Shown one piece after another: positions 1 to 64,000 of a stretch of DNA of 64,000 nucleotides (positions within the stretch are counted from its first letter, which is position 1; every line of letters begins with the position of its first letter). Under the pieces are notes generated by a model that made no database searches, was not told where the DNA came from, and saw nothing but the letters and a program-made list of their open reading frames with translations. This DNA is from Chloroflexota bacterium (GTDB lineage Bacteria > Chloroflexota > Dehalococcoidia > Lucifugimonadales > GCA-002723415): NCBI GenBank assembly GCA_002723415.1, contig PBOA01000031.1, forward strand, positions 23,991 through 87,990. Reading direction: 5' to 3'. Position numbers and translations under genes: made by a program.

Positions 1-1
1 A

Positions 2-616
2 TTAGGTTTAGTTGTTGCGTATATAATCTACTATTTTTGGTTTACAAATAAAAATAAAATTTTTCATGTTAGACTTTTTAATAGAATTATTTTTATATTG
101 TTTGTTATTTTTTCTATTATTTCGTTATATTATGCTCCAGCTGCTATTAATAGCAAAATAGATTGTAATATTAATAGCAAAATAGATTGCAATAGATCTA
201 ATTTAAGTCTAAATGGTTTAGGATATTTAGAAGAAAATGAATATAATTCTATAATGTTTTTAATTTCATATGCTGAGTCTGAAGAAGTAATTTTAGAAGC
301 AGTTGGAGAATGGTTCGATATGGGATTAATATCAAGATCCTCAGGCCTTTCAAATATAGTAAATTGGCCTGGCCATCAATTACAATGGAGGAATATGAGT
401 AATGAAATATTTCAGAGAGAGAATCACATAAGAGAAATATATCAAACTCAGGATTTAAATAAATCACAAAGTTTAATAAATAAATATAAAGTATCTTATA
501 TATATGTAGGCCCACGTGAAAGAAATAAATATGGTGAATCTGGCATGGGTAAATTTAATTTTCTTTTTGAAGAAATATTTCATGAAGGGGATATTATAAT
601 TTACAAGGTTAATTAA
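2..616 (+). CDS. DUF2298 / TIGR03662 (Chlor_Arch_YYY) membrane protein, C-terminal part (5' truncated by window edge)
   Basis: Frame is open from base 2 (LGLVVAYIIYYFWF...). C-terminal motifs LNGLGYL, ILEAVG and SGLSNIVNWPGHQLQWR resemble DUF2298; a TIGR03663 gene, its usual partner, follows. Confidence 0.75.
   Translation, partial: LGLVVAYIIYYFWFTNKNKIFHVRLFNRIIFILFVIFSIISLYYAPAAINSKIDCNINSKIDCNRSNLSLNGLGYLEENEYNSIMFLISYAESEEVILEAVGEWFDMGLISRSSGLSNIVNWPGHQLQWRNMSNEIFQRENHIREIYQTQDLNKSQSLINKYKVSYIYVGPRERNKYGESGMGKFNFLFEEIFHEGDIIIYKVN
146..193 (+). repeat. 24-bp in-frame tandem duplication (INSKIDCN x2)
   Basis: attaatagcaaaatagattgtaat (146-169) then attaatagcaaaatagattgcaat (170-193); one synonymous difference. 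Confidence 0.95.
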
Positions 617-654
617 TAAGTTTAATTTTTAGAGGTTATAAATATAGAACTATT

Positions 655-2745
655 GTGAATATAAAAATTTATTCTATTTTCAATCATTCTGTTAAATTAA
701 TAAAGAACAATTTTAATTATTATTATTTATTAATTATAATGATTGCATTTATTTTAAGAATTTGGGACTTATCTTCTCGAGCGATACATCATGATGAAAG
801 TTTACATTCATTTTATTCATGGATGTTTACTAAATATGTAGACATCTTACATTTAGAAATTTTCGGATTTAAAATACCTTATTATTTTACTTTTGGAAAT
901 GGATATGAGCATAACCCCATGCTACATGGTCCATTACAATTTGAATTTAATGCATTCATTTTTACTATTTTTGGTTCTAGTGATTTTACTAGTAGAATAT
1001 TATACGTGATTTTTGGTTCATTATTAGTAGGATTACCTTATTTTTTTCGATTTAAATTAGGTAATTTAGGGGCTATCTTTACATCTCTTTTGCTGTGTTT
1101 ATCTCCAACGATGTTGTATTTTAGTCGATTTGCTAGAAATGATATATTAATTGCTTTTTGGACTTTCTCTATAGTTATATTAATATGGAAATATATTGAG
1201 GAAAATAAAAATCATTATTTGTATATGATAGCTGCTTTTTTAGCTCTATCTTTTGCTACTAAAGAAAATACATATATATTAATAGTGACCATTTTGTCTT
1301 CAATAGCTTTTATTTCAATTCCTGACTTTAAAACTAATATTGTTAGGAATATGAATATTTATAGTTTATCTCCACCTGTAGCTTTTTATAAATTAAGTAT
1401 GAGGACATTTTATTTTATATTTGGAAAATTTAATTTACGTTTAGATAAAGCTCCACTAAATTTATTAATCTTGATTTTTTTGCTTACTTTACCACAATGG
1501 GCAGCATTATTTGCTGTATTACAGGATTCGGTCATACTTAATTGGACTAATTTAACTTTAGCTACTAATATGGAGTTAGCTCAAAGTGAGGGGCTCTCAG
1601 TTGGAATACCCATTGGTGGAGGAGTGGTTATAGCTGTACTAATAGTAACATTATTAATTATTCTGTCGATGTATTTTGGTTACCTTTGGAATTGGAAAAT
1701 CTGGTGGAAATCTTCAGCAATATTTTATGGGATATGGTTATTAGCTTATACAAAATTCTTTACTGATTTATCAGGTATAGGTTCAGGTGTTTGGCAATCC
1801 TTAGGTTATTGGGTCGTACAGCAAGAAGTAGCTAGGGGAGGACAGCCTTGGTATTATTACATTTATACTATGAGTATTTATGAATTTTTTAGTATATTTT
1901 TCTTTATCTTTTCTTTCTTTTTTTATTTTAAAAAAATGCCAGCTTTTGTTCGGTTTTTGCTTTCTTGGAGCTTGTTAACATTTATTGCTTACACTATAGC
2001 AAGTGAAAAAATGCCATGGTTAATGGTTCATATATCTTTACCTTTGATATGTATGACTGGTTATTTTTTAGGGGATAATGTAAGTGTTTTAAAATCTCTT
2101 TTCACAAATTTTAAAACAATATATAAATTTAATATCAATAAAAAATTAATATCTATAGGGACATTTACTTTCTTGATCATTATGACATTTAGTTTTTCAG
2201 TATTCGTAGGATTTAAAGCAGCTTATATACATTCTGATGAACCCTTGGGACCTATAATATATACCCAAACTTCTTCGGATATATCAGATTTGAATGATGA
2301 TATATTAGATTGGTCAATAAAGTCGGGTGATTTTGAGAAATTGCCTATATTAATTGATACAACAAGCGGTTTTACATGGCCTTGGCAATGGTATTTGAGA
2401 GAATTTGAAAATGTATATTGGACAGACTTTTCTAATTATAACAGTGATAATAGCTCATATCATAAGTCTTTATTGTCCAATAGAGAAATTCTAGTTATTC
2501 ATGAAAAAAATTTAGAAATAGTTACTAGTATGTTGAGTGATAATTTTGAGGACCCTTTAAAAATACGACATAGAAGTTGGTATCCAGAAGTAATTTATAG
2601 AAACTTTGAAATCACTAATATATTAAAATTTGAATTTTGGCATAAAACATATAGGTATTTATTTTTCAATGAAGGAGTGGCAGATAGAATAGGTAGTGAA
2701 AATTCATTTGTCATAATTAGCAAAAATATATCTGAATTAGAATAA
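655..2745 (+). CDS. TIGR03663 / Agl23-family GT-C (PMT-like) membrane protein
   Basis: Polytopic protein with the invariant DE (HHDES) and HGP (LHGPL) motifs plus FSRFARND and YYY-like WYYY; adjacent to the DUF2298 gene. Confidence 0.8.
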   Translation: MNIKIYSIFNHSVKLIKNNFNYYYLLIIMIAFILRIWDLSSRAIHHDESLHSFYSWMFTKYVDILHLEIFGFKIPYYFTFGNGYEHNPMLHGPLQFEFNAFIFTIFGSSDFTSRILYVIFGSLLVGLPYFFRFKLGNLGAIFTSLLLCLSPTMLYFSRFARNDILIAFWTFSIVILIWKYIEENKNHYLYMIAAFLALSFATKENTYILIVTILSSIAFISIPDFKTNIVRNMNIYSLSPPVAFYKLSMRTFYFIFGKFNLRLDKAPLNLLILIFLLTLPQWAALFAVLQDSVILNWTNLTLATNMELAQSEGLSVGIPIGGGVVIAVLIVTLLIILSMYFGYLWNWKIWWKSSAIFYGIWLLAYTKFFTDLSGIGSGVWQSLGYWVVQQEVARGGQPWYYYIYTMSIYEFFSIFFFIFSFFFYFKKMPAFVRFLLSWSLLTFIAYTIASEKMPWLMVHISLPLICMTGYFLGDNVSVLKSLFTNFKTIYKFNINKKLISIGTFTFLIIMTFSFSVFVGFKAAYIHSDEPLGPIIYTQTSSDISDLNDDILDWSIKSGDFEKLPILIDTTSGFTWPWQWYLREFENVYWTDFSNYNSDNSSYHKSLLSNREILVIHEKNLEIVTSMLSDNFEDPLKIRHRSWYPEVIYRNFEITNILKFEFWHKTYRYLFFNEGVADRIGSENSFVIISKNISELE

Positions 2746-2768
2746 TTGATTGAGTATAGGATTATAAA

Positions 2769-3809
2769 TTGATCTATTTAATTAAATTAATTGTAGCATT
2801 CGGACTTAGTACAATTTTGTTAGGAGTTTTTATATTTACTGTTGATATAAAAACAATGATGGATTCAATTTTTGAATCAGATTACCGATATTATTTGCCA
2901 GCTTTTGTAATGTATTTGATTTCATTGTTTTTTCGTACTATGCGCTGGAAAGTTTTATTAATTCCTATTAAAGAGATTAAAATATCTAGACTTTTCCCTA
3001 TTGTAATTGTAGGTTATATGGCAAATAATTTATTACCATTTAGGATAGGTGAATTAACTCGAGCTTATTATACTGGCTTGAGAGAAGATATTAGTAAAAT
3101 TACAGTATTATCTACAATATTTTTAGAAAGAATACTAGACGCACTTACATTATTATCATTTATTTTTATAATTGGTTTAATTTTACCATTATCTGGTTTT
3201 TTTGAGTTTGTAGAAGAATCTTTTGGTTTAAATAGACTGATTATAATCTTTTTATTTATTTTTCCATTTATTTTATTTTTTTTAATAATTATGTTGATTT
3301 CGTATTTCCCAAGAAATTCACAGATTATTTTTTCGAAAATATGGTCTTTTGCTCCTGGAAATATTGTTGTTTATTTATCAAGTATTTCAGAAAATTTAAT
3401 TAATGGATTAATGTCCGTTAGAGAATCTAAAAAATTATTTATATTATTTGTTTTATCAATTCCTATTTGGATTTTTGAATCGGGGTTGTTTTTTTTCATA
3501 GGTCTTTCATTTGATTTAGATTATGTATATCAAAATATTTTATATATGAGTTTATATATGATTTTGATTACATCCATAGTGAATATTGGAAGTTCAATTC
3601 CAGCTGCACCTGGTGGCTTAGGGTTATTTGAATTGATTGCTAGAGAAACATTAATATTCTCATCACTTGGAATTATTGATAGGTCTATAGCTGGAGGATT
3701 TGCTACTTTATCACATGCAATTTTAATTATTCCAGTTATAATTATTGGGCAATTAATTTTATTTTTTTCAAATATATCATTTTTTAAATTAATTAAATCT
3801 TCAAATTAA
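2769..3809 (+). CDS. Lysylphosphatidylglycerol synthase TM / UPF0104 flippase-like protein
   Basis: RTMRWKVLL, GYMANNLLPFRIGELTR, ERILD and PAAPGGLGLFE motifs; about 8 TM segments. Confidence 0.85.
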   Translation: MIYLIKLIVAFGLSTILLGVFIFTVDIKTMMDSIFESDYRYYLPAFVMYLISLFFRTMRWKVLLIPIKEIKISRLFPIVIVGYMANNLLPFRIGELTRAYYTGLREDISKITVLSTIFLERILDALTLLSFIFIIGLILPLSGFFEFVEESFGLNRLIIIFLFIFPFILFFLIIMLISYFPRNSQIIFSKIWSFAPGNIVVYLSSISENLINGLMSVRESKKLFILFVLSIPIWIFESGLFFFIGLSFDLDYVYQNILYMSLYMILITSIVNIGSSIPAAPGGLGLFELIARETLIFSSLGIIDRSIAGGFATLSHAILIIPVIIIGQLILFFSNISFFKLIKSSN

Positions 3810-3855
3810 TTTTTGAATATAGTATTTTATATATATCATAAAATTAGGAGAAACA

Positions 3856-5175
3856 GTGAAAGTAGTAATTATAGGTGCTGGAGCAACAGGTATGGCTGCT
3901 GCCTACGACCTAAGTGCCAATGGTCATTTGCCAATAATATATGAGTCAGCACCGTTTTTAGGTGGGCATGCTTCAACTTTTGACATTGGAGGAGCACAAA
4001 TAGAACGAGGTTATCATCATTGGTTTACAAATGATATTGATATAATTAATTTTGTAAATGAAATTGGATTAGGTGATAGGATTAAATGGTTTGAATCAAA
4101 AGTTGGAACATTAGTTAATGGGAAGATATATCCGTTTGGTTCACCTATAGATTTATTGAAATTTTCTGCTTTAAGTATAATCGATAGACTTAAATTAGGT
4201 TTTGCTACGTTATATATCCAAAAAAAGAAAAATTATAAAGATTTTGAACATATAACAGCATCTCATTGGTTAAGAAAAAATGTTGGTAAAAATGGATATG
4301 AAACCTTTTGGGAACCTATGTTGAGAGGCAAATTTGGAGTGAAATTTTATGAGAAAATAAGCATGGCTTGGATTTGGGGTAAAATGCATACTAGATTAGC
4401 TTCAAGAGGTTCGAGTTTCTCAAAAGAAAAACTAGGTTATCCTATTGGAAGTTTTTCTGAAATATTTGAAGTGCTTAGTAATAAAATAATTCAATCAGGA
4501 GGAGAAATTAATTTATCTACATCAGTTAGTAAAATACTTGTTGATAATGGGAAATTTACTGGATTGGAGTTGGCAAAAAATAATACGAAAACAGATTTAC
4601 AATATGATGCTTGCCTAGTTACAACTCCATCGCATATTTTTCAAAAACTTGTAGGAAATAATTTGACTAATTCTTATAGGGAAAAACTTGATTCAATAAA
4701 ATATATGTCAGCAGTATTATTAATATTATGTTTAGACAGGCCTTTGACTGATAAATATTGGTTAAATATAGCCGATAGGTCTATACCATTTGTCGCTGTT
4801 ATTGAGCACACTAATTTTATTAATTCTGATCTTTACTCTGGTAAACATATTGTTTATTTGTCAAATTATTTAGATAGTGATAATTATATGTATAATATGT
4901 CACATAATGAATTGTTAGAACATTATATACCTCATTTGAAAAAAATAAATTCAGATTTCAATTCTGATTGGATACAAAATTCGTATCATCATAGGATTGA
5001 TTGTGCACAACCTATAATAGGTGTAAATTATTCTAAAATTATTCCGTCCCATAAAACACCCGTTAAAAATTTATTTTTAGCAAATACTTCCCAAGTATAT
5101 CCTGAAGACAGGGGAACTAATTATAGTGTGCGTATGGGACGTAATTTAGCTAAAATGATAATGGAAACTTGTTAG
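3856..5175 (+). CDS. FAD-dependent oxidoreductase (amine oxidase/HemY-like, PRK07233-type)
   Basis: N-terminal GAGATG dinucleotide fold, ERGYHHWF, EPMLRGKFG and C-terminal YPEDRGTNYSV. Confidence 0.8.
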   Translation: MKVVIIGAGATGMAAAYDLSANGHLPIIYESAPFLGGHASTFDIGGAQIERGYHHWFTNDIDIINFVNEIGLGDRIKWFESKVGTLVNGKIYPFGSPIDLLKFSALSIIDRLKLGFATLYIQKKKNYKDFEHITASHWLRKNVGKNGYETFWEPMLRGKFGVKFYEKISMAWIWGKMHTRLASRGSSFSKEKLGYPIGSFSEIFEVLSNKIIQSGGEINLSTSVSKILVDNGKFTGLELAKNNTKTDLQYDACLVTTPSHIFQKLVGNNLTNSYREKLDSIKYMSAVLLILCLDRPLTDKYWLNIADRSIPFVAVIEHTNFINSDLYSGKHIVYLSNYLDSDNYMYNMSHNELLEHYIPHLKKINSDFNSDWIQNSYHHRIDCAQPIIGVNYSKIIPSHKTPVKNLFLANTSQVYPEDRGTNYSVRMGRNLAKMIMETC

Positions 5176-5271
5176 TATTTATTAATAGTTATAAATATAT
5201 ATAATATAGTTCTTGTAGCAAATAATTTGGTATGCTATTATTCTATATTATGTATATTTATGGAGGTTTAA

Positions 5272-5751
5272 TTGCAGATCGATAATGATCGATTTCGAGA
5301 AGAAATCAATAAAGAACTTTCTTCTCAAACCCGTCCTACTATTACTGTATTATCTTCTTTATTAGCTATTCAAGATAAATTTGGATATATACCTGAATTG
5401 GCTATTGATGTTATTGCCCAGTATACTGAGCATACAATAAATGAAGTTTGGGGAGTGGCTTCCTTTTATCCAAACTTTAGGTTTACAAAACCAGGAGAAA
5501 ATATGCTTGAAATATGCTGGGGGCCTACATGCCATTTGGCTGGATCCTCTAAAATATTAAATGATATTCAAGAAGCGTTAGGTCTTGATGGTGAAGGTGA
5601 AACAATCAATAATAAATTTACTTTAAAATATAACACTTGTTTGGGGGCTTGTTCTCAAGCTCCGGTTATTAGTATTAATCATGATTTTATAGGTAATTCA
5701 ACTTCTGAAAGTGTTTTAGAAAAATTATCAAAAATAGACCCTAAATTATAA
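5272..5751 (+). CDS. nuoE: NuoE/HoxE-like [2Fe-2S] subunit
   Basis: GVASFYPNF, CWGPTC and CLGAC give the thioredoxin-like 2Fe-2S ligand set. Confidence 0.85.
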   Translation: MQIDNDRFREEINKELSSQTRPTITVLSSLLAIQDKFGYIPELAIDVIAQYTEHTINEVWGVASFYPNFRFTKPGENMLEICWGPTCHLAGSSKILNDIQEALGLDGEGETINNKFTLKYNTCLGACSQAPVISINHDFIGNSTSESVLEKLSKIDPKL

Positions 5752-5752
5752 A

Positions 5753-7537
5753 ATGTTGCATTATACAGATCTTAAAGAATTAGCAAATGATAAATGGTTA
5801 GAATTAAATTCGGGTAATAAGCCTTGGATTCGTGTAGGAACAGCTATATGTGGAAAAGCTGCTGGAGCTGATTATGTATTAGATAAGCTTAAAATAGTTT
5901 TAAGTGAATTAAACATCGACTATATCATTGATGAAGTCGGTTGTTTAGGGATATGTTTTGCAGAACCTTTAGTAGATATCACCCTGGAAAATGGGAGAAG
6001 AGTTTTTTATAAAAACGTGTCTGTAGATGACATAAACACCATTATTGATGACTCTATTGTTGAAAATAAATTTAATCACTCTAGTTTGTTAGGAATTCTT
6101 ACTAGTAATGTTGATAATAATGCTATTGGTGAGAATGATTTGCCAGACCTGAATGAATTGCCAGGCATTAAATACCAAAAAAAAATTGCCTTAAGTAATG
6201 CTGGGAATGTTTCTCCATTTGATTTATATCATTATGTTTCGCAGGGAGGTTATTTAGCTTTAAATAAAGCTGTAAATCATATGACACCTGATGAAGTAAT
6301 TAAAGAAGTATCTGATTCAGGCCTTAGAGGAAGAGGTGGCGCAGCTTTTCCAACGGGCTTTAAATGGAGCTTCTTAGTAAAATCAGATAATCCAAGTAAA
6401 TACGTATTATGTAACTGTGAAGAAGGTGATCCTGGTGCTTATAACGATAAAGGAATATTAGAAAGCGATCCTTTTAAACTTTTAGAAGGGTTAACTATAG
6501 CTGGATATGCTACAAGATCATCAAATGGAATTGTATTTATAAGACATGGACATGATGGTCCTATAGATCGAATGGAAAATGCAATAAAAAGAGCATATGA
6601 TGAAGGGTTACTAGGGAAAAATATTTTTGATTCGGGTTTTGATTTTGACGTGGAAATTTCTTTAACTGGTGAATCATATGTCGCAGGTGAAGAATCTGCT
6701 TTAATGGAGTCAATTGAAGGCAAAAGGTCCCAACCTAGATTTAGGCCTCCATTTCCAGCACAATTTGGAGTTTGGGGTAAGCCGAGTAATATTAATAATG
6801 TTAAAACATTGACATATGTTCCAGATATAATTTCTAATGGAAGTAATTGGTTTGCCAATATTGGAGTTCAAGGAAATAAAGAGAAAAAGATTCAAGGTAG
6901 TACGGGTACTGCTATTGTATGTTTATCAGGTAATATTAAATTTCCAGGATTATATGAAGTCCCTATGGGTCTTAGTTTAAGGGACGTTATTTATAAAATA
7001 GGTGGAGGAACTGCCTCTGGTAAAGAATTGAAAGTTTTACAAACTGGCGGGCCTCTAGGTGGAGTGTTAGATTCGAATAGTTTAGATATTCATTTGGATT
7101 TTGACGAGATGAAGAGTGCAGGTGCTATTTTGGGCTCAGGGGGAATTATTGTTGGAGATATAGAAACTTGTGTTGTAGATTTGACTCGAGTACTTGTTGC
7201 TTTTTGCCAATATGAATCTTGTGGAAAATGTTTTCCTTGTAGGTTAGGTATGGAGCAAATTTTAGAAATTACTGAACGTATGGTTAAATGTGAGAGCTCT
7301 GAATATGATCTTGAACTTATTAAAAATGTTGGTCAAAATATGGAAAAGGCTTCTTTATGTGGTCATGGTCAGCTTGGCTATGGGCCTATTCGCTCAGCAT
7401 TAAAGTATTTTGAATCAGATTTTAAGTCACATATCATTGATAAAAAATGTCCTACGGGTAGCTGTGTTCAACCTATGATATCTCCTAAAAATACAAGACC
7501 TTATGGAATCCTTCAAATTAATAAAGGAGGTGAGTAG
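5753..7537 (+). CDS. nuoF: NuoF/HoxF-like FMN/NAD(H)-binding subunit with N-terminal Trx-like Fe-S domain
   Basis: SGLRGRGGAAFPTGFKW, CNCEEGDPGA, YVAGEESAL, CGKCFPCR and SLCGHGQ; no C-terminal 2x[4Fe-4S] domain. Confidence 0.9.
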   Translation: MLHYTDLKELANDKWLELNSGNKPWIRVGTAICGKAAGADYVLDKLKIVLSELNIDYIIDEVGCLGICFAEPLVDITLENGRRVFYKNVSVDDINTIIDDSIVENKFNHSSLLGILTSNVDNNAIGENDLPDLNELPGIKYQKKIALSNAGNVSPFDLYHYVSQGGYLALNKAVNHMTPDEVIKEVSDSGLRGRGGAAFPTGFKWSFLVKSDNPSKYVLCNCEEGDPGAYNDKGILESDPFKLLEGLTIAGYATRSSNGIVFIRHGHDGPIDRMENAIKRAYDEGLLGKNIFDSGFDFDVEISLTGESYVAGEESALMESIEGKRSQPRFRPPFPAQFGVWGKPSNINNVKTLTYVPDIISNGSNWFANIGVQGNKEKKIQGSTGTAIVCLSGNIKFPGLYEVPMGLSLRDVIYKIGGGTASGKELKVLQTGGPLGGVLDSNSLDIHLDFDEMKSAGAILGSGGIIVGDIETCVVDLTRVLVAFCQYESCGKCFPCRLGMEQILEITERMVKCESSEYDLELIKNVGQNMEKASLCGHGQLGYGPIRSALKYFESDFKSHIIDKKCPTGSCVQPMISPKNTRPYGILQINKGGE

Positions 7538-10275
7538 TGGTAGATGAAATAACTTTTACTTTAGATGGAGAAGAAATTAAAGCAAAAAATGGTTCTAATA
7601 TACTTCAAGCAGCTATTGATTCTGAAAAATACATACCATATTTGTGTTATTATCCTGGAATGAAATCTTTTGGTGCTTGTAGGATGTGTGTCGTTGAAGT
7701 AGAGCAAATTGGACCTGATGGAAATTATAGGCCTATTCCTGGAACACCAGCAGCGTGTACTACACCAGTTAATGAAGGTATGAAAGTAACTACAAAAAAT
7801 AATAATATTAATTCTACACGTAAAGGGATAATGGATTTACTTTTGACTGAACATCCTCATGGTTGTTTAACTTGTCATAGAGTAGAATTATGTGGCCCTT
7901 CAGATGTTTGTCTTAGGCATGTTTCTGTTAATGACAGATGTGTGACATGTCCTAAAAATGAAAGATGTGAATTGAAAGATACTGTTAGATATTTAGAGAT
8001 GGATATGGATTCTCCATTATCATATAACAATCGTAACATCCCTTTGAAAACAGATGATCCATTTTGGGATATGGATATGAATTTATGTATTGCTTGTGTT
8101 AGATGTGTTAGAGTGTGTGATGAGATCAGAGGCGATAATGCTATTACTTTATTAGAAAGATCTGGTAAAACCTTAATTGGAACAGCAAAAGGTACGTCTT
8201 TAATTGAATCTGGTTGTGAGTTTTGCGGTGCATGCATAGATGTCTGTCCAACGGGAGCATTAGTCGAAAGAAAATACAAATGGGATAAAGCTGTAAAAAA
8301 GATTTCTACAGTTTGTACAATTTGCCCTGTAGGATGTAAATTAGACTTTGAAATTGATAAAAGAAATAGATTGATTCGATCAATTCCCGATTTAAACGGT
8401 TTTTCTAACCGTGGTCAAGGGTGTTTTAAAAGCAAGTTTGGATTAGAATTTTTAAACACACAAAATCGTATAAAAACTCCAATGATTAGAAATGATAAAT
8501 CTGCTAATTTAGAAAGGGTTTCATGGCTTGATATTATTGATCATATTGCTAAGAATTTAAATAATTATAAAGGAACTCAATTTGCAGCAATTGGGTCTGG
8601 AAACGCTAGTAATGAAGATAATTTTTTAATTCAAAAATTTGCAAGAGTAGTTATGCAATCAAACAATGTTGATATTTCTACAAATTTTAAACCTCAATTA
8701 TCTGATATAACTAGAGAATTGACAGGTAATATAAGACCAGAAAACACTATATGGGATATAGAAAAATCAGATGTAATTATGGTTGTTAGTTCTGATTTGC
8801 TTCCAGAATATAATGTAGTTGGTTTGCCTGTAAAGCGTGCAGTTATGAATGGTTCTAAATTGATTGTTATAGACCAAAGAGATACTGAAATTTCAAAACA
8901 TGCTTCTCATGTGGTTAAAATTAAACCAAATACTGAGGGAATTTTTATTTTTGGGATGATTAGAGTGATTTTAGATGAATCATTAGATAATCATGATTTT
9001 TTGTATGCAAATGTTTTAAATATTGCAGAATTTAGAAAATCTATTTGGTCATACGATGTTAAAAAAGTTTCTGAAATAACTGGAGCTTCTATTGATACAA
9101 TTAAAGAAACTGCTCGGACTTTTGCTAAGGCAGGATTTGGCTCGATAATATATGCCTTAGAAACTGTTGATGATAATTACTTAAATGAATGTGTGAAATC
9201 CATTTATGATTTGTCATTAATTACAGGTAATTATGGCAATCAAATTGGTGGTTTATACCCCTTAAGTCCTGGGGGAAATGAAAAGGGTTCTAAAGATGTT
9301 GGATGTAATCCTAATTATTTACCTGGATATCAGAGTTATTCAAATAAAAAAGATTTAGAACAAATTTGGAATTGTAATCTTTCAGATTTGGAAGGTAAAG
9401 GTCTTAAAAAACTTATTAAATCTATTAATGATGGTGAAATTAAGTGTTTATATTTTGTTGGAGATTTACCTAATTTGTCTAATATGGAAACCAAGGATTT
9501 TATTGATTCATTAAGTAAATTAGAGTTTTTAATAATAGAGGATTGTATTGATACAGAACTCAGTAAATTTGCTGATGTTATTTTGCCTTCAAGTAATTTT
9601 GCTGAAGGTTTTGGTTCTGTTACGAATTTAGAAGGTTTGGTCCAATTAATTTCTCCTGCATTAGGTTTTAAAAATGATCAAGAATATACCTGGAAAATAT
9701 TAAGTAAAATAGCACTTGCTATGGGTTATAATTCATTTAATTATCAAAATACTCAACAGATTTTTGATGAAATCGTTAAGATTATACCTGCTTATACAGG
9801 GCTCACATATGATTTAATTAAATCTGAAGATTGTATTATCAAAAATCATAACACATCTGAGGAAACAGTAAGCAAAAAATATAATTTATCTATTGTAGAT
9901 AAATATGAGCCAAAGATTTATGAAAATAATGATTTTCCTCTATTATTAAGCCTATCATATATTTTACATGATTCTGATGTTGATACTAAAGTAGTTAATA
10001 ATAATGGTCGTGAAATTATTCGAACGCCTTTAATACATATAAATAAAAATGATGCTTTAAAATATCAGATTTCTAATGGAGATACTATTGTTATATCAGC
10101 AGAAGGCTTAGAAATTACAGGTAAAGTGATTATAGATGGTAATCTTTCGGGTGTTATATCTACAAATTTGTTATTCGGTGAATCTATTAGTAATTTAGAA
10201 AAAGGGTCTGATCTGAGAGGTCTTATTAATTTAAATTCTCAAAAATTAATTTCTGCTAAAATAGAAAAACAATAA
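7537..10275 (+). CDS. NuoG/FdhA-like Fe-S protein with molybdopterin-oxidoreductase fold lacking the Mo ligand
   Basis: 2Fe-2S motif (LC..GACRMC..AC), His-ligated cluster with Cys-rich insert, two CxxCxxC motifs and CTICPVGC..GC. The FDH NNxDxCxRxC/UH segment reads SNNVDISTNF. Confidence 0.85.
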   Translation: MVDEITFTLDGEEIKAKNGSNILQAAIDSEKYIPYLCYYPGMKSFGACRMCVVEVEQIGPDGNYRPIPGTPAACTTPVNEGMKVTTKNNNINSTRKGIMDLLLTEHPHGCLTCHRVELCGPSDVCLRHVSVNDRCVTCPKNERCELKDTVRYLEMDMDSPLSYNNRNIPLKTDDPFWDMDMNLCIACVRCVRVCDEIRGDNAITLLERSGKTLIGTAKGTSLIESGCEFCGACIDVCPTGALVERKYKWDKAVKKISTVCTICPVGCKLDFEIDKRNRLIRSIPDLNGFSNRGQGCFKSKFGLEFLNTQNRIKTPMIRNDKSANLERVSWLDIIDHIAKNLNNYKGTQFAAIGSGNASNEDNFLIQKFARVVMQSNNVDISTNFKPQLSDITRELTGNIRPENTIWDIEKSDVIMVVSSDLLPEYNVVGLPVKRAVMNGSKLIVIDQRDTEISKHASHVVKIKPNTEGIFIFGMIRVILDESLDNHDFLYANVLNIAEFRKSIWSYDVKKVSEITGASIDTIKETARTFAKAGFGSIIYALETVDDNYLNECVKSIYDLSLITGNYGNQIGGLYPLSPGGNEKGSKDVGCNPNYLPGYQSYSNKKDLEQIWNCNLSDLEGKGLKKLIKSINDGEIKCLYFVGDLPNLSNMETKDFIDSLSKLEFLIIEDCIDTELSKFADVILPSSNFAEGFGSVTNLEGLVQLISPALGFKNDQEYTWKILSKIALAMGYNSFNYQNTQQIFDEIVKIIPAYTGLTYDLIKSEDCIIKNHNTSEETVSKKYNLSIVDKYEPKIYENNDFPLLLSLSYILHDSDVDTKVVNNNGREIIRTPLIHINKNDALKYQISNGDTIVISAEGLEITGKVIIDGNLSGVISTNLLFGESISNLEKGSDLRGLINLNSQKLISAKIEKQ

Positions 10276-10317
10276 TACAATAAATATTCTATATTTAAAT
10301 GCAATTAGGAAGAGTTT

Positions 10318-11058
10318 ATGCAAAATAAAAACCGTACTTTGAATTTAGAAAAAGTTTCGATTGTTAATCGAATAGATTATACTGATGATTTGTGTAGTTT
10401 ATTTATAGAAAAACCTGTGAACTTTACCTTTAAGCCTGGTCAATACTGTACAATTGGCGTTGATGGTATAGAAAGAGCGTATTCTATTGTTTCGGCACCT
10501 CATGAAAAATATTTAGAATTATTTGTTGAATTAGTACCTTATCCTGATGGAATATTGACTCCATTACTGTTTAATTTGAAAATAATGGATAAAGTTACAA
10601 TTAGACCTAGAGCTAAAGGGTTATTTACATTTAAAAAAGAATATATTAATCATTTATTAGTAGCTACAGTTACTGGAATCGTTCCATACATTAGTTATAT
10701 AAGAGATTATATATATAATGCGGGTTCAGGGAATAATTTTTTTATATTATTAGGTGCTAGCTATATTGATGAATTTGTATATGATTTAGAATTGATTGAT
10801 TTAGCAAAAACATATCCTGATTTTATTAAATTTGTACCTACAATTAGTAGACCTGATGCAGCAAAGAACATTAATTGGAAAGGTGAAACTGGTAGAGTTA
10901 ATCAAATTGTTGAAAAATATTCTAATGATTTTATGCTTTCTCCAAATGATACTTTAGTATCAGCCTGTGGTCATCCTGGTATGATAGAAAATGTTAAAGA
11001 AATTTTGGGTACTAAAGGATTCAAAATTGAAGAAGAGCGTTATTGGAAAGAGGATTGA
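10318..11058 (+). CDS. fpr: Ferredoxin/flavodoxin-NADP+ reductase (bacterial Fpr type)
   Basis: RAYSIVS, TVTGIVP, CGHPGM and C-terminal ERYW. Confidence 0.88.
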   Translation: MQNKNRTLNLEKVSIVNRIDYTDDLCSLFIEKPVNFTFKPGQYCTIGVDGIERAYSIVSAPHEKYLELFVELVPYPDGILTPLLFNLKIMDKVTIRPRAKGLFTFKKEYINHLLVATVTGIVPYISYIRDYIYNAGSGNNFFILLGASYIDEFVYDLELIDLAKTYPDFIKFVPTISRPDAAKNINWKGETGRVNQIVEKYSNDFMLSPNDTLVSACGHPGMIENVKEILGTKGFKIEEERYWKED

Positions 11059-11113
11059 TATCATTTATTATTGGATTATTCATATTTTAAATTAAACATT
11101 AAGTGACATATAT

Positions 11114-13702
11114 ATGGTAACTCCAGCTAGACGTCAATATCTCACAATCAAAAATAATTATAAAGAAGAGATATTATTTTTTCGAATGGGGGATTTTTAT
11201 GAAACTTTTGATTCTGATGCTAAATTACTTTCAAAAGAACTAGATATTGCTTTAACTTCAAGAGAAATGGGTAAAGGGCAGAGAATACCTTTGGCAGGGA
11301 TACCTTATCATTCTTTGGAAACTTATTTGTCAATTTTAATAAATAAGGGATATAAAGTAGCTATTTGCGAACAAATGAGTGAACCTATAAAAGGGAAAAA
11401 GATAGTTGATAGAGAAGTTGTTAGGGTTGTTACTCCAGGAACAATTATTGAAGATGCTTTATTAGACATAACTTCAAACAACTATCTTGTATCGATCTTT
11501 ATTGGTAAATCTGAAGTTGGTTTGTCATATATTGATATTACCACAGGGGAATTTGCTACATCTCAGTTTAAATCCAATGAACTTTCTTATGAATTGTCTA
11601 GAATAAATCCTTCAGAAATCTTATTGATTGAAGGGGATTCTATTGATAAAACATTTCAAGATAAAATAACTTTTATATCAAATTCAAATTTTGATTATTT
11701 AGATTCTGAAAAAATCCTATTAGACCATTTTGGAGTTAGTTCTTTAGAAGCTTATGGATGTGCAGATTTAGATTTAGCAATAATATCTTCTGCTATTATT
11801 ATTGATTACATAAATAACACACAAAAAGAATCTTTGGACACTATAAAAAAACTTTTTACTTATTCAATAAATTCATTTATGTCAATAGATCATTATACAA
11901 AGAAAAATTTAGAGTTGTTTGAAAATTTTAATGAAAATTCTAATAACGAAAAATCTCTTTATAGTATTTTGAACAGAACTCAAACACCTATTGGTGGTAG
12001 GTTGCTAAAAAAATATTTATCTTTTCCTTTAATAGATGTTGATGAGATTCAAAAAAGGCAAGAAATAGTTACGTGGTTATATACAGATTCCATTAATAGG
12101 AAAGCAATTATTGAAATTTTGAACGATATATCTGATATAGAGAGGTTAATGGGAAAAATAAAGCGCTTTTCGGCAACTCCTAGAGACTTGTTATCCTTGT
12201 CAAATAGTTTAAAACTCGCTCCCAAAATTAAATCACTAGTACTAAGTAGTAATATTAAGTCTATATTTTGGTTAGTTAATAATATATTAACAAAGTACAA
12301 ATCTGAGTATTTAATTAATAACTCTATTAATCTTAATGCAACAAATATAATTGGTGATGGACGTACTATCAAGCCTGGTTTTTCACCCGAACTAGATTAT
12401 ATATATAATAATTCTCGAAATGCACGAGATTTCATATCTAACCTTCAAAATAAAGAAAGAGATAAAACTGGTATACGTTCTTTAAAAGTTGGTTATAATA
12501 AAAATTTTGGCTACTATATTGAAATAAGTAATTCAAATATAAAATTAGTTCCTGATCATTATATTAGAAAACAAACATTAGTTGGTGCTGAAAGATTTAT
12601 AACTCCTGAATTAAAAGAATATGAGTTATTATTATTAAACGCTGAAGAAGAAATTAAAAAAATAGAATTGAAATTGTTTAAAGACATATGTATTAATGTT
12701 GGAGAAGAATATGAAGAAATTATGTCATTAGCTAATTCAATTGGACAAATAGATGTGTATAGTTCATTTTCTGCAGTGGCATTAGATTATAATTATGTTT
12801 GTCCTGATGTTAATGATTCTGATTTGATAGACATTAAAGATAGTAGACATCCAGTTGTTGAACAATTATTATCTCCAGGTTCATATATAAGTAATGATAT
12901 AAAAATTTCTAATCGAGAAAATAGGTTATTATTATTGACTGGGCCAAATATGTCAGGTAAGTCAACGTATATACGTCAAGTTGCAATAATTGTTCTTATG
13001 GCACAAATTGGTTGTTATGTTCCTGCACAATATGCCAATATAGGAATTGTAGATAGAATATTTACTAGAGCAGGATTACAAGATGACATTACTATGGGTA
13101 AATCTACCTTTATGGTTGAAATGTCAGAATCAGCTATGATACTTAATCATGCTACCTCAAAATCATTAGTAATCTTAGATGAAATAGGTAGAGGTACTAG
13201 TACTTTTGATGGATTATCGATTGCTACAGCTGTAGCTGAATACTTGTATGAATCTCCAGAACTTGGATGTAAGACTTTATTTGCAACTCATTACCATGAA
13301 ATGGTTAAATTGACAGATAAATATCCATTAGTGAAAAATTTTCATTTTGCTGTCTCAGAATCAGATGAGGACATAATATTTTTACGCAACATATTGCCTG
13401 GTGGGGCTAATAAAAGTTATGGTATAAATGTTGCAAAATTAGCAGGATTACCAAGCAAAGTAATTGATAGGGCAAAAATAATTTTAAATTTATTAGAATC
13501 TAAAGCTATTGAATTAGATACTAGCAGAACTCAGAATAATAATTGTTCTTCTACTACTCAGCTTCAATTATTTGATTATTCTGATCAAATAATTGAAGGT
13601 ATTTTGGATTTAGATATATCATCAATGACACCTTTAGATGCAATATCTAAATTATATGAAATTCAGGATTCAATCAATAAATATAAAAGTCAAGATAAAT
13701 AA
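11114..13702 (+). CDS. mutS: DNA mismatch repair protein MutS
   Basis: FRMGDFYE, TGPNMSGKST, STFMVEM, DEIGRGTST and FATHYHE. Confidence 0.98.
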   Translation: MVTPARRQYLTIKNNYKEEILFFRMGDFYETFDSDAKLLSKELDIALTSREMGKGQRIPLAGIPYHSLETYLSILINKGYKVAICEQMSEPIKGKKIVDREVVRVVTPGTIIEDALLDITSNNYLVSIFIGKSEVGLSYIDITTGEFATSQFKSNELSYELSRINPSEILLIEGDSIDKTFQDKITFISNSNFDYLDSEKILLDHFGVSSLEAYGCADLDLAIISSAIIIDYINNTQKESLDTIKKLFTYSINSFMSIDHYTKKNLELFENFNENSNNEKSLYSILNRTQTPIGGRLLKKYLSFPLIDVDEIQKRQEIVTWLYTDSINRKAIIEILNDISDIERLMGKIKRFSATPRDLLSLSNSLKLAPKIKSLVLSSNIKSIFWLVNNILTKYKSEYLINNSINLNATNIIGDGRTIKPGFSPELDYIYNNSRNARDFISNLQNKERDKTGIRSLKVGYNKNFGYYIEISNSNIKLVPDHYIRKQTLVGAERFITPELKEYELLLLNAEEEIKKIELKLFKDICINVGEEYEEIMSLANSIGQIDVYSSFSAVALDYNYVCPDVNDSDLIDIKDSRHPVVEQLLSPGSYISNDIKISNRENRLLLLTGPNMSGKSTYIRQVAIIVLMAQIGCYVPAQYANIGIVDRIFTRAGLQDDITMGKSTFMVEMSESAMILNHATSKSLVILDEIGRGTSTFDGLSIATAVAEYLYESPELGCKTLFATHYHEMVKLTDKYPLVKNFHFAVSESDEDIIFLRNILPGGANKSYGINVAKLAGLPSKVIDRAKIILNLLESKAIELDTSRTQNNNCSSTTQLQLFDYSDQIIEGILDLDISSMTPLDAISKLYEIQDSINKYKSQDK

Positions 13703-13716
13703 AATATAAAAAACTA

Positions 13717-13745
13717 TTGACTAAAGTTTATTAGAATAAGATAAT
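13717..13745 (+). promoter_or_regulatory. Possible sigma70 promoter for the D-glutamate cyclase pair
   Basis: TTGACT-N17-GATAAT, 27 nt upstream of the AGGAGG-led ATG at 13773; the -10 is imperfect. Confidence 0.35.
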
Positions 13746-13772
13746 CAAAAAAATTATTTTTAGGAGGTATAA

Positions 13773-14570
13773 ATGTCAAATAATCAGAGTTCATTAGATA
13801 ATCCATCTGATTTAAGAAGCTTATTTAGAGATAGTAAATTAATTTGTCCTACTTCAGGTTTAGCTGCTGGTTATGTTCAAACTAATTTGGCTATACTGCC
13901 AAAAAAATATGCTTTTGATTTTTTGTTATTTTGTCAAAGGAATCCAAAGCCATGTCCTTTAATTGAAGTTATTGAGGCGGGAAAATATACGCCAATTCAG
14001 TCAGCACCATATGCTGATATAAGATATGATGTTCCACAATATAGAATATATGAAAATGGAACACTTTCTAAAGAAGTAGATAATATTGCTGATATATGGA
14101 CTGATGAGTTAGTTACATTTCTTTTTGGATGTAGTTTTTCTTTTGAAGAAGCATTGATAGAATCAGGAATAAATTTATCCCATTTTGAGAACAAAAAAAA
14201 TGTATCAATGTTTATTACTAATATAAATACAATACCTGCAGGTGTTTTTTCTGGTCCAACTGTAGTATCTATGAGAGCTATACCTAGAGATAAATTAGTT
14301 AAAACTATTCAAGTAACTTCTAGGTTTCCTAATGTTCATGGAGCTCCAATTCATATAGGAAACCCGGAGCAGATAGGTATTAAAGATATTAACTCTCCAG
14401 ATTTTGGAGATATTAATGTTGTAAATGAAGATGAAGTTCCGGTATTTTGGGCTTGTGGAGTTACGCCTCAAGCTGTTGCAATGAAATCTAAGCCTCCTCT
14501 AATGATTACACATTCTCCTGGTCATATGTTTGTTACTGATATTAAGAATCATGAAGTTGCAGTAATTTAA
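13773..14570 (+). CDS. Putative hydro-lyase, D-glutamate cyclase family (DUF1445, YcsI-like)
   Basis: FLLFCQRNPKPCP, GCSFSFE, HGAPIHIG, PVFWACGVTPQ and HSPGHMFVTD. Confidence 0.92.
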   Translation: MSNNQSSLDNPSDLRSLFRDSKLICPTSGLAAGYVQTNLAILPKKYAFDFLLFCQRNPKPCPLIEVIEAGKYTPIQSAPYADIRYDVPQYRIYENGTLSKEVDNIADIWTDELVTFLFGCSFSFEEALIESGINLSHFENKKNVSMFITNINTIPAGVFSGPTVVSMRAIPRDKLVKTIQVTSRFPNVHGAPIHIGNPEQIGIKDINSPDFGDINVVNEDEVPVFWACGVTPQAVAMKSKPPLMITHSPGHMFVTDIKNHEVAVI

Positions 14571-14571
14571 T

Positions 14572-15429
14572 ATGTTAAGTTCTATAGAAGATATAATTTT
14601 GTCCAATGATGGAAGAGGAATATCGAATTTAAGGAATGGTTTGGTTGAAAATTTTTGTACGGATGCTGCTTCTTTTATTTTGCAAAATAAAGGAATTGTA
14701 GTAATTACGACGGGATTTTATATAGCACGAGCAGGAGCAAGTGAAACTGATGGGCCCCCTGGTGCTATTGCTATAGGAAATGCTTTAGAAGATATTGGGT
14801 ATAAAGTAGTTTATGTTTCAGATAAATATACTATTCAATATCTATCAAAAATAAAGAGAGACAATGCTATTGTTATTGAATTTCCTATTTCTGATGATGA
14901 TTCTAGTAAACAGTTTGCTAATAATTTTTTACTAGAATATAATCCTAATCTTCTTATTTCAATCGAAAGATGTGGATTTGACAAAACTTTTTCTTATAGA
15001 AATATGCATGGAGTAGATTTTTCCAAGTATAATGCAAAAATTGATTATTTATTTAATAATCAAATAAATTCTATAGGTATAGGTGATGGAGGTAATGAAA
15101 TTGGAATGGGTAAATTTATTAACAAAATAATTGAAACTCCATCTTTAGTAAAATATCCATCTTTAACAAAGACATCTTTAACAATAATTTCTAGTGTTTC
15201 CAACTGGGGAGGCTATGGTCTTGTTGCAGCATTATCAAATAAAATTGGTAGTAACCTTCTTATTTCAGTTGAAGAAGAAATTGAATTCATTAAAACTATA
15301 GTAGATATGGGGGCTGTAGATGGTTTTTCTGGTCAAAAACAATACAAAGTAGACGGATTTAATCTACAAGATAATTCTTTTGCATTAATTAATTTACATA
15401 AATTGGTTAATGATACTATCAAAAACTAA
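14572..15429 (+). CDS. DUF4392 protein (D-glutamate cyclase C-terminal-like domain)
   Basis: TTGF, ETDGPPGA, ISIERCG, YRNMHG, IGDGGNEIGMG and SNWGGY. Confidence 0.9.
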   Translation: MLSSIEDIILSNDGRGISNLRNGLVENFCTDAASFILQNKGIVVITTGFYIARAGASETDGPPGAIAIGNALEDIGYKVVYVSDKYTIQYLSKIKRDNAIVIEFPISDDDSSKQFANNFLLEYNPNLLISIERCGFDKTFSYRNMHGVDFSKYNAKIDYLFNNQINSIGIGDGGNEIGMGKFINKIIETPSLVKYPSLTKTSLTIISSVSNWGGYGLVAALSNKIGSNLLISVEEEIEFIKTIVDMGAVDGFSGQKQYKVDGFNLQDNSFALINLHKLVNDTIKN

Positions 15430-16019
15430 GCAGTAATTACTGTATTCTCTTCATCAGAAGTTATATTTTTATCATTTCTAGCATGTAATGCGTCTATACC
15501 TCTTCTGATTCTTCCTAAGGATTCTGCAAGCTGCTCTTCTAAATTACATAATACTTCTCTAGCATAGGCATCAGCGCCATCTCTTGTACTATTGGATATA
15601 GATTCAGCATCTAATTGCATATCATATAATTTCTTCTGCGCATCTTGTTTCATTTTATTACTTTCAGCCATTGTATCGTTGATTATTTGTTCAGCTTCAA
15701 TTTTGGCTGTTTTCAATACTTGAGTCTCCTGTACTCTTTCTGCATGCTCGTTTTTTGAATTTTTTATAATATCTCTTGATTCTTGTTCAGCAGAAGTTTT
15801 TATTCTTTGCGCTTCTAAATAAGCTTGATTAATAATGCTATCTTTTTGTCTTAGTACTTCATCTGCTTCCTGAATATTAGCTGGAACGGCAGCTTGAACT
15901 GCTTCTGCTAGCATAGTTAATTTTTCGATATCAATAAGTACTTTTTTTCTAAATCCTGGCACTCTCATTCCATTCTCAATTAATCCCTCGAGCTCACCGC
16001 TAATTTGTGGTATATTCAT
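15426..16019 (-). CDS. DivIVA/SepIVA-like coiled-coil protein
   Basis: RVPGFRKKVLID N-terminus, long coiled coil, GADAYA motif; conserved position after rsmD-coaD. Confidence 0.7.
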   Translation of the reverse strand: MNIPQISGELEGLIENGMRVPGFRKKVLIDIEKLTMLAEAVQAAVPANIQEADEVLRQKDSIINQAYLEAQRIKTSAEQESRDIIKNSKNEHAERVQETQVLKTAKIEAEQIINDTMAESNKMKQDAQKKLYDMQLDAESISNSTRDGADAYAREVLCNLEEQLAESLGRIRRGIDALHARNDKNITSDEENTVITA

Positions 16020-16030
16020 TATAACCTCCT

Positions 16031-16507
16031 TTAAATTAATTTTTTATTTATATTTTTTAAAACTAATTGAGGTACTAAATTATCGATTTTTCCCCCAAGT
16101 TTTGCTACTTCTTTAATTCTACTTGAAAAAACAAATTGGTAAGATAAAGAACTCATCATGCATACTACATCAATATCTGGAGCTAAATTTCTCCACATTA
16201 ATGCCATTTCAAATTCTTGTTCAAAATCAAATCCGGCTCTTAAACCTCTTATTATAAATTCAGCATTTATTTTGCGTGCAAAATTTGGTGCAAGCTCAGT
16301 AAAAGGTACAACTTCAATGTTTTTATAATCTTTAATAGATTCAGAAAACATTTCGATTCTTTCATTGGTATTGAACATTAGGTTTTTTAAAGGTTTATCA
16401 TAGACAGCAACTGTTAATTTTTCAAACAATTTTGAAGCTCTAATTGCGATATCTAAATGTCCATTATGAACTGGATCAAAACTTCCAGGGTATATAGCTT
16501 TAGCCAT
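16031..16507 (-). CDS. coaD: Phosphopantetheine adenylyltransferase
   Basis: YPGSFDPVHNGH, IRGLR and SSRIKE. Confidence 0.97.
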   Translation of the reverse strand: MAKAIYPGSFDPVHNGHLDIAIRASKLFEKLTVAVYDKPLKNLMFNTNERIEMFSESIKDYKNIEVVPFTELAPNFARKINAEFIIRGLRAGFDFEQEFEMALMWRNLAPDIDVVCMMSSLSYQFVFSSRIKEVAKLGGKIDNLVPQLVLKNINKKLI

Positions 16508-17061
16508 TATATTCCTTTTTTATATATAGAGATTGCACTATCTCCGTATTTTCTTTTTGATATAGATTTAATTTCTTTGAATTCCGATTGTATATTTAAC
16601 TGATGTTTATGTTCTATTATTAAAATTCCTTTGTCATCTAATACATCCTGTTTATATATGTTTTCTATCAATTCTTTTGAATTGAATGAATCGTAAGGAG
16701 GATCTGCAAATATTAATTCGTATTTATTATTTAAATCTTTTAAAGATTTTATAGCATCACCTAGTTTTATATTAAATGTATTAGATAACATTAGGTCAGA
16801 CATGTTTTTTTTAATTTGACCTATATTTTTTGTATTAATTTCTATCATATCTGCCCAGCTTGCCCCCCTGCTTAAAGCTTCTATGCTAAAAATACCTGTT
16901 CCTGCATATAGTTCTAGGATTTTAATGTTTTTTAAAAATTCATTTCCTAAAATTGAAAAAATAGCAAGTCTTAGTTTTTCAGTAGTTGGCCTTAATTGAG
17001 GATTTTTTTGTACTTTTATATATTTACCTTTATGTTTCCCGCCTGTTATTTTAAGTTGCAT
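16507..17061 (-). CDS. rsmD: 16S rRNA m2G966 methyltransferase
   Basis: ITGGKHKG, LRPT, LYAGTG, EALSRGA and DPPY. Confidence 0.95.
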   Translation of the reverse strand: MQLKITGGKHKGKYIKVQKNPQLRPTTEKLRLAIFSILGNEFLKNIKILELYAGTGIFSIEALSRGASWADMIEINTKNIGQIKKNMSDLMLSNTFNIKLGDAIKSLKDLNNKYELIFADPPYDSFNSKELIENIYKQDVLDDKGILIIEHKHQLNIQSEFKEIKSISKRKYGDSAISIYKKGI

Positions 17062-17237
17062 ATAAAATTTATTTAGTTAAATAATAATTATTTTGTAATA
17101 TGCTAGCATGCATAATTCATAAATTAAAAGTAGAATTAGGTCCAATTTTTTATAAATATAAGAAAAGTATAATATTCTTTTTTCATGCTCTAGTGTATAA
17201 TTTGGTAAAAATAAATTTTAATAAAATTGGTGCTAAA

Positions 17238-17864
17238 ATGGAAAAAATTACAGTATTTTATGATTATTCTTGACCATTTGTATATAACGCAACAGTTTGG
17301 TTGCAATATGTTAAATATAGAAAAAAAGAACTTATTTTGGATTGGCGACATTTTCAATTAGAAAAGATTAAAAACCCAGATGAATCTAATATTAACTGGA
17401 ATGATCTAGATTTACAAAAATCTAGATCATTGCTAACTGCAATATCAGCAGAAGCAGCAAAATTACAAGGGCCTAGATTGTTTGACCTTTATCATTCAGC
17501 TATCCTTGATTCTAGACATAATAAACAACCTAGATTAGTTCTTAATAATCTTGATGGATTAATTGATATAGCAGTTGAAGTTGGGCTGAATAAAAATAAA
17601 TTTGTTAATGATATTAATAATCAAAATTTAGTTAATATTGTTGAAAAGGATCACAAAGAAGCTGTTGAAAGATATGGTGTTTTTGGTACTCCTACTTTAA
17701 TATTTGATAATAACCAAAGTGTATTTGTTAAAACATTTATTCCTGGAAATAAGAAAGATTATATTCTATTTTTTGATTATATATTAAAAGTTTTTAGAGA
17801 TATGCCATTTGTAGGAGAATTAAAAAGACCTCAACCACCTTGGCCTAAAGGTTTAAGAAAATAA
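17238..17864 (+). CDS. DsbA-like thioredoxin-fold selenoprotein (Sec12, TGA at 17271-17273), 208 aa
   Basis: ATG 17238 reads MEKITVFYDYS-TGA-PFVYNATVWLQ, in frame with track ORF 17301-17864. The TGA sits at the Cys of the FDxxCP motif; cis-Pro motif GVFGTPT; downstream hairpin. Confidence 0.85.
17285..17313 (+). promoter_or_regulatory. Candidate bacterial SECIS (DsbA-like gene)
   Basis: GCAAC(17289-93)/GTTGC(17300-04) stem with loop AGTTTG 20 nt after the UGA, G at loop position 2; lower TAAC/GTTA stem. Confidence 0.6.
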
Positions 17865-17874
17865 GGTATTTAAA

Positions 17875-18597
17875 TTGAAAAAGAATTTAAAAATTTTACA
17901 AGATAATTTAGGTATTTTTTTTAATGATCAAAAACTTTTAGAATTAGCACTTGTACATTCATCTTTTATAAATGAAAATCCTGAAATTCATGAAATTTCT
18001 AATGAACGTTTAGAGTTTCTTGGAGATGCATTAATTGGAATGTATTTGGCAGAATATGGTTATAAAAATCTTTCAAATTATGATCAAGGTGACCTTACTT
18101 TATTTAGATCTGCATTAGCAAGACGTAAAACATTAGCTATGATTGCCAAATCATTTAATTTAGGTCTTTTTCTCTTTATAGGTAAAGGAGAAGAAAAATC
18201 TTTGGGTAGAGAAAAAGAATCTAACTTGTCGGATGTTTTTGAAGCAATTGTTGGGGCAATATATATTGACCAAGGTTTTATTGTTACATTTGAATTTTTG
18301 AATAAAACTTTTAGTGATAAAATCAATAATATTATTAATTTAAGAGAATTTAAAGATTCAAAATCAATATTACAAGAATTAGTCCAGCAAAAAGGTTATT
18401 TATCTCCAGTTTATGAAGTCATTGAAATAATTGAAAAAGGTAAAGATAAAATATTTGTTGTAGAAGTTAGAATTGGCCATAAAAAAAATCATTTAAAATC
18501 TTATGGTGTTGGCCAAGCTAATAAGATATCTTTAGCAGAATTTGAGGCAGCTATTAAAGCTATAAATTTTTTTAATACCAAAATAAATACTTTTTAG
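17875..18597 (+). CDS. rnc: Ribonuclease III
   Basis: SNERLEFLGDA, SDVFEAIVGAIY and a C-terminal dsRBD (DSKSILQE). Confidence 0.97.
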   Translation: MKKNLKILQDNLGIFFNDQKLLELALVHSSFINENPEIHEISNERLEFLGDALIGMYLAEYGYKNLSNYDQGDLTLFRSALARRKTLAMIAKSFNLGLFLFIGKGEEKSLGREKESNLSDVFEAIVGAIYIDQGFIVTFEFLNKTFSDKINNIINLREFKDSKSILQELVQQKGYLSPVYEVIEIIEKGKDKIFVVEVRIGHKKNHLKSYGVGQANKISLAEFEAAIKAINFFNTKINTF

Positions 18598-18622
18598 TAA
18601 ATTTAATTTATATGACTAGGAT

Positions 18623-19870
18623 TTAAAGAAAATCTGTATTAATTAAAGAGAAGTTTTTTGTTAACTCTAATACTTGTTCCTTGATTCGTTTACTTAAATC
18701 TATATCTTGATGATTTATAAGTGATTCAGTAATTAATTTAGATAATTGTTTTATTGCTGTATTATCAAAACCTCGAGTAGTTATTGATGGGGTACCAAGT
18801 CTTAATCCACTAGCTATGCTTGGAGGGTTAGTGTCAAACGGGATTGCATTTCTATTTACTACAATATTTACTTTACTTAATATTTCTTCAGCATCTTTGC
18901 CTGTGATTTTAAGAGGACTTAAGTCAATTAATATCATATGGTTGTCAGTACCTCCAGATACTAGTCTTAAATCAGATTTATTTAATTCAGATGCTAGAGT
19001 TTGGGCATTATTTTTTATTGATTTTTGGTATTCAATAAACTTGTTTGACTTTGCTTCATGAAATGCTACAGCTTTAGCTGCTATAGTATGCATCATTGGA
19101 CCGCCTTGTGCATTAGGAAATACTGCTCGGTCAATATTCTTTTGAAGGTTTTCTTTTGACAATATAATGCCGCCTCTAGGTCCTCTCAGAGTTTTATGTG
19201 TTGTGGATGTAACAATATCAGCATAACCTATTGGTGAAGGGTGTTGGTCAGCTGCAATAAGACCCGAAATATGTGACATGTCAACCATTAATTTAGCGTT
19301 AATTTCATCAGCTACTTTTTTAAATTTAGCGAAATCTATTGTTCTTGTATATGCAGTAGCTCCTGCAACAATTAATTTTGGCTTGTGTTCTAATGCTAAA
19401 TTGAGTACTTCTTCATAGTCAATTAGCTCAGATTCTCTATCTACTTTGTAGCTAACAAAATTATATAATTTGGAAGAAAAATTGACTTTACTCCCATGAG
19501 TCAGGTGCCCTCCATGCGCTAAATCCATTCCAAGTACTGTGTCTCCTGGTTTTAAAACTGCAAAATAAGCTGCCATATTGGCTTGTGCTCCACTATGAGG
19601 TTGTACGTTAACGTGTTCTGCATTAAATAAGTCTTTTGCTCGCTTAATTGCTAAATTTTCTACTTCATCTACAAATTCACAGCCTCCATAATACCTTTTG
19701 CCTGGATAGCCTTCAGCATACTTGTTTGTCATAACAGAACTTTGAGCTTCTCTAACTGCTTTACTAACAAAATTTTCTGACGCTATTAAATTTATATTAT
19801 TTTCTTGTCGGATAATTTCTTTTTTTATAGCAGAATTTACCTCAGGGTCCCAGTTAGTTAAGCTAGACAT
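18623..19870 (-). CDS. glyA: Serine hydroxymethyltransferase
   Basis: [20 protein letters not shown] and [12 protein letters not shown]. Confidence 0.99.
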
Positions 19871-19970
19871 TTAGATCTCCTAAATAAGAATAAATATGTA
19901 TATCAAAATTATATTTGAATATTATATAATAAAAACGGTATTAATTGTGAATTTAGAATTTAGGTTTAAA

Positions 19971-20528
19971 TTGGTTGATAAAGAAAAAATTGAACAATCT
20001 GTAATTAACATTATTCAAGCACTTGGAGATGATGTTAATAGAGAAGGTTTAAAAGATACGCCTAAACGTGTATCTAAAATGTACGATGAATTATTTTCAG
20101 GTATAAATAAAGATCCAGGTAAAGTTTTATTAACTGATTTTGAAGAAGCATATGATGATATTGTAATTATTAAGGATTTGCAATTTTTTTCAATTTGTGA
20201 ACACCATTTTTTACCTTTTTTTGGAGTTGCTCATGTAAGCTATATACCTAATGGAAAAGTTGTAGGTGCAAGTAAATTATATAGGTCTTTAGAAATTTTA
20301 GCCCGAAGACCTCAAATTCAAGAGAGATTAACTAACCAATTTGTTAATGTATTAAACGACACTATTAATCCTAAAGGTGTAGGAATAATACTAGAAGCTG
20401 AACATTTATGTATGTCTTTAAGAGGAATAAGAAAACAAGGTAGTAAGATAATAACTTCTCAGACTTCTGGATTAATTAAAAATGACCCTAATTATAGAAA
20501 TGATTTTTTTTCTTTAACTTCGAGTTGA
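19971..20528 (+). CDS. folE: GTP cyclohydrolase I (probable TTG start at 19971; ORF open from 19896)
   Basis: REGLKDTPKRV, CEHHFLPF, RRPQIQERLT and HLCMSLRG. Confidence 0.95.
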   Translation: MVDKEKIEQSVINIIQALGDDVNREGLKDTPKRVSKMYDELFSGINKDPGKVLLTDFEEAYDDIVIIKDLQFFSICEHHFLPFFGVAHVSYIPNGKVVGASKLYRSLEILARRPQIQERLTNQFVNVLNDTINPKGVGIILEAEHLCMSLRGIRKQGSKIITSQTSGLIKNDPNYRNDFFSLTSS

Positions 20529-20529
20529 T

Positions 20530-21504
20530 ATGAATATAGACATTAATGAAGAAAATTTTAGTGAATTTTCTAATGAGTGGTCCTTATTATTAAATTCTTA
20601 TAAAGATAAAACGGTCTTCCATACTTATACATGGCATAAGGTATGGTGGGATACTTTTTCAAATAACTCTGATTTAAAACTATTATCTATTAGAAATAGT
20701 GATGAATTAATTGGGATAGCTCCATTCATGATTAAAGATAAATCTTTATCATTTATGGGGGATACAAATTTATTTGATTATCATGATGTTATTTTACTTC
20801 ATCAGTCCAATATAATTTATGATAATTTATGGAAATATATACAGTTATTAGAATGGGATAAATGTGTATTTAAATCTTTACCAAATTATTCAGGGTTTTT
20901 AAATTTTTTTAGACAAATAGATAATAAGGATTTTGAAATTGTAATTTGTGAAGAAGATTCTGTACCTGTTTTAAATTTAAATAATACATGGGAAGAGTAT
21001 TTGCAAAATTTAAATAAAAAACATCGTCATGAATTAAAAAGAAAATTTCGTAGACTTAATGATACAAATAAAAATATAAAACAATATTTTTCTAAAAACG
21101 CATCAACAATTGATTATGAATTAACGGAATTTTTTCGTTTATTAAAACTTAGTAGTCCTGAAAAGTCTGATTTTTTAACTGAAGAAATCGAATCATTTTT
21201 CACTAAAATTTTTAAAGCTTTATTTAAAGAAAATATTTTAAGATTATATTTTATGGAAATAGATGATACCAAAGTAGCTGCATGTATATGTTTTGATTAT
21301 AACAATGTTTATTCTTTATATAACAGTGGTTATGATACGAATTATTCTTATTTAAGTGTTGGCCTACTTAATAAAGCTTTGTGTATTAAAGAATCATTAG
21401 AACTTAATTATGATAAGTTTAATTTTTTAAGAGGTTCTGAGCGATATAAATATTCTTTGGGTGGTATGGATCAAAAAATATTTCAAATTTCAATAACCAG
21501 GTGA
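20530..21504 (+). CDS. GNAT-family protein (CelD/BcsL-like, Acetyltransf_6)
   Basis: W..VWW, LIGIAPF, KHRHELKRKFRRL, YNSGYD and FLRGSERYKY. Confidence 0.85.
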   Translation: MNIDINEENFSEFSNEWSLLLNSYKDKTVFHTYTWHKVWWDTFSNNSDLKLLSIRNSDELIGIAPFMIKDKSLSFMGDTNLFDYHDVILLHQSNIIYDNLWKYIQLLEWDKCVFKSLPNYSGFLNFFRQIDNKDFEIVICEEDSVPVLNLNNTWEEYLQNLNKKHRHELKRKFRRLNDTNKNIKQYFSKNASTIDYELTEFFRLLKLSSPEKSDFLTEEIESFFTKIFKALFKENILRLYFMEIDDTKVAACICFDYNNVYSLYNSGYDTNYSYLSVGLLNKALCIKESLELNYDKFNFLRGSERYKYSLGGMDQKIFQISITR

Positions 21505-21532
21505 ATATACAAAAAATATAGTTGGAGTAATT

Positions 21533-22738
21533 ATGTCGAAAATTGCTTTTGTTAGTATGCATGTTTGTCCATTAGGAAAATTGGGTGAAGATAAAATAGG
21601 TGGAATGAATGTATATATAATGAATTTGGCTACTGCATTAACTAAATTAGGTTATGAGATAGATATTTATACTCGTAAACATGATATTAAAGACCCTGTA
21701 ATAGTTAAAACCGATCAAAATATCAGAATCATTCATTTGGATGCAGGCCCTGTTTTAGAAAATAATAATCATTTATATAAATATATAGATGATTTTACGA
21801 ATAATATTATTGAATTTAATTTAAATGAAAAAAATGAATATAAAATTATTCATAGTCATTATTGGTTGTCTGGGCCAGTTGGGGCCGTTTTAAAAGATAC
21901 ATGGGGAATACCTCATTTAATTACTTTTCACACTTTATCTGCAATCAAATTAAAAGCTTCTCCTAGTATAGTTGAGCATCAGCAAAGGTATAAAGTTGAA
22001 AAAAATACAATGAACAAAGTTGATTCTATAATTGTTTCAACTCAATCTGAATTAGATGACATAGTGGATTTGTATAATATCCCAGATAAAAAGATTCAAG
22101 TTATTCCACCTGGAGTTGATTTAGAATTATTTAAACCCTTAAATAAAATAGAATCCAAAAAAAAATTAGGATTAAATAATCGTAATATAATTCTTTATGT
22201 TGGTCGAATTGATCCTATAAAAGGATTATATACATTATTAGATTCGGTATTTAACATAAATACGAAATATGATCCTAAACTTATATTGATTGGAGGTGAT
22301 TTGAATAAAAGTCAAGATTTAATTGAATTGAAAAATTATACATTTAAAAAAGGTAAATCAGATGTTGTAGATTTTGTGGGCTTGATAGATCAATCTGATC
22401 TGCCTATTTATTATAATGCAGCAGAAGTATTTCTTTTAACTTCATTTTATGAAAGTTTTGGTTTGTCTGTTTTAGAATCATTAGCATGTGGAACTCCAGC
22501 TATAGTATCAAATGTAGGTGGTTTATCTGAGTTGATAGATAATGGAACTAATGGTTATTTAGTGTCCGAAAATAATGCTCGAAGTTTTACAAATCATATA
22601 GAAGCATTTTTTGAAAACGAACGTATGAAAAACTCATCAATAAATATTAGACTTAAAGCAGAGAGTTACCAGTGGTCAAAATCAGCAAAAAATATGTCTA
22701 ATATTTATACTAAAATTTTTGATGGGAGCTTAAATTGA
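21533..22738 (+). CDS. GT4 glycosyltransferase, MshA-like
   Basis: SMHxCPLG..GGMNVY, HSHYWLSG, VGRIDPIKG and YESFGLSVLESLACG resemble MshA. Confidence 0.85.
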   Translation: MSKIAFVSMHVCPLGKLGEDKIGGMNVYIMNLATALTKLGYEIDIYTRKHDIKDPVIVKTDQNIRIIHLDAGPVLENNNHLYKYIDDFTNNIIEFNLNEKNEYKIIHSHYWLSGPVGAVLKDTWGIPHLITFHTLSAIKLKASPSIVEHQQRYKVEKNTMNKVDSIIVSTQSELDDIVDLYNIPDKKIQVIPPGVDLELFKPLNKIESKKKLGLNNRNIILYVGRIDPIKGLYTLLDSVFNINTKYDPKLILIGGDLNKSQDLIELKNYTFKKGKSDVVDFVGLIDQSDLPIYYNAAEVFLLTSFYESFGLSVLESLACGTPAIVSNVGGLSELIDNGTNGYLVSENNARSFTNHIEAFFENERMKNSSINIRLKAESYQWSKSAKNMSNIYTKIFDGSLN

Positions 22739-22739
22739 A

Positions 22740-23405
22740 ATGAATGATAAAAAATATGATAAACAAAATAGTTTAATCAATAAATTAGAATCACATGTTT
22801 TCAGTAGGATATTAGCCGGTTTTATAATTTTGATTCCATTATTGGTAACTATTTTAATTTTATTATTTTTATTTTATAGTATAGATGATATTTTTAGAGG
22901 AGAAAGAGGCTTTTTTAGTCCATTTATAAATGGAACTAGATTAGATTTTCCAGGAATTGGTGTTGTTATTTCTATAGTTATTTTTTATTTAATTGGTCTA
23001 TTAGTTGGAGGACGATTAGGTAGAAGAATATCAGCTATAGAACGAACAACTTTGATGTGGATTCCTTTAGTTGGTACGATTTATGGATTGATGAGACAAA
23101 TTACTGAAACTTTATCTGCTCCTGTAACCAATAGATTTAACAGAGTAGTATTTATTGAATGGCCTAGACCAGGTTATATGGCAATTGGTTTTGTGACAGG
23201 ACAATTTTTTGATAAAGAAAAAAATAATGTAACTTTGGTAGTCTATGTGCCAACTGTTCCAAACCCTACTTCAGGTAATTTAGCTTTTGTGCCTGAAAAA
23301 GATGTAGTGGAAGCTGATTTAAATGTTGAAGAAGCCATGAAATTAGTTTTTTCAGGAGGTATAGTAATACCAGAAAATTTAAAAACTATTGTGGATAAGG
23401 ATTAG
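22740..23405 (+). CDS. DUF502 membrane protein
   Basis: N-terminal TM helices, VVFIEWPRPG and YVPTVPNPTSG. Confidence 0.9.
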   Translation: MNDKKYDKQNSLINKLESHVFSRILAGFIILIPLLVTILILLFLFYSIDDIFRGERGFFSPFINGTRLDFPGIGVVISIVIFYLIGLLVGGRLGRRISAIERTTLMWIPLVGTIYGLMRQITETLSAPVTNRFNRVVFIEWPRPGYMAIGFVTGQFFDKEKNNVTLVVYVPTVPNPTSGNLAFVPEKDVVEADLNVEEAMKLVFSGGIVIPENLKTIVDKD

Positions 23406-24313
23406 TTCGATATTTCCTTTTCGTACCACCATATTTCAGATGACTTATTAAATCCTAGTTTCTTGTAAATTTGTAATGCCTTAATGTTGTTTGAATCTAC
23501 TTCAAGTTCTACAGTTGAATGGTTATTGTTAAATAAATATTCTATACCTTTACCTACTAATATATTGCCGAGTCCTTTTGACCTGAATTGTGGTAGTATG
23601 CCAGTCATAGAAATTTTACCGGATTTGTTTTTATAGGTTGTCCAATTATAACCAACATATTCCTGTCTGTTTTTTAATATAATTATACCTTCTGGTTTTG
23701 TATTATGCATTTTTATTCTATATTTAATTTCTTCTGTTGTATTTGGACAAAAGCCCCAGCTGTCTTTAAAGACAGAATTTTGTAATTTAGTAAGTTTCTC
23801 TTCATCGTTGTCTTGAAGAAATGTTGAAAAGAAAAAATCATTGGGGGGTTCTAAATTTATAACAGGCATTTTTTTTAATTGCATATTGAAATATATTTTA
23901 ATTTTTTTAAAATTAAAATTTGTTAAAGAATTTTGTATTGATTTGTCATATTCACTAGTTTGAATATTTAATTTTTCTGTATGTAAAGATGAAGCTAATT
24001 CTAAAGCTTTACGGATTATTTTTGTTTGATTTTCATCGTTTTTGTGTAGCTTTAATATTTTAATATCTAATATAACTCTGTTTATAAATTTTTCTTCATT
24101 AAATGATATATATCCAATTGGTTCATTGTTATTGTTTGAAATAAGAAATAAATTTTTTTGGGGATTAAAAGAAGGATATGATAATTTTTCTTTTATATCG
24201 GAAAGGTTATATTTATAATTATTTTTATTGTCTAATGCTAATCTATTTAGCAAATTAGTATAATCATCTATATGCTGCCATGAAAAAGTCTTGTAATTTA
24301 AAGATATTGTCAA
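23402..24313 (-). CDS. Tandem-GNAT acetyltransferase, MshD-like
   Basis: Two GNAT lobes: FKDSWG, GILPQFRSKGLG and LEVDSNNIKALQIYKKLGF. Confidence 0.75.
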   Translation of the reverse strand: MTISLNYKTFSWQHIDDYTNLLNRLALDNKNNYKYNLSDIKEKLSYPSFNPQKNLFLISNNNNEPIGYISFNEEKFINRVILDIKILKLHKNDENQTKIIRKALELASSLHTEKLNIQTSEYDKSIQNSLTNFNFKKIKIYFNMQLKKMPVINLEPPNDFFFSTFLQDNDEEKLTKLQNSVFKDSWGFCPNTTEEIKYRIKMHNTKPEGIIILKNRQEYVGYNWTTYKNKSGKISMTGILPQFRSKGLGNILVGKGIEYLFNNNHSTVELEVDSNNIKALQIYKKLGFNKSSEIWWYEKEISN

Positions 24314-24413
24314 AATAATCTCCCAGATATATTATAAAAGAATATATAAAATATCAAAGTATATTTATAGCTTACAAATTCGATATATTCAAGATTAATT
24401 GATTATTTTTTAA

Positions 24414-25142
24414 ATGTATGATTTACATGTTCATATTTTACCTGGCATAGATGATGGTCCTCGAACTATTGAAGAGTCTTTAGGTATTGCTCGCATAGCT
24501 TTTTATTCTGGGACAAAAGTGCTTGTAGCAACTCCTCATAAAAAAGATGTCAATGAATTACATTCTATAGATAAAATTGTAAGTTTGACTAAAACATTAA
24601 ATAATTTGTTGAATCAAAAGAATATTAAAATTAAATTATTACTAGGTATGGAAAACCATATGAGTTTAGATCTTGTAGATGATTATTTGAATGGTTTTGC
24701 TTTAACAATAAATAAATCTAGATATATGCTTGTTGAGATGCCTTTTTTTGGTTCTGATAATTATGTGTATTCAGTAATTTCTGATTTAATTAATTTAGGT
24801 GTAAATCCTATTTTAGCTCATCCAGAAAGAATTGAAATGTTTCAAAAAGATATTAAAACTTTAAATGAATTTTTAAAAATGGGTTTATTAACTCAAATTA
24901 CAGCTGGTAGTATTAATGGTTATTTTGGTGATATTGCTAAAGATTTATCTTTATATATGTTGAAAAACAACTTAGTAAATATAATTTCTTCTGACAGTCA
25001 TTCAGCTGTAGGTAATCGTTCACCTGTACTTACTGATTGTGAGAAATTTGTATCAAAAATTATTGGATTTGATAAATTTAATGAATTAGTAACTTATAAT
25101 CCTTTAAAAGTTATACAAAATAAAGAAATTATTTCAAGTTAG
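24414..25142 (+). CDS. CpsB/CapC-type PHP tyrosine-protein phosphatase
   Basis: DLHVHILPGIDDGP, ATPH, AHPER and SDSHS. Confidence 0.92.
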   Translation: MYDLHVHILPGIDDGPRTIEESLGIARIAFYSGTKVLVATPHKKDVNELHSIDKIVSLTKTLNNLLNQKNIKIKLLLGMENHMSLDLVDDYLNGFALTINKSRYMLVEMPFFGSDNYVYSVISDLINLGVNPILAHPERIEMFQKDIKTLNEFLKMGLLTQITAGSINGYFGDIAKDLSLYMLKNNLVNIISSDSHSAVGNRSPVLTDCEKFVSKIIGFDKFNELVTYNPLKVIQNKEIISS

Positions 25143-25818
25143 GGATATTATTACGAATTTTTTGCCAGATTAAATCCGAAATAATACCTTTGTCTTGGTT
25201 AGCATTGATTTTGACCATTCTTTCAGATGATGATTTTAGTATTTTTAAATATCCTGTTCTTACTCTTTTATGAAATTCTATTGGTTCTTCTTCAAATTTC
25301 CGTGTTCCTTTTATATCTTTACGCATTCTTGTATTTAAATTTGATGGAAGGTTTGTTTCGCTTTTTGAAATAATTCTTTGAAACATTACTTCAGGGTCAG
25401 AATCAAGTAAGAATGTTAAGTCGGGATATATCATATGTGTTGCGATTTTATTAATTAATTCAATTTGGTTTAATTCTAGTTTACGACCAAATCCTTGATA
25501 AGCAGTAGTTGAATCTACATATCTGTCAGCAATTATTATTAAATTAGGTTTTTCTAAGTTAGGTTTTATCACTTTAGTGACTAATTCCGATCTTGCCGCT
25601 GAAAAAAGTAATAACTCAGATAAATATGTTATTGAATGATCAGGAGAAGTTTCTTTTTTTAATAAAACCCTTAATTTATCACCTAAGTTTGTTGTACCTG
25701 GTTCTTGTATAATTAGGCACTGATAATTTGATGTTTTGCATATTCTTTCTTTTAAAATTTTTATTTGAGTGGATTTACCAGTTCCTTCACCACCTTCGAA
25801 TGAAATAAAATATGACAC
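25129..25818 (-). CDS. tmk: Thymidylate kinase
   Basis: FEGGEGTGKST, EPG, DRYVDSTTAYQG and PDLTFLLD. Confidence 0.97.
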   Translation of the reverse strand: MSYFISFEGGEGTGKSTQIKILKERICKTSNYQCLIIQEPGTTNLGDKLRVLLKKETSPDHSITYLSELLLFSAARSELVTKVIKPNLEKPNLIIIADRYVDSTTAYQGFGRKLELNQIELINKIATHMIYPDLTFLLDSDPEVMFQRIISKSETNLPSNLNTRMRKDIKGTRKFEEEPIEFHKRVRTGYLKILKSSSERMVKINANQDKGIISDLIWQKIRNNIPNLK

Positions 25819-25846
25819 ATTTAATTCCTTAGTTAATAAATTATTG

Positions 25847-27391
25847 TTATTCTTTATATATAGTTACATATCTGCCTTGAGTATTTTCGCCTGTACTATA
25901 AGATTCTAAGCCATTATTTTCTGCTAATTCATGTTGTAAATATCTAATATATGCACTTTGAGGGTTTAAATTTACTTGAGGTTCTCCATTACTTATTTTA
26001 TCTATTGCTAATTCAGCTTCTTCAATAGCAATTTGTATATTAGGATTATTCTTTTTCTTTTTAAAAAGCGTATGAAATAACGTTTGTATTTGGTTGTACG
26101 AATTTCTCCTTAATACATATATAGGTTTACCTATTTTTTCAGCAGTTAACAATACTTTGGTTTTTCGACGGTAATAATTTTTGGTAGTTACAAGTATATC
26201 GTATTCATTGGGGTCTTTTGATATTATAACGTTTTTATTCTGATCATTTATAACTTGCTGTAATTTACCTTTATTAATTCCATAAGGCAATATACTGATT
26301 ATAGGTTCTTTTGGAATGTTATCAAGATTTTCTAATTTATTATCAGGCAATGTTTTATTATTTGTGTTTGGAGATAAATCATTATTTGATTTTATAGATT
26401 CAATATCTCCTTCATTATTAACCATTCGGTATTCAGGATTAAACTTTTTGCCGCGTAAAGTTTGGTCAACCATTTTACTTACATCGTCATAAATAGCAAC
26501 TTTATACCATCCATGAATTTCAATTAAAATATCAAATGTTGGAGGAGATTTTCTCTCTAAAATAGTTTTTTGTGAATTGCGCTTTTTAGCTTCTTCATCT
26601 CCAAGAGTTACGGCTTGTAAGCCTCCAACCAAATCAGTTAAAGTAGGATTTGCCATTAGATTTTCTAATGTATTACCATGGGCTGTTGCAATTAATTGTA
26701 CGCCTCTTTCTGCTATTGTTCTTGCTGCCAAAGCATCTAATTGATTTCCTATTTCATCTACAATAATTATTTCTGGCATATGGTTTTCAACTGCTTCAAT
26801 CATTACTGAATGTTGAAGAGATGGATTAGACACTTGCATTCTTCTGGCTTTTCCTATTCCGTTGTGAGGTATATCTCCATCTCCTCCAATTTCATTTGAT
26901 GTGTCAACAATTATAACTCTTTTGTTACCTTCATCTGCTAATACTCTAGCTATTTCTCTCAGCATAGTGGTTTTGCCTACTCCGGGTTTACCAATTAATA
27001 AAATGCTTTTACCACTGTGAATAAAGTCTTCAATTATTTTTATTGTGCCATAAATTGCTCTGCCAACTCTAAGGGTTAAACCAATGATTTTATTATTTCG
27101 ATTCTTTATAGCAGAGATTCTATGGAGTGTTTTTTCAATACCAGCACGATTATCATCACTGAAATTTTCAATTTGGTTTGTTATATAAGTTATGTCATTG
27201 ATATTTATCTTTTCATTGTTTATATAAACAGTCTCAGTAATATACCTTGCTTCTGGGTATCTTCCAATATCAATTACTACTTCTAATAAATCTTGTAATT
27301 TGCAATGTGTATAAATATTTTCTGATATTTTTTCAGGTAATAAATTTAATAATTTTTTCAAATCATTTTTATTTTCTAATTGATTATTCAA
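25847..27391 (-). CDS. SpoIIIAA/Ycf45-like AAA ATPase with C-terminal R3H domain
   Basis: RAGIEKTLHRIS, GKPGVGKTT, VDTSNEIGGDG, DEIG and R3H motif RYLQH. Confidence 0.9.
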   Translation of the reverse strand: MNNQLENKNDLKKLLNLLPEKISENIYTHCKLQDLLEVVIDIGRYPEARYITETVYINNEKININDITYITNQIENFSDDNRAGIEKTLHRISAIKNRNNKIIGLTLRVGRAIYGTIKIIEDFIHSGKSILLIGKPGVGKTTMLREIARVLADEGNKRVIIVDTSNEIGGDGDIPHNGIGKARRMQVSNPSLQHSVMIEAVENHMPEIIIVDEIGNQLDALAARTIAERGVQLIATAHGNTLENLMANPTLTDLVGGLQAVTLGDEEAKKRNSQKTILERKSPPTFDILIEIHGWYKVAIYDDVSKMVDQTLRGKKFNPEYRMVNNEGDIESIKSNNDLSPNTNNKTLPDNKLENLDNIPKEPIISILPYGINKGKLQQVINDQNKNVIISKDPNEYDILVTTKNYYRRKTKVLLTAEKIGKPIYVLRRNSYNQIQTLFHTLFKKKKNNPNIQIAIEEAELAIDKISNGEPQVNLNPQSAYIRYLQHELAENNGLESYSTGENTQGRYVTIYKE

Positions 27392-27435
27392 TAAGTATTA
27401 TTACTCCTATTGTTATTGAGGATAAAAAATCCTTA

Positions 27436-28008
27436 TTATAAAGTCATTTCAAGAAATAATTCATGTACTCTTGTATCATTAGTTAATTCTGGATGAAAAG
27501 AAGTTCCTAATATATTTTTTTCTTTAACAGCTACAGCTCTATTATTATCAACTTTTGCTAAAATCTCAGTATTTTTTCCTACTTTAGTAACAATAGGTGC
27601 TCTTATAAATATACAATTAAAAGGAGGTCCTTTAACACCTGTAATATCTATATTCGATTCAAAACTATCTACTTGTCTTCCAAATGCATTACGTTGTACA
27701 GTTATATCCATTAATTTAAGAGGGTCAGGTCTATGATCCATTAATTTTTTTGCAAGAACAATCAATCCAGCACAAGTGCCCCAAGTCGGTAATCCTTCTT
27801 TAATTGTTTTTATAAGCTTTTCTCTGAATTTATAAATATCAATAAGCTGAACTATAGTAGTACTTTCACCACCTGGAATTATTAACCCATCAATTGAATC
27901 TAGCTGTGACGGCAATCGGATTTCGACAGCATCTATATCTAAATTTTTCAGAATTTTAATATGTTCAAAAAAATCACCTTGAAGTGCCAAAACTCCTATA
28001 CGAGTCAA
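27436..28008 (-). CDS. pdxT: PLP synthase glutaminase subunit
   Basis: LALQG, PGGEST, GTCAG and FHPE. Confidence 0.97.
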   Translation of the reverse strand: MTRIGVLALQGDFFEHIKILKNLDIDAVEIRLPSQLDSIDGLIIPGGESTTIVQLIDIYKFREKLIKTIKEGLPTWGTCAGLIVLAKKLMDHRPDPLKLMDITVQRNAFGRQVDSFESNIDITGVKGPPFNCIFIRAPIVTKVGKNTEILAKVDNNRAVAVKEKNILGTSFHPELTNDTRVHELFLEMTL

Positions 28009-28009
28009 T

Positions 28010-28909
28010 CTACCAACCTCGTTGTGCTAGTTGTTCTTCTTCTGGCATAGTTCTAACATCTAAGCCAGGCATAGATGCGCCTAGTCCTCTAGAAACATCA
28101 GCTAATATATCAGGATCATTAAAATGAGTTGTTGCTTTTACAATTGCCTGGGCCATGATTTGAGGGTTTTCAGATTTAAAAATTCCAGAACCTACAAATA
28201 CACCTTCTACTCCAATCTGCATCATTAATGCAGCATCTGCTGGTGAAGCAATTCCTCCAGCTGCAAAGTTAACTACTGGTAATTTTCCAGTATCATGAAT
28301 ATCTTTAATTATATCAAAAGGAGCTTGCAAATCTCTTGCTGTAGACATTAATTCTTCAAGATTCATACCTTGGATCCTTTTTATTTCTCCTAACACGGAA
28401 CGAGCATGTCTTACAGCTTCTACTACATTTCCTGTCCCCGCTTCACCTTTAGTTCTGATCATGGCTGCACCTTCACCAATACGTCTTAAAGCTTCTCCTA
28501 AGTTTCTACATCCACATACAAATGGTACTTTGAAATCATGTTTCCATACATGATTTGTTTCATCTGCAGGAGTTAAAACTTCTGATTCATCTATATAATC
28601 AACTCCTAGTGCTTCTAATATTTGTGCTTCTACAAAATGTCCTATTCTAGCTTTAGCCATTACTGGGATTGTTACAGCTTTTTTGATACCTTCAATCATG
28701 CTTGGGTCAGACATTCTTGCAACGCCGCCCTGTTTTCTAATATCTGAGGGGACTCGTTCTAAGGCCATTACAGCACAAGCACCAGCATCTTCAGCTATTT
28801 TGGCTTGTTCTGGTGTTACAACATCCATTATCACTCCGCCTTTGAGCATTTGAGCAAGACCAGTTTTTACTCCCCAGGTTCCTGTTCCAGTTTTTGTTTC
28901 TACTACCAT
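28010..28909 (-). CDS. pdxS: PLP synthase lyase subunit (start at ATG 28909 after GGAGG)
   Basis: [28 protein letters not shown] and FAAGG. Confidence 0.98.
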
Positions 28910-29003
28910 AATTAGACCTCCGATAATTTCATCATACAATTAATGAACTATTTAAATCGAATTATACTATTTTGATTTATTGTAAGCAAATAGAAATTAA
29001 AAC

Positions 29004-30020
29004 TTATTTTATAGATTTAGATATATATGCTGCTAAATCGGCTGTACGACAACTATATCCCCATTCATTATCATACCAGCCTACTACTTTAATCATATTA
29101 TTATCCAATACCATTGTAGATAAACCATCAATAACACAACTATGTGGGTCTTTTTTGAAGTCATTACTTACTAAAGGTTCATTAGTAATAGATAATATGT
29201 CTTTTAATTTATTAGATTCAGCGTCTTTGTAAGCTTTATTTATTTCTTCAACGGTAGTTTCTTTTTTAATATTAACTACAAAATCTGTAACAGAAACTGT
29301 TGAAGTAGGGACTCTAAAGGCCATACCATGTATTTTTCCTTTTAATTCAGGCAATACCAATGCAACAGCTTTAGCAGCTCCAGTTGTGGTTGGAATAATA
29401 TTCATTGCTGCAGCCCTAGCTCTTCGAAGGTCAGAATGTACTTGATCTAATATTTTTTGATCATTGGTGTAGGAGTGAATGGTACTCATTAAACCATTTT
29501 CTATTGTAAACTTATCATGAATTACTTTTGCCATAGTTGCTATACAATTTGTAGTACATGATGCATTAGAAATAATATTATGTTTAAGATTATCATATTT
29601 ATCTTCATTTACTCCTAGAACTAATGTAATGTCTTCATTAGTTGAAGGAGCTGAAATAATCACTTTTTTGGGCCCAGATTTTAAATGTCCAGCAGCTTTT
29701 ACTCCGTCAGTAAAAAAACCTGTGGATTCTATTACAATATCTATGTCAAAATCTCCCCAATTTAGTTCTTCAGGGTTTCTACTTGAAAGTACCCGTATAT
29801 TTTGATTATTAATAGTTATACTTTTTTCATCAAAATTAACTTCACCTGGATATACTCCATAATTTGTATCATATTTGAACATATGGGCATTCGTATTAGT
29901 ATCTGCTAGGTCGTTAATTGCTACAACTTCTAATTCATTTGATTGCCGTTCCATAATAGCTCTTAAAACTTGTCGACCTATTCTTCCAAATCCATTAATA
30001 CCTACTTTTGTTTTTGCCAT
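29004..30020 (-). CDS. gap: Glyceraldehyde-3-phosphate dehydrogenase (type I)
   Basis: GINGFGRIGR, ASCTTNC and WYDNEWGY; start set at the ATG after GGAG. Confidence 0.98.
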   Translation of the reverse strand: MAKTKVGINGFGRIGRQVLRAIMERQSNELEVVAINDLADTNTNAHMFKYDTNYGVYPGEVNFDEKSITINNQNIRVLSSRNPEELNWGDFDIDIVIESTGFFTDGVKAAGHLKSGPKKVIISAPSTNEDITLVLGVNEDKYDNLKHNIISNASCTTNCIATMAKVIHDKFTIENGLMSTIHSYTNDQKILDQVHSDLRRARAAAMNIIPTTTGAAKAVALVLPELKGKIHGMAFRVPTSTVSVTDFVVNIKKETTVEEINKAYKDAESNKLKDILSITNEPLVSNDFKKDPHSCVIDGLSTMVLDNNMIKVVGWYDNEWGYSCRTADLAAYISKSIK

Positions 30021-30060
30021 ATTAATCTCCAATTTATTTAAGTTTTTATATAATTATAAT

Positions 30061-31356
30061 TTAATTTAAAAAATTATAGAAAATATTTTTCCCAAGAAAT
30101 ATACTTTTATTTCCTAATTCTTCTTCAATTCTTAGTAATCTATTATATTTAGCTGTTCTCTCGCCTCTAGCAGGCGCTCCACATTTTATTTGTCCTGCGT
30201 TCATTCCTACAGCAATATCTGCAATTATTGTGTCTTCTGTTTCACCAGATCTATGGCTTATTATAGTTCCCCAATGGGCATTCTGAGATTCTTTAATAGC
30301 CTCTATTGTTTCAGTAACTGTACCTATTTGATTTAGTTTAATTAATACAGCATTGCTAGCCTTTAATTGTATTCCTTTTTTAATTCTATCTGTATTAGTA
30401 ACGTAGAGATCATCACCAACTATTTGTACATTCTCTCCTATACTGGATGTAAGGTTTTGCCAATTTGCCCAGTCACTTTCATATATACCATCTTCTAAGC
30501 TTATAATTGGATATTTATTTACCAAACTGTTATACATTTGTATTAAATCGTTTGCGGCAAGTGATTTATTTTCTGAAATTAAATTATATTTATTATCTTT
30601 GTATAATTCATTTGAAGCTATATCTAATCCTATAAATATTTCTTTGCCTGGAATATATCCTGCTTTTGTTATAGCATCAACTAGTAGTTCAATTGCTTCT
30701 TCATTTGTTTTTAAAGAAGGGGCATAACCTCCTTCATCTCCAATATTTGTCGTTTTATTTTTTATACTTAATACAGATTTTATCTCTTGATAAACTTCAG
30801 CTCCAGCTCTTATTGATTCTCTAAAATTTTCAAAACCTATTGGTATAATCATAAATTCTTGGAAATCATTAGAATTTTCAGCATGTTTTCCACCATTAAT
30901 AACATTTAGCATAGGTACTGGTAGGGATAGTTTTCTAGATTTATTTAATTCATTGATGTAAGTATATATGGCTTTATTTGAAGCCATGGCAGCACCTTTT
31001 AATACTGCTATAGATACACCTAGAATTGCATTAGCTCCTAAATGTGATTTTTGTTTAGTTCCATCGAGGTTTATCATTGCAAAGTCAATTTCTTTTTGAT
31101 CAAATATAGATCTCCCTATTAATTCAGGAGAAATAATTTTTATTATATTATTGATTGCCTTAGTTACGCCTAATCCATTATATCTTTTTTTGTTATTGTC
31201 TCTTAGTTCTGTTGCTTCATTTGACCCAGTACTTGCCCCAGAAGGGACTGACCCTAAGGATTTCATTCCATTGGATAATGTTATCTCAACTTCTACAGTA
31301 GGGTAACTTCTTGAATCTAATATTTCTCGGGCATTTATATTTTGTATTGTAGTCAT
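30061..31356 (-). CDS. eno: Enolase
   Basis: PSGASTG, NGGKHA, GDEGG, IVGDDL and SHRSGETED. Confidence 0.98.
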   Translation of the reverse strand: MTTIQNINAREILDSRSYPTVEVEITLSNGMKSLGSVPSGASTGSNEATELRDNNKKRYNGLGVTKAINNIIKIISPELIGRSIFDQKEIDFAMINLDGTKQKSHLGANAILGVSIAVLKGAAMASNKAIYTYINELNKSRKLSLPVPMLNVINGGKHAENSNDFQEFMIIPIGFENFRESIRAGAEVYQEIKSVLSIKNKTTNIGDEGGYAPSLKTNEEAIELLVDAITKAGYIPGKEIFIGLDIASNELYKDNKYNLISENKSLAANDLIQMYNSLVNKYPIISLEDGIYESDWANWQNLTSSIGENVQIVGDDLYVTNTDRIKKGIQLKASNAVLIKLNQIGTVTETIEAIKESQNAHWGTIISHRSGETEDTIIADIAVGMNAGQIKCGAPARGERTAKYNRLLRIEEELGNKSIFLGKNIFYNFLN

Positions 31357-31442
31357 AAATTTGTATTAAATTATCCTATTTTATAAAGCATTATACTAAA
31401 AATAGGGACTAAATATAAAGCTATTTTTTTGAATAATAATTC

Positions 31443-31472
31443 TTGACACTTTACTTTTGTACGTGTTACATT
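31443..31472 (+). promoter_or_regulatory. Sigma70-type promoter upstream of the Rdx selenoprotein
   Basis: TTGACA (31443-48), 18-nt spacer ending in TGn, then TACATT (31467-72). Confidence 0.55.
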
Positions 31473-31508
31473 CACCAAACATAAATAAATAAAATTTAGG
31501 GTAAAATT

Positions 31509-31769
31509 ATGTCATTTAAATCTAAAATAAATATTGAAATAAAATATTGTGTGCCTTGAGGCTACCATGCAGTTGCAGCCTGGATGGTTGTAGAATTTTA
31601 TAGTGTTGGAGCAGGTAATATTTCCATTACATTGACTCCTGGAGATTCTGGTGTATTAAAAGTCGTCTTAGATGATCAAGTCATTTATGACAAAAAAGAA
31701 GAAAATGGTGAAACTCCAACTTTGACTCGAATGAAAGAATTGAAAGCAATAGTTAAATCAAAATTATAA
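31509..31769 (+). CDS. Rdx (SelW/SelT/SelH) family selenoprotein, CxxU motif (TGA 31557-31559), 86 aa
   Basis: ATG 31509 reads MSFKSKINIEIKYCVP-TGA-GY, in frame with track ORF 31584-31769. IxYCxxUGY is the Rdx signature, and the C-terminal half fits the family. Confidence 0.92.
31574..31592 (+). promoter_or_regulatory. Candidate bacterial SECIS (Rdx gene)
   Basis: TGCAGCC/GGTTGTA 7-bp stem (two G-U pairs) with loop TGGAT 21 nt after the UGA, G at loop position 2. Confidence 0.55.
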
Positions 31770-31810
31770 GTTTTAAATTTATTTAATCTAAAATATATAG
31801 GAGAATATAT

Positions 31811-34246
31811 TTGGCATCCTCTTTAGATAATCTCTTAGTGCTAGACTTAACTGAAGGAAGGTCAGGTGCATATGCAACTATGTTGTTATCTGATAATGGT
31901 GCAAGAGTTATAAGAATTGATAGTGAGAATTCAATTCACATACGTAAATCTCCAGGCTTTTCTGTATGGGATAGGGGCAAGGAGACTATTATCTTAGATT
32001 ATGAAAATAACTTAATAGATAGAAATAGACTTTATAAACTAATTTCGATTTGTGATGTATTAATAGAAGATTTTGCTTTATCTTCGAACAAACAAAAATT
32101 TATAAACAAAAATATTTTATATACTATAAACCCTAAGCTTATTCATGCTTCTATAACTGTATATGGCAAAAACTCTTTATTAAAAAATGAAAAACCTTTA
32201 GTCGATTTAGTATTAGCTAGATTAGGTGTGCTTGATAGAATTCCTACATTTAGGAATGGACCATCTCATCTTATACATCCATTAGTTGATGTTTGTACAG
32301 GTATATTATCTGCTATAGGGATTGTAAGTTCACTGTTTTCTATGGTAAAAACTGGAAATGGCAGAAAAGTAGAAACTTCTTTAATGTCAGGAGCTTTGAT
32401 GTATCAGCCTAAAGTTAAGAGTGAAGGTTACAGGTTTGGTGTTGATAAAGATGATAGTCCAAAAAAAATTTCTTCACATGTGAGTGGAAAATCATCGACT
32501 GAAACAGATGATAATGGAGATTTTGCTTACCCTAAACCACCCCCATTTGGTGCAGGGCCTTTCTATAGCGTAATGGAATGTGCAGATGGAAATTGGATTC
32601 AACTAGCATGCGTACATGGAGAATTCATAGATCGTGCAGCAGCTGTTATGGATTTAATTGAAGTAATATATCAGCCGAGGTTTGGAGAAGGAAGAGACCC
32701 TAAAACTGAAAAAGATCGTGAAGAGTTATGGGATATAGTAGCTGGAGTAATTAAGACGAAAAATTATTCTGAATGGGCTGAAATATTTGAAGGTATTGAT
32801 GTTCCTTATGCTAAAGTTTGTACCGTACAGGAAGCGATGAATAACCCTCAAGCTATATATAATGAAATGATTCTTGATCTTGAAGACCCTATATTGAACA
32901 CGGTTTCCCAAATGGGTCTACCTATTAAATTGTCTGAAACTCCTGGACATATTAGATTTCCTCGTCACATTTCTGGAGAGGATACTGAAAAAATAATTGA
33001 TGAATTTAATCTTAATGATGGTTTTGATTTCACTGATGTTGAAAATCAGAAAGTAGTTGAAACTGTAATGGAACCACCTTTGAAGGGGATTAAAGTTATT
33101 GAATCAACAAATGTTATTGCTGGTCCATCATTGGGTAGGATTTTGGGTGATTTAGGTGCTGATGTAATTAAAATGGAACCTTTACATGGAGATATATCTA
33201 GGCCAGCTGGCACATTGATGTTTTTATATCTAAATGCTCAAAAACGTTCAATATCATTTAATACTAAAACTGAATCAGGTAAAAAAATAGCATTAGATTT
33301 AGCATCAAGCTCTGATATTTTAGTTGCAAATTTAAGACCAGGTGCAACTGATAGGATGGGACTGTCAACTGAGATGATTAGATCAGTTAATCCTAAGATT
33401 ATTGAAGCTCATGTAACTGCGTTTGGATGGGAAGGTCCATATTCACATAGAGCAGGATTAGATCCTTTGTCTCAAGCATGGATGGGATTGCAACACGCTC
33501 AAGGTGGACCAGAGAATGGGCCAGTCTTTTTAGGAGAACAAGCCCCTACTGATTATACTGGTGGTGCTTTAGGAGTTTTAGGTGCAGTTATAGCTTTATA
33601 TGTTCGTGAAACCAAAGGAATAGTGCAAACGGCTAAAGCTTCTTTATTAGATGCAGGTATATTATTAAGCAGTGAAGAATTCCTAAAATATAAAGGAAAA
33701 AAAATACGTAAATATTCAGATGTTAATCAATATGGAATGTCTTTAATCCATAGAATATATAAAACAAAAGATGGTTGGATATATTTAATAATTAATTCAA
33801 AGGATCAATTGGATTCTTTTTTAAATTATTTGAATATTTCTATTAAAAATCTAGATTATAATGACGAATTTGAAAACATTGAATCTAGTTTGAGTAATTT
33901 AAAATTGGAATTTGAAGAATTTTTTAAAAGTAATAATTCTTCAAATTGTGTTAAGAATTTAAAGGAGTTTGGGGTAAACATTGTTGAAGTATCTTTAAAT
34001 TACAATAAATACTTTTTTGATGATTTTGAAGTTGTTTCAGATGATATTGTGGGAGAATGTTATCATAAAGATTATGGCGATATGAAATATTTAAGAAATT
34101 TAATTAGATTTGAAAATACTAATTATAATAAATTCAAACCTACTCCCAAATTAGGAGAGCATACTAGAGAAATATTAGCTAATTTAAATTATACTAGTAA
34201 ACAGATAGATTTACTTTTTGAAGAAGGAATTGTACATTCAGAATAA
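31811..34246 (+). CDS. Tandem-domain family III CoA-transferase (CaiB/BaiF)
   Basis: Two repeats: LLVLDL..GARVIRI..RGKETI and IKVIE..AGP..LGADVIKME..KRSI. The catalytic-position Asp is present in both (PLVDVCTG, APTDYTGG). Confidence 0.9.
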   Translation: MASSLDNLLVLDLTEGRSGAYATMLLSDNGARVIRIDSENSIHIRKSPGFSVWDRGKETIILDYENNLIDRNRLYKLISICDVLIEDFALSSNKQKFINKNILYTINPKLIHASITVYGKNSLLKNEKPLVDLVLARLGVLDRIPTFRNGPSHLIHPLVDVCTGILSAIGIVSSLFSMVKTGNGRKVETSLMSGALMYQPKVKSEGYRFGVDKDDSPKKISSHVSGKSSTETDDNGDFAYPKPPPFGAGPFYSVMECADGNWIQLACVHGEFIDRAAAVMDLIEVIYQPRFGEGRDPKTEKDREELWDIVAGVIKTKNYSEWAEIFEGIDVPYAKVCTVQEAMNNPQAIYNEMILDLEDPILNTVSQMGLPIKLSETPGHIRFPRHISGEDTEKIIDEFNLNDGFDFTDVENQKVVETVMEPPLKGIKVIESTNVIAGPSLGRILGDLGADVIKMEPLHGDISRPAGTLMFLYLNAQKRSISFNTKTESGKKIALDLASSSDILVANLRPGATDRMGLSTEMIRSVNPKIIEAHVTAFGWEGPYSHRAGLDPLSQAWMGLQHAQGGPENGPVFLGEQAPTDYTGGALGVLGAVIALYVRETKGIVQTAKASLLDAGILLSSEEFLKYKGKKIRKYSDVNQYGMSLIHRIYKTKDGWIYLIINSKDQLDSFLNYLNISIKNLDYNDEFENIESSLSNLKLEFEEFFKSNNSSNCVKNLKEFGVNIVEVSLNYNKYFFDDFEVVSDDIVGECYHKDYGDMKYLRNLIRFENTNYNKFKPTPKLGEHTREILANLNYTSKQIDLLFEEGIVHSE

Positions 34247-34267
34247 CAATTCTTCAGATATTACTTT

Positions 34268-37093
34268 ATGTATAAAGATTATAATTTAAAACTCCAATTG
34301 AGTTCTAAGTCATCTAACTCTATGCGTTTTATTTTAGTATTTTTTTCATTTATATTAGCAGTAATTTTTCAAATTTTGATTATTAATGAAAAGTATATAT
34401 GGTCTATAACTCCTTTATGCGTATCTTTTATATCTATGTTTGTTGCAGTAAGGAGTGCTAAAAATTTTATTTTTCAAAATGATTTATCTTCTCCCTGTCG
34501 AAATTCTGAATTTATTTTCAAATGGACTAATAAGAGAATAAATTTTTTAATTTTTAGTTTTATAATGTGTATTAGTTCATGTTTGTTATTTAGAAATAAT
34601 GAGTATAATCATTTTGCTTTATTATTTTTTTTATTTTCAATAATTAGTTTTTATTCATTATTTGGAATTGAAAAATTAAAATTATTAGTAAATTATAAGA
34701 GTCTTAATGTTAAAAATATTAACATTTCTTTTATATGGGTTTTATTAATTTTAATTTTAATTTTAGCTTTTACTATAAGAATATATAATATTAATACACT
34801 ACCCAAAGGTTTATGGTATGAAGAAGCAGTTATTATTTGGGAAGCAAAATCTTTAATAGGTAATTTAAATAGAATATTAGAATATTCAGAATATATGAAT
34901 ATTTCTAATTTATATTTACTTCCTACATCATTTCTAATAGAACTATTTGATACGTCTGTATCTATAGGAAGAATACAGAGTATTTTTATATCATTGATAT
35001 CAATAATATTTATGTTCTTATTTGTAAGGCTTATTTTTGGGAATAAGATAGCATTAATGTCAAGTTTATTGATTGCTACAATGAGGTGGGAGTTAATATG
35101 GAGTAGAATCAGTTTACCTGTAATTATTTTGCCTTTATTACTTCTTTTAGCTTCTTGGATGTTATTTAGAACTTTAAAAAATAATAAGCCATTAGATTAT
35201 TCAGTTTTAGGAGGGGTGTTAGGTTTAGGTGTTTGGTTCAATTTCTCTTTTTGTATTTTCTCGATTGCTATTTTTTTATATTTATTTATTTATTCTCGAC
35301 AATTATTAGATTTTAAATGGTATAAATATTTGGAAAAAGTAATGTTTGTTTTTTTTGGTTTCTTAATAATTTCTGCACCAGAAATACTGAATACGTTTGT
35401 AAGTGGTAAGGGAATTTTAATTAATATTACAAATGATTATAAGTTTAATAATTTTGATATTTATGAAGTCATATATCAAATTATGAGGAATATTTTTGAC
35501 TATTTAACAATGTTTAATTACTTAGGAGATTCTAATCCTCGGCATAATATACCAAATTCCCCTATGTTAGATTTTGCTTCAGGGGTGTTTTTAATAATGG
35601 GTTTATCAGTTTGCTTAGCTAATTATAAAGATATACGTTTTAAATTTCTACTTATTTGGTTATTTGTCATGTTACTACCTGGTATCTTGGACATTTCAGG
35701 GGATACACCAAATTCTATGAAAACTATAGGAGTTATTCCTCCGATAATAATTATTATTACATTAGGAATACATACGTTTTGGATATTTAGTAGTATAGTC
35801 CCATGGAAATTTATAAGAAGAAAAATAAATTACCTTTTTGGATTGGTTGTTATTTTTATTATATTTTCAAATATGTATTCTTATTTTTATAGATACGCTA
35901 ATAATGATGATGTTTATTCTGCATTTTCTACCGATCATACATTAATTGCTCAAGATATTATAAATAAAAGGAAAGATGGTTTTGATATTATAGGTTCGAG
36001 ACACTTTTATGGATCTTTAACTTTAAATGTACTTACAAACGATGAGGAATTTCAAGTAATTTTTCCTGATGAATTGCCAATTTCACCTAATCTTATTAAA
36101 CATGGCATAGTAATATATTTAGAACCACGAGATAAAGGGGTCTATGATTTATTAAAACTATATTATCCTACAGGACAATACTCAAGAATTACTTCCCCTA
36201 ACGGAAAAAATTTACTTTACTATCAAGTAGTTTTAAATAAAGAGGATTTAAATTTACCTAGTGGATTAAATGCCAAATATATTTATGCTAATAAAGAAGA
36301 AAAATATGAAACCCTTACAGTTAGCCAAAAGAATTGGAATATTGAAGAAAACAAAAATAATCTTCCTAGTAGTTTTTCTTGGAAAGGTGCAATTTATATA
36401 AACAAACCAGGGTTATATAAATTTTACTTGGATTCAAAAGATAATGCAACGATGTATTTTGACGGTAGACCTATTTTAAATAAAAATAAAAAATCAATAG
36501 ATCTATACCCAGCACTTGGCATACATGAAATTTTGATTGAAGGAAAGGACATAGATCATAATTATTTTACAGCTTTATATTGGAAGCCCCCAGGTAAAGA
36601 TTTTGAATTGATAGGCAATAATAACTTGTACAAAGACCCTATAAAATCGTATGGGTATTTATTATCTTTGACTTCTATTGAATCTGATTTAGTAGAAAAT
36701 GAGGATGATTATAATTCTTCTATAATAAATTCTTCTGAGCCATTTTGGTATGAAAGTAAATTACAAGAACCTAATATTTCTATATTTGAAGCATACATAA
36801 ATATTTCAGTTGATAGTAATTATATATTTAAAATTGATTCTGAAGCTGACGTAGTTTTTAATTTAGACTTTAATGATTTAGATGTTAGAACCGCTTCAAA
36901 TTCAAGTGTAGAATACCAACCTATATATTTAAATAAGGGCAAACATAGAATTCAAATTAAATTTAAAAATTTGTTCAATTTAAAATCTTCTATGATGAAA
37001 ATATTATGGTCGCAAAATAATAAAAGTTTTGAGGTAATCCCTGTTGATTTATTGACTCCAATTCCAGATAAAATGTTTAAAGTTAAGCCGTAA
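34268..37093 (+). CDS. GT39/ArnT-like GT-C glycosyltransferase with C-terminal PA14-like domains
   Basis: Polytopic core (LPKGLWYEEA, WSRIS, DSNPRHN) followed by two soluble beta-rich repeats (WKGAIYI..G.Y.F; L..G.H.I.I). Confidence 0.75.
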   Translation: MYKDYNLKLQLSSKSSNSMRFILVFFSFILAVIFQILIINEKYIWSITPLCVSFISMFVAVRSAKNFIFQNDLSSPCRNSEFIFKWTNKRINFLIFSFIMCISSCLLFRNNEYNHFALLFFLFSIISFYSLFGIEKLKLLVNYKSLNVKNINISFIWVLLILILILAFTIRIYNINTLPKGLWYEEAVIIWEAKSLIGNLNRILEYSEYMNISNLYLLPTSFLIELFDTSVSIGRIQSIFISLISIIFMFLFVRLIFGNKIALMSSLLIATMRWELIWSRISLPVIILPLLLLLASWMLFRTLKNNKPLDYSVLGGVLGLGVWFNFSFCIFSIAIFLYLFIYSRQLLDFKWYKYLEKVMFVFFGFLIISAPEILNTFVSGKGILINITNDYKFNNFDIYEVIYQIMRNIFDYLTMFNYLGDSNPRHNIPNSPMLDFASGVFLIMGLSVCLANYKDIRFKFLLIWLFVMLLPGILDISGDTPNSMKTIGVIPPIIIIITLGIHTFWIFSSIVPWKFIRRKINYLFGLVVIFIIFSNMYSYFYRYANNDDVYSAFSTDHTLIAQDIINKRKDGFDIIGSRHFYGSLTLNVLTNDEEFQVIFPDELPISPNLIKHGIVIYLEPRDKGVYDLLKLYYPTGQYSRITSPNGKNLLYYQVVLNKEDLNLPSGLNAKYIYANKEEKYETLTVSQKNWNIEENKNNLPSSFSWKGAIYINKPGLYKFYLDSKDNATMYFDGRPILNKNKKSIDLYPALGIHEILIEGKDIDHNYFTALYWKPPGKDFELIGNNNLYKDPIKSYGYLLSLTSIESDLVENEDDYNSSIINSSEPFWYESKLQEPNISIFEAYINISVDSNYIFKIDSEADVVFNLDFNDLDVRTASNSSVEYQPIYLNKGKHRIQIKFKNLFNLKSSMMKILWSQNNKSFEVIPVDLLTPIPDKMFKVKP

Positions 37094-37468
37094 CTATGAA
37101 TTAGGTCTTGAGCCTTCTAAATAATGAGTGTGATCAAAAGGATTTTGTATAGGAAAGAAAGTCAAAATTTTTGCTTTAGTTTTTCCTATGTTTTTAAACC
37201 CATGTGCTGTGTCTGGAGGTATTACGAGGGTATGGTCTTTTCCTACTATTTGAGTTGAGTCTCCTAGTTGTGCTTCAATTTCTCCTTCTAAAACTACAAT
37301 TAGTTCGTCACTTTCATGTTTATGAAGTGGTGCTCCAGTACCTATTCCTACTTCACTGTAAGATAAATCGCTACTGGTGGTACCGTCGTTTTCTTGAGTA
37401 ATGTTCCATTTTCTGTAATTTGGTCTCCAAGGACTTTCAGGAATTTTATTATGATTTATTATTGGCAT
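37094..37468 (-). CDS. Cupin domain protein
   Basis: PLHKH.SDE and IPPDTAHGF cupin motifs; start at the ATG after GGAG. Confidence 0.9.
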   Translation of the reverse strand: MPIINHNKIPESPWRPNYRKWNITQENDGTTSSDLSYSEVGIGTGAPLHKHESDELIVVLEGEIEAQLGDSTQIVGKDHTLVIPPDTAHGFKNIGKTKAKILTFFPIQNPFDHTHYLEGSRPNS

Positions 37469-37608
37469 TATTAATCTCCAATTTGTATTCAAATATATAT
37501 GTTTTTAATTAGTATTATAATACATTTTTTATCTTCAATTTATATAGATATTTATTACTAATATAGTTTAGAATGATTTAAAAATTTAAATGTTTATTTG
37601 GAGTAGCT

Positions 37609-39180
37609 ATGTTTGACCTAATAATATCTAACGGTACAATAATTGATGGTAGCGATTCGCCTTCGTTTAATGCAGATATTGGAATTGTTTCTGACAGAAT
37701 TAAATCAATTGGAGATTTATCTGGTTATGAACGTAAGAAAAATATCGATGCAAAAGGGTTTATTGTATCTCCTGGATTTATTGATACTCATGCTCATTCT
37801 GATGGTGTTTTATTAATTGACCCTCAACATGCTAATGGAATCAGGCAAGGAATTACTACTGAAATATTAGGGCAAGATGGTTTATCTTATGCTCCTTTAT
37901 CTAAAGAGAATTATAAAATTTATAGAAAATATCTTTCAGGTATATTAGGTGAGCCTCCGGAAGATTTAGATATGAGCAGTATTAAAAAATTTCGTTCACA
38001 TTATAATGAGAAAGTTTCTATTAATACAGCTTATCCTATTGCTCATGGTGCATTACGTTTAGAAGTTTTAGGTTTTAGAGATTTACCTATGCGTGGTAAA
38101 TACTTAGATAAAGCTAAGGACCTAATAGTTCAAGGTATGTCTGATGGAGCAATAGGTTTAGCAACAGGGCTTTCATATCATCCTCAAGCATGGAGTGATA
38201 CTGAAGAATTAATAGAATTATGTAAAGTGGTTAAAGAATATGGAGGTGTGTATATTACACATTTAAGAGATGTAAATATTGACAGATCGTATGGAGGGGG
38301 AAATGTGGCTGAAGCTTTAGAAATTGGTAGGAGGTCTGGAGTTAAAGTTCATTTTTCTCATTTTAGAACAGCTCCTAACAACCCAGGTAAAACAGATGAA
38401 ATTCTTGATCCAATAGATAAAGCTAAGAAAGAAGGAATAGATATAACTTTAGAACTTTACCCCTATCCTACTGGTAGTACTTTTCCTATGAGTTTTCTTC
38501 CTAGTCCTGATCATTCAGGAGGAATAGATGAAATGAAAAAATTGTTAAATGAACAGAATAGTAGGAATAGAATTATAAATTATTTAAATGATAAGCCATT
38601 ATCTGATGCAGTATTAACTTATGTTCCAAAAAATATCTCATATGAAGGGATGACAATTTTAGATATTTCTCGAAGTAGAAAATTGTCTTTAGGGGAGACA
38701 TTAGTCGAATTATTAGATGAATGTGATATGCAAATTGGTTATTTGGGCGCTCCTCCTCAAAATATTAAAGTTTGGAATCAATTAAGTAGAGATGCTTTAA
38801 AATTGCTGTCTAGGCCAGATTATATGATTGGTAGTGATGCTATACCATTAGGTAGTATGCCTCACCCTAGAGCATATGGGACATTTCCAAGATTTTTGGG
38901 AAGGTTTAGGCGTAATTTTGGTGGAGTTAAACTTGAGACTCTTATCCAGCGAGTTACGCAAAACCCAGCTGATAGATTTGGTTTAAAAAATAGAGGCTTG
39001 ATTAAAGAAGGGTATTTTGCTGATATAACAATATTTGATTCAGAAAAATTTATTGATAATTCAACTTACGATGATCCAAAACAATTTCCTTCCGGTATAC
39101 CATTTGTTATAGTTAATGGCCAAATAGCTGTTGATCAAGAAGTATGTACGGGCATATTTGCTGGTAGAGCTATACCTTAA
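37609..39180 (+). CDS. N-acyl-D-amino-acid deacylase family amidohydrolase
   Basis: PGFIDTHAHSD, GQDGLS, YITHLR, GSDA and PHPRAYGTFPR. Confidence 0.9.
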   Translation: MFDLIISNGTIIDGSDSPSFNADIGIVSDRIKSIGDLSGYERKKNIDAKGFIVSPGFIDTHAHSDGVLLIDPQHANGIRQGITTEILGQDGLSYAPLSKENYKIYRKYLSGILGEPPEDLDMSSIKKFRSHYNEKVSINTAYPIAHGALRLEVLGFRDLPMRGKYLDKAKDLIVQGMSDGAIGLATGLSYHPQAWSDTEELIELCKVVKEYGGVYITHLRDVNIDRSYGGGNVAEALEIGRRSGVKVHFSHFRTAPNNPGKTDEILDPIDKAKKEGIDITLELYPYPTGSTFPMSFLPSPDHSGGIDEMKKLLNEQNSRNRIINYLNDKPLSDAVLTYVPKNISYEGMTILDISRSRKLSLGETLVELLDECDMQIGYLGAPPQNIKVWNQLSRDALKLLSRPDYMIGSDAIPLGSMPHPRAYGTFPRFLGRFRRNFGGVKLETLIQRVTQNPADRFGLKNRGLIKEGYFADITIFDSEKFIDNSTYDDPKQFPSGIPFVIVNGQIAVDQEVCTGIFAGRAIP

Positions 39181-39226
39181 ATAAATTTTGTAAATATAAA
39201 CTTTTTAAAAAATAATAGGTAGTATT

Positions 39227-39967
39227 TTGGACATAAATTTTATTAATATTATTCTTGCCCATTTAGCATTATTTTTAGCTTCAATTATATATACAATTAG
39301 TGGATTTGGTCTTGGTTTAATCAGTATACCTATATTAATTAATTTTTTTGACACAAAATCTGTAGTTATATTGATTAATATTACTACTATATATTTAGCA
39401 TTATTAATAATAAGGACTACTCATGAAATAGTGGACAGTAAAGAAATTATTCCAATTTTAATTTTTGGAATATTAGGTGTGCCATTTGGAATATTTTTAA
39501 TTACATCTATTGATGTTGAACCTTTAAAAGTAAGTGTTTTATTAGCAATTATTATTATATCTGTTATAGGGTTTTTTCAAATTGGAAATGAGCAATTTGC
39601 AAGTAAATATTTTCGTTATCCAACATCATTTGTTACTACTATTTTAATTACTACTTTAGGGCTTGGTACTCCCTTATTAGTAATAGTTTTAAATAAAACA
39701 GGTCTTAAAAAAAATGTTCTACGTAAATTTTTAGCTATATTTGGATTATCAATACAATTCATTGCATTATTTGGATATATTATTACTGGTTTAATTACAG
39801 TTGGTTTATTTATTTTGCTATTATCAATTTTGCCTACTATTTATATTGGTTTTAAGGTGGGGAATAAAATTAATTTAAAGTTAAATAATATTATTTTTGA
39901 AAGATTTATTTATTCTTTTATTTTAATTTCATCGATATTCATGTTAGTTGATATATTATTGATTTAG
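39227..39967 (+). CDS. TauE/SafE family exporter
   Basis: SGFGLGLISIP repeat and about 8 TM helices. Confidence 0.8.
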   Translation: MDINFINIILAHLALFLASIIYTISGFGLGLISIPILINFFDTKSVVILINITTIYLALLIIRTTHEIVDSKEIIPILIFGILGVPFGIFLITSIDVEPLKVSVLLAIIIISVIGFFQIGNEQFASKYFRYPTSFVTTILITTLGLGTPLLVIVLNKTGLKKNVLRKFLAIFGLSIQFIALFGYIITGLITVGLFILLLSILPTIYIGFKVGNKINLKLNNIIFERFIYSFILISSIFMLVDILLI

Positions 39968-39984
39968 ATATAAAGGAGATTATC

Positions 39985-41124
39985 ATGAAAATTACTAAAA
40001 TTGAACCATTATTAATAGATAGGTATTTATTTGTAAAAATTTATACTGATGAAGGAATTACTGGTTTAGGAGAATCAGGGGCCTGGGGCTTTTTAGAAGC
40101 TTCTAAGTCTGCTATAGATCAATTAGGTCGATATTTAGTAGGTAAAAATCCATTAGATATTGAGTTTCATTGGCAATATATGTATAGGTATAGTCATTTC
40201 AGAGGTGCGGCTATAATGGGAGCTATAAGTGCATTGGATATAGCTTTATGGGATATAGCTGGAAAATTTTTCGATGTTCCAACTTATCAATTATTAGGTG
40301 GGAAAACTCGTGATAAAGCTAGAGTTTATTTTCATGTATTTGGTAATACTAAGCAAAAATTAATTGATGGGATTATTGATGCCAAAAAACAAGGCTTCAC
40401 AGCTGTTGGTCATTTAACTCCTTTTCTAGATGAAGCTCGTGATATTCCTTATTTTAAGACTCATGCTGATATGATTAATGATGCAATAGACACTGTTGGA
40501 TCATATAGAAATGCTGTTGGAAACAGTGTAGATTTATGTATAGAAATACATAGGAGATTAACTCCTGCTCAGGCTGTTGTATTAGCTAGAGGTATTGAAC
40601 AATTCCATCCTCTTTTTTATGAAGATCCTATTTTACCAGATAATTTTGATTCTATGGGATTGGTTTCTGAGCGTATATCTATACCTATAGCTACAGGAGA
40701 AAGGTTCCATTCTATACATGAATTTGATATGTTGCTTAAACGTGGTGCAGTACAGTATGTCAGGCCTGATGTTTGTTTAGCTGGAGGTATTACTCATAGC
40801 AAGAAAATAGCTGCTTTAGCAGAAGCTAGTTATGTGAATGTAGTTCCACATAATCCATTAAGTCCAGTTAGTACAGCAGCATGTATTCAGCTCGCTGCAT
40901 GTATACCTAATTTTGAAATTCAAGAATTACCTATTGGAGAAAATATTCCCCCTAAATCTGAAATTGTAAAATCTAACTTATTAGTAGAAAATGGATTTAT
41001 TATTATTCCTGATTCACCAGGAATTGGTGTAGAATTGTATGAAGATGCAGCGGAAAAGTATCCTCCAAATATTCGAAAAGTAGAAACTAGGTTAAATTCC
41101 GATGGATCTATTAAAGATCAATAA
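39985..41124 (+). CDS. Enolase-superfamily acid-sugar dehydratase (mandelate racemase subgroup, DgoD-like)
   Basis: DIALWDIAGK, EIHRR, YEDP, ATGER, RPD and PHNP. Confidence 0.88.
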   Translation: MKITKIEPLLIDRYLFVKIYTDEGITGLGESGAWGFLEASKSAIDQLGRYLVGKNPLDIEFHWQYMYRYSHFRGAAIMGAISALDIALWDIAGKFFDVPTYQLLGGKTRDKARVYFHVFGNTKQKLIDGIIDAKKQGFTAVGHLTPFLDEARDIPYFKTHADMINDAIDTVGSYRNAVGNSVDLCIEIHRRLTPAQAVVLARGIEQFHPLFYEDPILPDNFDSMGLVSERISIPIATGERFHSIHEFDMLLKRGAVQYVRPDVCLAGGITHSKKIAALAEASYVNVVPHNPLSPVSTAACIQLAACIPNFEIQELPIGENIPPKSEIVKSNLLVENGFIIIPDSPGIGVELYEDAAEKYPPNIRKVETRLNSDGSIKDQ

Positions 41125-41168
41125 TATATAATTATAAATTAAACAATTAGATCTTGGAGGAGAAATCT

Positions 41169-42911
41169 TTGGGGTTTTTAGAAAATGATTCTATAGAAAA
41201 TCTAAGGGAAAAAATAAGGCATTCAACTGCGCATATTATGGCTGATGTTGTAACTAAAATTTATCCTAAAACCAAATTAGCTATTGGGCCTCCGACCAAA
41301 GATGGTTTTTATTATGATTTCTATGTAGAAGATCCAATTACAGAAGATGATTTGGAAAAAATCGAGGCTTCAATGAAAAAAGTAATGAAGCAAGATTTGA
41401 AATTTGAATATAAAGAATATTCAAGGTCTGAAATTTTGGATATGAATAAAAATGAACCTTTTAAGTTAGATGTTATTAAAGATATCCCTGAAAACGTTCC
41501 TGTTTCAACATATAAACATGGCGATTTTGAAGACCTTTGCGGTGGTCCTCACGTAGAATCAACTGGTATGATTCCTGCATTTAAATTACTTAGTGTTGCT
41601 GGTGCTTATTGGAGAGGAAATGAAGATCAACCTATGTTGCAGAGAATATATGGTACTGCATTTGAATCTCAAGAAGCATTGGATGAACATATTACAAAAA
41701 TTGAAGAAGCAAATAAACGTGATCATCGTAATTTAGCTAAGCAATTGGATTTATTTTCATATCAAGATGAGTTAGGTCCAGGATTGATTGTTTGGCATCC
41801 TAGAGGTTCTAAGCTTCGCTCTACAATAGAAGATTTTTGGAAAAAAGAACATATTAAATATGATTATGATTTAATTTATACTCCTCATATAGGAAAATCT
41901 ACATTATGGGAAATAAGCGGGCACTTGGATTTTTACAAAGAAAATATGTACCCAGTTATGGATATGGATGGGCAAGAATATTATTTAAAACCTATGAATT
42001 GTCCTTTTCATATTATGTATTATCGTAATGATATTAGAAGTTATCGTGATTTACCAATAAGAATAGGAGAACTTGGGTCTGTTTACAGAAATGAACGTGC
42101 AGGTGTATTACATGGATTAATGCGAGTTAGAGGTATGACTCAAGATGATGCGCATATATTTTGTAGGCCTGATCAGATTGAAAATGAAATTAATAAGGTG
42201 TTAGATTTAACTTTTCACCTTATGAAAACTTTTGGTTTTGAAAAATACGAAGTAATGCTTTCAACGAAACCTGATAAATCTGTTGGAGATATTTCTAGAT
42301 GGCATATAGCTACCGAATCTTTGAAAAAAACAATAGTGTCTAGAGGTTTGTCTTATGAAATTGATGAGGGTGGAGGAGCATTTTATGGTCCTAAAATTGA
42401 TATAAATATAGAGGATGCTATCGGTAGGTTATGGCAATGTACAACTGTTCAATTTGATTTTAATTTACCTGAACGTTTTGGTTTGAATTATATTGGAGAA
42501 GACGGTAAAATGCACCAACCATATATGATTCATAGAGCCTTATTAGGTTCTATGGAGAGATTCATAGGTGTATTAACGGAACATTATGGTGGAGCATTTC
42601 CTCTTTGGTTATCACCTGTTCAAGTAATGGTTATTCCTATAGCTGATAGACATATAGAATATTCTAATACTATAGCTAGAAAATTATTTGATTTTGATTT
42701 TAGAGTTGAAATTGATACTAGAAAAGAACGTATGAATGCTAAAATACGTTCTGCTCAAATGTCTAAAATTCCTTTTATGTTAATAATAGGTGATAAAGAA
42801 GAATCTACTAATACTATATCGATAAGGCATAGAGGTGGAGAAAATTTAGGTGCTATGCCGTTTGATGATTTACTAAATAAATTACAATCAGATAGAGATT
42901 TATTAAAATAA
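41169..42911 (+). CDS. thrS: Threonine-tRNA ligase (no N-terminal TGS domain; probable TTG start 41169)
   Basis: RHSTAH, DLCGGPH, KPMNCP, RVRGMTQDDAH and MIHRA; GGAGG at 41156-60. Confidence 0.97.
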   Translation: MGFLENDSIENLREKIRHSTAHIMADVVTKIYPKTKLAIGPPTKDGFYYDFYVEDPITEDDLEKIEASMKKVMKQDLKFEYKEYSRSEILDMNKNEPFKLDVIKDIPENVPVSTYKHGDFEDLCGGPHVESTGMIPAFKLLSVAGAYWRGNEDQPMLQRIYGTAFESQEALDEHITKIEEANKRDHRNLAKQLDLFSYQDELGPGLIVWHPRGSKLRSTIEDFWKKEHIKYDYDLIYTPHIGKSTLWEISGHLDFYKENMYPVMDMDGQEYYLKPMNCPFHIMYYRNDIRSYRDLPIRIGELGSVYRNERAGVLHGLMRVRGMTQDDAHIFCRPDQIENEINKVLDLTFHLMKTFGFEKYEVMLSTKPDKSVGDISRWHIATESLKKTIVSRGLSYEIDEGGGAFYGPKIDINIEDAIGRLWQCTTVQFDFNLPERFGLNYIGEDGKMHQPYMIHRALLGSMERFIGVLTEHYGGAFPLWLSPVQVMVIPIADRHIEYSNTIARKLFDFDFRVEIDTRKERMNAKIRSAQMSKIPFMLIIGDKEESTNTISIRHRGGENLGAMPFDDLLNKLQSDRDLLK

Positions 42912-43005
42912 ATAGTATAATTATATATATACGTATTATTGCTATTTGCGATAGGCCTATGTTATAGTCGAAAATTATATATAGAAAATTTTGTGAGGTA
43001 TAAAT

Positions 43006-43572
43006 ATCAGTAGAGATTATAGAGCAAATGAAAATATAAAAGTTCCTGAAGTTAGAGTTATTGATGATAAAGGTGAACAACTTGGTGTAATGACTTTGAG
43101 AAGGGCCTTGGATCTTGCTGATGCAAAAAACCTTGATTTGGTGGAAGTAGCTCCGGGATCTAAACCTCCTGTATGTAGGTTGTTGGACTATGGTAAATTC
43201 AGATATAAAGCTACTAGAAAAGAACGAGAAGCTCGTAAATCACGTAAATCTAATCTCACAAATGAAGTTAAAGAAATAAGATTTAAAACTAGAATTGGAG
43301 AACATGATAGATCTTCAAAAATAAGGATGATAAAAAGGATTTTATCGCAAGGAAATAAGGTTAAAGTAAGTGTTATGTTCCGCGGAAGGGAAATGATGCA
43401 TCCAGATATAGGAATGAAGTTGCTAAGATCAGTTGCTGAAGATTTGATTGATGATGCTTTATTAGATAAACCTCCATTATTTGAAGGTAGAAATATATAT
43501 ATGATACTTGCACCCGTTATTAATACTGATAAATCTGTAAAAACAAAGGAATTAAATAGTGCCCAAACTTAA
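43006..43572 (+). CDS. infC: Translation initiation factor IF-3, non-canonical ATC start
   Basis: GAGGT(42995-99), 6 nt, then ATC AGT AGA GAT TAT AGA GCA AAT GAA (RANENIKVPEVRVID), in frame with track ORF 43090; LDLVEVAP and DYGKFRY. Confidence 0.93.
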   Translation: MSRDYRANENIKVPEVRVIDDKGEQLGVMTLRRALDLADAKNLDLVEVAPGSKPPVCRLLDYGKFRYKATRKEREARKSRKSNLTNEVKEIRFKTRIGEHDRSSKIRMIKRILSQGNKVKVSVMFRGREMMHPDIGMKLLRSVAEDLIDDALLDKPPLFEGRNIYMILAPVINTDKSVKTKELNSAQT

Positions 43573-43762
43573 AACACATAAAGGCGCCGCTGCTAGATTT
43601 AGAATTTCTAGTACGGGAAAATTATTACGTATGAAAGGCCATAGGAGTCATCTGAGACGTAAAAAGTCGAGCAAAGTTAAACGTCAGTTTTCTTCTAAGT
43701 TATTAGTACATTCATCAGATCAAGATCGCATAAATAGATTACTTCCTAATGGGTTATCCTAA
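43559..43762 (+). CDS. rpmI: 50S ribosomal protein L35
   Basis: MPKLKTHKGAAARF. Confidence 0.97.
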   Translation: MPKLKTHKGAAARFRISSTGKLLRMKGHRSHLRRKKSSKVKRQFSSKLLVHSSDQDRINRLLPNGLS

Positions 43763-43823
43763 AACTAGATAACCAATTTATTTATTGATTTTAATTTTAG
43801 TATCATTTCGGAGGATAAAACAA

Positions 43824-44183
43824 TTGACAAGAGTTTCTTCTGGCACAACTAGAAAAGCAAGACATAAAAAAATTTTAAAAATGACTAAAGGGCATCAAGG
43901 TGTTCGAAATCGTTTGTATAAAAGTGCAAAAGAGTCTTTACTCCATGCTTTAAGTTATTCTTATGCACATAGACGCAAGAAAAAAAATGACCTTAGAAGG
44001 TTATGGAACATCAAAATTAACGCAGCAGCACGTGCTAATGGATTATCTTATAATCAATTTATATATGGATTAAAGATTTCTAAAATAAATGTAAATAGGA
44101 AAATGCTTGCTTCTTTAGCTATATCAGATCCAGATGCATTTAATATATTTATTGATAAAGCAAAAACTGCTTTGAAAGTTTAA
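43824..44183 (+). CDS. rplT: 50S ribosomal protein L20 (TTG start after GGAGG)
   Basis: TRVSSG..RKARHKK, RRLWNIKINAAAR and NRKMLA. Confidence 0.97.
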   Translation: MTRVSSGTTRKARHKKILKMTKGHQGVRNRLYKSAKESLLHALSYSYAHRRKKKNDLRRLWNIKINAAARANGLSYNQFIYGLKISKINVNRKMLASLAISDPDAFNIFIDKAKTALKV

Positions 44184-44779
44184 TTACTTATTAATAAATT
44201 GATATCATTGATAATTTCATCGATTTTTATTGGTTCAGTGTATAAAAGCTTCATATTTTGGTTTTCATCAATTATATATATTGGGGCAGAATGATTTAAA
44301 GAAATATTATTTTTAACTTCGTTTTGTTCAATCCAATTTGATATATAATATTTCTCCCATATTATAGATAAATTTTCTTTATCCCCTCTTAAATAAAACC
44401 ATTTGTCTTCCATTTTATATTCTTTTGAATATTTTAAAATAGATTCTTCTGTATCATTTTCAGGATCTACGCTAATTACGATAATTTTATATTTATCATT
44501 TATATTTTCTAAATTCTTATGAATTTCTTTGAGCTTGAACGTAATTGAGGGACATATATCTGTGCAATTTGAATATAAAAAAGTAACTATTTTTATTTTA
44601 TTAATATCATTTAAATTAATTAATTCACCATATTGGTTTTTTAAATTAACATCAAATGCTTTATGTTCATTCTGAAATATTGTACCTTGGAATTCTTTTT
44701 TTTCAGAATCACATGAAATTAAAGTTAATAAAGTGCTAAATATAAGTAGGAAAATAAAAAATTTATTTGGATAATTCAA
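44180..44779 (-). CDS. SCO1/SenC copper chaperone (probable lipoprotein)
   Basis: Lipobox LISC, CTDICP, SVDPEND and HSAPIY. Confidence 0.92.
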   Translation of the reverse strand: MNYPNKFFIFLLIFSTLLTLISCDSEKKEFQGTIFQNEHKAFDVNLKNQYGELINLNDINKIKIVTFLYSNCTDICPSITFKLKEIHKNLENINDKYKIIVISVDPENDTEESILKYSKEYKMEDKWFYLRGDKENLSIIWEKYYISNWIEQNEVKNNISLNHSAPIYIIDENQNMKLLYTEPIKIDEIINDINLLISN

Positions 44780-44797
44780 ATCAATCTTTTATCTAAA

Positions 44798-45007
44798 TTA
44801 TTCTGATTTTTCCAATTGCTTTTGTATTAATGCAGCAATAGTAGGTACTCCTACTACCAAAGCTGAACCTAGAATCAGAATGCCTGTTTCACTGTGCATA
44901 TAATGCTCTAGTAACATAAAAGTTACACCAAGCCCACCAGCAAAACCAATAATTATAATTATTGATAGTAATGGCAATAAAATAGCCATTAATAGTGAGT
45001 TACTCAA
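44798..45007 (-). CDS. Small two-TM membrane protein within the oxidase operon
   Basis: 69 aa, GGAG RBS, tight spacing between ctaG and sco. Confidence 0.7.
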   Translation of the reverse strand: MSNSLLMAILLPLLSIIIIIGFAGGLGVTFMLLEHYMHSETGILILGSALVVGVPTIAALIQKQLEKSE

Positions 45008-45027
45008 TGTTTTCTCCTATTCTATAT

Positions 45028-45822
45028 TTATTTAATTTGGTTTTCTTCATTATACCAATTAAAAAAAGCTATAATCATTAAAGTTAAAAATATTGTTCCA
45101 CTTCCAACTTTCATTATAATACCACCAAGTTGCTGATCAGTTAAAGGTGTAATATTCCAAATTCTTGGAGCATTGATATACCATTGATAAATTGGTTCAG
45201 TTGAAAAGGTTATTGGCGCAAAGACTAATATTTGTCCTATTGATAGTATAAATATATAAGGTAGTTGGAGTAAATAAGATAGTCTAGGTATTTCAATGAT
45301 CCTACTAAATATTGGAATCCACATAATAATTGCTGTACTAATAAACATTAGGTGTTCACTTATATGAATATAATGATTGGTAACAGAAGTATGGTACAAA
45401 TTTGGTAGGTGCCATATTGAAAACATTAATGTGAAAATACTTAAGGCTATTATTGGTTTTGTAATTATTCGCAGGCAATTTTTGATTAACTTTATTTGCA
45501 TTAATGGAGCAATCAACCAATTTGGAGTACTCATAACTAAGAGAGGAGGGGCTATCAAAGTTAATAATAGGTGTTGGACCATATGTGCACTAAATAAAAA
45601 ACCATCACTAATTTCATGTATTGGAGATATTAAAGCTATTAGTAAAATAAGAATACCTGTCGTGAATAATGCTGTATCATAGGGCCTATGTTTTATGTTT
45701 GGGTTTTTTTGGGGTATATAAGAAACTAGAAATAAATATAATAATTCAATTATTGTTAAACTTATTAATACTTCTGGATGTGGATGCCAATTTGTAAAAA
45801 CTGAAAAAGTAGATGAGTTCAC
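45028..45822 (-). CDS. ctaG: Cytochrome c oxidase assembly factor CtaG (caa3 type)
   Basis: SAHMVQHLLL, WHLP, HISEH and DQQLGGIIMK. Confidence 0.92.
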   Translation of the reverse strand: MNSSTFSVFTNWHPHPEVLISLTIIELLYLFLVSYIPQKNPNIKHRPYDTALFTTGILILLIALISPIHEISDGFLFSAHMVQHLLLTLIAPPLLVMSTPNWLIAPLMQIKLIKNCLRIITKPIIALSIFTLMFSIWHLPNLYHTSVTNHYIHISEHLMFISTAIIMWIPIFSRIIEIPRLSYLLQLPYIFILSIGQILVFAPITFSTEPIYQWYINAPRIWNITPLTDQQLGGIIMKVGSGTIFLTLMIIAFFNWYNEENQIK

Positions 45823-45862
45823 GAATTATTACTTCACAATAATGATTAATTCAATTTATTTA

Positions 45863-46153
45863 TTAAAATGATTTAAATAAAAACATCAAAGCAAATACAA
45901 CAGCAGTAGCTAAAAATAATCCGGATAGAAAAAATATAGTAAATAATTTTGTTTCATATTTAAGGTGCATGTAAACCATAACTACTAAAGCGAATTTACC
46001 AATGGATAATATAGCTAATATTGGGATCATCCAATATCCTAATGAAGTGATATAAAAAATACCTACTTCAATTGCAGTTAGTACTGAAAGTATTAATGCT
46101 GTAGAAACATAAGTTTTCGGGGTAGGGTGGTTTGCAGTTTCTTCGTTAATCAT
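45863..46153 (-). CDS. ctaF: Cytochrome c oxidase subunit IV
   Basis: LTAIEV, KFALVVMVYMHLKYE; 3 TM. Confidence 0.88.
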   Translation of the reverse strand: MINEETANHPTPKTYVSTALILSVLTAIEVGIFYITSLGYWMIPILAILSIGKFALVVMVYMHLKYETKLFTIFFLSGLFLATAVVFALMFLFKSF

Positions 46154-46162
46154 ATATACACC

Positions 46163-46903
46163 TTAAAAACCTTCATAAACTCCAAATAAATATACAACAG
46201 TAAATATTACAATCCAAACAATATCAACAAAATGCCAGTATAAAGCTGCTAAATCTACGTCAAGATGCCGGTCGGCTGAGACTGCACCTCGTTTAAAAGA
46301 ATAAAAGAAAAGAGATAACAACCAAATAACTCCCAAAGTCACATGCGCTCCATGAAAACCAGTAAGTACAAAGAAAGTCGTACCAAACAAATTTGTTCTT
46401 GGAGTCATTCCAAATTCAATATCTGCCTCTTTTTTTCCTTCAGAGCATTGTTTTTTATAGTCAGATTTCTGTTGAGATGAAAATTTATTTTCTAGTTCAG
46501 TATATTTTGCATTGTTTTCTTCACAGCCTATTTTGACATGGTTTACTGTAAAATCTCTAAATTCAAATACTTGGAATCCAAGAAATGTCATTCCCATTAT
46601 TGCTGTAGATAACATCCAAACTCTAAATACTTTTAGGTTTCCTTTAGTAAGAGCTGCATAAGCTAAAACCATGCTCATACTACTCATTAATAATACAAAT
46701 GTACTTACAGATGTTACGGGTATTGAAAAAAGGTCAATTGGTTCAGGACCAGTAACACTTTTTCCTCTGTAAACTAAATATGTTGCTATTAATGATGCAA
46801 AGAACATACAATCAGAACCTAGAAAGGCCCACATCAATAACTTTCTGTGGTTTAATCCTGTAGTAGTATTTTCAACTGTTGAGTGATTATTTTGTTCAGA
46901 CAA
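46163..46903 (-). CDS. ctaE: Cytochrome c oxidase subunit III
   Basis: FLGSDCMFF, LTGFHGAHV and YWHFVDIVW. Confidence 0.95.
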   Translation of the reverse strand: MSEQNNHSTVENTTTGLNHRKLLMWAFLGSDCMFFASLIATYLVYRGKSVTGPEPIDLFSIPVTSVSTFVLLMSSMSMVLAYAALTKGNLKVFRVWMLSTAIMGMTFLGFQVFEFRDFTVNHVKIGCEENNAKYTELENKFSSQQKSDYKKQCSEGKKEADIEFGMTPRTNLFGTTFFVLTGFHGAHVTLGVIWLLSLFFYSFKRGAVSADRHLDVDLAALYWHFVDIVWIVIFTVVYLFGVYEGF

Positions 46904-46927
46904 TATTTTCCTACCTTGTTTTAAATA

Positions 46928-48736
46928 TCAATGAGGGTCGTTAACTGGTTCAAAAGACCAAGCATAAACTCCAATCATTGTAATTGCAGCACCAATAATT
47001 GCTACTGGTATGCTTAAAATTATTCCGAAACCACCAATTAGTAATCCAACTGATGCAATAAATGGCCAATATGATGGTTGTGGTAAATGTACATCTTTTG
47101 ATACTGGTTGCTCTTGAGCTTTTTTCAGCATCTTTTTTTCCCACCAATCATCCCTGTATTCTATTGTTGGAATAACAGCAAAATTGTATTCAGGAGGAGG
47201 TGAGGTAATTGACCATTCAAGAGTTCTAGCATCCCAAGGGTCACCAGATGCTTTAGCACCTTTAATCCAACTTGAAACAATATTGTAAATGAATATAACC
47301 ATTGAAGCTGCGAGTAATAATACTCCTATAGTTGAAATTAGATTCCAAAAATCCCAACCATATTCACTTCCATAAGTATATATTCTGCGAGGCATTCCGT
47401 TTAAGCCAGTAAAATGCATAGGGAAAAAAGTAATGTTCATAGAAATGAAAAAAGCGTAAAATCCTAATTTACCAAGTTTTTCATCATACATTCTTCCAGT
47501 AAATTTAGGGAACCAGTAATAAATTCCACCTAATATTGCAATTAAGCTGCCACCAAAAAGTACATAATGAATATGGGCAACAATAAAATAAGTATCTTGT
47601 TGTTGAGCATCAGATGCAGCTTGAGAGTGCATTACTCCACTTATTCCGCCAATTGTAAATGTTAATATGAAGCCTATAGCATATAGCATAGGGGTATTAA
47701 GTGTTAATGAGCCTCTCCACATGGTTCCGAGCCAATTGAAAATTTTTACACCAGTAGGAATTGCTATAGCCATAGTTGTAAGAGCAAAAACTGAATTAGC
47801 TACAGGACCTAGGCCTACAGTAAACATATGGTGACTCCATACCATCCATCCCATAAAACCTATTATAATACCTGAAAGTATAACAACAGGGTAGCCAAAT
47901 AAAGGTTTTTTAGAGAAAGTAGGCAATATTTCAGATACTATTCCCATTGCAGGTAAAATTAAAATATAAACTTCTGGGTGTCCAAAAACCCAAAACAGGT
48001 GTTGCCATAGTACGGGATTTCCTCCTGCAGAAGTTATGAAAAAATTGGTTCCATAAAATCTATCAAATTGTAATTCTATCAAAGCTACAGTTATTACAGG
48101 AAAAGCTAGTACTAATAGAATTGCAGTTATAAATGACATCCATGTGAATACAGGTAATCTTGAGAAGGTCATACCTGGAGCTCGCATATTTATAATTGTT
48201 ACTATGAAATTAAAAGCAGCCGCTAGAGAAGCTATTCCTAAAACTTGTAAACTAATTATCCAAAAATCAATTCCGTGGCCTACATTATATGCTTTACCCG
48301 TAATTGGAGCATATCCAAACCATCCCGCGTTAGGTGCTCCTCCTAAAAACCAACTAGCATTTAATATTATTGCACCTGCTAAAAAAGTCCAATAACTAAA
48401 AGCATTTAATCTTGGAAATGCAACATCTCTTGCTCCAATTTGTAGAGGTATCAGATAGTTAAAAAATGCTGCTCCCATAGGCATTATTGCTAAAAATATC
48501 ATTGTTGTCCCATGCATTGTAAATAATTGGTTGTAAAGCTCTGGGTCAATTATTTTTAAGTTTGATGAAGCCAATTGAGCACGCATAAGCATAGCTTCTA
48601 TACCACCAATTATAAATAGAATAAATGCTGAAACCCCATATAATATACCTATTTTTTTGTGATCAATAGTTGTGATCCAATTCCAAATTCCAGTTGGGTG
48701 TATAGGTCTAGATATTTGTAATGGGAAAGTTGTCAT
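46928..48736 (-). CDS. ctaD: Cytochrome c oxidase subunit I (A1-type heme-copper oxidase)
   Basis: TMHGTTMIF, ARDVAFPRLN, GHPEVY, WSHHM and AHIHYV. Confidence 0.99.
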   Translation of the reverse strand: MTTFPLQISRPIHPTGIWNWITTIDHKKIGILYGVSAFILFIIGGIEAMLMRAQLASSNLKIIDPELYNQLFTMHGTTMIFLAIMPMGAAFFNYLIPLQIGARDVAFPRLNAFSYWTFLAGAIILNASWFLGGAPNAGWFGYAPITGKAYNVGHGIDFWIISLQVLGIASLAAAFNFIVTIINMRAPGMTFSRLPVFTWMSFITAILLVLAFPVITVALIELQFDRFYGTNFFITSAGGNPVLWQHLFWVFGHPEVYILILPAMGIVSEILPTFSKKPLFGYPVVILSGIIIGFMGWMVWSHHMFTVGLGPVANSVFALTTMAIAIPTGVKIFNWLGTMWRGSLTLNTPMLYAIGFILTFTIGGISGVMHSQAASDAQQQDTYFIVAHIHYVLFGGSLIAILGGIYYWFPKFTGRMYDEKLGKLGFYAFFISMNITFFPMHFTGLNGMPRRIYTYGSEYGWDFWNLISTIGVLLLAASMVIFIYNIVSSWIKGAKASGDPWDARTLEWSITSPPPEYNFAVIPTIEYRDDWWEKKMLKKAQEQPVSKDVHLPQPSYWPFIASVGLLIGGFGIILSIPVAIIGAAITMIGVYAWSFEPVNDPH

Positions 48737-48755
48737 ATTTACTCCTGTGAGTTTT

Positions 48756-49838
48756 TTATTTCAAACTTCTTAAAAATGCTGTAAGAGCAGAAATTTCTTG
48801 TTCAGTTAGAGGGTCTGATGTCCCATTGTATACTCCAGCATTTTGAGACATTAAATTCCCAGGTTTAATTGAATTAGGATCTTTCAGCCATTTTCTAAGA
48901 TTTTCTTGGTTGTTTTCAATTATTCCTGCAGCAAAATCAGTTCTACTTGCAAAGTGAGTTAAGTTAGGGCCTTGATTCCCTTTAGCTTTATCAGTGCCTT
49001 GAATTGTATGACAAGCATAACATCCTGCATCTCTAGACATAAATATTTCCATACCTTGTTTTGCGAGAGGGTCACTTGTAGTCCAGGCGTTTGTTTTTTG
49101 ATGGTTAATCCAAGCTTCAAATTCTTCTCTTGTTTCTGCGATCAATTTAAATCTCATTAGGGCATGTGCTTGCCCACAAAATTCTGCACAATGACCATAA
49201 TATATGCCAGGTTCATCAGCTTGCAACCATAGGTGATTGTCATTGTTTGGAACCATATCTACTTTACCAGCTAACTTAGGTACCCAAAAGCTATGAAGAA
49301 CATCTTGGGAATGAAGTTTAATGGTTACTGCTTCACCTATAGGTATGTGAATTTCATTTGCAGTAATTAATCCATATTCTGGATATTCAAATTCAAACCA
49401 CCATTGTTTACCTGTGGCATCAATTATCAAATTATTATTTACATATTTGTCATTCGGATTTGCACTTGCAAATATAGCTTGAACTGAAGGTATTGCAATG
49501 GCTGCAATTAGCAAAATTGGAAGAACTGTCCAAATAATTTCAAGTTTTGTATTTCCATGTATTTGTTCAGGTATATCATCTTGAGGTTTAGATTTATATT
49601 TGAAAACTATATAAAATACTGCAATTGCTACTAGTATGAAAACTATTAAACCGACCCAAAATAATATATAAAATAGTTCTAATTGCAGTTTAGCTACAGG
49701 TCCAAGTGTGTCGAATGTTGATTGAGGGTCTTTTGATGAACAGCTAGATAAAATTAAAAGTAGTAAAGATGGGATCAATAAAAATTTTATTGACCATGAT
49801 TTAATAATGAATAATATTTTTTTATATAAACTGAACAT
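48756..49838 (-). CDS. ctaC: Cytochrome c oxidase subunit II with fused cytochrome c (caa3)
   Basis: CuA motifs HSFW and CAEFCGQAHALM; heme c motif CYACH; lipobox LSSC. Confidence 0.97.
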   Translation of the reverse strand: MFSLYKKILFIIKSWSIKFLLIPSLLLLILSSCSSKDPQSTFDTLGPVAKLQLELFYILFWVGLIVFILVAIAVFYIVFKYKSKPQDDIPEQIHGNTKLEIIWTVLPILLIAAIAIPSVQAIFASANPNDKYVNNNLIIDATGKQWWFEFEYPEYGLITANEIHIPIGEAVTIKLHSQDVLHSFWVPKLAGKVDMVPNNDNHLWLQADEPGIYYGHCAEFCGQAHALMRFKLIAETREEFEAWINHQKTNAWTTSDPLAKQGMEIFMSRDAGCYACHTIQGTDKAKGNQGPNLTHFASRTDFAAGIIENNQENLRKWLKDPNSIKPGNLMSQNAGVYNGTSDPLTEQEISALTAFLRSLK

Positions 49839-49914
49839 ATACTAAAATATAACAAATAAATCTATATTTGTTCAAGAGTAAATTTAATAAAAATATTATA
49901 AATAGTTAAATAAT

Positions 49915-50790
49915 CTACATTAAAGAATCAATCATAATTGCTAAAAATATGATTGATAAATATAACATTGAATAAAAAAACAGTCTTTTTGCTTTTTCTA
50001 TATTTTTTGATTTTAATAAATCCCAAGATAGATATATAAAAATAATTCCTAATATAAATGTTGGGATTATGTAAATTAATCCTATGCTTTTTACAAAAAT
50101 TAAGCTTAAAGTGGATAGAAATACGATAATACTATATTTAAATATTTCTTTTTTTGTTTTTTCAATTCCATGAACAACAGGTAACATAGGTATTTTAGCA
50201 GCAGCATAGTCATCTTTTAATATTAATGATAATGCCCAAAAGTGAGGCGGGGTCCATAGGAAAATTATTAAAAACAATAATATTGCTGGCATACCTATAG
50301 AACCGGTTACAGATGTCCAGCCAATAATTGGAGGAAGAGCGCCTGCAGCACCACCAATAACAATATTTTGATGAGTTGATCTTTTTAAAATCATTGTATA
50401 AATAACAACATAGAATAGGGTAGCACTAATTGCAATTAACCCACTAATTAAATTTGTGTATATGACAAATAAAATTAATGATATTAAGTTTAATGCTATT
50501 CCAAAAATAAGTGCATTAATTGGCCTAATATTTCCTGATGCTATTGGCCTGTTATTGGTTCGGCTCATTTTAGTATCAATATCATGTTCTAAATATTGAT
50601 TAATAGAGCTTGCTCCTCCTGAAGCTAAAGATCCTGCTATTAAAACTGTTAGTATGATCGTAATATCAGGCATTTCTTTTGCAGCAAGTAACATTCCGCC
50701 TATGGCTGTAATTAATAAAAGAGGAATTATTCGAGGTTTAGTTAATTTGAGATAATTTTGAAATATATCTATGGTTTTAATTAGCAACAT
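49915..50790 (-). CDS. ctaB: Protoheme IX farnesyltransferase (heme o synthase)
   Basis: LTKPRI, DTKMSRTNNRP, GGAAGALPP and WTPPHFWAL. Confidence 0.97.
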   Translation of the reverse strand: MLLIKTIDIFQNYLKLTKPRIIPLLLITAIGGMLLAAKEMPDITIILTVLIAGSLASGGASSINQYLEHDIDTKMSRTNNRPIASGNIRPINALIFGIALNLISLILFVIYTNLISGLIAISATLFYVVIYTMILKRSTHQNIVIGGAAGALPPIIGWTSVTGSIGMPAILLFLIIFLWTPPHFWALSLILKDDYAAAKIPMLPVVHGIEKTKKEIFKYSIIVFLSTLSLIFVKSIGLIYIIPTFILGIIFIYLSWDLLKSKNIEKAKRLFFYSMLYLSIIFLAIMIDSLM

Positions 50791-51736
50791 TAAGATTCTT
50801 AATTTGGTATTTTTTTATATTTAATATACATAATATTATTACTAGTAAACTCCATATAATTGTAGCAAAAATATAATGAAGTAATTTTGCATGCGGATGA
50901 AAATCTAACCATACTATAGATGCCCCGAATAATATTTGTATTAAAAATGTATGGATTAAAGATTTATTTAATTTATTGAGAATATTGTTTTTATATATTT
51001 TTAATCCTGCAAATGCAGTGTAAATTAGTATAATACCAACAAATATAGATATGAATCTGTGAACCATGTTAATTATATATGGTTTACTAGTAGGGAAGAA
51101 TTCGTTTCCGCAAAATGGCCAAGATGAACATGATGATCCATATCCAAGTCCGACCATATAAGAGCCTGACATGATTAATACTAATAAGCCAATTAATGAG
51201 ACAATCGTTAGTTTTTCAAAATTATAATTTTGAAAATAGTCCATTGTTTTTAACGATTCCCACGTAGAAATCCAAACAACTATTGATGAAGCTAGAGTAA
51301 ATTCAGCAAGAGATAAGTGAATTAATACACTCCACCATGGAAGTTCAGTTAGAACAGTTATACCTCCAAATGCTCCAGTTATTAGTACTAATATAGAGGT
51401 TAATATTGCAAACAATTTAGTTGTATTAAAGTTAGTATGTTTTTTCCATGCAATAATTGTGGTTACTAAAACAAAAACGATTAATATTGCACCACTTACT
51501 CTATGTGAAAATTCAATAGCTGTTTCTGTTGCGGTTGCAATAGATGTATCTTTAAATGCAGGTACTATTTGTTCGAAACATAAAGGCCAATCCGGACAAC
51601 CTAATCCAGATTCTGTGATTCTAACTATGCCTCCTAATACAATCTGAATTATTGCTGATAAAACAGTAAGTCCCGATATAATCTTTAAAAGATTATTACG
51701 GTTTGGAGTATTGTTGGAATCAATTTGATTATACAA
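50777..51736 (-). CDS. ctaA: Heme a synthase (CtaA, Cys-pair type)
   Basis: GLGCPDWPLC, EFSHR, CSSWPFC and HR..H ligands. Confidence 0.93.
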   Translation of the reverse strand: MYNQIDSNNTPNRNNLLKIISGLTVLSAIIQIVLGGIVRITESGLGCPDWPLCFEQIVPAFKDTSIATATETAIEFSHRVSGAILIVFVLVTTIIAWKKHTNFNTTKLFAILTSILVLITGAFGGITVLTELPWWSVLIHLSLAEFTLASSIVVWISTWESLKTMDYFQNYNFEKLTIVSLIGLLVLIMSGSYMVGLGYGSSCSSWPFCGNEFFPTSKPYIINMVHRFISIFVGIILIYTAFAGLKIYKNNILNKLNKSLIHTFLIQILFGASIVWLDFHPHAKLLHYIFATIIWSLLVIILCILNIKKYQIKNLNVAN

Positions 51737-51945
51737 ATTATTATTAGTTATATTTGTTTGTTAAAACTATTAAATTCAATCATAAAATATTAGAAAATTT
51801 ATATATATAAAATATAAATATGATTAATTTTGATGTTAGCATAGGGTTTTATAATCGTCAACGAAACAGATTTTATCATTGTGGTTTAAAATTATTTATT
51901 ATATAAATATAAGGATCAATTAAATTAAAAATATTTTATTTATAT

Positions 51946-52018
51946 GGCCCGCTAGCTCAATTGGCAGAGCAATTGACTCTTAATCAATAGGTTCTCGGTT
52001 CAAGTCCGAGGCGGGTCA
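51946..52018 (+). tRNA. tRNA-Lys (CTT), CCA not encoded
   Basis: Acceptor GGCCCGC/GCGGGTC+A, D arm GCTC..GAGC, anticodon arm ATTGA-CT-CTT-AA-TCAAT, T loop GTTCAAG. Confidence 0.97.
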
Positions 52019-52069
52019 TCTTTAATTTTTATGTTTAAATTATGACCATATTAATAATTAATTTGTAAT

Positions 52070-52960
52070 TTATATATCAAAAAAATTAATTTCTTCAAAA
52101 GCTTTACGTAGTTTTAATTTTTCTTCAGGCTTTAATGTTCTATTTGGACTTAGAGGATTTCCACATTCTAAACCCATCCATGCTAAAACTTGTTTTATAC
52201 CACCAATAAGATCAGGGGAAGTTAAAAGTGCTCGAATAATATCATTTATTTTGGCTTGAATTTTTGCTGCTTTATCAATGTTGTTTTTTTTGTAAGTTTC
52301 CCATAATTGCACATAAAGTTTAGGCATAAGATTATAGCTAGCCCCTATCCCTCCAACTGCACCTACAATTAGACTAGATAGTAATAGGGAATCCTCACCT
52401 TCAAAAATTAAAGAGTTTTTCCATTTGTTAGCTAAATGCTCGAGAGTAAAAATATCTCCACTTGAATCTTTCATGCCGATAATATTTTCAACTTGTATGA
52501 GTTCGTCATAGAGTGATTCGGTCATTGCGATACCAGTTCGTTGAGGAATATTGTATATTAACAAGGGGACGTTAGATGCTGCTGCTACAGATTTATAATA
52601 ATCTATTTGAGATATTTCGTCAGGTTTATAAAAATAAGATGGAGGCAATGCTGAGATAGCATCCACACCAATTTCACTAGCATGTTGTGCTAATACTATT
52701 GTTTCAGGTATTTGAAATGCACCTATGTGAGCTATAACTTTGATATCACCTCGTGTTTCATCTAACACTGTTTCCAGTAAATCTTGTCTTTCTTTGTATT
52801 GCATTAACAGGCCTTCACCAGTACCTCCGCATACGTACAAGCCGTGGACTCCAGCATCTATTTGGTAACGTACGATTCGCCGCATAGATATTGGGTCAAA
52901 TTTTCCATTATTATCGAAAGTGCTAACTATAGCCGGGAATATACCATTCAAATTATCCAA
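52070..52960 (-). CDS. DHDPS/N-acetylneuraminate lyase-family aldolase
   Basis: GGTGEG, YNIP and Schiff-base motif KDSSG. Confidence 0.9.
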   Translation of the reverse strand: MDNLNGIFPAIVSTFDNNGKFDPISMRRIVRYQIDAGVHGLYVCGGTGEGLLMQYKERQDLLETVLDETRGDIKVIAHIGAFQIPETIVLAQHASEIGVDAISALPPSYFYKPDEISQIDYYKSVAAASNVPLLIYNIPQRTGIAMTESLYDELIQVENIIGMKDSSGDIFTLEHLANKWKNSLIFEGEDSLLLSSLIVGAVGGIGASYNLMPKLYVQLWETYKKNNIDKAAKIQAKINDIIRALLTSPDLIGGIKQVLAWMGLECGNPLSPNRTLKPEEKLKLRKAFEEINFFDI

Positions 52961-53134
52961 TTCTATTCTCCTTATATAATAGTCTAATTTATGATATTTG
53001 GACTTTGTTATTTTAAACTATAAATAAATATACATTATTAGGTTTTCCAAAGTTTAACACATTTATATATTACTTACTCTGGTTTCGAAGCAAATGTGAC
53101 TGTATAATATCAAGAAATTATAGGATTATTATGG

Positions 53135-53761
53135 ATGAGTATTGATGTTTGGTTTCAACTTGTAATAATTTGTTTGCTTGGTGCAATGTCTCCAGGACCT
53201 AGTTTAGTTTTAGTAGTTAATAATACTTTTGTTGGAGGAAAAACTTATGGCATAATTACTAGCCTTGCACATGGGCTAGGTATTGGTATATGGGCATTTT
53301 TGACTGCTATAGGTGTATCTGGCTTATTAGTTAAAGAATCGAATCTATTAGTATCTATGCAATTTATTGGGTTGGTTCTTATAGCATATATAGGTTTTCG
53401 TACATTATTTGCTAATAATGAGTTGTTATTTTCTCAAAGTAATACTAAGGCAATTGCATCAAGAACTCTGTTGAGAGGGGCAATGGAAGGATTTTTAATA
53501 TCCATACTTAATCCTAAGATTGCATTGTTCTTTCTAGCAATATTTAGTCATTTAGTCCAAGCAGATTCGAAGTGGGCAGAAATCAGCTTAATGGGTGTTG
53601 CTGCTGCAATTATTGATGCTTCTTGGTATGCTTTAGTAGCTATAATATTAACTGAATCAAATATTGGGAGTATCTTAAAAAAAAGATCAAAAGTTGTTAG
53701 TAAGATTATTGGGGCTTTTCTAGTTTTTATATCAATTTATTTATTCTTAGAAATGATTTGA
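53135..53761 (+). CDS. LysE/RhtB family exporter
   Basis: MSPGPS, ILNPKIALFF; 6 TM. Confidence 0.92.
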   Translation: MSIDVWFQLVIICLLGAMSPGPSLVLVVNNTFVGGKTYGIITSLAHGLGIGIWAFLTAIGVSGLLVKESNLLVSMQFIGLVLIAYIGFRTLFANNELLFSQSNTKAIASRTLLRGAMEGFLISILNPKIALFFLAIFSHLVQADSKWAEISLMGVAAAIIDASWYALVAIILTESNIGSILKKRSKVVSKIIGAFLVFISIYLFLEMI

Positions 53762-53829
53762 GTTGGTTTAGTATTGGGTTATTAATAATTTAGACATGGA
53801 TACTTTTTGCAAATAGATTATTAAAATTT

Positions 53830-54543
53830 TCACCTCAATCCGAGAAAATAATCTCCAATATTTGGATCATCAAGAATATTTTTTGCATTGCCTGAGTGGG
53901 CAACTTTCCCTCCAGAAAATATGTATCCACGGTTTGATTTTGAAAGTGATAATTTTGCGTTTTGTTCTACTAATAGTATTGATATACCGTCCCTGCGCAG
54001 TTCATTTATATTTTCGATTATTGCTTTTTGGTATTTAGGTGAAAGAGCAGCAGTTGGTTCGTCTAAAAGTAGTAATGTAGGATCAGAAATGAGGGCTCTA
54101 GATATCGCCAACATTTGCCTTTCCCCGCCAGAAAGAGAGGCTGCAAGGTCGTTCATGCGAAGCTCTAGATCAGGAAACATTTTACAAGCACGTTCAATAG
54201 AGCTAATTAGTTTCTTATTACTTAAATTAATGCCACCCATCTGTAAATTTTCTTTGACTGATAAAGATGGAAATATATTTTCAACCTGAGGTACATATGC
54301 AATTCCTCTATCTACTAGCTTGTCAGTTCGCCATCCAGATATATCTAAATTTTTGTGTAAAACATTACCCTTTTGGTGAGTAGCAAGTCCAAAAAGAACT
54401 TTCAAGAAAGTCGATTTACCACATCCATTTGGACCAATTATAGTTACAAACTCACCTTCATTCACATATAGATCAATTCCATTTAAGATCTGAACATTAG
54501 AGTAGCCTCCTTCAAGACCTGTAACTTCAAGAATTTTATTCAT
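53830..54543 (-). CDS. livF: HAAT-family ABC ATPase (LivF-like)
   Basis: GPNGCGKST, LSGGERQM, LDEPT and LVEQN. Confidence 0.88.
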   Translation of the reverse strand: MNKILEVTGLEGGYSNVQILNGIDLYVNEGEFVTIIGPNGCGKSTFLKVLFGLATHQKGNVLHKNLDISGWRTDKLVDRGIAYVPQVENIFPSLSVKENLQMGGINLSNKKLISSIERACKMFPDLELRMNDLAASLSGGERQMLAISRALISDPTLLLLDEPTAALSPKYQKAIIENINELRRDGISILLVEQNAKLSLSKSNRGYIFSGGKVAHSGNAKNILDDPNIGDYFLGLR

Positions 54544-55322
54544 TATTTTAGTTCTCCTGGATTCCCTAAATAAGCTTCAACTACATCTCTACTTTGCTTT
54601 ATTTGATCTGGAGTTCCTTCCATTAAGATTTGACCTGAGTCCATTACTATAATCCTATCAACTCCTCGACGAAGAATAAAATCCATATTGTGTTCAATAA
54701 CGAGCATGCCAATATTATTATTAGAAGTCAATGAGCTAAGGTTCTGGAAAATTCTTTCTGCAAGTGGGCCTGCAACTCCGGCAACTGGCTCGTCAAGTAA
54801 TAGAAACCGTGGAGAACTCATCAAGGCTCGACCAATGTCGACTAGTTTACTTTGTCCTCCGGATAGTTCACTAGCAAGGTTGTGAGCTATATGTGATATT
54901 TCAAGTAAATCAAGGATTGAGTAAGCATCAAATAATCTTTGTTTTTCTGATTTGCGTGAATTAGGACGTAGTAATGCTAAAAAAGGGTTAGGAGAAAACT
55001 GTTTTCGTGGAGGTACAAGTAAATTTTCAATCACAGTCATATCCTTCCATAGCCAAGTATGTTGAAAAGTTCTTGTTAATCCTAGGTTTTGTATTTGGTC
55101 TGGCCGTAAATCTGTAGCATTTTGACCAAGGACTTCCACTTTTCCAGAACTCACTTCTAATAATCCCGAAATGCAATTAAAAGTGGTAGTTTTACCACAT
55201 CCGTTTGGACCAATTAATCCAACAAGTTCTCCCTCTTCAACATTAAAGGAAACTTTATCTATAGCCCTAAGTCCACCAAAATCTTTTGTTAGGTTTGATA
55301 TTTTAAGTGCAGGTATTGACAT
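54543..55322 (-). CDS. livG: HAAT-family ABC ATPase (LivG-like)
   Basis: FGGLRA, GPNGCGKTT, LSGGQ, LDEP and IEHNM. Confidence 0.88.
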   Translation of the reverse strand: MSIPALKISNLTKDFGGLRAIDKVSFNVEEGELVGLIGPNGCGKTTTFNCISGLLEVSSGKVEVLGQNATDLRPDQIQNLGLTRTFQHTWLWKDMTVIENLLVPPRKQFSPNPFLALLRPNSRKSEKQRLFDAYSILDLLEISHIAHNLASELSGGQSKLVDIGRALMSSPRFLLLDEPVAGVAGPLAERIFQNLSSLTSNNNIGMLVIEHNMDFILRRGVDRIIVMDSGQILMEGTPDQIKQSRDVVEAYLGNPGELK

Positions 55323-55339
55323 GTTTATTTGGTGCTCCT

Positions 55340-58237
55340 TTATTTGCTGTTTTGGAATCTTGAATTTCCTGGACGTTTTGGGCGTGAAGGGACTTCTGGA
55401 ATTAAACCTTTAGATGATGTGATTAATGCTCCAATAATTACAATTCCAATTAATGCTAATTTGAGATGTGGTAGTGAAAGAGTAACATTTCCTTTTGTAA
55501 AAACTTCAGTAATAGACCTCTCTGACCATATAATTCCACCAATGTTTACCATTAACCAAGAAAATATAGAATCCATATAAGAAGTTATATCGTGAAATGG
55601 TAAACTACTACTTCCTCTTGATACAACCATTACGTTAAATATGAATTCAACTATAACAATAAGAAATGCGCCAATAACCATTCCTCGATTGTTCCCTCGT
55701 CCTCCAACTATAAATGCAGCCCAAATCAAGAATGTTGTACGAACTGGGTTCATGAAATCTGGCCAAACGTTAGTATTTAGCCAAGCCCAAAGAGCACCAG
55801 CTAAAGCAGCTATAGCTGCGCCTAATGCAAGGCTAGCTGCTTTGTGAGTAAGAATATTGTGTCCATGATGCTGAGTTACTAATTCATCATCTCTGATGGA
55901 ACGTAGAATTCTTCCCCAAGGAGAAGAAAGTATAGTGTTAAGGAGTATCCACACTAGAATCATTGATATTACTGACAGAATTGAGAGAAATACAACGTAC
56001 GGTGCAGGGATATTTATTCCCAATAAAATTCCTATCATTTCGGAAGGGCCATTATCCCACCAGCCTTCTAATGGACGAGAAAATTGTGAAATACCCATAG
56101 CTGAAGTACTTGTGCCAGCTCGTAGTAATGGTTCAGCTTGAAGAGAAAGTCGTAACATTTCACCAAGAGCAATCGTAACTATGGCGAAATAATCCATTCT
56201 GAGTCTAGCAGTTGGATATGCGAGTAGCCATCCTATTGTAGATGATATTGCTACAGCAAGAATTGTGGCTGTCCATGGATTCCATCCATAGCCATTTGTT
56301 TCAACAGGAGCAGAAAGTATTCCTACTACTACTGCACCAATTCCAATAAAGAAAATAACTCCAAAATTAGTCATTCCAGTCAAGCCTGTATGTAAATTAA
56401 GTGAGAAGCAAGCCAAGCTAAAAATACCCACCAGTGTAATTATCCGAGCGACTTGCAATACTTTTGTTAGTGTAGTTACGCTTGGCAGTATCCAAACTAT
56501 ACAAATAAGCAAAATAAATAAGATTGAGAATGTCACCCACGATCCACGTTCTGTTTCGCGATTAATACTTAACCAATTACTTGGTTTTATACGTAGTCTT
56601 GAAAGAATATATAATCTAGAAAGTTCAACAAATTTTTCTTTTGTGGATAAATTGAGAGGATGTTTTTCTAGTAAATTTCTAAAAAACAATAGGATTTTTT
56701 TGAGAAATTTATTGAATCTAAATATGGTTTGTTTAATATTGTGAATATAAATTAAGCTAAATGATAAAGTTAAAGACAGAGGTTTTGGTATAGAAAAAAG
56801 ATTATTAAATCGATTGTATTGTATATTTTTTCTGGATGATCTTTTTTTTCTAATTCGTTCAATATTCCAATTTTGAATTGCAGACCCTAAACCTCGAGGT
56901 GCTAAAAGTAGTAATCCGATCATAAATATAAAAGGTGTTACTTCTGCGAAGCCACTAGCTGTTGGGCGATCTAATGCGTTTCCTGCACCTATTAATACTG
57001 GTTCTGATATAGCTCTTAACAAGCCTATAATTAAAGATCCAATGATTACTCCCGGAATAGATCCAATAGTACCTAGGACTATGATAGCAAATGCAGGTAA
57101 TAGTAGAGTTAGGCCTAGTTCAGGATTGATTGGCAAAATTGCTGCGAGTAAAGCACCGCCAAGACCAGTGATTCCTGATGATAGGAATGCTGTGCTGCCA
57201 TGTACTCGTTCGATATGAATCCCACTAGATGCAGCTAGATCTGAATTATCCGCTACTGCTCGCATCTGTCTTCCAAGACTGGTGCGATGTAATAGGAATA
57301 ACAATAGTGTGATTGTACCAAACATCCCTACGATAAGAGCTATTTTTGAGTAGGCAAACCCATATGAATTAACATTTTCCATGATATTTATCAAAGGTGT
57401 ATTAATACGATCTCCTAGATGAAATTGTAATTGTTTAGTAGGGATTTCAAAAATGGATGTGCTAAGCCGCCAATCTCGATCTGGGATGAAACGGTGATTA
57501 CTTGCACTAAAACGTATATATAGTATGGCACGAAGCACCATTGACACCCCTAATGAAGCTATCATCATTACTTGAGGAGTAGCCATTTTCTTTCGGAATC
57601 GCTTATAAACTAATTTATCTATAATTAATCCAATAAGACCAGTTATAATAAATGCACTTATTCCTGACCAAATTATTAAATCCCAATTTATAGTTCCGTC
57701 AGTAGGGGCATTTGAAATTGGGAAAAACCTATCTGACCACATTAAAGTTAGAGCTACGTAAGACCCAAAGAGCATCATTTCTGCTTGTGCGAAATTGGCG
57801 AAACGTTGAACCTTGTATGTAATTGTTAAACCTATTGCTATGCTTATATAAACTGCAGACCAGTATAAACTACTTGATCCTATAGAGGTCAGGTTGAAAT
57901 TCAATGTAGCTGATCTCCCTAATCCGTTTAGTAAGGAATCAAGAGCAATAAATCCAACTAGAGTCACTATAATTGGTGTAGATATGATTACAATATTCTT
58001 CCATCTGTTATGTACTTCATTAAGTATTATTCTGATTAGTAGAAGGATTCCAGTCATCATTTCGATGAATAATGTGAGCCATTTTATTTCGCCCTTTAAT
58101 AAACCAAATGAGGTGATTATACTTTTGTTATGGATTAATCCAAAATAGGCATCAAAAAATAGAAATATAGGCAGCATCACTTGGAGCAGCCATAAAGGTT
58201 TAATCATGAAACGTTGCCATATAGTGTTCAAAGGCAA
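55340..58237 (-). CDS. Fused LivH-LivM branched-chain amino acid ABC permease with extra N-terminal TM region
   Basis: LivH half (FANFAQAE, GRQMRAVADN..LA) and LivM half (GLTGMTNFG, LRMDYFAIVT, GRILRSIRDDE) joined by a basic linker. Confidence 0.88.
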   Translation of the reverse strand: MPLNTIWQRFMIKPLWLLQVMLPIFLFFDAYFGLIHNKSIITSFGLLKGEIKWLTLFIEMMTGILLLIRIILNEVHNRWKNIVIISTPIIVTLVGFIALDSLLNGLGRSATLNFNLTSIGSSSLYWSAVYISIAIGLTITYKVQRFANFAQAEMMLFGSYVALTLMWSDRFFPISNAPTDGTINWDLIIWSGISAFIITGLIGLIIDKLVYKRFRKKMATPQVMMIASLGVSMVLRAILYIRFSASNHRFIPDRDWRLSTSIFEIPTKQLQFHLGDRINTPLINIMENVNSYGFAYSKIALIVGMFGTITLLLFLLHRTSLGRQMRAVADNSDLAASSGIHIERVHGSTAFLSSGITGLGGALLAAILPINPELGLTLLLPAFAIIVLGTIGSIPGVIIGSLIIGLLRAISEPVLIGAGNALDRPTASGFAEVTPFIFMIGLLLLAPRGLGSAIQNWNIERIRKKRSSRKNIQYNRFNNLFSIPKPLSLTLSFSLIYIHNIKQTIFRFNKFLKKILLFFRNLLEKHPLNLSTKEKFVELSRLYILSRLRIKPSNWLSINRETERGSWVTFSILFILLICIVWILPSVTTLTKVLQVARIITLVGIFSLACFSLNLHTGLTGMTNFGVIFFIGIGAVVVGILSAPVETNGYGWNPWTATILAVAISSTIGWLLAYPTARLRMDYFAIVTIALGEMLRLSLQAEPLLRAGTSTSAMGISQFSRPLEGWWDNGPSEMIGILLGINIPAPYVVFLSILSVISMILVWILLNTILSSPWGRILRSIRDDELVTQHHGHNILTHKAASLALGAAIAALAGALWAWLNTNVWPDFMNPVRTTFLIWAAFIVGGRGNNRGMVIGAFLIVIVEFIFNVMVVSRGSSSLPFHDITSYMDSIFSWLMVNIGGIIWSERSITEVFTKGNVTLSLPHLKLALIGIVIIGALITSSKGLIPEVPSRPKRPGNSRFQNSK

Positions 58238-58302
58238 TCTCGTCTTTTCAACTTGGACCTACACCCTTTGGGCTAAATATTTGTATTCCTGATTAAATGA
58301 AA

Positions 58303-58337
58303 TGGCCTCCAGTCGGTATGTGAACCGCTGCAGGCCA
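58303..58337 (-). terminator. GC-rich intercistronic hairpin with U-rich tail between SBP and permease
   Basis: Minus strand: UGGCCU-G-CAG-CGG-(UUCACAUA)-CCG-A-CUG-G-AGGCCA followed by UUUCAUUU. Confidence 0.55.
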
Positions 58338-58376
58338 ATTCCAATAGAAAAATACTTAATATTGTAAGTCGTTTAA

Positions 58377-59525
58377 TTATTTTATTCCATCGTCTGAAGT
58401 CCAGGTTCTAGGACAAGAGAAGGCTGTACCATCAAATTGGCAAACTTCATATCCTGTACCTGCAACATCACCATTTGAATCAAATGTATGAGTACCGCTT
58501 GCTCCTACATAATTTGTGCCAGTTTTATTTAAAGCTGTAAGTATATTCCCTTCAGGGTCCGAAATTATGGATGCGGCTATAATTTTAATTGCATCATAAG
58601 TTTCACCAGTATATATTGCTCCATCAGCTCCACCTGCCGCAGAATAAGCATTCTCAAAATCTGTTTTTTGACTAGTGTCTTGACCTGGTCTAGGTCTAGT
58701 TGCAATCAAGCCATTAACTGCTGATGAATCAGTAAATGATTCAATAAAAGCAGCATCTGCTAGACCGTCAGCACCTATCATAGTTCCATTAAATCCTTGC
58801 GTAGATAGGGCTTCTATTATAGCAGCACCGTCTGTTGCATAGGACATTAGTAGAACTGAATCACATCCACTGTCTATAACAGATTGAGCCAAAGATGAAG
58901 CATCATAAGACCCTTCAGTTGGATCATATCCAGCTTGTGTACAAACATTTCCTGACCAGCTAGATGCGAAATTGTCACCAAGTCCTGCCCCATAGTCATT
59001 TGTCATATAAAGTACGGCTGGGTTACTTGCACCTTGCGCAACTGTAACAGCAGCTAAAGCAACTGCTTGCTGAGCATCACTTGGTACAACACGGAAAAGG
59101 TATCCATTATCGTCTGCATCACTAAGTCCAGGAGAAGTACTTGCATATGAAACCATTGGCACACCAGCTGGAGCAGCAACTGCGATTGCTCCTAACGTAG
59201 CTCCAGAACACGCAGCACCAACAATTGCAGACACACCACTGTCAATAAGCGTTTGCGCAGAGGTACCTGCTTGAGTTCCATCACAACCAGAGTCAGCAAC
59301 GATTAATTCAAAAACGTAATCACCATCATGAGTCTTGTTTAATTCAGCTATAGCAATTGCACCTGCGTCTTCAAAGCCTGGGGCATACTGTGCTATAGGG
59401 CCAGTCTGGGGACTTAAAAGTCCAATTTTTATTGTTGTAGGTTCACTACTGCAAGCAATAGTTCCCATTAAAACCAAAACCAAGACTAATATACTGTAAA
59501 TTGGCTTAATACTATATTTATTCAT
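58377..59525 (-). CDS. HAAT-family ABC substrate-binding lipoprotein
   Basis: Lipobox TIAC, IKIGLLSPQTG, VGAACSG, SYASTSP and FRVVPSDAQQ. Confidence 0.92.
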   Translation of the reverse strand: MNKYSIKPIYSILVLVLVLMGTIACSSEPTTIKIGLLSPQTGPIAQYAPGFEDAGAIAIAELNKTHDGDYVFELIVADSGCDGTQAGTSAQTLIDSGVSAIVGAACSGATLGAIAVAAPAGVPMVSYASTSPGLSDADDNGYLFRVVPSDAQQAVALAAVTVAQGASNPAVLYMTNDYGAGLGDNFASSWSGNVCTQAGYDPTEGSYDASSLAQSVIDSGCDSVLLMSYATDGAAIIEALSTQGFNGTMIGADGLADAAFIESFTDSSAVNGLIATRPRPGQDTSQKTDFENAYSAAGGADGAIYTGETYDAIKIIAASIISDPEGNILTALNKTGTNYVGASGTHTFDSNGDVAGTGYEVCQFDGTAFSCPRTWTSDDGIK

Positions 59526-59596
59526 GTCTAACCTCCATAGTTTTTTAACTCCATAAAGGGTTATATATTTTTCTAGATAAGGATATTTTGGATATT

Positions 59597-59637
59597 ATAT
59601 TAACATATAGTTTTTGGGCATCATATTAACACATAGT
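59597..59637. repeat. 15-bp direct repeat upstream of the ABC operon
   Basis: atattaacatatagt (59597-611) and atattaacacatagt (59623-637), 26-nt period. Confidence 0.6.
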
Positions 59638-59723
59638 ATTGTATATGTAAAATCAACTTTTGGAGGGATATTATTTATAGTTTATTTATTATTAGAAATA
59701 GCTGTTATAAATAAAAGGTTTTT

Positions 59724-60506
59724 TTATAATTTGCCAGGCATACCTCCATCAATATTAATAATTTCGCCTGTTATAAATTCTGAGTCCTTACTTGCTAAAA
59801 ATAATGCAGTTTTTGCTACATTTTCTGGTTTACCTGGATTTTTTAATATTTGTAGTAAATCAAAGGTTGCTTTAAATTTATGATTTCCATCTTTACCTTT
59901 AGCTTTATCAGTAATTATTTGTCCTGGTCTTATACAATTAACTCTAATATTGTGCTTTCCTCCTATACTAGCTAAATATCTAGTTAAAGCTTCTATTCCT
60001 GCTTTAGCTGAATAATATGATGCCGAAGGAGCTCCGTCTAAATCATAAATATAGTTGCTGAAACCTCTTTGAGCAGCTAATGAAGACATATTTATTATTA
60101 TCCCGTGATTAGATTTTATTAAGTGTTTCCATACAGCTTGGCACATATAAAAAGTCCCAGATAAATTCACTTTTATCACTGACTCCCAATTATCTTTATT
60201 TTCATCAGGGAATATATCTGATGAAGATATTCCTGCATTATTAAAAAGGATATCAATTCTATTAAATTTATTAATAATAATTTCTATTGCTTTATTAATA
60301 TCATTAGAATTAGTTACATCACATTTGATAAATAAAGATTTCCCAGCATTTTGTTGTATATAGTTTTGGACTTCTAATCCTTCTTTTTTTCTTCTCGCAA
60401 GGATTATTACAGTGGCTCCCTCTTTAGCAAATAAATGAGCAGTAGATTCACCAATACCACTATTGCCTCCTGTAATTATTGCAACTTTATCTTTTAATTT
60501 GGCCAT
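59724..60506 (-). CDS. Classical short-chain dehydrogenase/reductase
   Basis: TGGNSGIG, NNAG, YYSAK and IDGG. Confidence 0.93.
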   Translation of the reverse strand: MAKLKDKVAIITGGNSGIGESTAHLFAKEGATVIILARRKKEGLEVQNYIQQNAGKSLFIKCDVTNSNDINKAIEIIINKFNRIDILFNNAGISSSDIFPDENKDNWESVIKVNLSGTFYMCQAVWKHLIKSNHGIIINMSSLAAQRGFSNYIYDLDGAPSASYYSAKAGIEALTRYLASIGGKHNIRVNCIRPGQIITDKAKGKDGNHKFKATFDLLQILKNPGKPENVAKTALFLASKDSEFITGEIINIDGGMPGKL

Positions 60507-60584
60507 TCTGTTTCTCCAATAAATTTTTACACTTATTAAAAATTATAGGTTAGGTTACTATAATTAAAATATTATTAATTTAGT

Positions 60585-60614
60585 TTGATTGCATCATATA
60601 TTTGTTGATATAAT
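60585..60614 (+). promoter_or_regulatory. Sigma70 promoter (extended -10) for the DEAD-box helicase
   Basis: TTGATT(60585-90), N18 ending in TGa, then TATAAT(60609-14). Confidence 0.55.
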
Positions 60615-60709
60615 GTTTTTATAGTGAATACTTTTTTATTTCTGGGCATTACTAATTATCTATTTGTCATGGTTCTAAGAGAGTCATATATTAGGATTAG
60701 GAGCTCTCT

Positions 60710-62002
60710 CTGAAATTTGAACAACTAAAGCTGAATAATAACCTTCTTTCTATTATAAATGATGTGGGACATAAATACCCAACACCAATCCAAGAAAAAG
60801 CTATTCCGATAGCCTTGCAAGGCAGAGATGTTTTGGGTTTAGCTCAGACTGGTACAGGGAAAAGCTTAGCATTTATATTGCCTATAATTCAAAGAATCAC
60901 AGATCAAAAAATTTTGCCTGGAGTAATAAATTCTCTTATTTTAGTTCCTACAAGAGAACTTGCCGAACAAATTTCACAGACTATTGCTAAGTTTACCTCA
61001 AATACTAAAATTAAGACTGCTACAATTTATGGTGGAGTAAGTAAAATTCCTCAAAGCAAATTATTACGTGGTAAATCTGAGATTATTGTAGCTTGTCCAG
61101 GGCGCCTACTTGATCATATTAGAGATAATAGTGTCAATTTAAGTAAATTAGAAATCTTGGTTTTGGACGAGGCAGATACGATGTGTGACATGGGGTTTTT
61201 ACAAGATATTAGACGTATAATATCTTGTTTACCTAAAAAAAGACAAACATTATTTTTTGCTGCAACTATGCCAGATGAAATCAGAGTTTTGGCAGATAAT
61301 ATCCTTAATAATAATGTAACAATAGAATTGGATATAAAATCTCCTGTTAAAACAGTTTCTCATGTTCTTTATCCAATTAGTAGTAGGCTTAAAACTAAAT
61401 TATTAATACATATTCTTAAATATACTGCTACAGGTCAAGTTATAATTTTTACACGTACTAAATTCAAAGCAGAAAAATTAACTCAAAAAATTTCTAAAGC
61501 TAAATATAAAGTAGTATCATTACAAGGTAATATGTCTCAAAATAAGCGTAATAGGGCTATTGAGGGATTTAGGAATGGTAAATTTGATATATTAGTTGCT
61601 ACGGATCTTGCTTCACGTGGTTTAGATATATCTGCCGTTTCACATGTTATTAATTTTGATATTCCTAATACAGTTGATATATATGTGCATAGAATTGGTA
61701 GAACAGGTAGAGCTCAAAAAGATGGTAAAGCTTTTACTCTAATTGTTCCAGAGGATAAATTATTAGTTAAAAAAATAGAATTAGTGTTAGGTAAAACTAT
61801 TGATAGATTTAAATTTCCAGATTTTGATTATAATTTAGCTCAAGATAACTCTGATTCAAAGAATAATAAACATAAAAATTTCAAAAATATTGATAACAAT
61901 ACTCATTCTAATAATAAACATAATGATTCTGTAGATTCAAAAAATACATTTGTACCTAGACTTGCATCTCAAAAAACTAGAAAAAGAAAAAGAAGAAAGT
62001 AA
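60710..62002 (+). CDS. DEAD-box RNA helicase (RhlE-like), probable CTG start
   Basis: AGGAG(60699-703), 6 nt, then CTG AAA TTT GAA. Q-motif PTPIQ, AQTGTGKS, DEAD, HRIGRTGR and a basic C-terminal tail. Confidence 0.93.
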   Translation: MKFEQLKLNNNLLSIINDVGHKYPTPIQEKAIPIALQGRDVLGLAQTGTGKSLAFILPIIQRITDQKILPGVINSLILVPTRELAEQISQTIAKFTSNTKIKTATIYGGVSKIPQSKLLRGKSEIIVACPGRLLDHIRDNSVNLSKLEILVLDEADTMCDMGFLQDIRRIISCLPKKRQTLFFAATMPDEIRVLADNILNNNVTIELDIKSPVKTVSHVLYPISSRLKTKLLIHILKYTATGQVIIFTRTKFKAEKLTQKISKAKYKVVSLQGNMSQNKRNRAIEGFRNGKFDILVATDLASRGLDISAVSHVINFDIPNTVDIYVHRIGRTGRAQKDGKAFTLIVPEDKLLVKKIELVLGKTIDRFKFPDFDYNLAQDNSDSKNNKHKNFKNIDNNTHSNNKHNDSVDSKNTFVPRLASQKTRKRKRRK

Positions 62003-62006
62003 TTAA

Positions 62007-62732
62007 TTAAGTATTTAATTGATTAGCTAAATCTTGGAAGTCGTTAGCAATTATGTCAAATTCATTAATATTTATTTTTTCTATTTTTCTATTTTCTCCA
62101 AATTCAAGATTTCTTGATATATACGCAGTTTTCATACCTATATTTTTTGCTGCTCTCAAATCAAATCCATGAGCAGCAACCATCATTACATTTTCTGGGT
62201 TGAGGCGCATTCTATCTAAAGCTTCGATATATACTTCTGGATCTGGTTTGTAGTGTTTAGAATGTTCAGCTGACAAAATATAATCCCATTTAACATCAGA
62301 ATATGCTGACAAATTTTCTAACAAATCAATGTTTGCATTGGATAATGTAGCAATTTTAAATTTTGAATTTATTCTATGTAAACCTTTTTTAACATCTGGC
62401 CATAATTTAAGCCTATGCCATGATTTGTTAAAATTGTCTTTTTCTTCTTCGTTTAAATTATTTATTCCATGATCAGATAAAAGTTTTTCCAATATCATTT
62501 TATGTAAATCATCTATATTTGCCCACGGTAACTCTCCGTATCTAACTTTATTAATATACGGTTTATAGTAGCTTCTCCACAAATCTGCGAATTTTAACCA
62601 GTTGATATTTTGGATGTTTAATTTTTTCGACAAATTTAATCCTTCTAAATTTATAGAATTTCTCCAATCGGCAACTGTACCAAATATATCGAATGTTAAG
62701 GCTTTTATTTGATGAATATTTATATTAGACAT
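62007..62732 (-). CDS. HAD-superfamily hydrolase, haloacid dehalogenase type II-like
   Basis: FDIFGTVADWR, LSNAN, YKPDP and MMVAAH.FDL. Confidence 0.88.
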   Translation of the reverse strand: MSNINIHQIKALTFDIFGTVADWRNSINLEGLNLSKKLNIQNINWLKFADLWRSYYKPYINKVRYGELPWANIDDLHKMILEKLLSDHGINNLNEEEKDNFNKSWHRLKLWPDVKKGLHRINSKFKIATLSNANIDLLENLSAYSDVKWDYILSAEHSKHYKPDPEVYIEALDRMRLNPENVMMVAAHGFDLRAAKNIGMKTAYISRNLEFGENRKIEKININEFDIIANDFQDLANQLNT

Positions 62733-62830
62733 ATAATTTTCTTCTAAAATACTAAATTTATTAAGAATAAAAAAAGTTTACTGAATTAAATATTATAATA
62801 TTTATGTATTATATACCTAGGAGTTAAGTT

Positions 62831-64000
62831 ATGGTAAAAAAATTTCAAATTGTTTTGTTAAATGGCCGTATTATAGACCCTGAAAGTGAATCGGACTATG
62901 TAGGGAATTTAGGTATTGATAATGGTCGGATTCAATATTTGGGAAAAGAATCGATAAAAGGCGATAAAGAAATAAATATCTCTGGATTAGTTATTGCACC
63001 GGGTTTTATTGATTTACATTCGCATGGGCAAGATAGAGAAAATTATTTTTTACAAGCATCAGATGGGGTTACATCTGCATTAGAATTGGAACTTGGAACT
63101 GATGACGTAAATAGCTGGTATGAAGCTAGGTCTAAAATGTCACCTATTAACTATGGAGTTAGTATAGGGCATATTCCAGTGAGAATGGTTGCTATGCAAG
63201 ATGATGCTTATGTAAATATAAAAGGTCAAGAATTTAAAGGAGATACTGTAATACTTCCAGTTGGAAATGCCGCTTATAAAGAAGCATCTCCTAATGATAT
63301 TTCGCTTATAAAATCTATGATTGCAAATGGTTTAGATCAAGGAGCAGTATGTGTTGGATTGGGAATTGCTTATACACCAGGAGCTTCTTGGTGGGAAATA
63401 ATTGAAGTTTTTCGTGTAGCTGCTTCATTTAATGCAGTTTGTCACGTTCATATGAGAGGATGGGGTGCTTCTCCTGGGAATGATGCTATTCAAGGTCTTT
63501 CAGAACTGATTGCTGCTTCTAGTATCACTGGAGCATCACTTCATTTAGTACATATTAATAGTAGTGGTAATGTAATGGTCCCTAAGTTGTTATCAATGAT
63601 AAAAGATGCTTCGAGTAAAGGCTTAGATATAACTACAGAATGTTACCCATATGCTGCAGGAATGACTGGTATTGAAGCCCCTTTATTTGATGAAGGGTGG
63701 CAAGAAAAAACTGGAATGGATTACAAAAATTTAGAATGGCCAGAAACAGGAGAGAGGTTGAATAAAGAAGCGTTTCAAAAATATAGATCTAAAGGAGGAA
63801 TGGTTATTTTACATTCTATGTCACAAGATGTAGTAGATATGGCAGTTGAAAGTGATATAACCATGATAGCTACTGATGGATATATAAAGAATGGTAAAGG
63901 GCACCCTAGAACTACAGGATCTTATTCAATGATATTAGGGAAGTATGTTCGTGAGATGAAGACTTTATCTTTAATTGAAGCAATTAGAAAAATGAGTTTT
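62831..64000 (+). CDS. D-glutamate deacylase-like amidohydrolase (3' truncated; absent from the ORF track)
   Basis: Translated by hand: MVKKFQIVLLNGRIIDPES..PGFIDLHSHGQ..QASDGVTSALELELG, later GHPRTTGSY; open to the window end. Confidence 0.85.
   Translation, partial: MVKKFQIVLLNGRIIDPESESDYVGNLGIDNGRIQYLGKESIKGDKEINISGLVIAPGFIDLHSHGQDRENYFLQASDGVTSALELELGTDDVNSWYEARSKMSPINYGVSIGHIPVRMVAMQDDAYVNIKGQEFKGDTVILPVGNAAYKEASPNDISLIKSMIANGLDQGAVCVGLGIAYTPGASWWEIIEVFRVAASFNAVCHVHMRGWGASPGNDAIQGLSELIAASSITGASLHLVHINSSGNVMVPKLLSMIKDASSKGLDITTECYPYAAGMTGIEAPLFDEGWQEKTGMDYKNLEWPETGERLNKEAFQKYRSKGGMVILHSMSQDVVDMAVESDITMIATDGYIKNGKGHPRTTGSYSMILGKYVREMKTLSLIEAIRKMSF

What the first reader, a model, noticed from the sequence alone, without database searches (positions are those of the whole stretch)
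17238..17864. Second hidden selenoprotein: DsbA-like protein with a single-Sec UPFV active site
Seen: MEKITVFYDYS-TGA-PFVY is in frame with the 187-aa track ORF, the TGA sits where DsbA/FrnE-like proteins have the first Cys of CxxC, and a GCAAC/GTTGC hairpin has its loop 20 nt downstream. The resolving position is Val, and the translated sequence has no Cys anywhere. Inference: a mono-selenol oxidoreductase that needs an external resolving thiol. No signal peptide is visible, so it would be cytoplasmic, unlike true DsbA.
Basis: partly seen in the sequence, partly recalled or inferred. Interest (0 to 1): 0.75.

Follow-up and report, generated by a model that had tools for sequence, protein, structure and literature searches.

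The report
Single-selenocysteine DsbA-like protein gene
The gene at 17238-17864 really does encode a small cytoplasmic redox protein whose only reactive residue is a selenocysteine written as an in-frame TGA, but marine surveys listed this protein family years ago, so the case is sound rather than new.

Summary
ATG 17238 opens a 208-codon frame with one in-frame TGA (17271-17273). A GCAAC/GUUGC hairpin has its loop 20 nt downstream. The residue at +3 is Val, and the protein has no Cys.

Comparative evidence shows the TGA is decoded:
- In 85 homologous genes from 80 Dehalococcoidia/SAR202 genomes plus the window, the aligned codon is TGA in 80 and TGT (Cys) in 5. The preceding 11-13 codons and the start codon are conserved.
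- Synonymous sites are nearly frozen only from +12 to +35 nt after the TGA, over a conserved hairpin that fits the bacterial SECIS model.
- TGA is an ordinary stop elsewhere in the window.
- A SelW-like (CxxU) selenoprotein gene lies at 31509-31769.

The protein has a DSBA-fold thioredoxin domain. Its closest solved relative is the single-Cys DsbA-like protein DR2335 of Deinococcus radiodurans (PDB 7DK9), whose function is unknown.

The likely mechanism is inferred, not shown. A selenolate at the N-cap of helix 1 attacks a disulfide or oxidised sulfur, and the selenenylsulfide is resolved by an external thiol.

The family is not new. The 2008 GOS selenoproteome lists "DsbA 3, pfam01323, UxxV", and a 2026 review lists "DsbA-like form 2, DxxUP". 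What this work adds is its prevalence in marine Dehalococcoidia and its systematic mis-annotation: about 112 of the 120 best database homologs are truncated.

The parts
17238..17864 (+). Complete coding sequence of the DsbA-like selenoprotein: 208 codons plus stop, with Sec at codon 12.
   Evidence: Pfam DSBA, residues 4-171, 58.3 bits. The start position agrees with 80 homologous genes. The upstream ATG at 17100 (ORF 17100..17273) is not supported by homologs.
17271..17273 (+). In-frame TGA read as selenocysteine. This is the catalytic residue of a UPFV motif at the N-cap of helix alpha-1.
   Evidence: The column is TGA in 80 and TGT in 5 of 85 homologs. It aligns to Cys24 of DR2335 (PDB 7DK9; C24S mutant 7DKA). 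In the AlphaFold model of the Cys homolog P0005, Cys14 sits between strand 4-10 and helix 15-31.
17289..17304 (+). Core of the SECIS hairpin: 5-bp stem GCAAC/GUUGC with the 6-nt loop AGUUUG (G at loop position 2). The loop starts 20 nt after the UGA.
   Evidence: core -6.1 kcal/mol. The same register is conserved in 76 distinct sequences (A2 columns 22-37), with a G-C to A-U double change at pair 25/34 in the window, L001 and L080. Third-codon-position conservation is 0.80-1.00 at +12..+35, against 0.3-0.6 at most other codons.
17276..17316 (+). Extended predicted stem-loop, adding lower helices around the core hairpin.
   Evidence: The MFE of UGA..+50 is -8.7 kcal/mol, with lower stems 17276-17286 and 17307-17316. 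The lower stems are not conserved across the family, so this extension is tentative.
17875..18597 (+). RNase III gene (rnc), 10 nt downstream on the same strand. It is the conserved neighbour and is probably co-transcribed.
   Evidence: NCBIfam TIGR02191, 196 bits against a cut-off of 166. The same downstream neighbour is present in 64 of 81 loci. No terminator-like site lies between the two genes.

Best explanation
The region 17238-17864 is a genuine selenoprotein gene. During translation, the UGA at 17271 is recoded to selenocysteine by SelB and Sec-tRNA. These are recruited by the hairpin immediately downstream, whose loop starts 20 nt after the UGA. The product is a 208-residue cytoplasmic protein with the DsbA-type fold, a thioredoxin fold with an inserted helical domain. 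Its only redox-active residue is Sec12 in the motif D-x-x-U-P-[FYW]-V, at the N-terminus of helix alpha-1. That is the position where CxxC oxidoreductases carry their attacking cysteine. The position of the second, resolving cysteine is Val.

The most likely chemistry is inferred, not shown. The selenolate attacks a disulfide, a mixed disulfide with a low-molecular-weight thiol, or an oxidised sulfur or other electrophilic substrate. This forms an enzyme selenenylsulfide, which a second, external thiol then resolves. That thiol could be a low-molecular-weight thiol or a thioredoxin-like partner. The scheme parallels monothiol glutaredoxins and mycoredoxins, and the Cys-type relatives of kappa and omega GSTs.

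Shown: the gene structure, the recoding signature, the fold and the active-site position. Inferred: the Sec insertion itself, the thiol-exchange mechanism, and the identity of the substrate and reductant.
For: - The TGA column is conserved. It is TGA in 80 and TGT in 5 of 85 genes from 80 species-level Dehalococcoidia/SAR202/Chloroflexota genomes plus the window. The upstream peptide and the start codon are also conserved.
- There is an RNA-level constraint. Third-position conservation is 0.80-1.00 only between +12 and +35 after the TGA. The hairpin is kept in 86% of cells against 25-51% in slid registers, 4 pairs show double changes, and covariation is above all 500 shuffles. RNAalifold recovers the 4-bp core. 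The five Cys-form genes have variable synonymous sites there.
- The hairpin meets the published bSECIS constraints: loop 3-9 nt, stem of at least 4 bp, G in the first two loop positions, and spacing 16-37 nt (PMC13188914; measurements).
- The genetic code is standard. Seven of 54 long ORFs end in TGA, none has an internal TGA, and Trp is written TGG 242 times.
- A second, canonical selenoprotein gene lies in the window. It is SelW-like (Rdx, PF10262, 54.8 bits) with a CVPU motif and a hairpin loop 21 nt after its UGA.
- The fold is supported. Pfam DSBA matches at 1.1e-15. The family profile hits PDB 7DK9 at 2e-22 over the full length. The AlphaFold model of the Cys homolog has pLDDT 93.7 and TM 0.79 to DR2335.
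- There is no conserved second Cys. C12 is the only invariant Cys column, and about half of the Sec forms have no other Cys.
Against: - No selA, selB, selD or tRNA-Sec lies in the 64-kb window. The machinery for this particular genome is therefore assumed.
- Covariation in the hairpin is thin. The hairpin overlies the conserved peptide NA[AT]VWL, most pairs are simply invariant, and the G-C to A-U double change occurs in three related sequences.
- The core hairpin alone (-6.1 kcal/mol) misses the -7.5 kcal/mol criterion. That criterion is met only when non-conserved lower stems are included (-8.7).
- No member of the family, including the crystallised DR2335, has a reported activity (PMC8945050). 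The neighbourhood (glnA, amt, rnc) offers no redox partner.
- The structure was modelled on a 41%-identical Cys homolog, not on the window protein itself.
Confidence: 0.85

Rival explanations
1. The TGA is an ordinary stop. The real gene is the 187-residue ORF from TTG 17301, and the upstream 11 codons are non-coding or a separate mini-ORF.
For: This is how almost all public gene calls treat the family: about 112 of the 120 best database homologs start downstream of the TGA. TGA is a functional stop elsewhere in the window.
Against: The upstream peptide, the start codon position and the reading frame are conserved in 80 genomes, with invariant D and P flanking the TGA column. Five genomes and several metagenomic homologs have Cys there. 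The truncated product would lack strand beta-1 and the active-site turn that the DSBA domain and the solved homolog 7DK9 require.
Confidence: 0.02
2. The organism uses an alternative genetic code in which TGA is a sense codon (Trp in code 4, Gly in code 25), so the residue is Trp or Gly, not Sec.
For: The window is only 26-36% G+C. Three public gene calls (P0001-P0003) translate this TGA as W.
Against: Fifty-four long ORFs cover 92% of the window under code 11 with no internal TGA. Seven of them end in TGA, and Trp is TGG 242 times. The homologous codon is Cys, never Trp or Gly, in the non-TGA forms. High-G+C Dehalococcoidia have the same TGA. The W calls are best explained by a gene caller choosing code 4 on short AT-rich contigs (inference).
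Confidence: 0.01
3. It is a true selenoprotein with a different chemistry. One option is a low-molecular-weight-thiol-dependent transferase, isomerase or reductase of small molecules, like kappa-class GST or HCCA isomerase, or the mycothiol-dependent Rv2466c. Another is a peroxidase-type enzyme in which Sec is oxidised by a peroxide. In either case it would not be a protein thiol-disulfide oxidoreductase.
For: The N-terminal motif FYDYS-U-PFVY resembles the F-D-x-x-S-P-Y-S-W/Y motif of kappa GST/HCCA isomerase, where a Ser occupies the U position (my own knowledge, not tested here). Kappa GST, HCCA isomerase and Rv2466c are fold neighbours (TM 0.58-0.70), and Rv2466c aligns over the full length with the family profile (2e-7). 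Nearly invariant basic residues (R63, R93, H94, R99, K165, K196, R197) would suit an anionic small-molecule ligand (inference). Three family clusters are fused to dephospho-CoA kinase.
Against: No ligand, substrate or partner gene is indicated by the conserved neighbourhood. Sequence similarity to kappa GST/HCCA isomerase is weak: 3FZ5 scores 2e-5 with the profile over a partial region. No experimental data exist for any member.
Confidence: 0.25
4. It is a decaying pseudogene or an assembly error that created a stop codon in a formerly Cys-containing gene.
For: One relative (P0036 / L082) does have a scrambled N-terminus next to a transposase gene.
Against: The same TGA occurs in 80 independent genomes. 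The downstream frame is intact and conserved, and the RNA hairpin is maintained. An ENA contig encodes a 98%-identical copy with the same TGA (P0001).
Confidence: 0.01

Closest known systems
GOS selenoprotein group 'DsbA 3' (pfam01323, motif UxxV; Zhang & Gladyshev 2008, PMC2398784) and 'DsbA-like protein form 2' (PF01323, motif DxxUP; review PMC13188914)
   Same: It has the same Pfam domain, the same marine origin and a single Sec with Val at +3 (UPFV). The invariant columns of the family here are exactly D-x-x-U-P.
   Different: The literature gives only table rows: no taxonomic assignment to Dehalococcoidia/SAR202, no SECIS description and no function. [quoted passage not shown]
DR2335 of Deinococcus radiodurans, a single-Cys DsbA-like protein (PDB 7DK9 native, 7DKA C24S)
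   Same: It is the best sequence match (2e-22, full length) and the best structural match (TM 0.79, about 30% identity). It has a single active-site Cys in CPYA at the column of the Sec, no resolving Cys, a C-terminal [IL]-[KR]-R-P motif, and it is cytoplasmic.
   Different: It has Cys instead of Sec and about 20 extra residues. It comes from a different phylum, and the tail lacks the PQPPWPKG extension. Its function is also unknown (PMC8945050).
'DsbA-like' selenoproteins of the Sargasso Sea / 'DsbA 1' (UxxC; COG2761 FrnE-like)
   Same: It is a selenoprotein with a DSBA domain, with Sec at the first position of the redox motif (PMC1088965).
   Different: Those keep the resolving Cys (UxxC) and can form an intramolecular selenenylsulfide. 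The window protein has Val there and no other Cys.
Rv2466c of Mycobacterium tuberculosis (DsbA-like, mycothiol-dependent reductase; PDB 4NXI, 4ZIL, 5XUR)
   Same: It is a cytoplasmic DsbA-fold protein that aligns over the full length with the family profile (2e-7) and as a fold neighbour (TM 0.65-0.70). It works with a low-molecular-weight thiol (my knowledge of the literature).
   Different: It has a CPWC motif with both cysteines, it is not a selenoprotein, and sequence identity is about 20%.
Periplasmic DsbA (E. coli type)
   Same: It shares the overall DsbA fold, and the cis-Pro loop is preceded by Thr (FGTPT).
   Different: The window protein has no signal peptide, no CPHC motif and no second Cys. 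It is therefore cytoplasmic and cannot act as a disulfide donor in the DsbA/DsbB manner.

Membership tests
Bacterial selenoprotein gene (Sec-UGA plus bSECIS) | In-frame UGA that aligns with Cys in homologs, with coding conservation on both sides | tested here: met
   80 TGA and 5 TGT among 85 genes, with the upstream peptide and start codon conserved. Cys forms include P0005, P0067 and P0116.
Bacterial selenoprotein gene (Sec-UGA plus bSECIS) | Stem-loop directly downstream with a 3-9 nt apical loop, an upper stem of at least 4 bp, G in the first two loop positions, and 16-37 nt between UGA and the loop (criteria from PMC13188914) | tested here: met
   The loop AGUUUG is 6 nt with G at position 2, the stem is 5 bp and the spacing is 20 nt. 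The family consensus is GCAGCC-GUGU-GGCUG with spacing 21 nt.
Bacterial selenoprotein gene (Sec-UGA plus bSECIS) | MFE of the element at or below -7.5 kcal/mol | tested here: inconclusive
   The MFE is -8.7 kcal/mol for UGA..+50 including non-conserved lower stems, and -6.1 for the conserved core alone. The G+C-rich family consensus folds at -19.2.
Bacterial selenoprotein gene (Sec-UGA plus bSECIS) | selA, selB, selD and tRNA-Sec present in the same genome | not testable with these tools
   None lies in the 64-kb window, and the rest of the genome is not available. Indirect support comes from a SelW-like Sec gene in the window and from Dehalococcoidia MAGs with 46-49 selenoproteins (PMC13326102).
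Bacterial selenoprotein gene (Sec-UGA plus bSECIS) | Selenium actually incorporated at the UGA | not testable with these tools
   This needs 75Se labelling or mass spectrometry.
DSBA-like thioredoxin domain (Pfam PF01323) | Profile match above the gathering score across the domain | tested here: met
   58.3 bits against a cut-off of 25.6, residues 4-171 on profile positions 2-180 of 191.
DSBA-like thioredoxin domain (Pfam PF01323) | Thioredoxin fold with an inserted helical domain, and the active site at the N-cap of helix 1 | tested here: met
   AlphaFold model of the Cys homolog P0005: pLDDT 93.7, strand 4-10, Cys14, helix 15-31, helical insert 44-150, strands 157-167. TM 0.79 to 7DK9. The model is of a 41%-identical homolog, not of the window protein.
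Classical dithiol DsbA/FrnE oxidoreductases | CxxC (or UxxC) motif with a resolving Cys | tested here: not met
   The +3 residue is Val or Ala in all 85 genes, and no other conserved Cys column exists.
Periplasmic DsbA | N-terminal signal peptide and export | tested here: not met
   Sec is residue 12 (typically residue 14 in homologs), and the chain starts with strand beta-1.
Single-Cys DsbA-like family (DR2335 type) | Full-length homology to DR2335, with the single Cys/Sec at the Cys24 column and the C-terminal [IL]-[KR]-R-P motif | tested here: met
   The profile matches 7DK9 at 2e-22 over positions 6-204 against 22-230. CPfv aligns with CPYA, and ElkRPqpp aligns with TIRRPVPK.
GOS 'DsbA 3' (UxxV) / 'DsbA-like form 2' (DxxUP) selenoproteins | PF01323 domain with the motif UxxV / DxxUP | tested here: met
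   The window motif is D-Y-S-U-P-F-V, and D, U and P are invariant family columns. The literature rows were read.
GOS 'DsbA 3' (UxxV) / 'DsbA-like form 2' (DxxUP) selenoproteins | Direct sequence similarity to the catalogued members | not testable with these tools
   The catalogued sequences (GOS reads, MDP6049977.1) could not be retrieved. NCBIfam has no model for the family: the best hit is NF041057 at 26 bits against a cut-off of 190.
Kappa-class GST / HCCA isomerase | Catalytic Ser in the S-P-Y-S motif and a glutathione-binding site | tested here: not met
   Sec/Cys occupies the Ser column. There is only a weak partial profile match (3FZ5, 2e-5) and fold-level similarity of TM about 0.6. 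Glutathione binding was not tested.

The most novel reading that the evidence does not exclude
The family could be a selenium-dependent enzyme of coenzyme-A-linked or other low-molecular-weight-thiol redox metabolism, for example one that removes CoA or another small thiol from modified proteins, in bacteria that lack glutathione. If so, it would be a near-universal and so far unannotated component of the redox system of marine SAR202/Dehalococcoidia. The hints are: three independent family clusters fused to dephospho-CoA kinase; the coaD gene two genes away in the window; several nearly invariant basic residues; and MshA- and MshD-like genes 4-6 kb downstream in the window, both below their curated cut-offs.
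Probability: 0.12. Interest if true: 0.6.

Novelty: new member of a known kind. Interest (0 to 1): 0.3.

Why it matters
The immediate value is for annotation. The family is present in at least 80 species-level Dehalococcoidia/SAR202 genomes, and the scan confirmed 501 related stretches in all. Yet about 112 of the 120 best database homologs are truncated and lack their active site, and three more read the codon as Trp. No NCBIfam model exists that would make annotation pipelines call the Sec.

Biologically, the protein is a monoselenol enzyme with no resolving cysteine. It is maintained as Sec (80 of 85) in an abundant group of ocean bacteria. This suggests a reaction where selenium gives a real advantage, and it ties part of the redox metabolism of these organisms to selenium supply. 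The reaction itself is unknown, even for the crystallised Cys homolog DR2335, so the family is a defined and tractable target for biochemistry. It does not open a new category: single-Sec thioredoxin-fold proteins and this very motif are already in the selenoprotein catalogues.

Tried and rejected
I modelled the natural Cys homolog P0005 instead.
- Paper searches for the PDB codes 7DKA/7DK9 and for DR2335 found no functional study, only two Deinococcus reviews.
- Cluster look-up of ten homologs returned no source names or accessions.
- The supplements of Peng et al. 2016 mention only 'DsbA-like protein' without the form-2 motif.
- The Rfam gathering scan found only the tRNA-Lys, and ARAGORN found no tRNA-Sec.
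- The promoter/terminator scan of 16950-18700 gave no more sites than shuffles.
- A systematic look for other ORFs preceded by an in-frame TGA gave only this gene, plus two trivial cases: the infC upstream region, and the cox gene junction at 46928.
- The odd homolog P0036 (VPCVY) looked like a Cys-shifted variant. It turned out to be a copy with a scrambled N-terminus next to a transposase gene.
- Long multi-stretch hits (P0208, P0283) are tandem canonical CPFC/CPYC DsbA repeats, not this subfamily.
- Neighbourhood analysis gave housekeeping synteny only (glnA, amt, rnc, glyA) and no redox partner.
- I considered and rejected an alternative genetic code, an ordinary stop and a pseudogene (see rivals).

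Full report
**1. The observation**

- An ATG at 17238 opens a frame that reads MEKITVFYDYS, then TGA at 17271-17273. It continues in the same frame as PFVYNATVWLQYV... through the 187-aa ORF that a mechanical ORF finder starts at TTG 17301, and it ends at TAA 17862-17864.
- The 208-residue read-through product has no cysteine, and the residue three positions after the TGA is Val.
- The hairpin GCAAC (17289-17293) / AGUUUG / GUUGC (17300-17304) begins its loop exactly 20 nt after the UGA. The surrounding 66 nt fold at -12.5 kcal/mol, z = -2.37 against dinucleotide shuffles.
- With Cys substituted for the TGA, Pfam's DSBA domain (PF01323) matches residues 4-171 at 58.3 bits against a gathering score of 25.6. 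The domain therefore needs the residues upstream of the TGA.

**2. Is the TGA decoded?**

A protein search returned homologs whose database sequences almost all begin at 'MWLD...' or 'MHNAAVWLD...', just downstream of the position of the TGA. Of the 120 best, 4 are natural Cys forms: P0005 ACPYVY, P0067 and P0085 LCPFVF, P0116 GCPYVF. Three translate the TGA as Trp (P0001-P0003). About 112 are N-terminally truncated.

Scanning one genome per species gave 501 confirmed stretches. The 80 best are all Dehalococcoidia, SAR202 or other Chloroflexota, and tblastn matched across the TGA from query residue 1-6. Translating these loci shows 85 family genes including the window and four tandem duplicates. 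Of these, 80 have TGA and 5 have TGT (L030, L038, L046, L056, L074) at the same column, inside the motif D-[YF]-x-U-P-[FYW]-[VA]-[YHF]-N-[AT]-A-V-W-L. An ATG lies typically 13 codons upstream of it. The residue at +3 is always Val or Ala, and 45 or so of the Sec forms contain no cysteine at all. In a 30-sequence full-length alignment the only invariant Cys column is the Sec column, flanked by invariant D9 and P13.

**3. The RNA element**

Per-column conservation of the 80 Sec-form genes shows that third codon positions are 0.80-1.00 conserved from +12 to +35 after the TGA, against 0.3-0.6 at most other codons. That is the signature of a constraint on the mRNA rather than on the protein.

The constrained stretch forms AUGCAGCC-GUGU-GGCUGGAU in most genomes. 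In the window, L001 and L080 it forms GCAAC-(A/G)GU(U/C)UG-GUUGC in the same register.
- RNAalifold recovers the four central pairs.
- On the eight-pair helix that I specified, 86% of cells pair, against 25-51% when the 3' arm is slid by 1-3 columns.
- Four pairs show changes on both sides, and the covariation score exceeds all 500 shuffles.

The window itself carries a G-C to A-U double change at pair 25/34. It also repairs the G-G mismatch at 22/37 to G-C.

The five Cys-form genes vary freely at these synonymous sites.

The element meets the published bacterial SECIS constraints (PMC13188914): a 6-nt loop, G at loop position 2, a 5-bp stem and 20-nt spacing. The energy criterion of -7.5 kcal/mol is met only with non-conserved lower stems (-8.7), and the core alone gives -6.1. 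I rate that one feature as inconclusive. The covariation is real but thin, because the hairpin overlies a conserved peptide and the double change is seen in three related sequences.

**4. Alternative readings**

The window uses the standard code. Fifty-four long ORFs cover 92% of it with no internal TGA, seven of them end in TGA, and Trp is TGG 242 times. The 'W' in three public proteins is therefore a gene-calling artefact on AT-rich contigs (inference).

No tRNA-Sec, selA, selB or selD lies in the window. However, a second selenoprotein gene does, at 31509-31769 (+). It is an 86-residue SelW-like protein (Rdx family, PF10262, 54.8 bits) with the canonical C-V-P-U motif, TGA at 31557. Its hairpin UGCAGCC-UGGAU-GGUUGUA has a loop starting 21 nt after the UGA. 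Its 5' arm resembles the family consensus of the DsbA-like SECIS.

The literature independently records marine Dehalococcoidia MAGs with 46-49 selenoprotein genes (PMC13326102).

An ordinary stop, an alternative code and a pseudogene are therefore each very unlikely.

**5. What the protein is**

The family profile finds PDB 7DK9 at 2e-22 over its whole length. CPfv aligns to C24-P-Y-A, and the C-terminal E-l-k-R-P-q-p-p aligns to T-I-R-R-P-V-P-K. 7DKA is the same protein with that Cys changed to Ser.

An AlphaFold model of the natural Cys homolog P0005 (41% identical to the window protein) is confident: pLDDT 93.7, pTM 0.89. It places Cys14 between strand 4-10 and helix 15-31, which is the classical thioredoxin-fold active-site position.

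Foldseek identifies 7DK9/7DKA as 'DsbA-like protein DR2335 from Deinococcus radiodurans', native and C24S, at TM 0.79. Next come Rv2466c (0.65-0.70), FrnE, kappa GSTs and HCCA isomerase (about 0.6).

A Deinococcus review notes DR_2335 as a DsbA-like protein with a single conserved Cys and no functional data (PMC8945050). I found no paper on its activity.

An exhaustive profile search finds 4053 cluster representatives at E <= 1e-3 and 96 at E <= 1e-30. Many are Cys forms with CP[YF]x[YFWH] and, as a rule, no second Cys in the motif.

**6. How it most likely works**

Shown:
- a recoded UGA with a SECIS-like hairpin;
- a DsbA fold;
- Sec at the attacking position, Val at the resolving position, and no other conserved Cys;
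- no signal peptide.

Inferred: the selenolate attacks a disulfide, a mixed disulfide or an oxidised or electrophilic substrate, and the selenenylsulfide is resolved by an external thiol. This is a monothiol mechanism, as in monothiol glutaredoxins and mycoredoxins.

A small-molecule transferase, isomerase or reductase role in the manner of kappa GST, HCCA isomerase or Rv2466c, or a peroxidase-type role, cannot be excluded. I give these together about 0.25.

The conserved neighbourhood gives no partner. RNase III follows 10 nt downstream in the window and is the downstream neighbour in 64 of 81 loci. Glutamine synthetase lies upstream in 54 loci and an ammonium transporter in 16.

**7. Comparison with what is known, and novelty**

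The Sargasso Sea 'DsbA-like' selenoproteins are UxxC (PMC1088965) and so differ in keeping the resolving Cys. The GOS selenoproteome of 2008, however, lists 'DsbA 3, pfam01323, UxxV', with 5 Sec sequences and 72 Cys homologs (PMC2398784). A 2026 review lists 'DsbA-like protein form 2, PF01323, DxxUP' (PMC13188914). Both motifs are exactly what the window shows.

I could not retrieve those sequences, so sequence-level identity is untested. The most economical reading is still that the family has been catalogued since 2008.

This analysis adds several points:
- the family's assignment to Dehalococcoidia/SAR202 and its prevalence there;
- the strong preference for Sec over Cys (80 of 85);
- a description of its SECIS;
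- the link to the solved DR2335 structure;
- the extent of mis-annotation, with no NCBIfam model (best hit 26 bits against a cut-off of 190).

**8. Verdict**

The finding is real and correctly interpreted. It is a new member of a known, functionally uncharacterised selenoprotein family. Interest is modest (0.3): a specialist would not be surprised, but the family is a clean target for biochemistry and for annotation repair.

Noticed in passing
window 31509-31769 (+), TGA at 31557-31559: This is an unannotated SelW-like selenoprotein gene of 86 residues with the motif C-V-P-U, sitting in what looks like a 455-nt intergenic gap. Pfam Rdx (PF10262) scores 54.8 bits with U set to C. The hairpin UGCAGCC-UGGAU-GGUUGUA has its loop 21 nt after the UGA.
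   Followed up: yes
L081 4001-5272; proteins P0154, P0156, P0224: Three family clusters, each less than 50% identical to the others, are fusions of dephospho-CoA kinase (Pfam CoaE) with the single-Cys DSBA domain. In the window, coaD (16031-16507, minus strand) lies two genes upstream of the selenoprotein gene. This may hint at a link to coenzyme A.
   Followed up: partly
window 21533-22738 (+) and 23402-24313 (-): A GT4 glycosyltransferase has MshA as its best NCBIfam hit (291 bits, below the 462 cut-off; BshA scores only 116). A GNAT protein has MshD as its best hit (69 bits, below the 163 cut-off). This could be a mycothiol-like small-thiol or pseudo-disaccharide pathway 4-6 kb from the selenoprotein gene. 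It is not conserved next to the family in other loci.
   Followed up: partly
L017 (2129 and 2914), L022 (2230 and 3028), L023 (2069 and 3028), L025 (2240 and 3028): Four genomes carry two tandem paralogs of the gene. Both copies have the in-frame TGA and the same SECIS hairpin.
   Followed up: no
L082 290-2130 (protein P0036): One relative has a transposase gene (Transposase_mut) directly upstream and a scrambled N-terminus (…DVTAVPCVY…) without the TGA. It is likely a disrupted copy.
   Followed up: partly
proteins P0001-P0003 (ENA gene calls): Public gene calls on AT-rich contigs translate the Sec codon as Trp, and one adds a spurious 46-residue N-terminal extension. This suggests that a gene caller chose genetic code 4 for these contigs.
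   Followed up: no
window 42912-43089, upstream of ORF 43090-43572: The IF3-like ORF appears to extend upstream of its first ATG/GTG/TTG: the conserved-looking peptide GINISRDYRANENIKVPEVR lies upstream. This is consistent with the unusual start codon typical of infC.
   Followed up: no
80 loci and window 17875-18597: The gene order glnA (or amt) on the opposite strand, then the DsbA-like selenoprotein gene, then rnc, is conserved across most marine Dehalococcoidia loci (rnc in 64, glnA in 54, amt in 16). This is housekeeping synteny without an obvious functional link.
   Followed up: partly

Follow-up and report, generated by a model that had tools for sequence, protein, structure and literature searches.

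An in-frame UGA followed by a covarying hairpin in a SelW-like gene of Dehalococcoidia: a very probable SECIS-dependent selenoprotein

Does an in-frame TGA near the beginning of a short reading frame end that frame, or does it encode an amino acid? The question is raised by contig PBOA01000031.1 of a Chloroflexota bacterium from the class Dehalococcoidia (assembly GCA_002723415.1), of which we analyzed a stretch of 64,000 nucleotides, referred to below as the window. A frame that opens with ATG31509 passes through one in-frame TGA and closes at a TAA; its read-through translation consists of MSFKSKINIEIKYCVP, the TGA position and GYHAVAAWMVVEF, and runs on to a C-terminal KSKL. A preliminary description of this DNA, made from the letters alone, had taken the frame for a hidden CxxU selenoprotein of the Rdx family cut short by the ORF caller. 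Every statement it made about the sequence from ATG31509 through the TGA to position 31769 was confirmed, the AGGG ribosome-binding site included, and the ORF as called indeed comprises only 61 residues starting at ATG31584. Its central claim is borne out by the family match, the conservation of the UGA and the covariation of the hairpin that follows it. We consider it very probable that the locus is a genuine SECIS-dependent selenoprotein gene, encoding an 86-residue SelW-like protein of the Rdx family with a Cys14-Val-Pro-Sec17 motif. The coordinates of the features discussed here are collected in Table 1.

Table 1. Features of the Rdx and DsbA-like loci, in positions of the window
Feature	Position	Strand	Remarks
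Promoter-like TTGACA-18 nt-TACATT, TG extension before the -10	31443..31472	+	10/12 positions match
Shine-Dalgarno-like AGGG	31498..31501	+	7 nt 5' of ATG31509
Rdx-family (SelW-like) CDS	31509..31769	+	86 codons; putative Sec = codon 17; TAA stop 31767-31769
Redox motif Cys14-Val-Pro-Sec17 (Sec putative)	31548..31559	+	TGT GTG CCT TGA
In-frame UGA (putative selenocysteine)	31557..31559	+	codon 17; conserved in orthologues
SECIS-type hairpin UUGCAGCC-UGGAU-GGUUGUAG	31573..31593	+	loop 31581-31585, starts 21 nt after UGA
61-aa ORF as called	31584..31769	+	starts at ATG inside the hairpin loop
Twin-domain family III CoA-transferase, 811 aa	31811..34246	+	PF02515, two stretches
DsbA-like thioredoxin-fold gene, Sec12-Pro-Phe-Val (UxxV; Sec putative)	17238..17864	+	PF01323 E 1.1e-15, matched from profile position 2
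DsbA-like gene hairpin GCAAC-AGUUUG-GUUGC	17289..17304	+	about 20 nt after UGA

The 61-residue ORF is an artefact of the UGA having been taken as a stop by ORF callers. The same fragment occurs on at least 24 contigs, and its database homologues (P0004-P0011) are truncated in the same way as the ORF of the window (P0003). Public protein sets hold the gene only in two forms, either as a fragment of 61-68 residues that lacks the active site, or as a full-length protein with Trp, the latter resulting from code-4 calls. One of the full-length proteins (P0002) has W at the Sec site, yet its DNA reads TGA, so that the W must have come from a gene call with code 4. Upstream of the full frame, the relatives (L002-L009) have GGAG-like motifs whose distance from the N-terminal start codon equals that of the AGGG in the window. 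The upstream promoter that the preliminary description had also listed fared less well: the site itself is there, but four promoter-like sites were observed in the region against 3.9 expected from shuffles, and this plausible promoter is thus matched by a chance-level count and has no statistical support.

When the UGA is translated as Cys, the product matches the Rdx profile PF10262 over positions 1-73 of 74 (E-value = 1.1e-14; 54.8 bits against a cut-off of 22.6), and it also passes TIGR02174, "CXXU_selWTH" (38.5 bits, cut-off 34.2). The equivalog cut-off of NF041051 (SelTWH_Campy) was missed, with 40.8 bits against 88, and membership in the Campylobacter-type SelTWH subfamily was rejected on these grounds. 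When the profile of the orthologues was compared with the PDB, it matched the bacterial Rdx structures 2OKA, 3DEX, 2OJL, 2FA8, 2OBK and 2P0G, with C14-V-P-U17 aligned to the CTQC of the first three. An AlphaFold model (pLDDT 72.8), which is a prediction and not a solved structure and was made on the database relative P0002 with its W at the Sec site, comprises strand 1 (residues 8-13), the CxxU loop, helix 1 (19-32), three strands and a final helix. In a Foldseek search of the PDB, the top 22 matches to this model were all Rdx structures, and mouse SelW was matched with a TM-score of 0.71. The protein accordingly models as a SelW-type, thioredoxin-like fold of the order strand-helix-strand-strand-strand-helix; fold and CxxU motif together suggest a thiol/selenol oxidoreductase with a thioredoxin-like redox role. 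The two family profiles, the alignment with known structures and the model all agree with the assignment to the Rdx/SelW family with CxxU, and the alignment of the read-through product to that family, which had been put forward as a check, covers essentially the whole profile.

The second line of evidence is the persistence of the codon. The 261 nt of the gene, TGA included, were recovered with zero mismatch in all ten loci fetched, which come from independent Tara Oceans, JGI, NCBI and Logan assemblies. Beyond these loci, two scans of one-genome-per-species contigs produced 33 orthologues, all from Chloroflexota/Dehalococcoidia MAGs, which span 29-68% GC and 40-88% amino-acid identity. At the YCV[PS]-U site, 32 of the 33 have TGA and one (L037) has TGC; the conservation in relatives that had been proposed as a test therefore holds. 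Among the carriers of the TGA gene are the complete chromosomes OY282458.1, OY760867.2, OZ240240.1 and OZ220748.1. Elsewhere, Cys at the Sec position is found in a paralogous CVPC subfamily of GC-rich Dehalococcoidia and in one Microgenomates protein. A further database protein (P0001) has R at the site, and both of its contigs, which represent a sister population, truly carry CGA, an ordinary Arg codon that is used 47 times in the window. The segment upstream of the codon is also informative. When the window is compared with its closest relative (Chloroflexota SP267, assembly PBKN01), six synonymous changes and one non-synonymous change are seen in the 16 codons 5' of the UGA, from which it follows that this stretch is translated in the Rdx frame; judged by these codon differences, it is under purifying selection.

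The third line of evidence is the hairpin 3' of the UGA, which the preliminary description had recorded as a stem of 7 bp with a G-containing loop starting 21 nt after the UGA and had read as a SECIS element. Its geometry was confirmed: the stem has 7 bp in the centroid fold, or 8 bp if the terminal U-G is counted, and the UGGAU of the loop is at the same time a Trp-Met codon pair. The bSECISearch model accepts UGA-to-loop spacings of 16-37 nt, and the spacing observed here falls inside that range. By fold energy, the hairpin region of the window is no more stable than its shuffles (z = -0.58). As far as can be judged from sequences, it is comparative evidence, and not the promoter or the fold energy alone, that raises the finding above chance. 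When 29 distinct sequences are aligned, 85% of the cells in the stem are paired, and both pairs that close the loop are C-G without exception. The pair formed by columns 27 and 39 is G-C in 23 sequences, A-U in three, U-A in two and C-G in one, and is unpaired in none. The observed covariation score was reached by 0 of 500 shuffles, and slid registers scored far lower. Since columns 27 and 39 fall on third codon positions (Ala in one case, Ala/Val in the other), i.e. synonymous sites, protein coding cannot explain their covariation. The coding sequence leaves its own mark on the stem in the form of a C.A mismatch, which is present in 23 of the 29 stems and is imposed by a Thr codon.

The hairpin also follows the identity of the codon. 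A local hairpin is predicted in every TGA gene (34/34), with means of 6.8 pairs (out of 8) and, for a segment of 26 nt, -12.1 kcal/mol, whereas none of the 13 Cys homologues, the orthologue L037 among them, has one: their corresponding segments form 1-4 of the 8 pairs at about -4.7 kcal/mol, even at 70% GC. Being kept with UGA and lost with UGC, the element behaves like a bacterial SECIS as far as the compared sequences go, and this behaviour, together with the covariation, upholds the earlier SECIS reading. The CGA variant retains 8 of 8 pairs. This sister population, with Arg at the site and an intact hairpin, could illustrate a way in which Sec is lost without passing through Cys.

On the reading that we favour, translation would begin at ATG31509, and the hairpin at 31573-31593 would recruit a SelB-type elongation factor with Sec-tRNA(Sec) at UGA31557. 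With the loop beginning 21 nt behind it, this UGA would be decoded as selenocysteine and not as a stop, after which translation would run on to TAA31767. Of this scheme, the insertion of Sec, the binding of SelB to the hairpin and the redox function of the product are inferred.

The whole window was also screened for TGA-interrupted frames, and only two genes looked real, namely the Rdx gene and a gene for a DsbA-like protein. The TGA of ctaD, behind which the next oxidase gene lies in frame, was dismissed as a read-through case, as these are simply two adjacent genes. The DsbA-like frame starts at ATG17238 and reads MEKITVFYDYS-TGA(17271)-PFVYNA, with the UGA at 17271-17273. About 100 database homologues begin just 3' of the UGA point, i.e. 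are N-terminally truncated. Among relatives, TGA is present at the same place on three contigs (28%, 50% and 59% GC), with compensatory changes in the stem, and Cys homologues are known as well (P0016, P0078). [quoted passage not shown] In GOS, 'DsbA 3' comprised only five sequences (PMC2398784), compared with about 100 truncated homologues and three checked TGA loci here.

If two genes of the window depend on selenocysteine, the machinery for its synthesis and insertion should be sought in the same lineage. Searches of the 64-kb window (E. coli SelA, SelB and SelD as tblastn queries; ARAGORN; Rfam) did not find selA, selB, selD or tRNA-Sec, and the same four were absent from about 13 kb beyond the ends of the window and from 228 kb of Rdx and DsbA-like loci. 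We then looked for SelA in the class, starting from an alignment of E. coli and Aquifex SelA, proceeding to three Chloroflexota seeds and rescanning with a lineage-specific C-terminal fragment. The rescan of genomes gave at least 564 confirmed stretches, the best 80 of which all belong to Dehalococcoidia, Chloroflexota or SAR202. All 80 of these best loci contain full-length SelA with 42-49% identity to the E. coli protein, and SelA is present in at least 80 genomes of Dehalococcoidia. In one MAG (CAZENU01), SelA (L200) and a TGA-containing Rdx orthologue (L028) occur together. No tRNA-Sec, selB or selD was found within 10 kb of selA in the 80 Dehalococcoidia loci. Both Dehalococcoidia and their phylum have been linked to selenium in earlier work: the ten bacteria richest in selenoproteins include Dehalococcoidia MAGs (PMC13326102), and a tRNA-Sec of 8/4 structure is on record for Chloroflexi (PMC5389517). 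ARAGORN or tRNAscan may overlook a tRNA of this shape.

A link to AT-rich members such as the one studied here is provided by a SelA (P0264) which ranked 13th when 1.84 billion representative proteins were scanned with Dehalococcoidia SelA. It is encoded on a 16-kb Tara Oceans contig of 33% GC (L238). The gene order of this contig, orf961-NUDIX-MoxR-like ATPase-CoaE-selA, recurs, at 52-76% identity, in 43-53 of the 80 loci from Dehalococcoidia; controls from other lineages, 80 in number, essentially lack it. The tetranucleotide composition of the contig correlates with that of the window at r = 0.88, compared with 0.89-0.95 for the window's own 16-kb pieces and at most 0.79 for AT-rich controls. 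From synteny and composition it follows that AT-rich marine Dehalococcoidia encode SelA; the contig is tied to the organism of the window by these two properties only and not by assembly. A second AT-rich SelA (P0380, contigs L239-L242) was rejected as a relative of the window, as it lacks the Dehalococcoidia selA synteny and has a tetranucleotide r of 0.75. The preliminary description had inferred that Sec is used in this lineage, and the second TGA gene of the window and the presence of SelA in Dehalococcoidia, an AT-rich marine contig included, agree with this. As to the machinery it had named, the part concerning SelA stood at the level of the class; selB, selD and tRNA-Sec were not located in the Dehalococcoidia loci searched, and neither window nor flanks yielded any of the four genes.

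How do these observations bear on other explanations of the TGA? It might be a nonsense allele, the lesion of a pseudogene, or a mistake of sequencing or assembly confined to one record. Gene callers do treat the codon as a stop, and the CGA of one sister population indicates that it can mutate. Nevertheless, the sequence is identical in ten independent assemblies, a shared contaminated reference is not plausible across Tara, JGI, NCBI and Logan data, TGA is kept in 32/33 orthologues at 40-88% identity and 29-68% GC, and the sequence on either side of the codon is under purifying selection. The preliminary description had itself pictured the outcome that would speak for an allele or error, namely relatives with TGC or TGT and a TGA unique to this assembly, and the reverse was found; we attach practically no probability to this explanation. 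Reassignment of TGA to a sense codon (Trp, code 4; Gly, code 25), with a residue other than selenocysteine, could appeal to the ENA gene calls of relatives that give W (P0002, P0012-P0014) and to the very AT-rich genome, similar in this respect to code-4 genomes. However, TGA ends 7 of the 54 long ORFs of the window, ctaD included, several of which directly abut the next gene, just as the preliminary description had maintained that TGA is a normal stop elsewhere in the window. Furthermore, TGA is retained in relatives of 60-68% GC, homologues and solved structures have Cys at the site and not Trp or Gly, and a hairpin covarying with the codon would have no role under a changed code, which makes reassignment exceedingly improbable.

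Two further explanations accept the standard code and the integrity of the sequence. If the UGA were a true stop, the products would be the 61-residue ORF from ATG31584 and/or a 16-residue leader, and the hairpin would be a regulatory or terminator element. It is true that even on its own the 61-residue ORF exceeds the Rdx cut-off (28.5 bits, covering only positions 32-73 of PF10262) and that the hairpin and the T-rich run after it were flagged as terminator-like by a scan. Such a product, however, would be devoid of strand 1 and of the CxxU motif, which define the family, and its ATG lies in the hairpin loop without a ribosome-binding site. Moreover, the leader is conserved at the amino-acid level in the Rdx frame, GC-rich relatives keep the hairpin but not the T-run, and the hairpin is gone where the codon is TGC; a true stop is therefore very unlikely in our judgement. 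The UGA could instead be read through without selenocysteine, the Sec machinery having been lost and a near-cognate tRNA (Trp, Cys or Arg) decoding a leaky UGA with the help of the hairpin. Consistent with this, searches of the window's own contigs did not turn up the machinery, and the sister population has CGA (Arg) while keeping the hairpin, as might occur in the course of losing the Sec trait. We nonetheless give such read-through only a slim chance, because two different selenoprotein genes in the window retain both UGA and hairpin, an intact selA is encoded on a contig of AT-rich marine Dehalococcoidia whose signature resembles that of the window, and the close relatives, SP267 and a Tara scaffold, retain TGA.

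Taking the locus as a selenoprotein gene, one may look for its partners among the neighbours. The Rdx gene is flanked by eno-gap-pdxST, on the opposite strand, on one side and by the CoA-transferase gene on the other, behind which a PMT_2 glycosyltransferase-like membrane protein is encoded. A gap of 41 nt, in which a search for terminators found none, separates the Rdx stop from the start of the CoA-transferase, and the two genes are probably co-transcribed. The same Rdx-CoA-transferase pair was found in 13 loci from ten genomes, which belong to divergent Dehalococcoidia clades of 29% to 65% GC. This pairing is the only hint of a functional partner. That the twin-domain family III CoA-transferase has the Rdx selenoprotein as its dedicated redox partner is a doubtful proposition, which we consider unlikely; if true, it would give the first concrete biochemical context for a bacterial Rdx protein.

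The results leave existing knowledge of selenoproteins unchanged. The gene is a further SelW-like selenoprotein and not a new kind; its family is well known, and so is the annotation problem. Mis-annotation of selenoprotein genes by standard pipelines is a recognized problem (PMC13326102). Here, because the public forms of the gene are wrong, annotations and family counts understate the use of selenium in marine Dehalococcoidia (SAR202-type). In addition, even a class member of 29% GC would retain a minimum of two selenoprotein genes whose SECIS elements are intact, and the set of 34 Sec and 13 Cys genes offers a clean case of a bacterial SECIS under joint constraint from coding and RNA structure.

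By 2007, SelW-like selenoproteins figured among the known families (PMC1976440). In the GOS survey, the SelW-like CxxU family outnumbered every other prokaryotic selenoprotein family: 427 Sec sequences came from 40 samples, alongside 56 Cys homologues, and among the selenoprotein families of marine samples it generally ranked first in abundance (PMC2398784). The preliminary description had thus over-rated the novelty of the gene, which falls into the most abundant known family of marine prokaryotic selenoproteins (PMC2398784). With the SelW-like proteins of the Sargasso Sea and GOS described by Zhang and Gladyshev (PMC2398784, PMC1976440), it shares the Pfam family, the place of CxxU, a SECIS 3' of the UGA and the marine setting. 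Sec forms outnumber Cys forms in both cases (427 against 56 in GOS, 32 against 1 here), and nothing essential differs. What is added here is a named lineage, consisting of AT-rich marine Dehalococcoidia and their GC-rich relatives, the C-V-P-U motif and the covariation of the SECIS.

The bacterial CxxC Rdx structures (2FA8, 2OBK, 2P0G, 2OKA, 2OJL and 3DEX) are similar in fold (TM-score 0.64-0.71), in the aligned motif and in length. They differ in having CTQC where the present protein has CVPU, in their 26-31% identity to it, and in being encoded by genes without UGA or SECIS. Comparison with the E. coli fdhF-type SECIS reveals a common plan, a stem-loop just 3' of the UGA with a guanosine in the apical loop. 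The sequences are nevertheless unrelated, and the element described here has an 8-bp stem, usually with a C.A mismatch, and a 5-nt UGGAU loop set by Trp-Met. Mouse SelW (2NPB) has its CxxU on the same strand-loop-helix of a thioredoxin-like fold (TM-score 0.71), despite an identity of 18%. Eukaryotic SECIS elements reside in the 3' UTR and use SBP2 and eEFSec, whereas the putative SECIS of the present gene lies inside the coding sequence.

The window contains, besides the Rdx gene encoding a SelW-like CxxU selenoprotein, a second hidden selenoprotein gene, whose features are collected in the table. ORF callers place the start of this DsbA-like gene at 17301. It has rnc downstream, and the same arrangement is found in relatives.

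Features of the DsbA-like selenoprotein gene
Feature	Window position	Strand	Remark
Hidden selenoprotein gene, DsbA-like (PF01323)	17238-17864	+	motif U-P-F-V
In-frame UGA	17271-17273	+	
Hairpin	17289-17304	+	

For relatives of the two window genes, four ENA gene calls on AT-rich contigs (P0002, P0012, P0013 and P0014) give Trp at the Sec UGA, apparently through use of genetic code 4. The W at the active site of these database proteins is therefore false.

Directly downstream of the Rdx gene, 13 loci from 10 genomes belonging to several divergent Dehalococcoidia clades (L001, L003, L006, L007, L022, L024, L025, L031, L034, L035, L038, L042 and L046) carry an orthologous gene for a twin-domain family III CoA-transferase; in the window the pair spans 31509-34246. 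The CoA-transferase orthologues located beside the Rdx gene are 42-89% identical across ~810 aa, and the two genes may constitute an operon.

In relatives the Rdx gene varies. In a sister population, represented by two independent assemblies (L010, 2001-2261; L011, 256-516), the equivalent of the Sec codon at window 31557-31559 is CGA (Arg), while the perfect 8-bp hairpin is retained and the rest of the gene is intact; this is a Sec-to-Arg rather than a Sec-to-Cys change. The sole orthologue of 31509-31769 with TGC (Cys) at the Sec site is L037 (JAQBWG010000142.1), where the stem pairs at only 4 of 8 positions and the Trp-Met codons of the loop have become Trp-Leu. The orthologue from a Lake Baikal MAG (L051, SHYA01000006.1) has the Sec TGA and, inside the last helix, a TAG in place of GAG; this reflects truncation of the allele or else an assembly error. 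A paralogous CVPC subfamily of Rdx proteins (L052-L062), ~32% identical and hosted by Dehalococcoidia genomes of 70% GC, lacks the hairpin.

In a consensus scan, the SECIS hairpin with AAUUUUAU after it (window 31573-31603) was the sole terminator-like site in the region. The T-run arises from AT-rich Glu-Phe-Tyr codons as a by-product; in GC-rich relatives it is missing.

A selA gene is present on L238, a marine, AT-rich Tara Oceans contig (ERR594298; 16.4 kb, 33% GC). Its gene order, orf961-NUDIX-MoxR-like-CoaE-selA, is specific to Dehalococcoidia, and its tetranucleotide signature is close to that of the window (r = 0.88).

The TGA stop of ctaD resembles a read-through candidate in a mechanical screen but separates two adjacent genes, the following oxidase-subunit ORF lying in the same frame (window 46163-48736, minus strand). 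About 7 kb past the right window end, L074 (3057-3542) encodes a 161-aa protein whose domains are eRF1-like or of the baeRF family (PF18854, PF03464, PF18859); it adjoins a 1-Cys peroxiredoxin, the active site of which has Cys, not Sec. Also within the window, a 912-aa catalytic subunit, encoded by a single uninterrupted ORF without in-frame TGA, belongs to a set of NuoE-like, NuoF-like and molybdopterin/4Fe-4S genes (5272-10275, plus strand) that resembles NAD-linked formate dehydrogenase.
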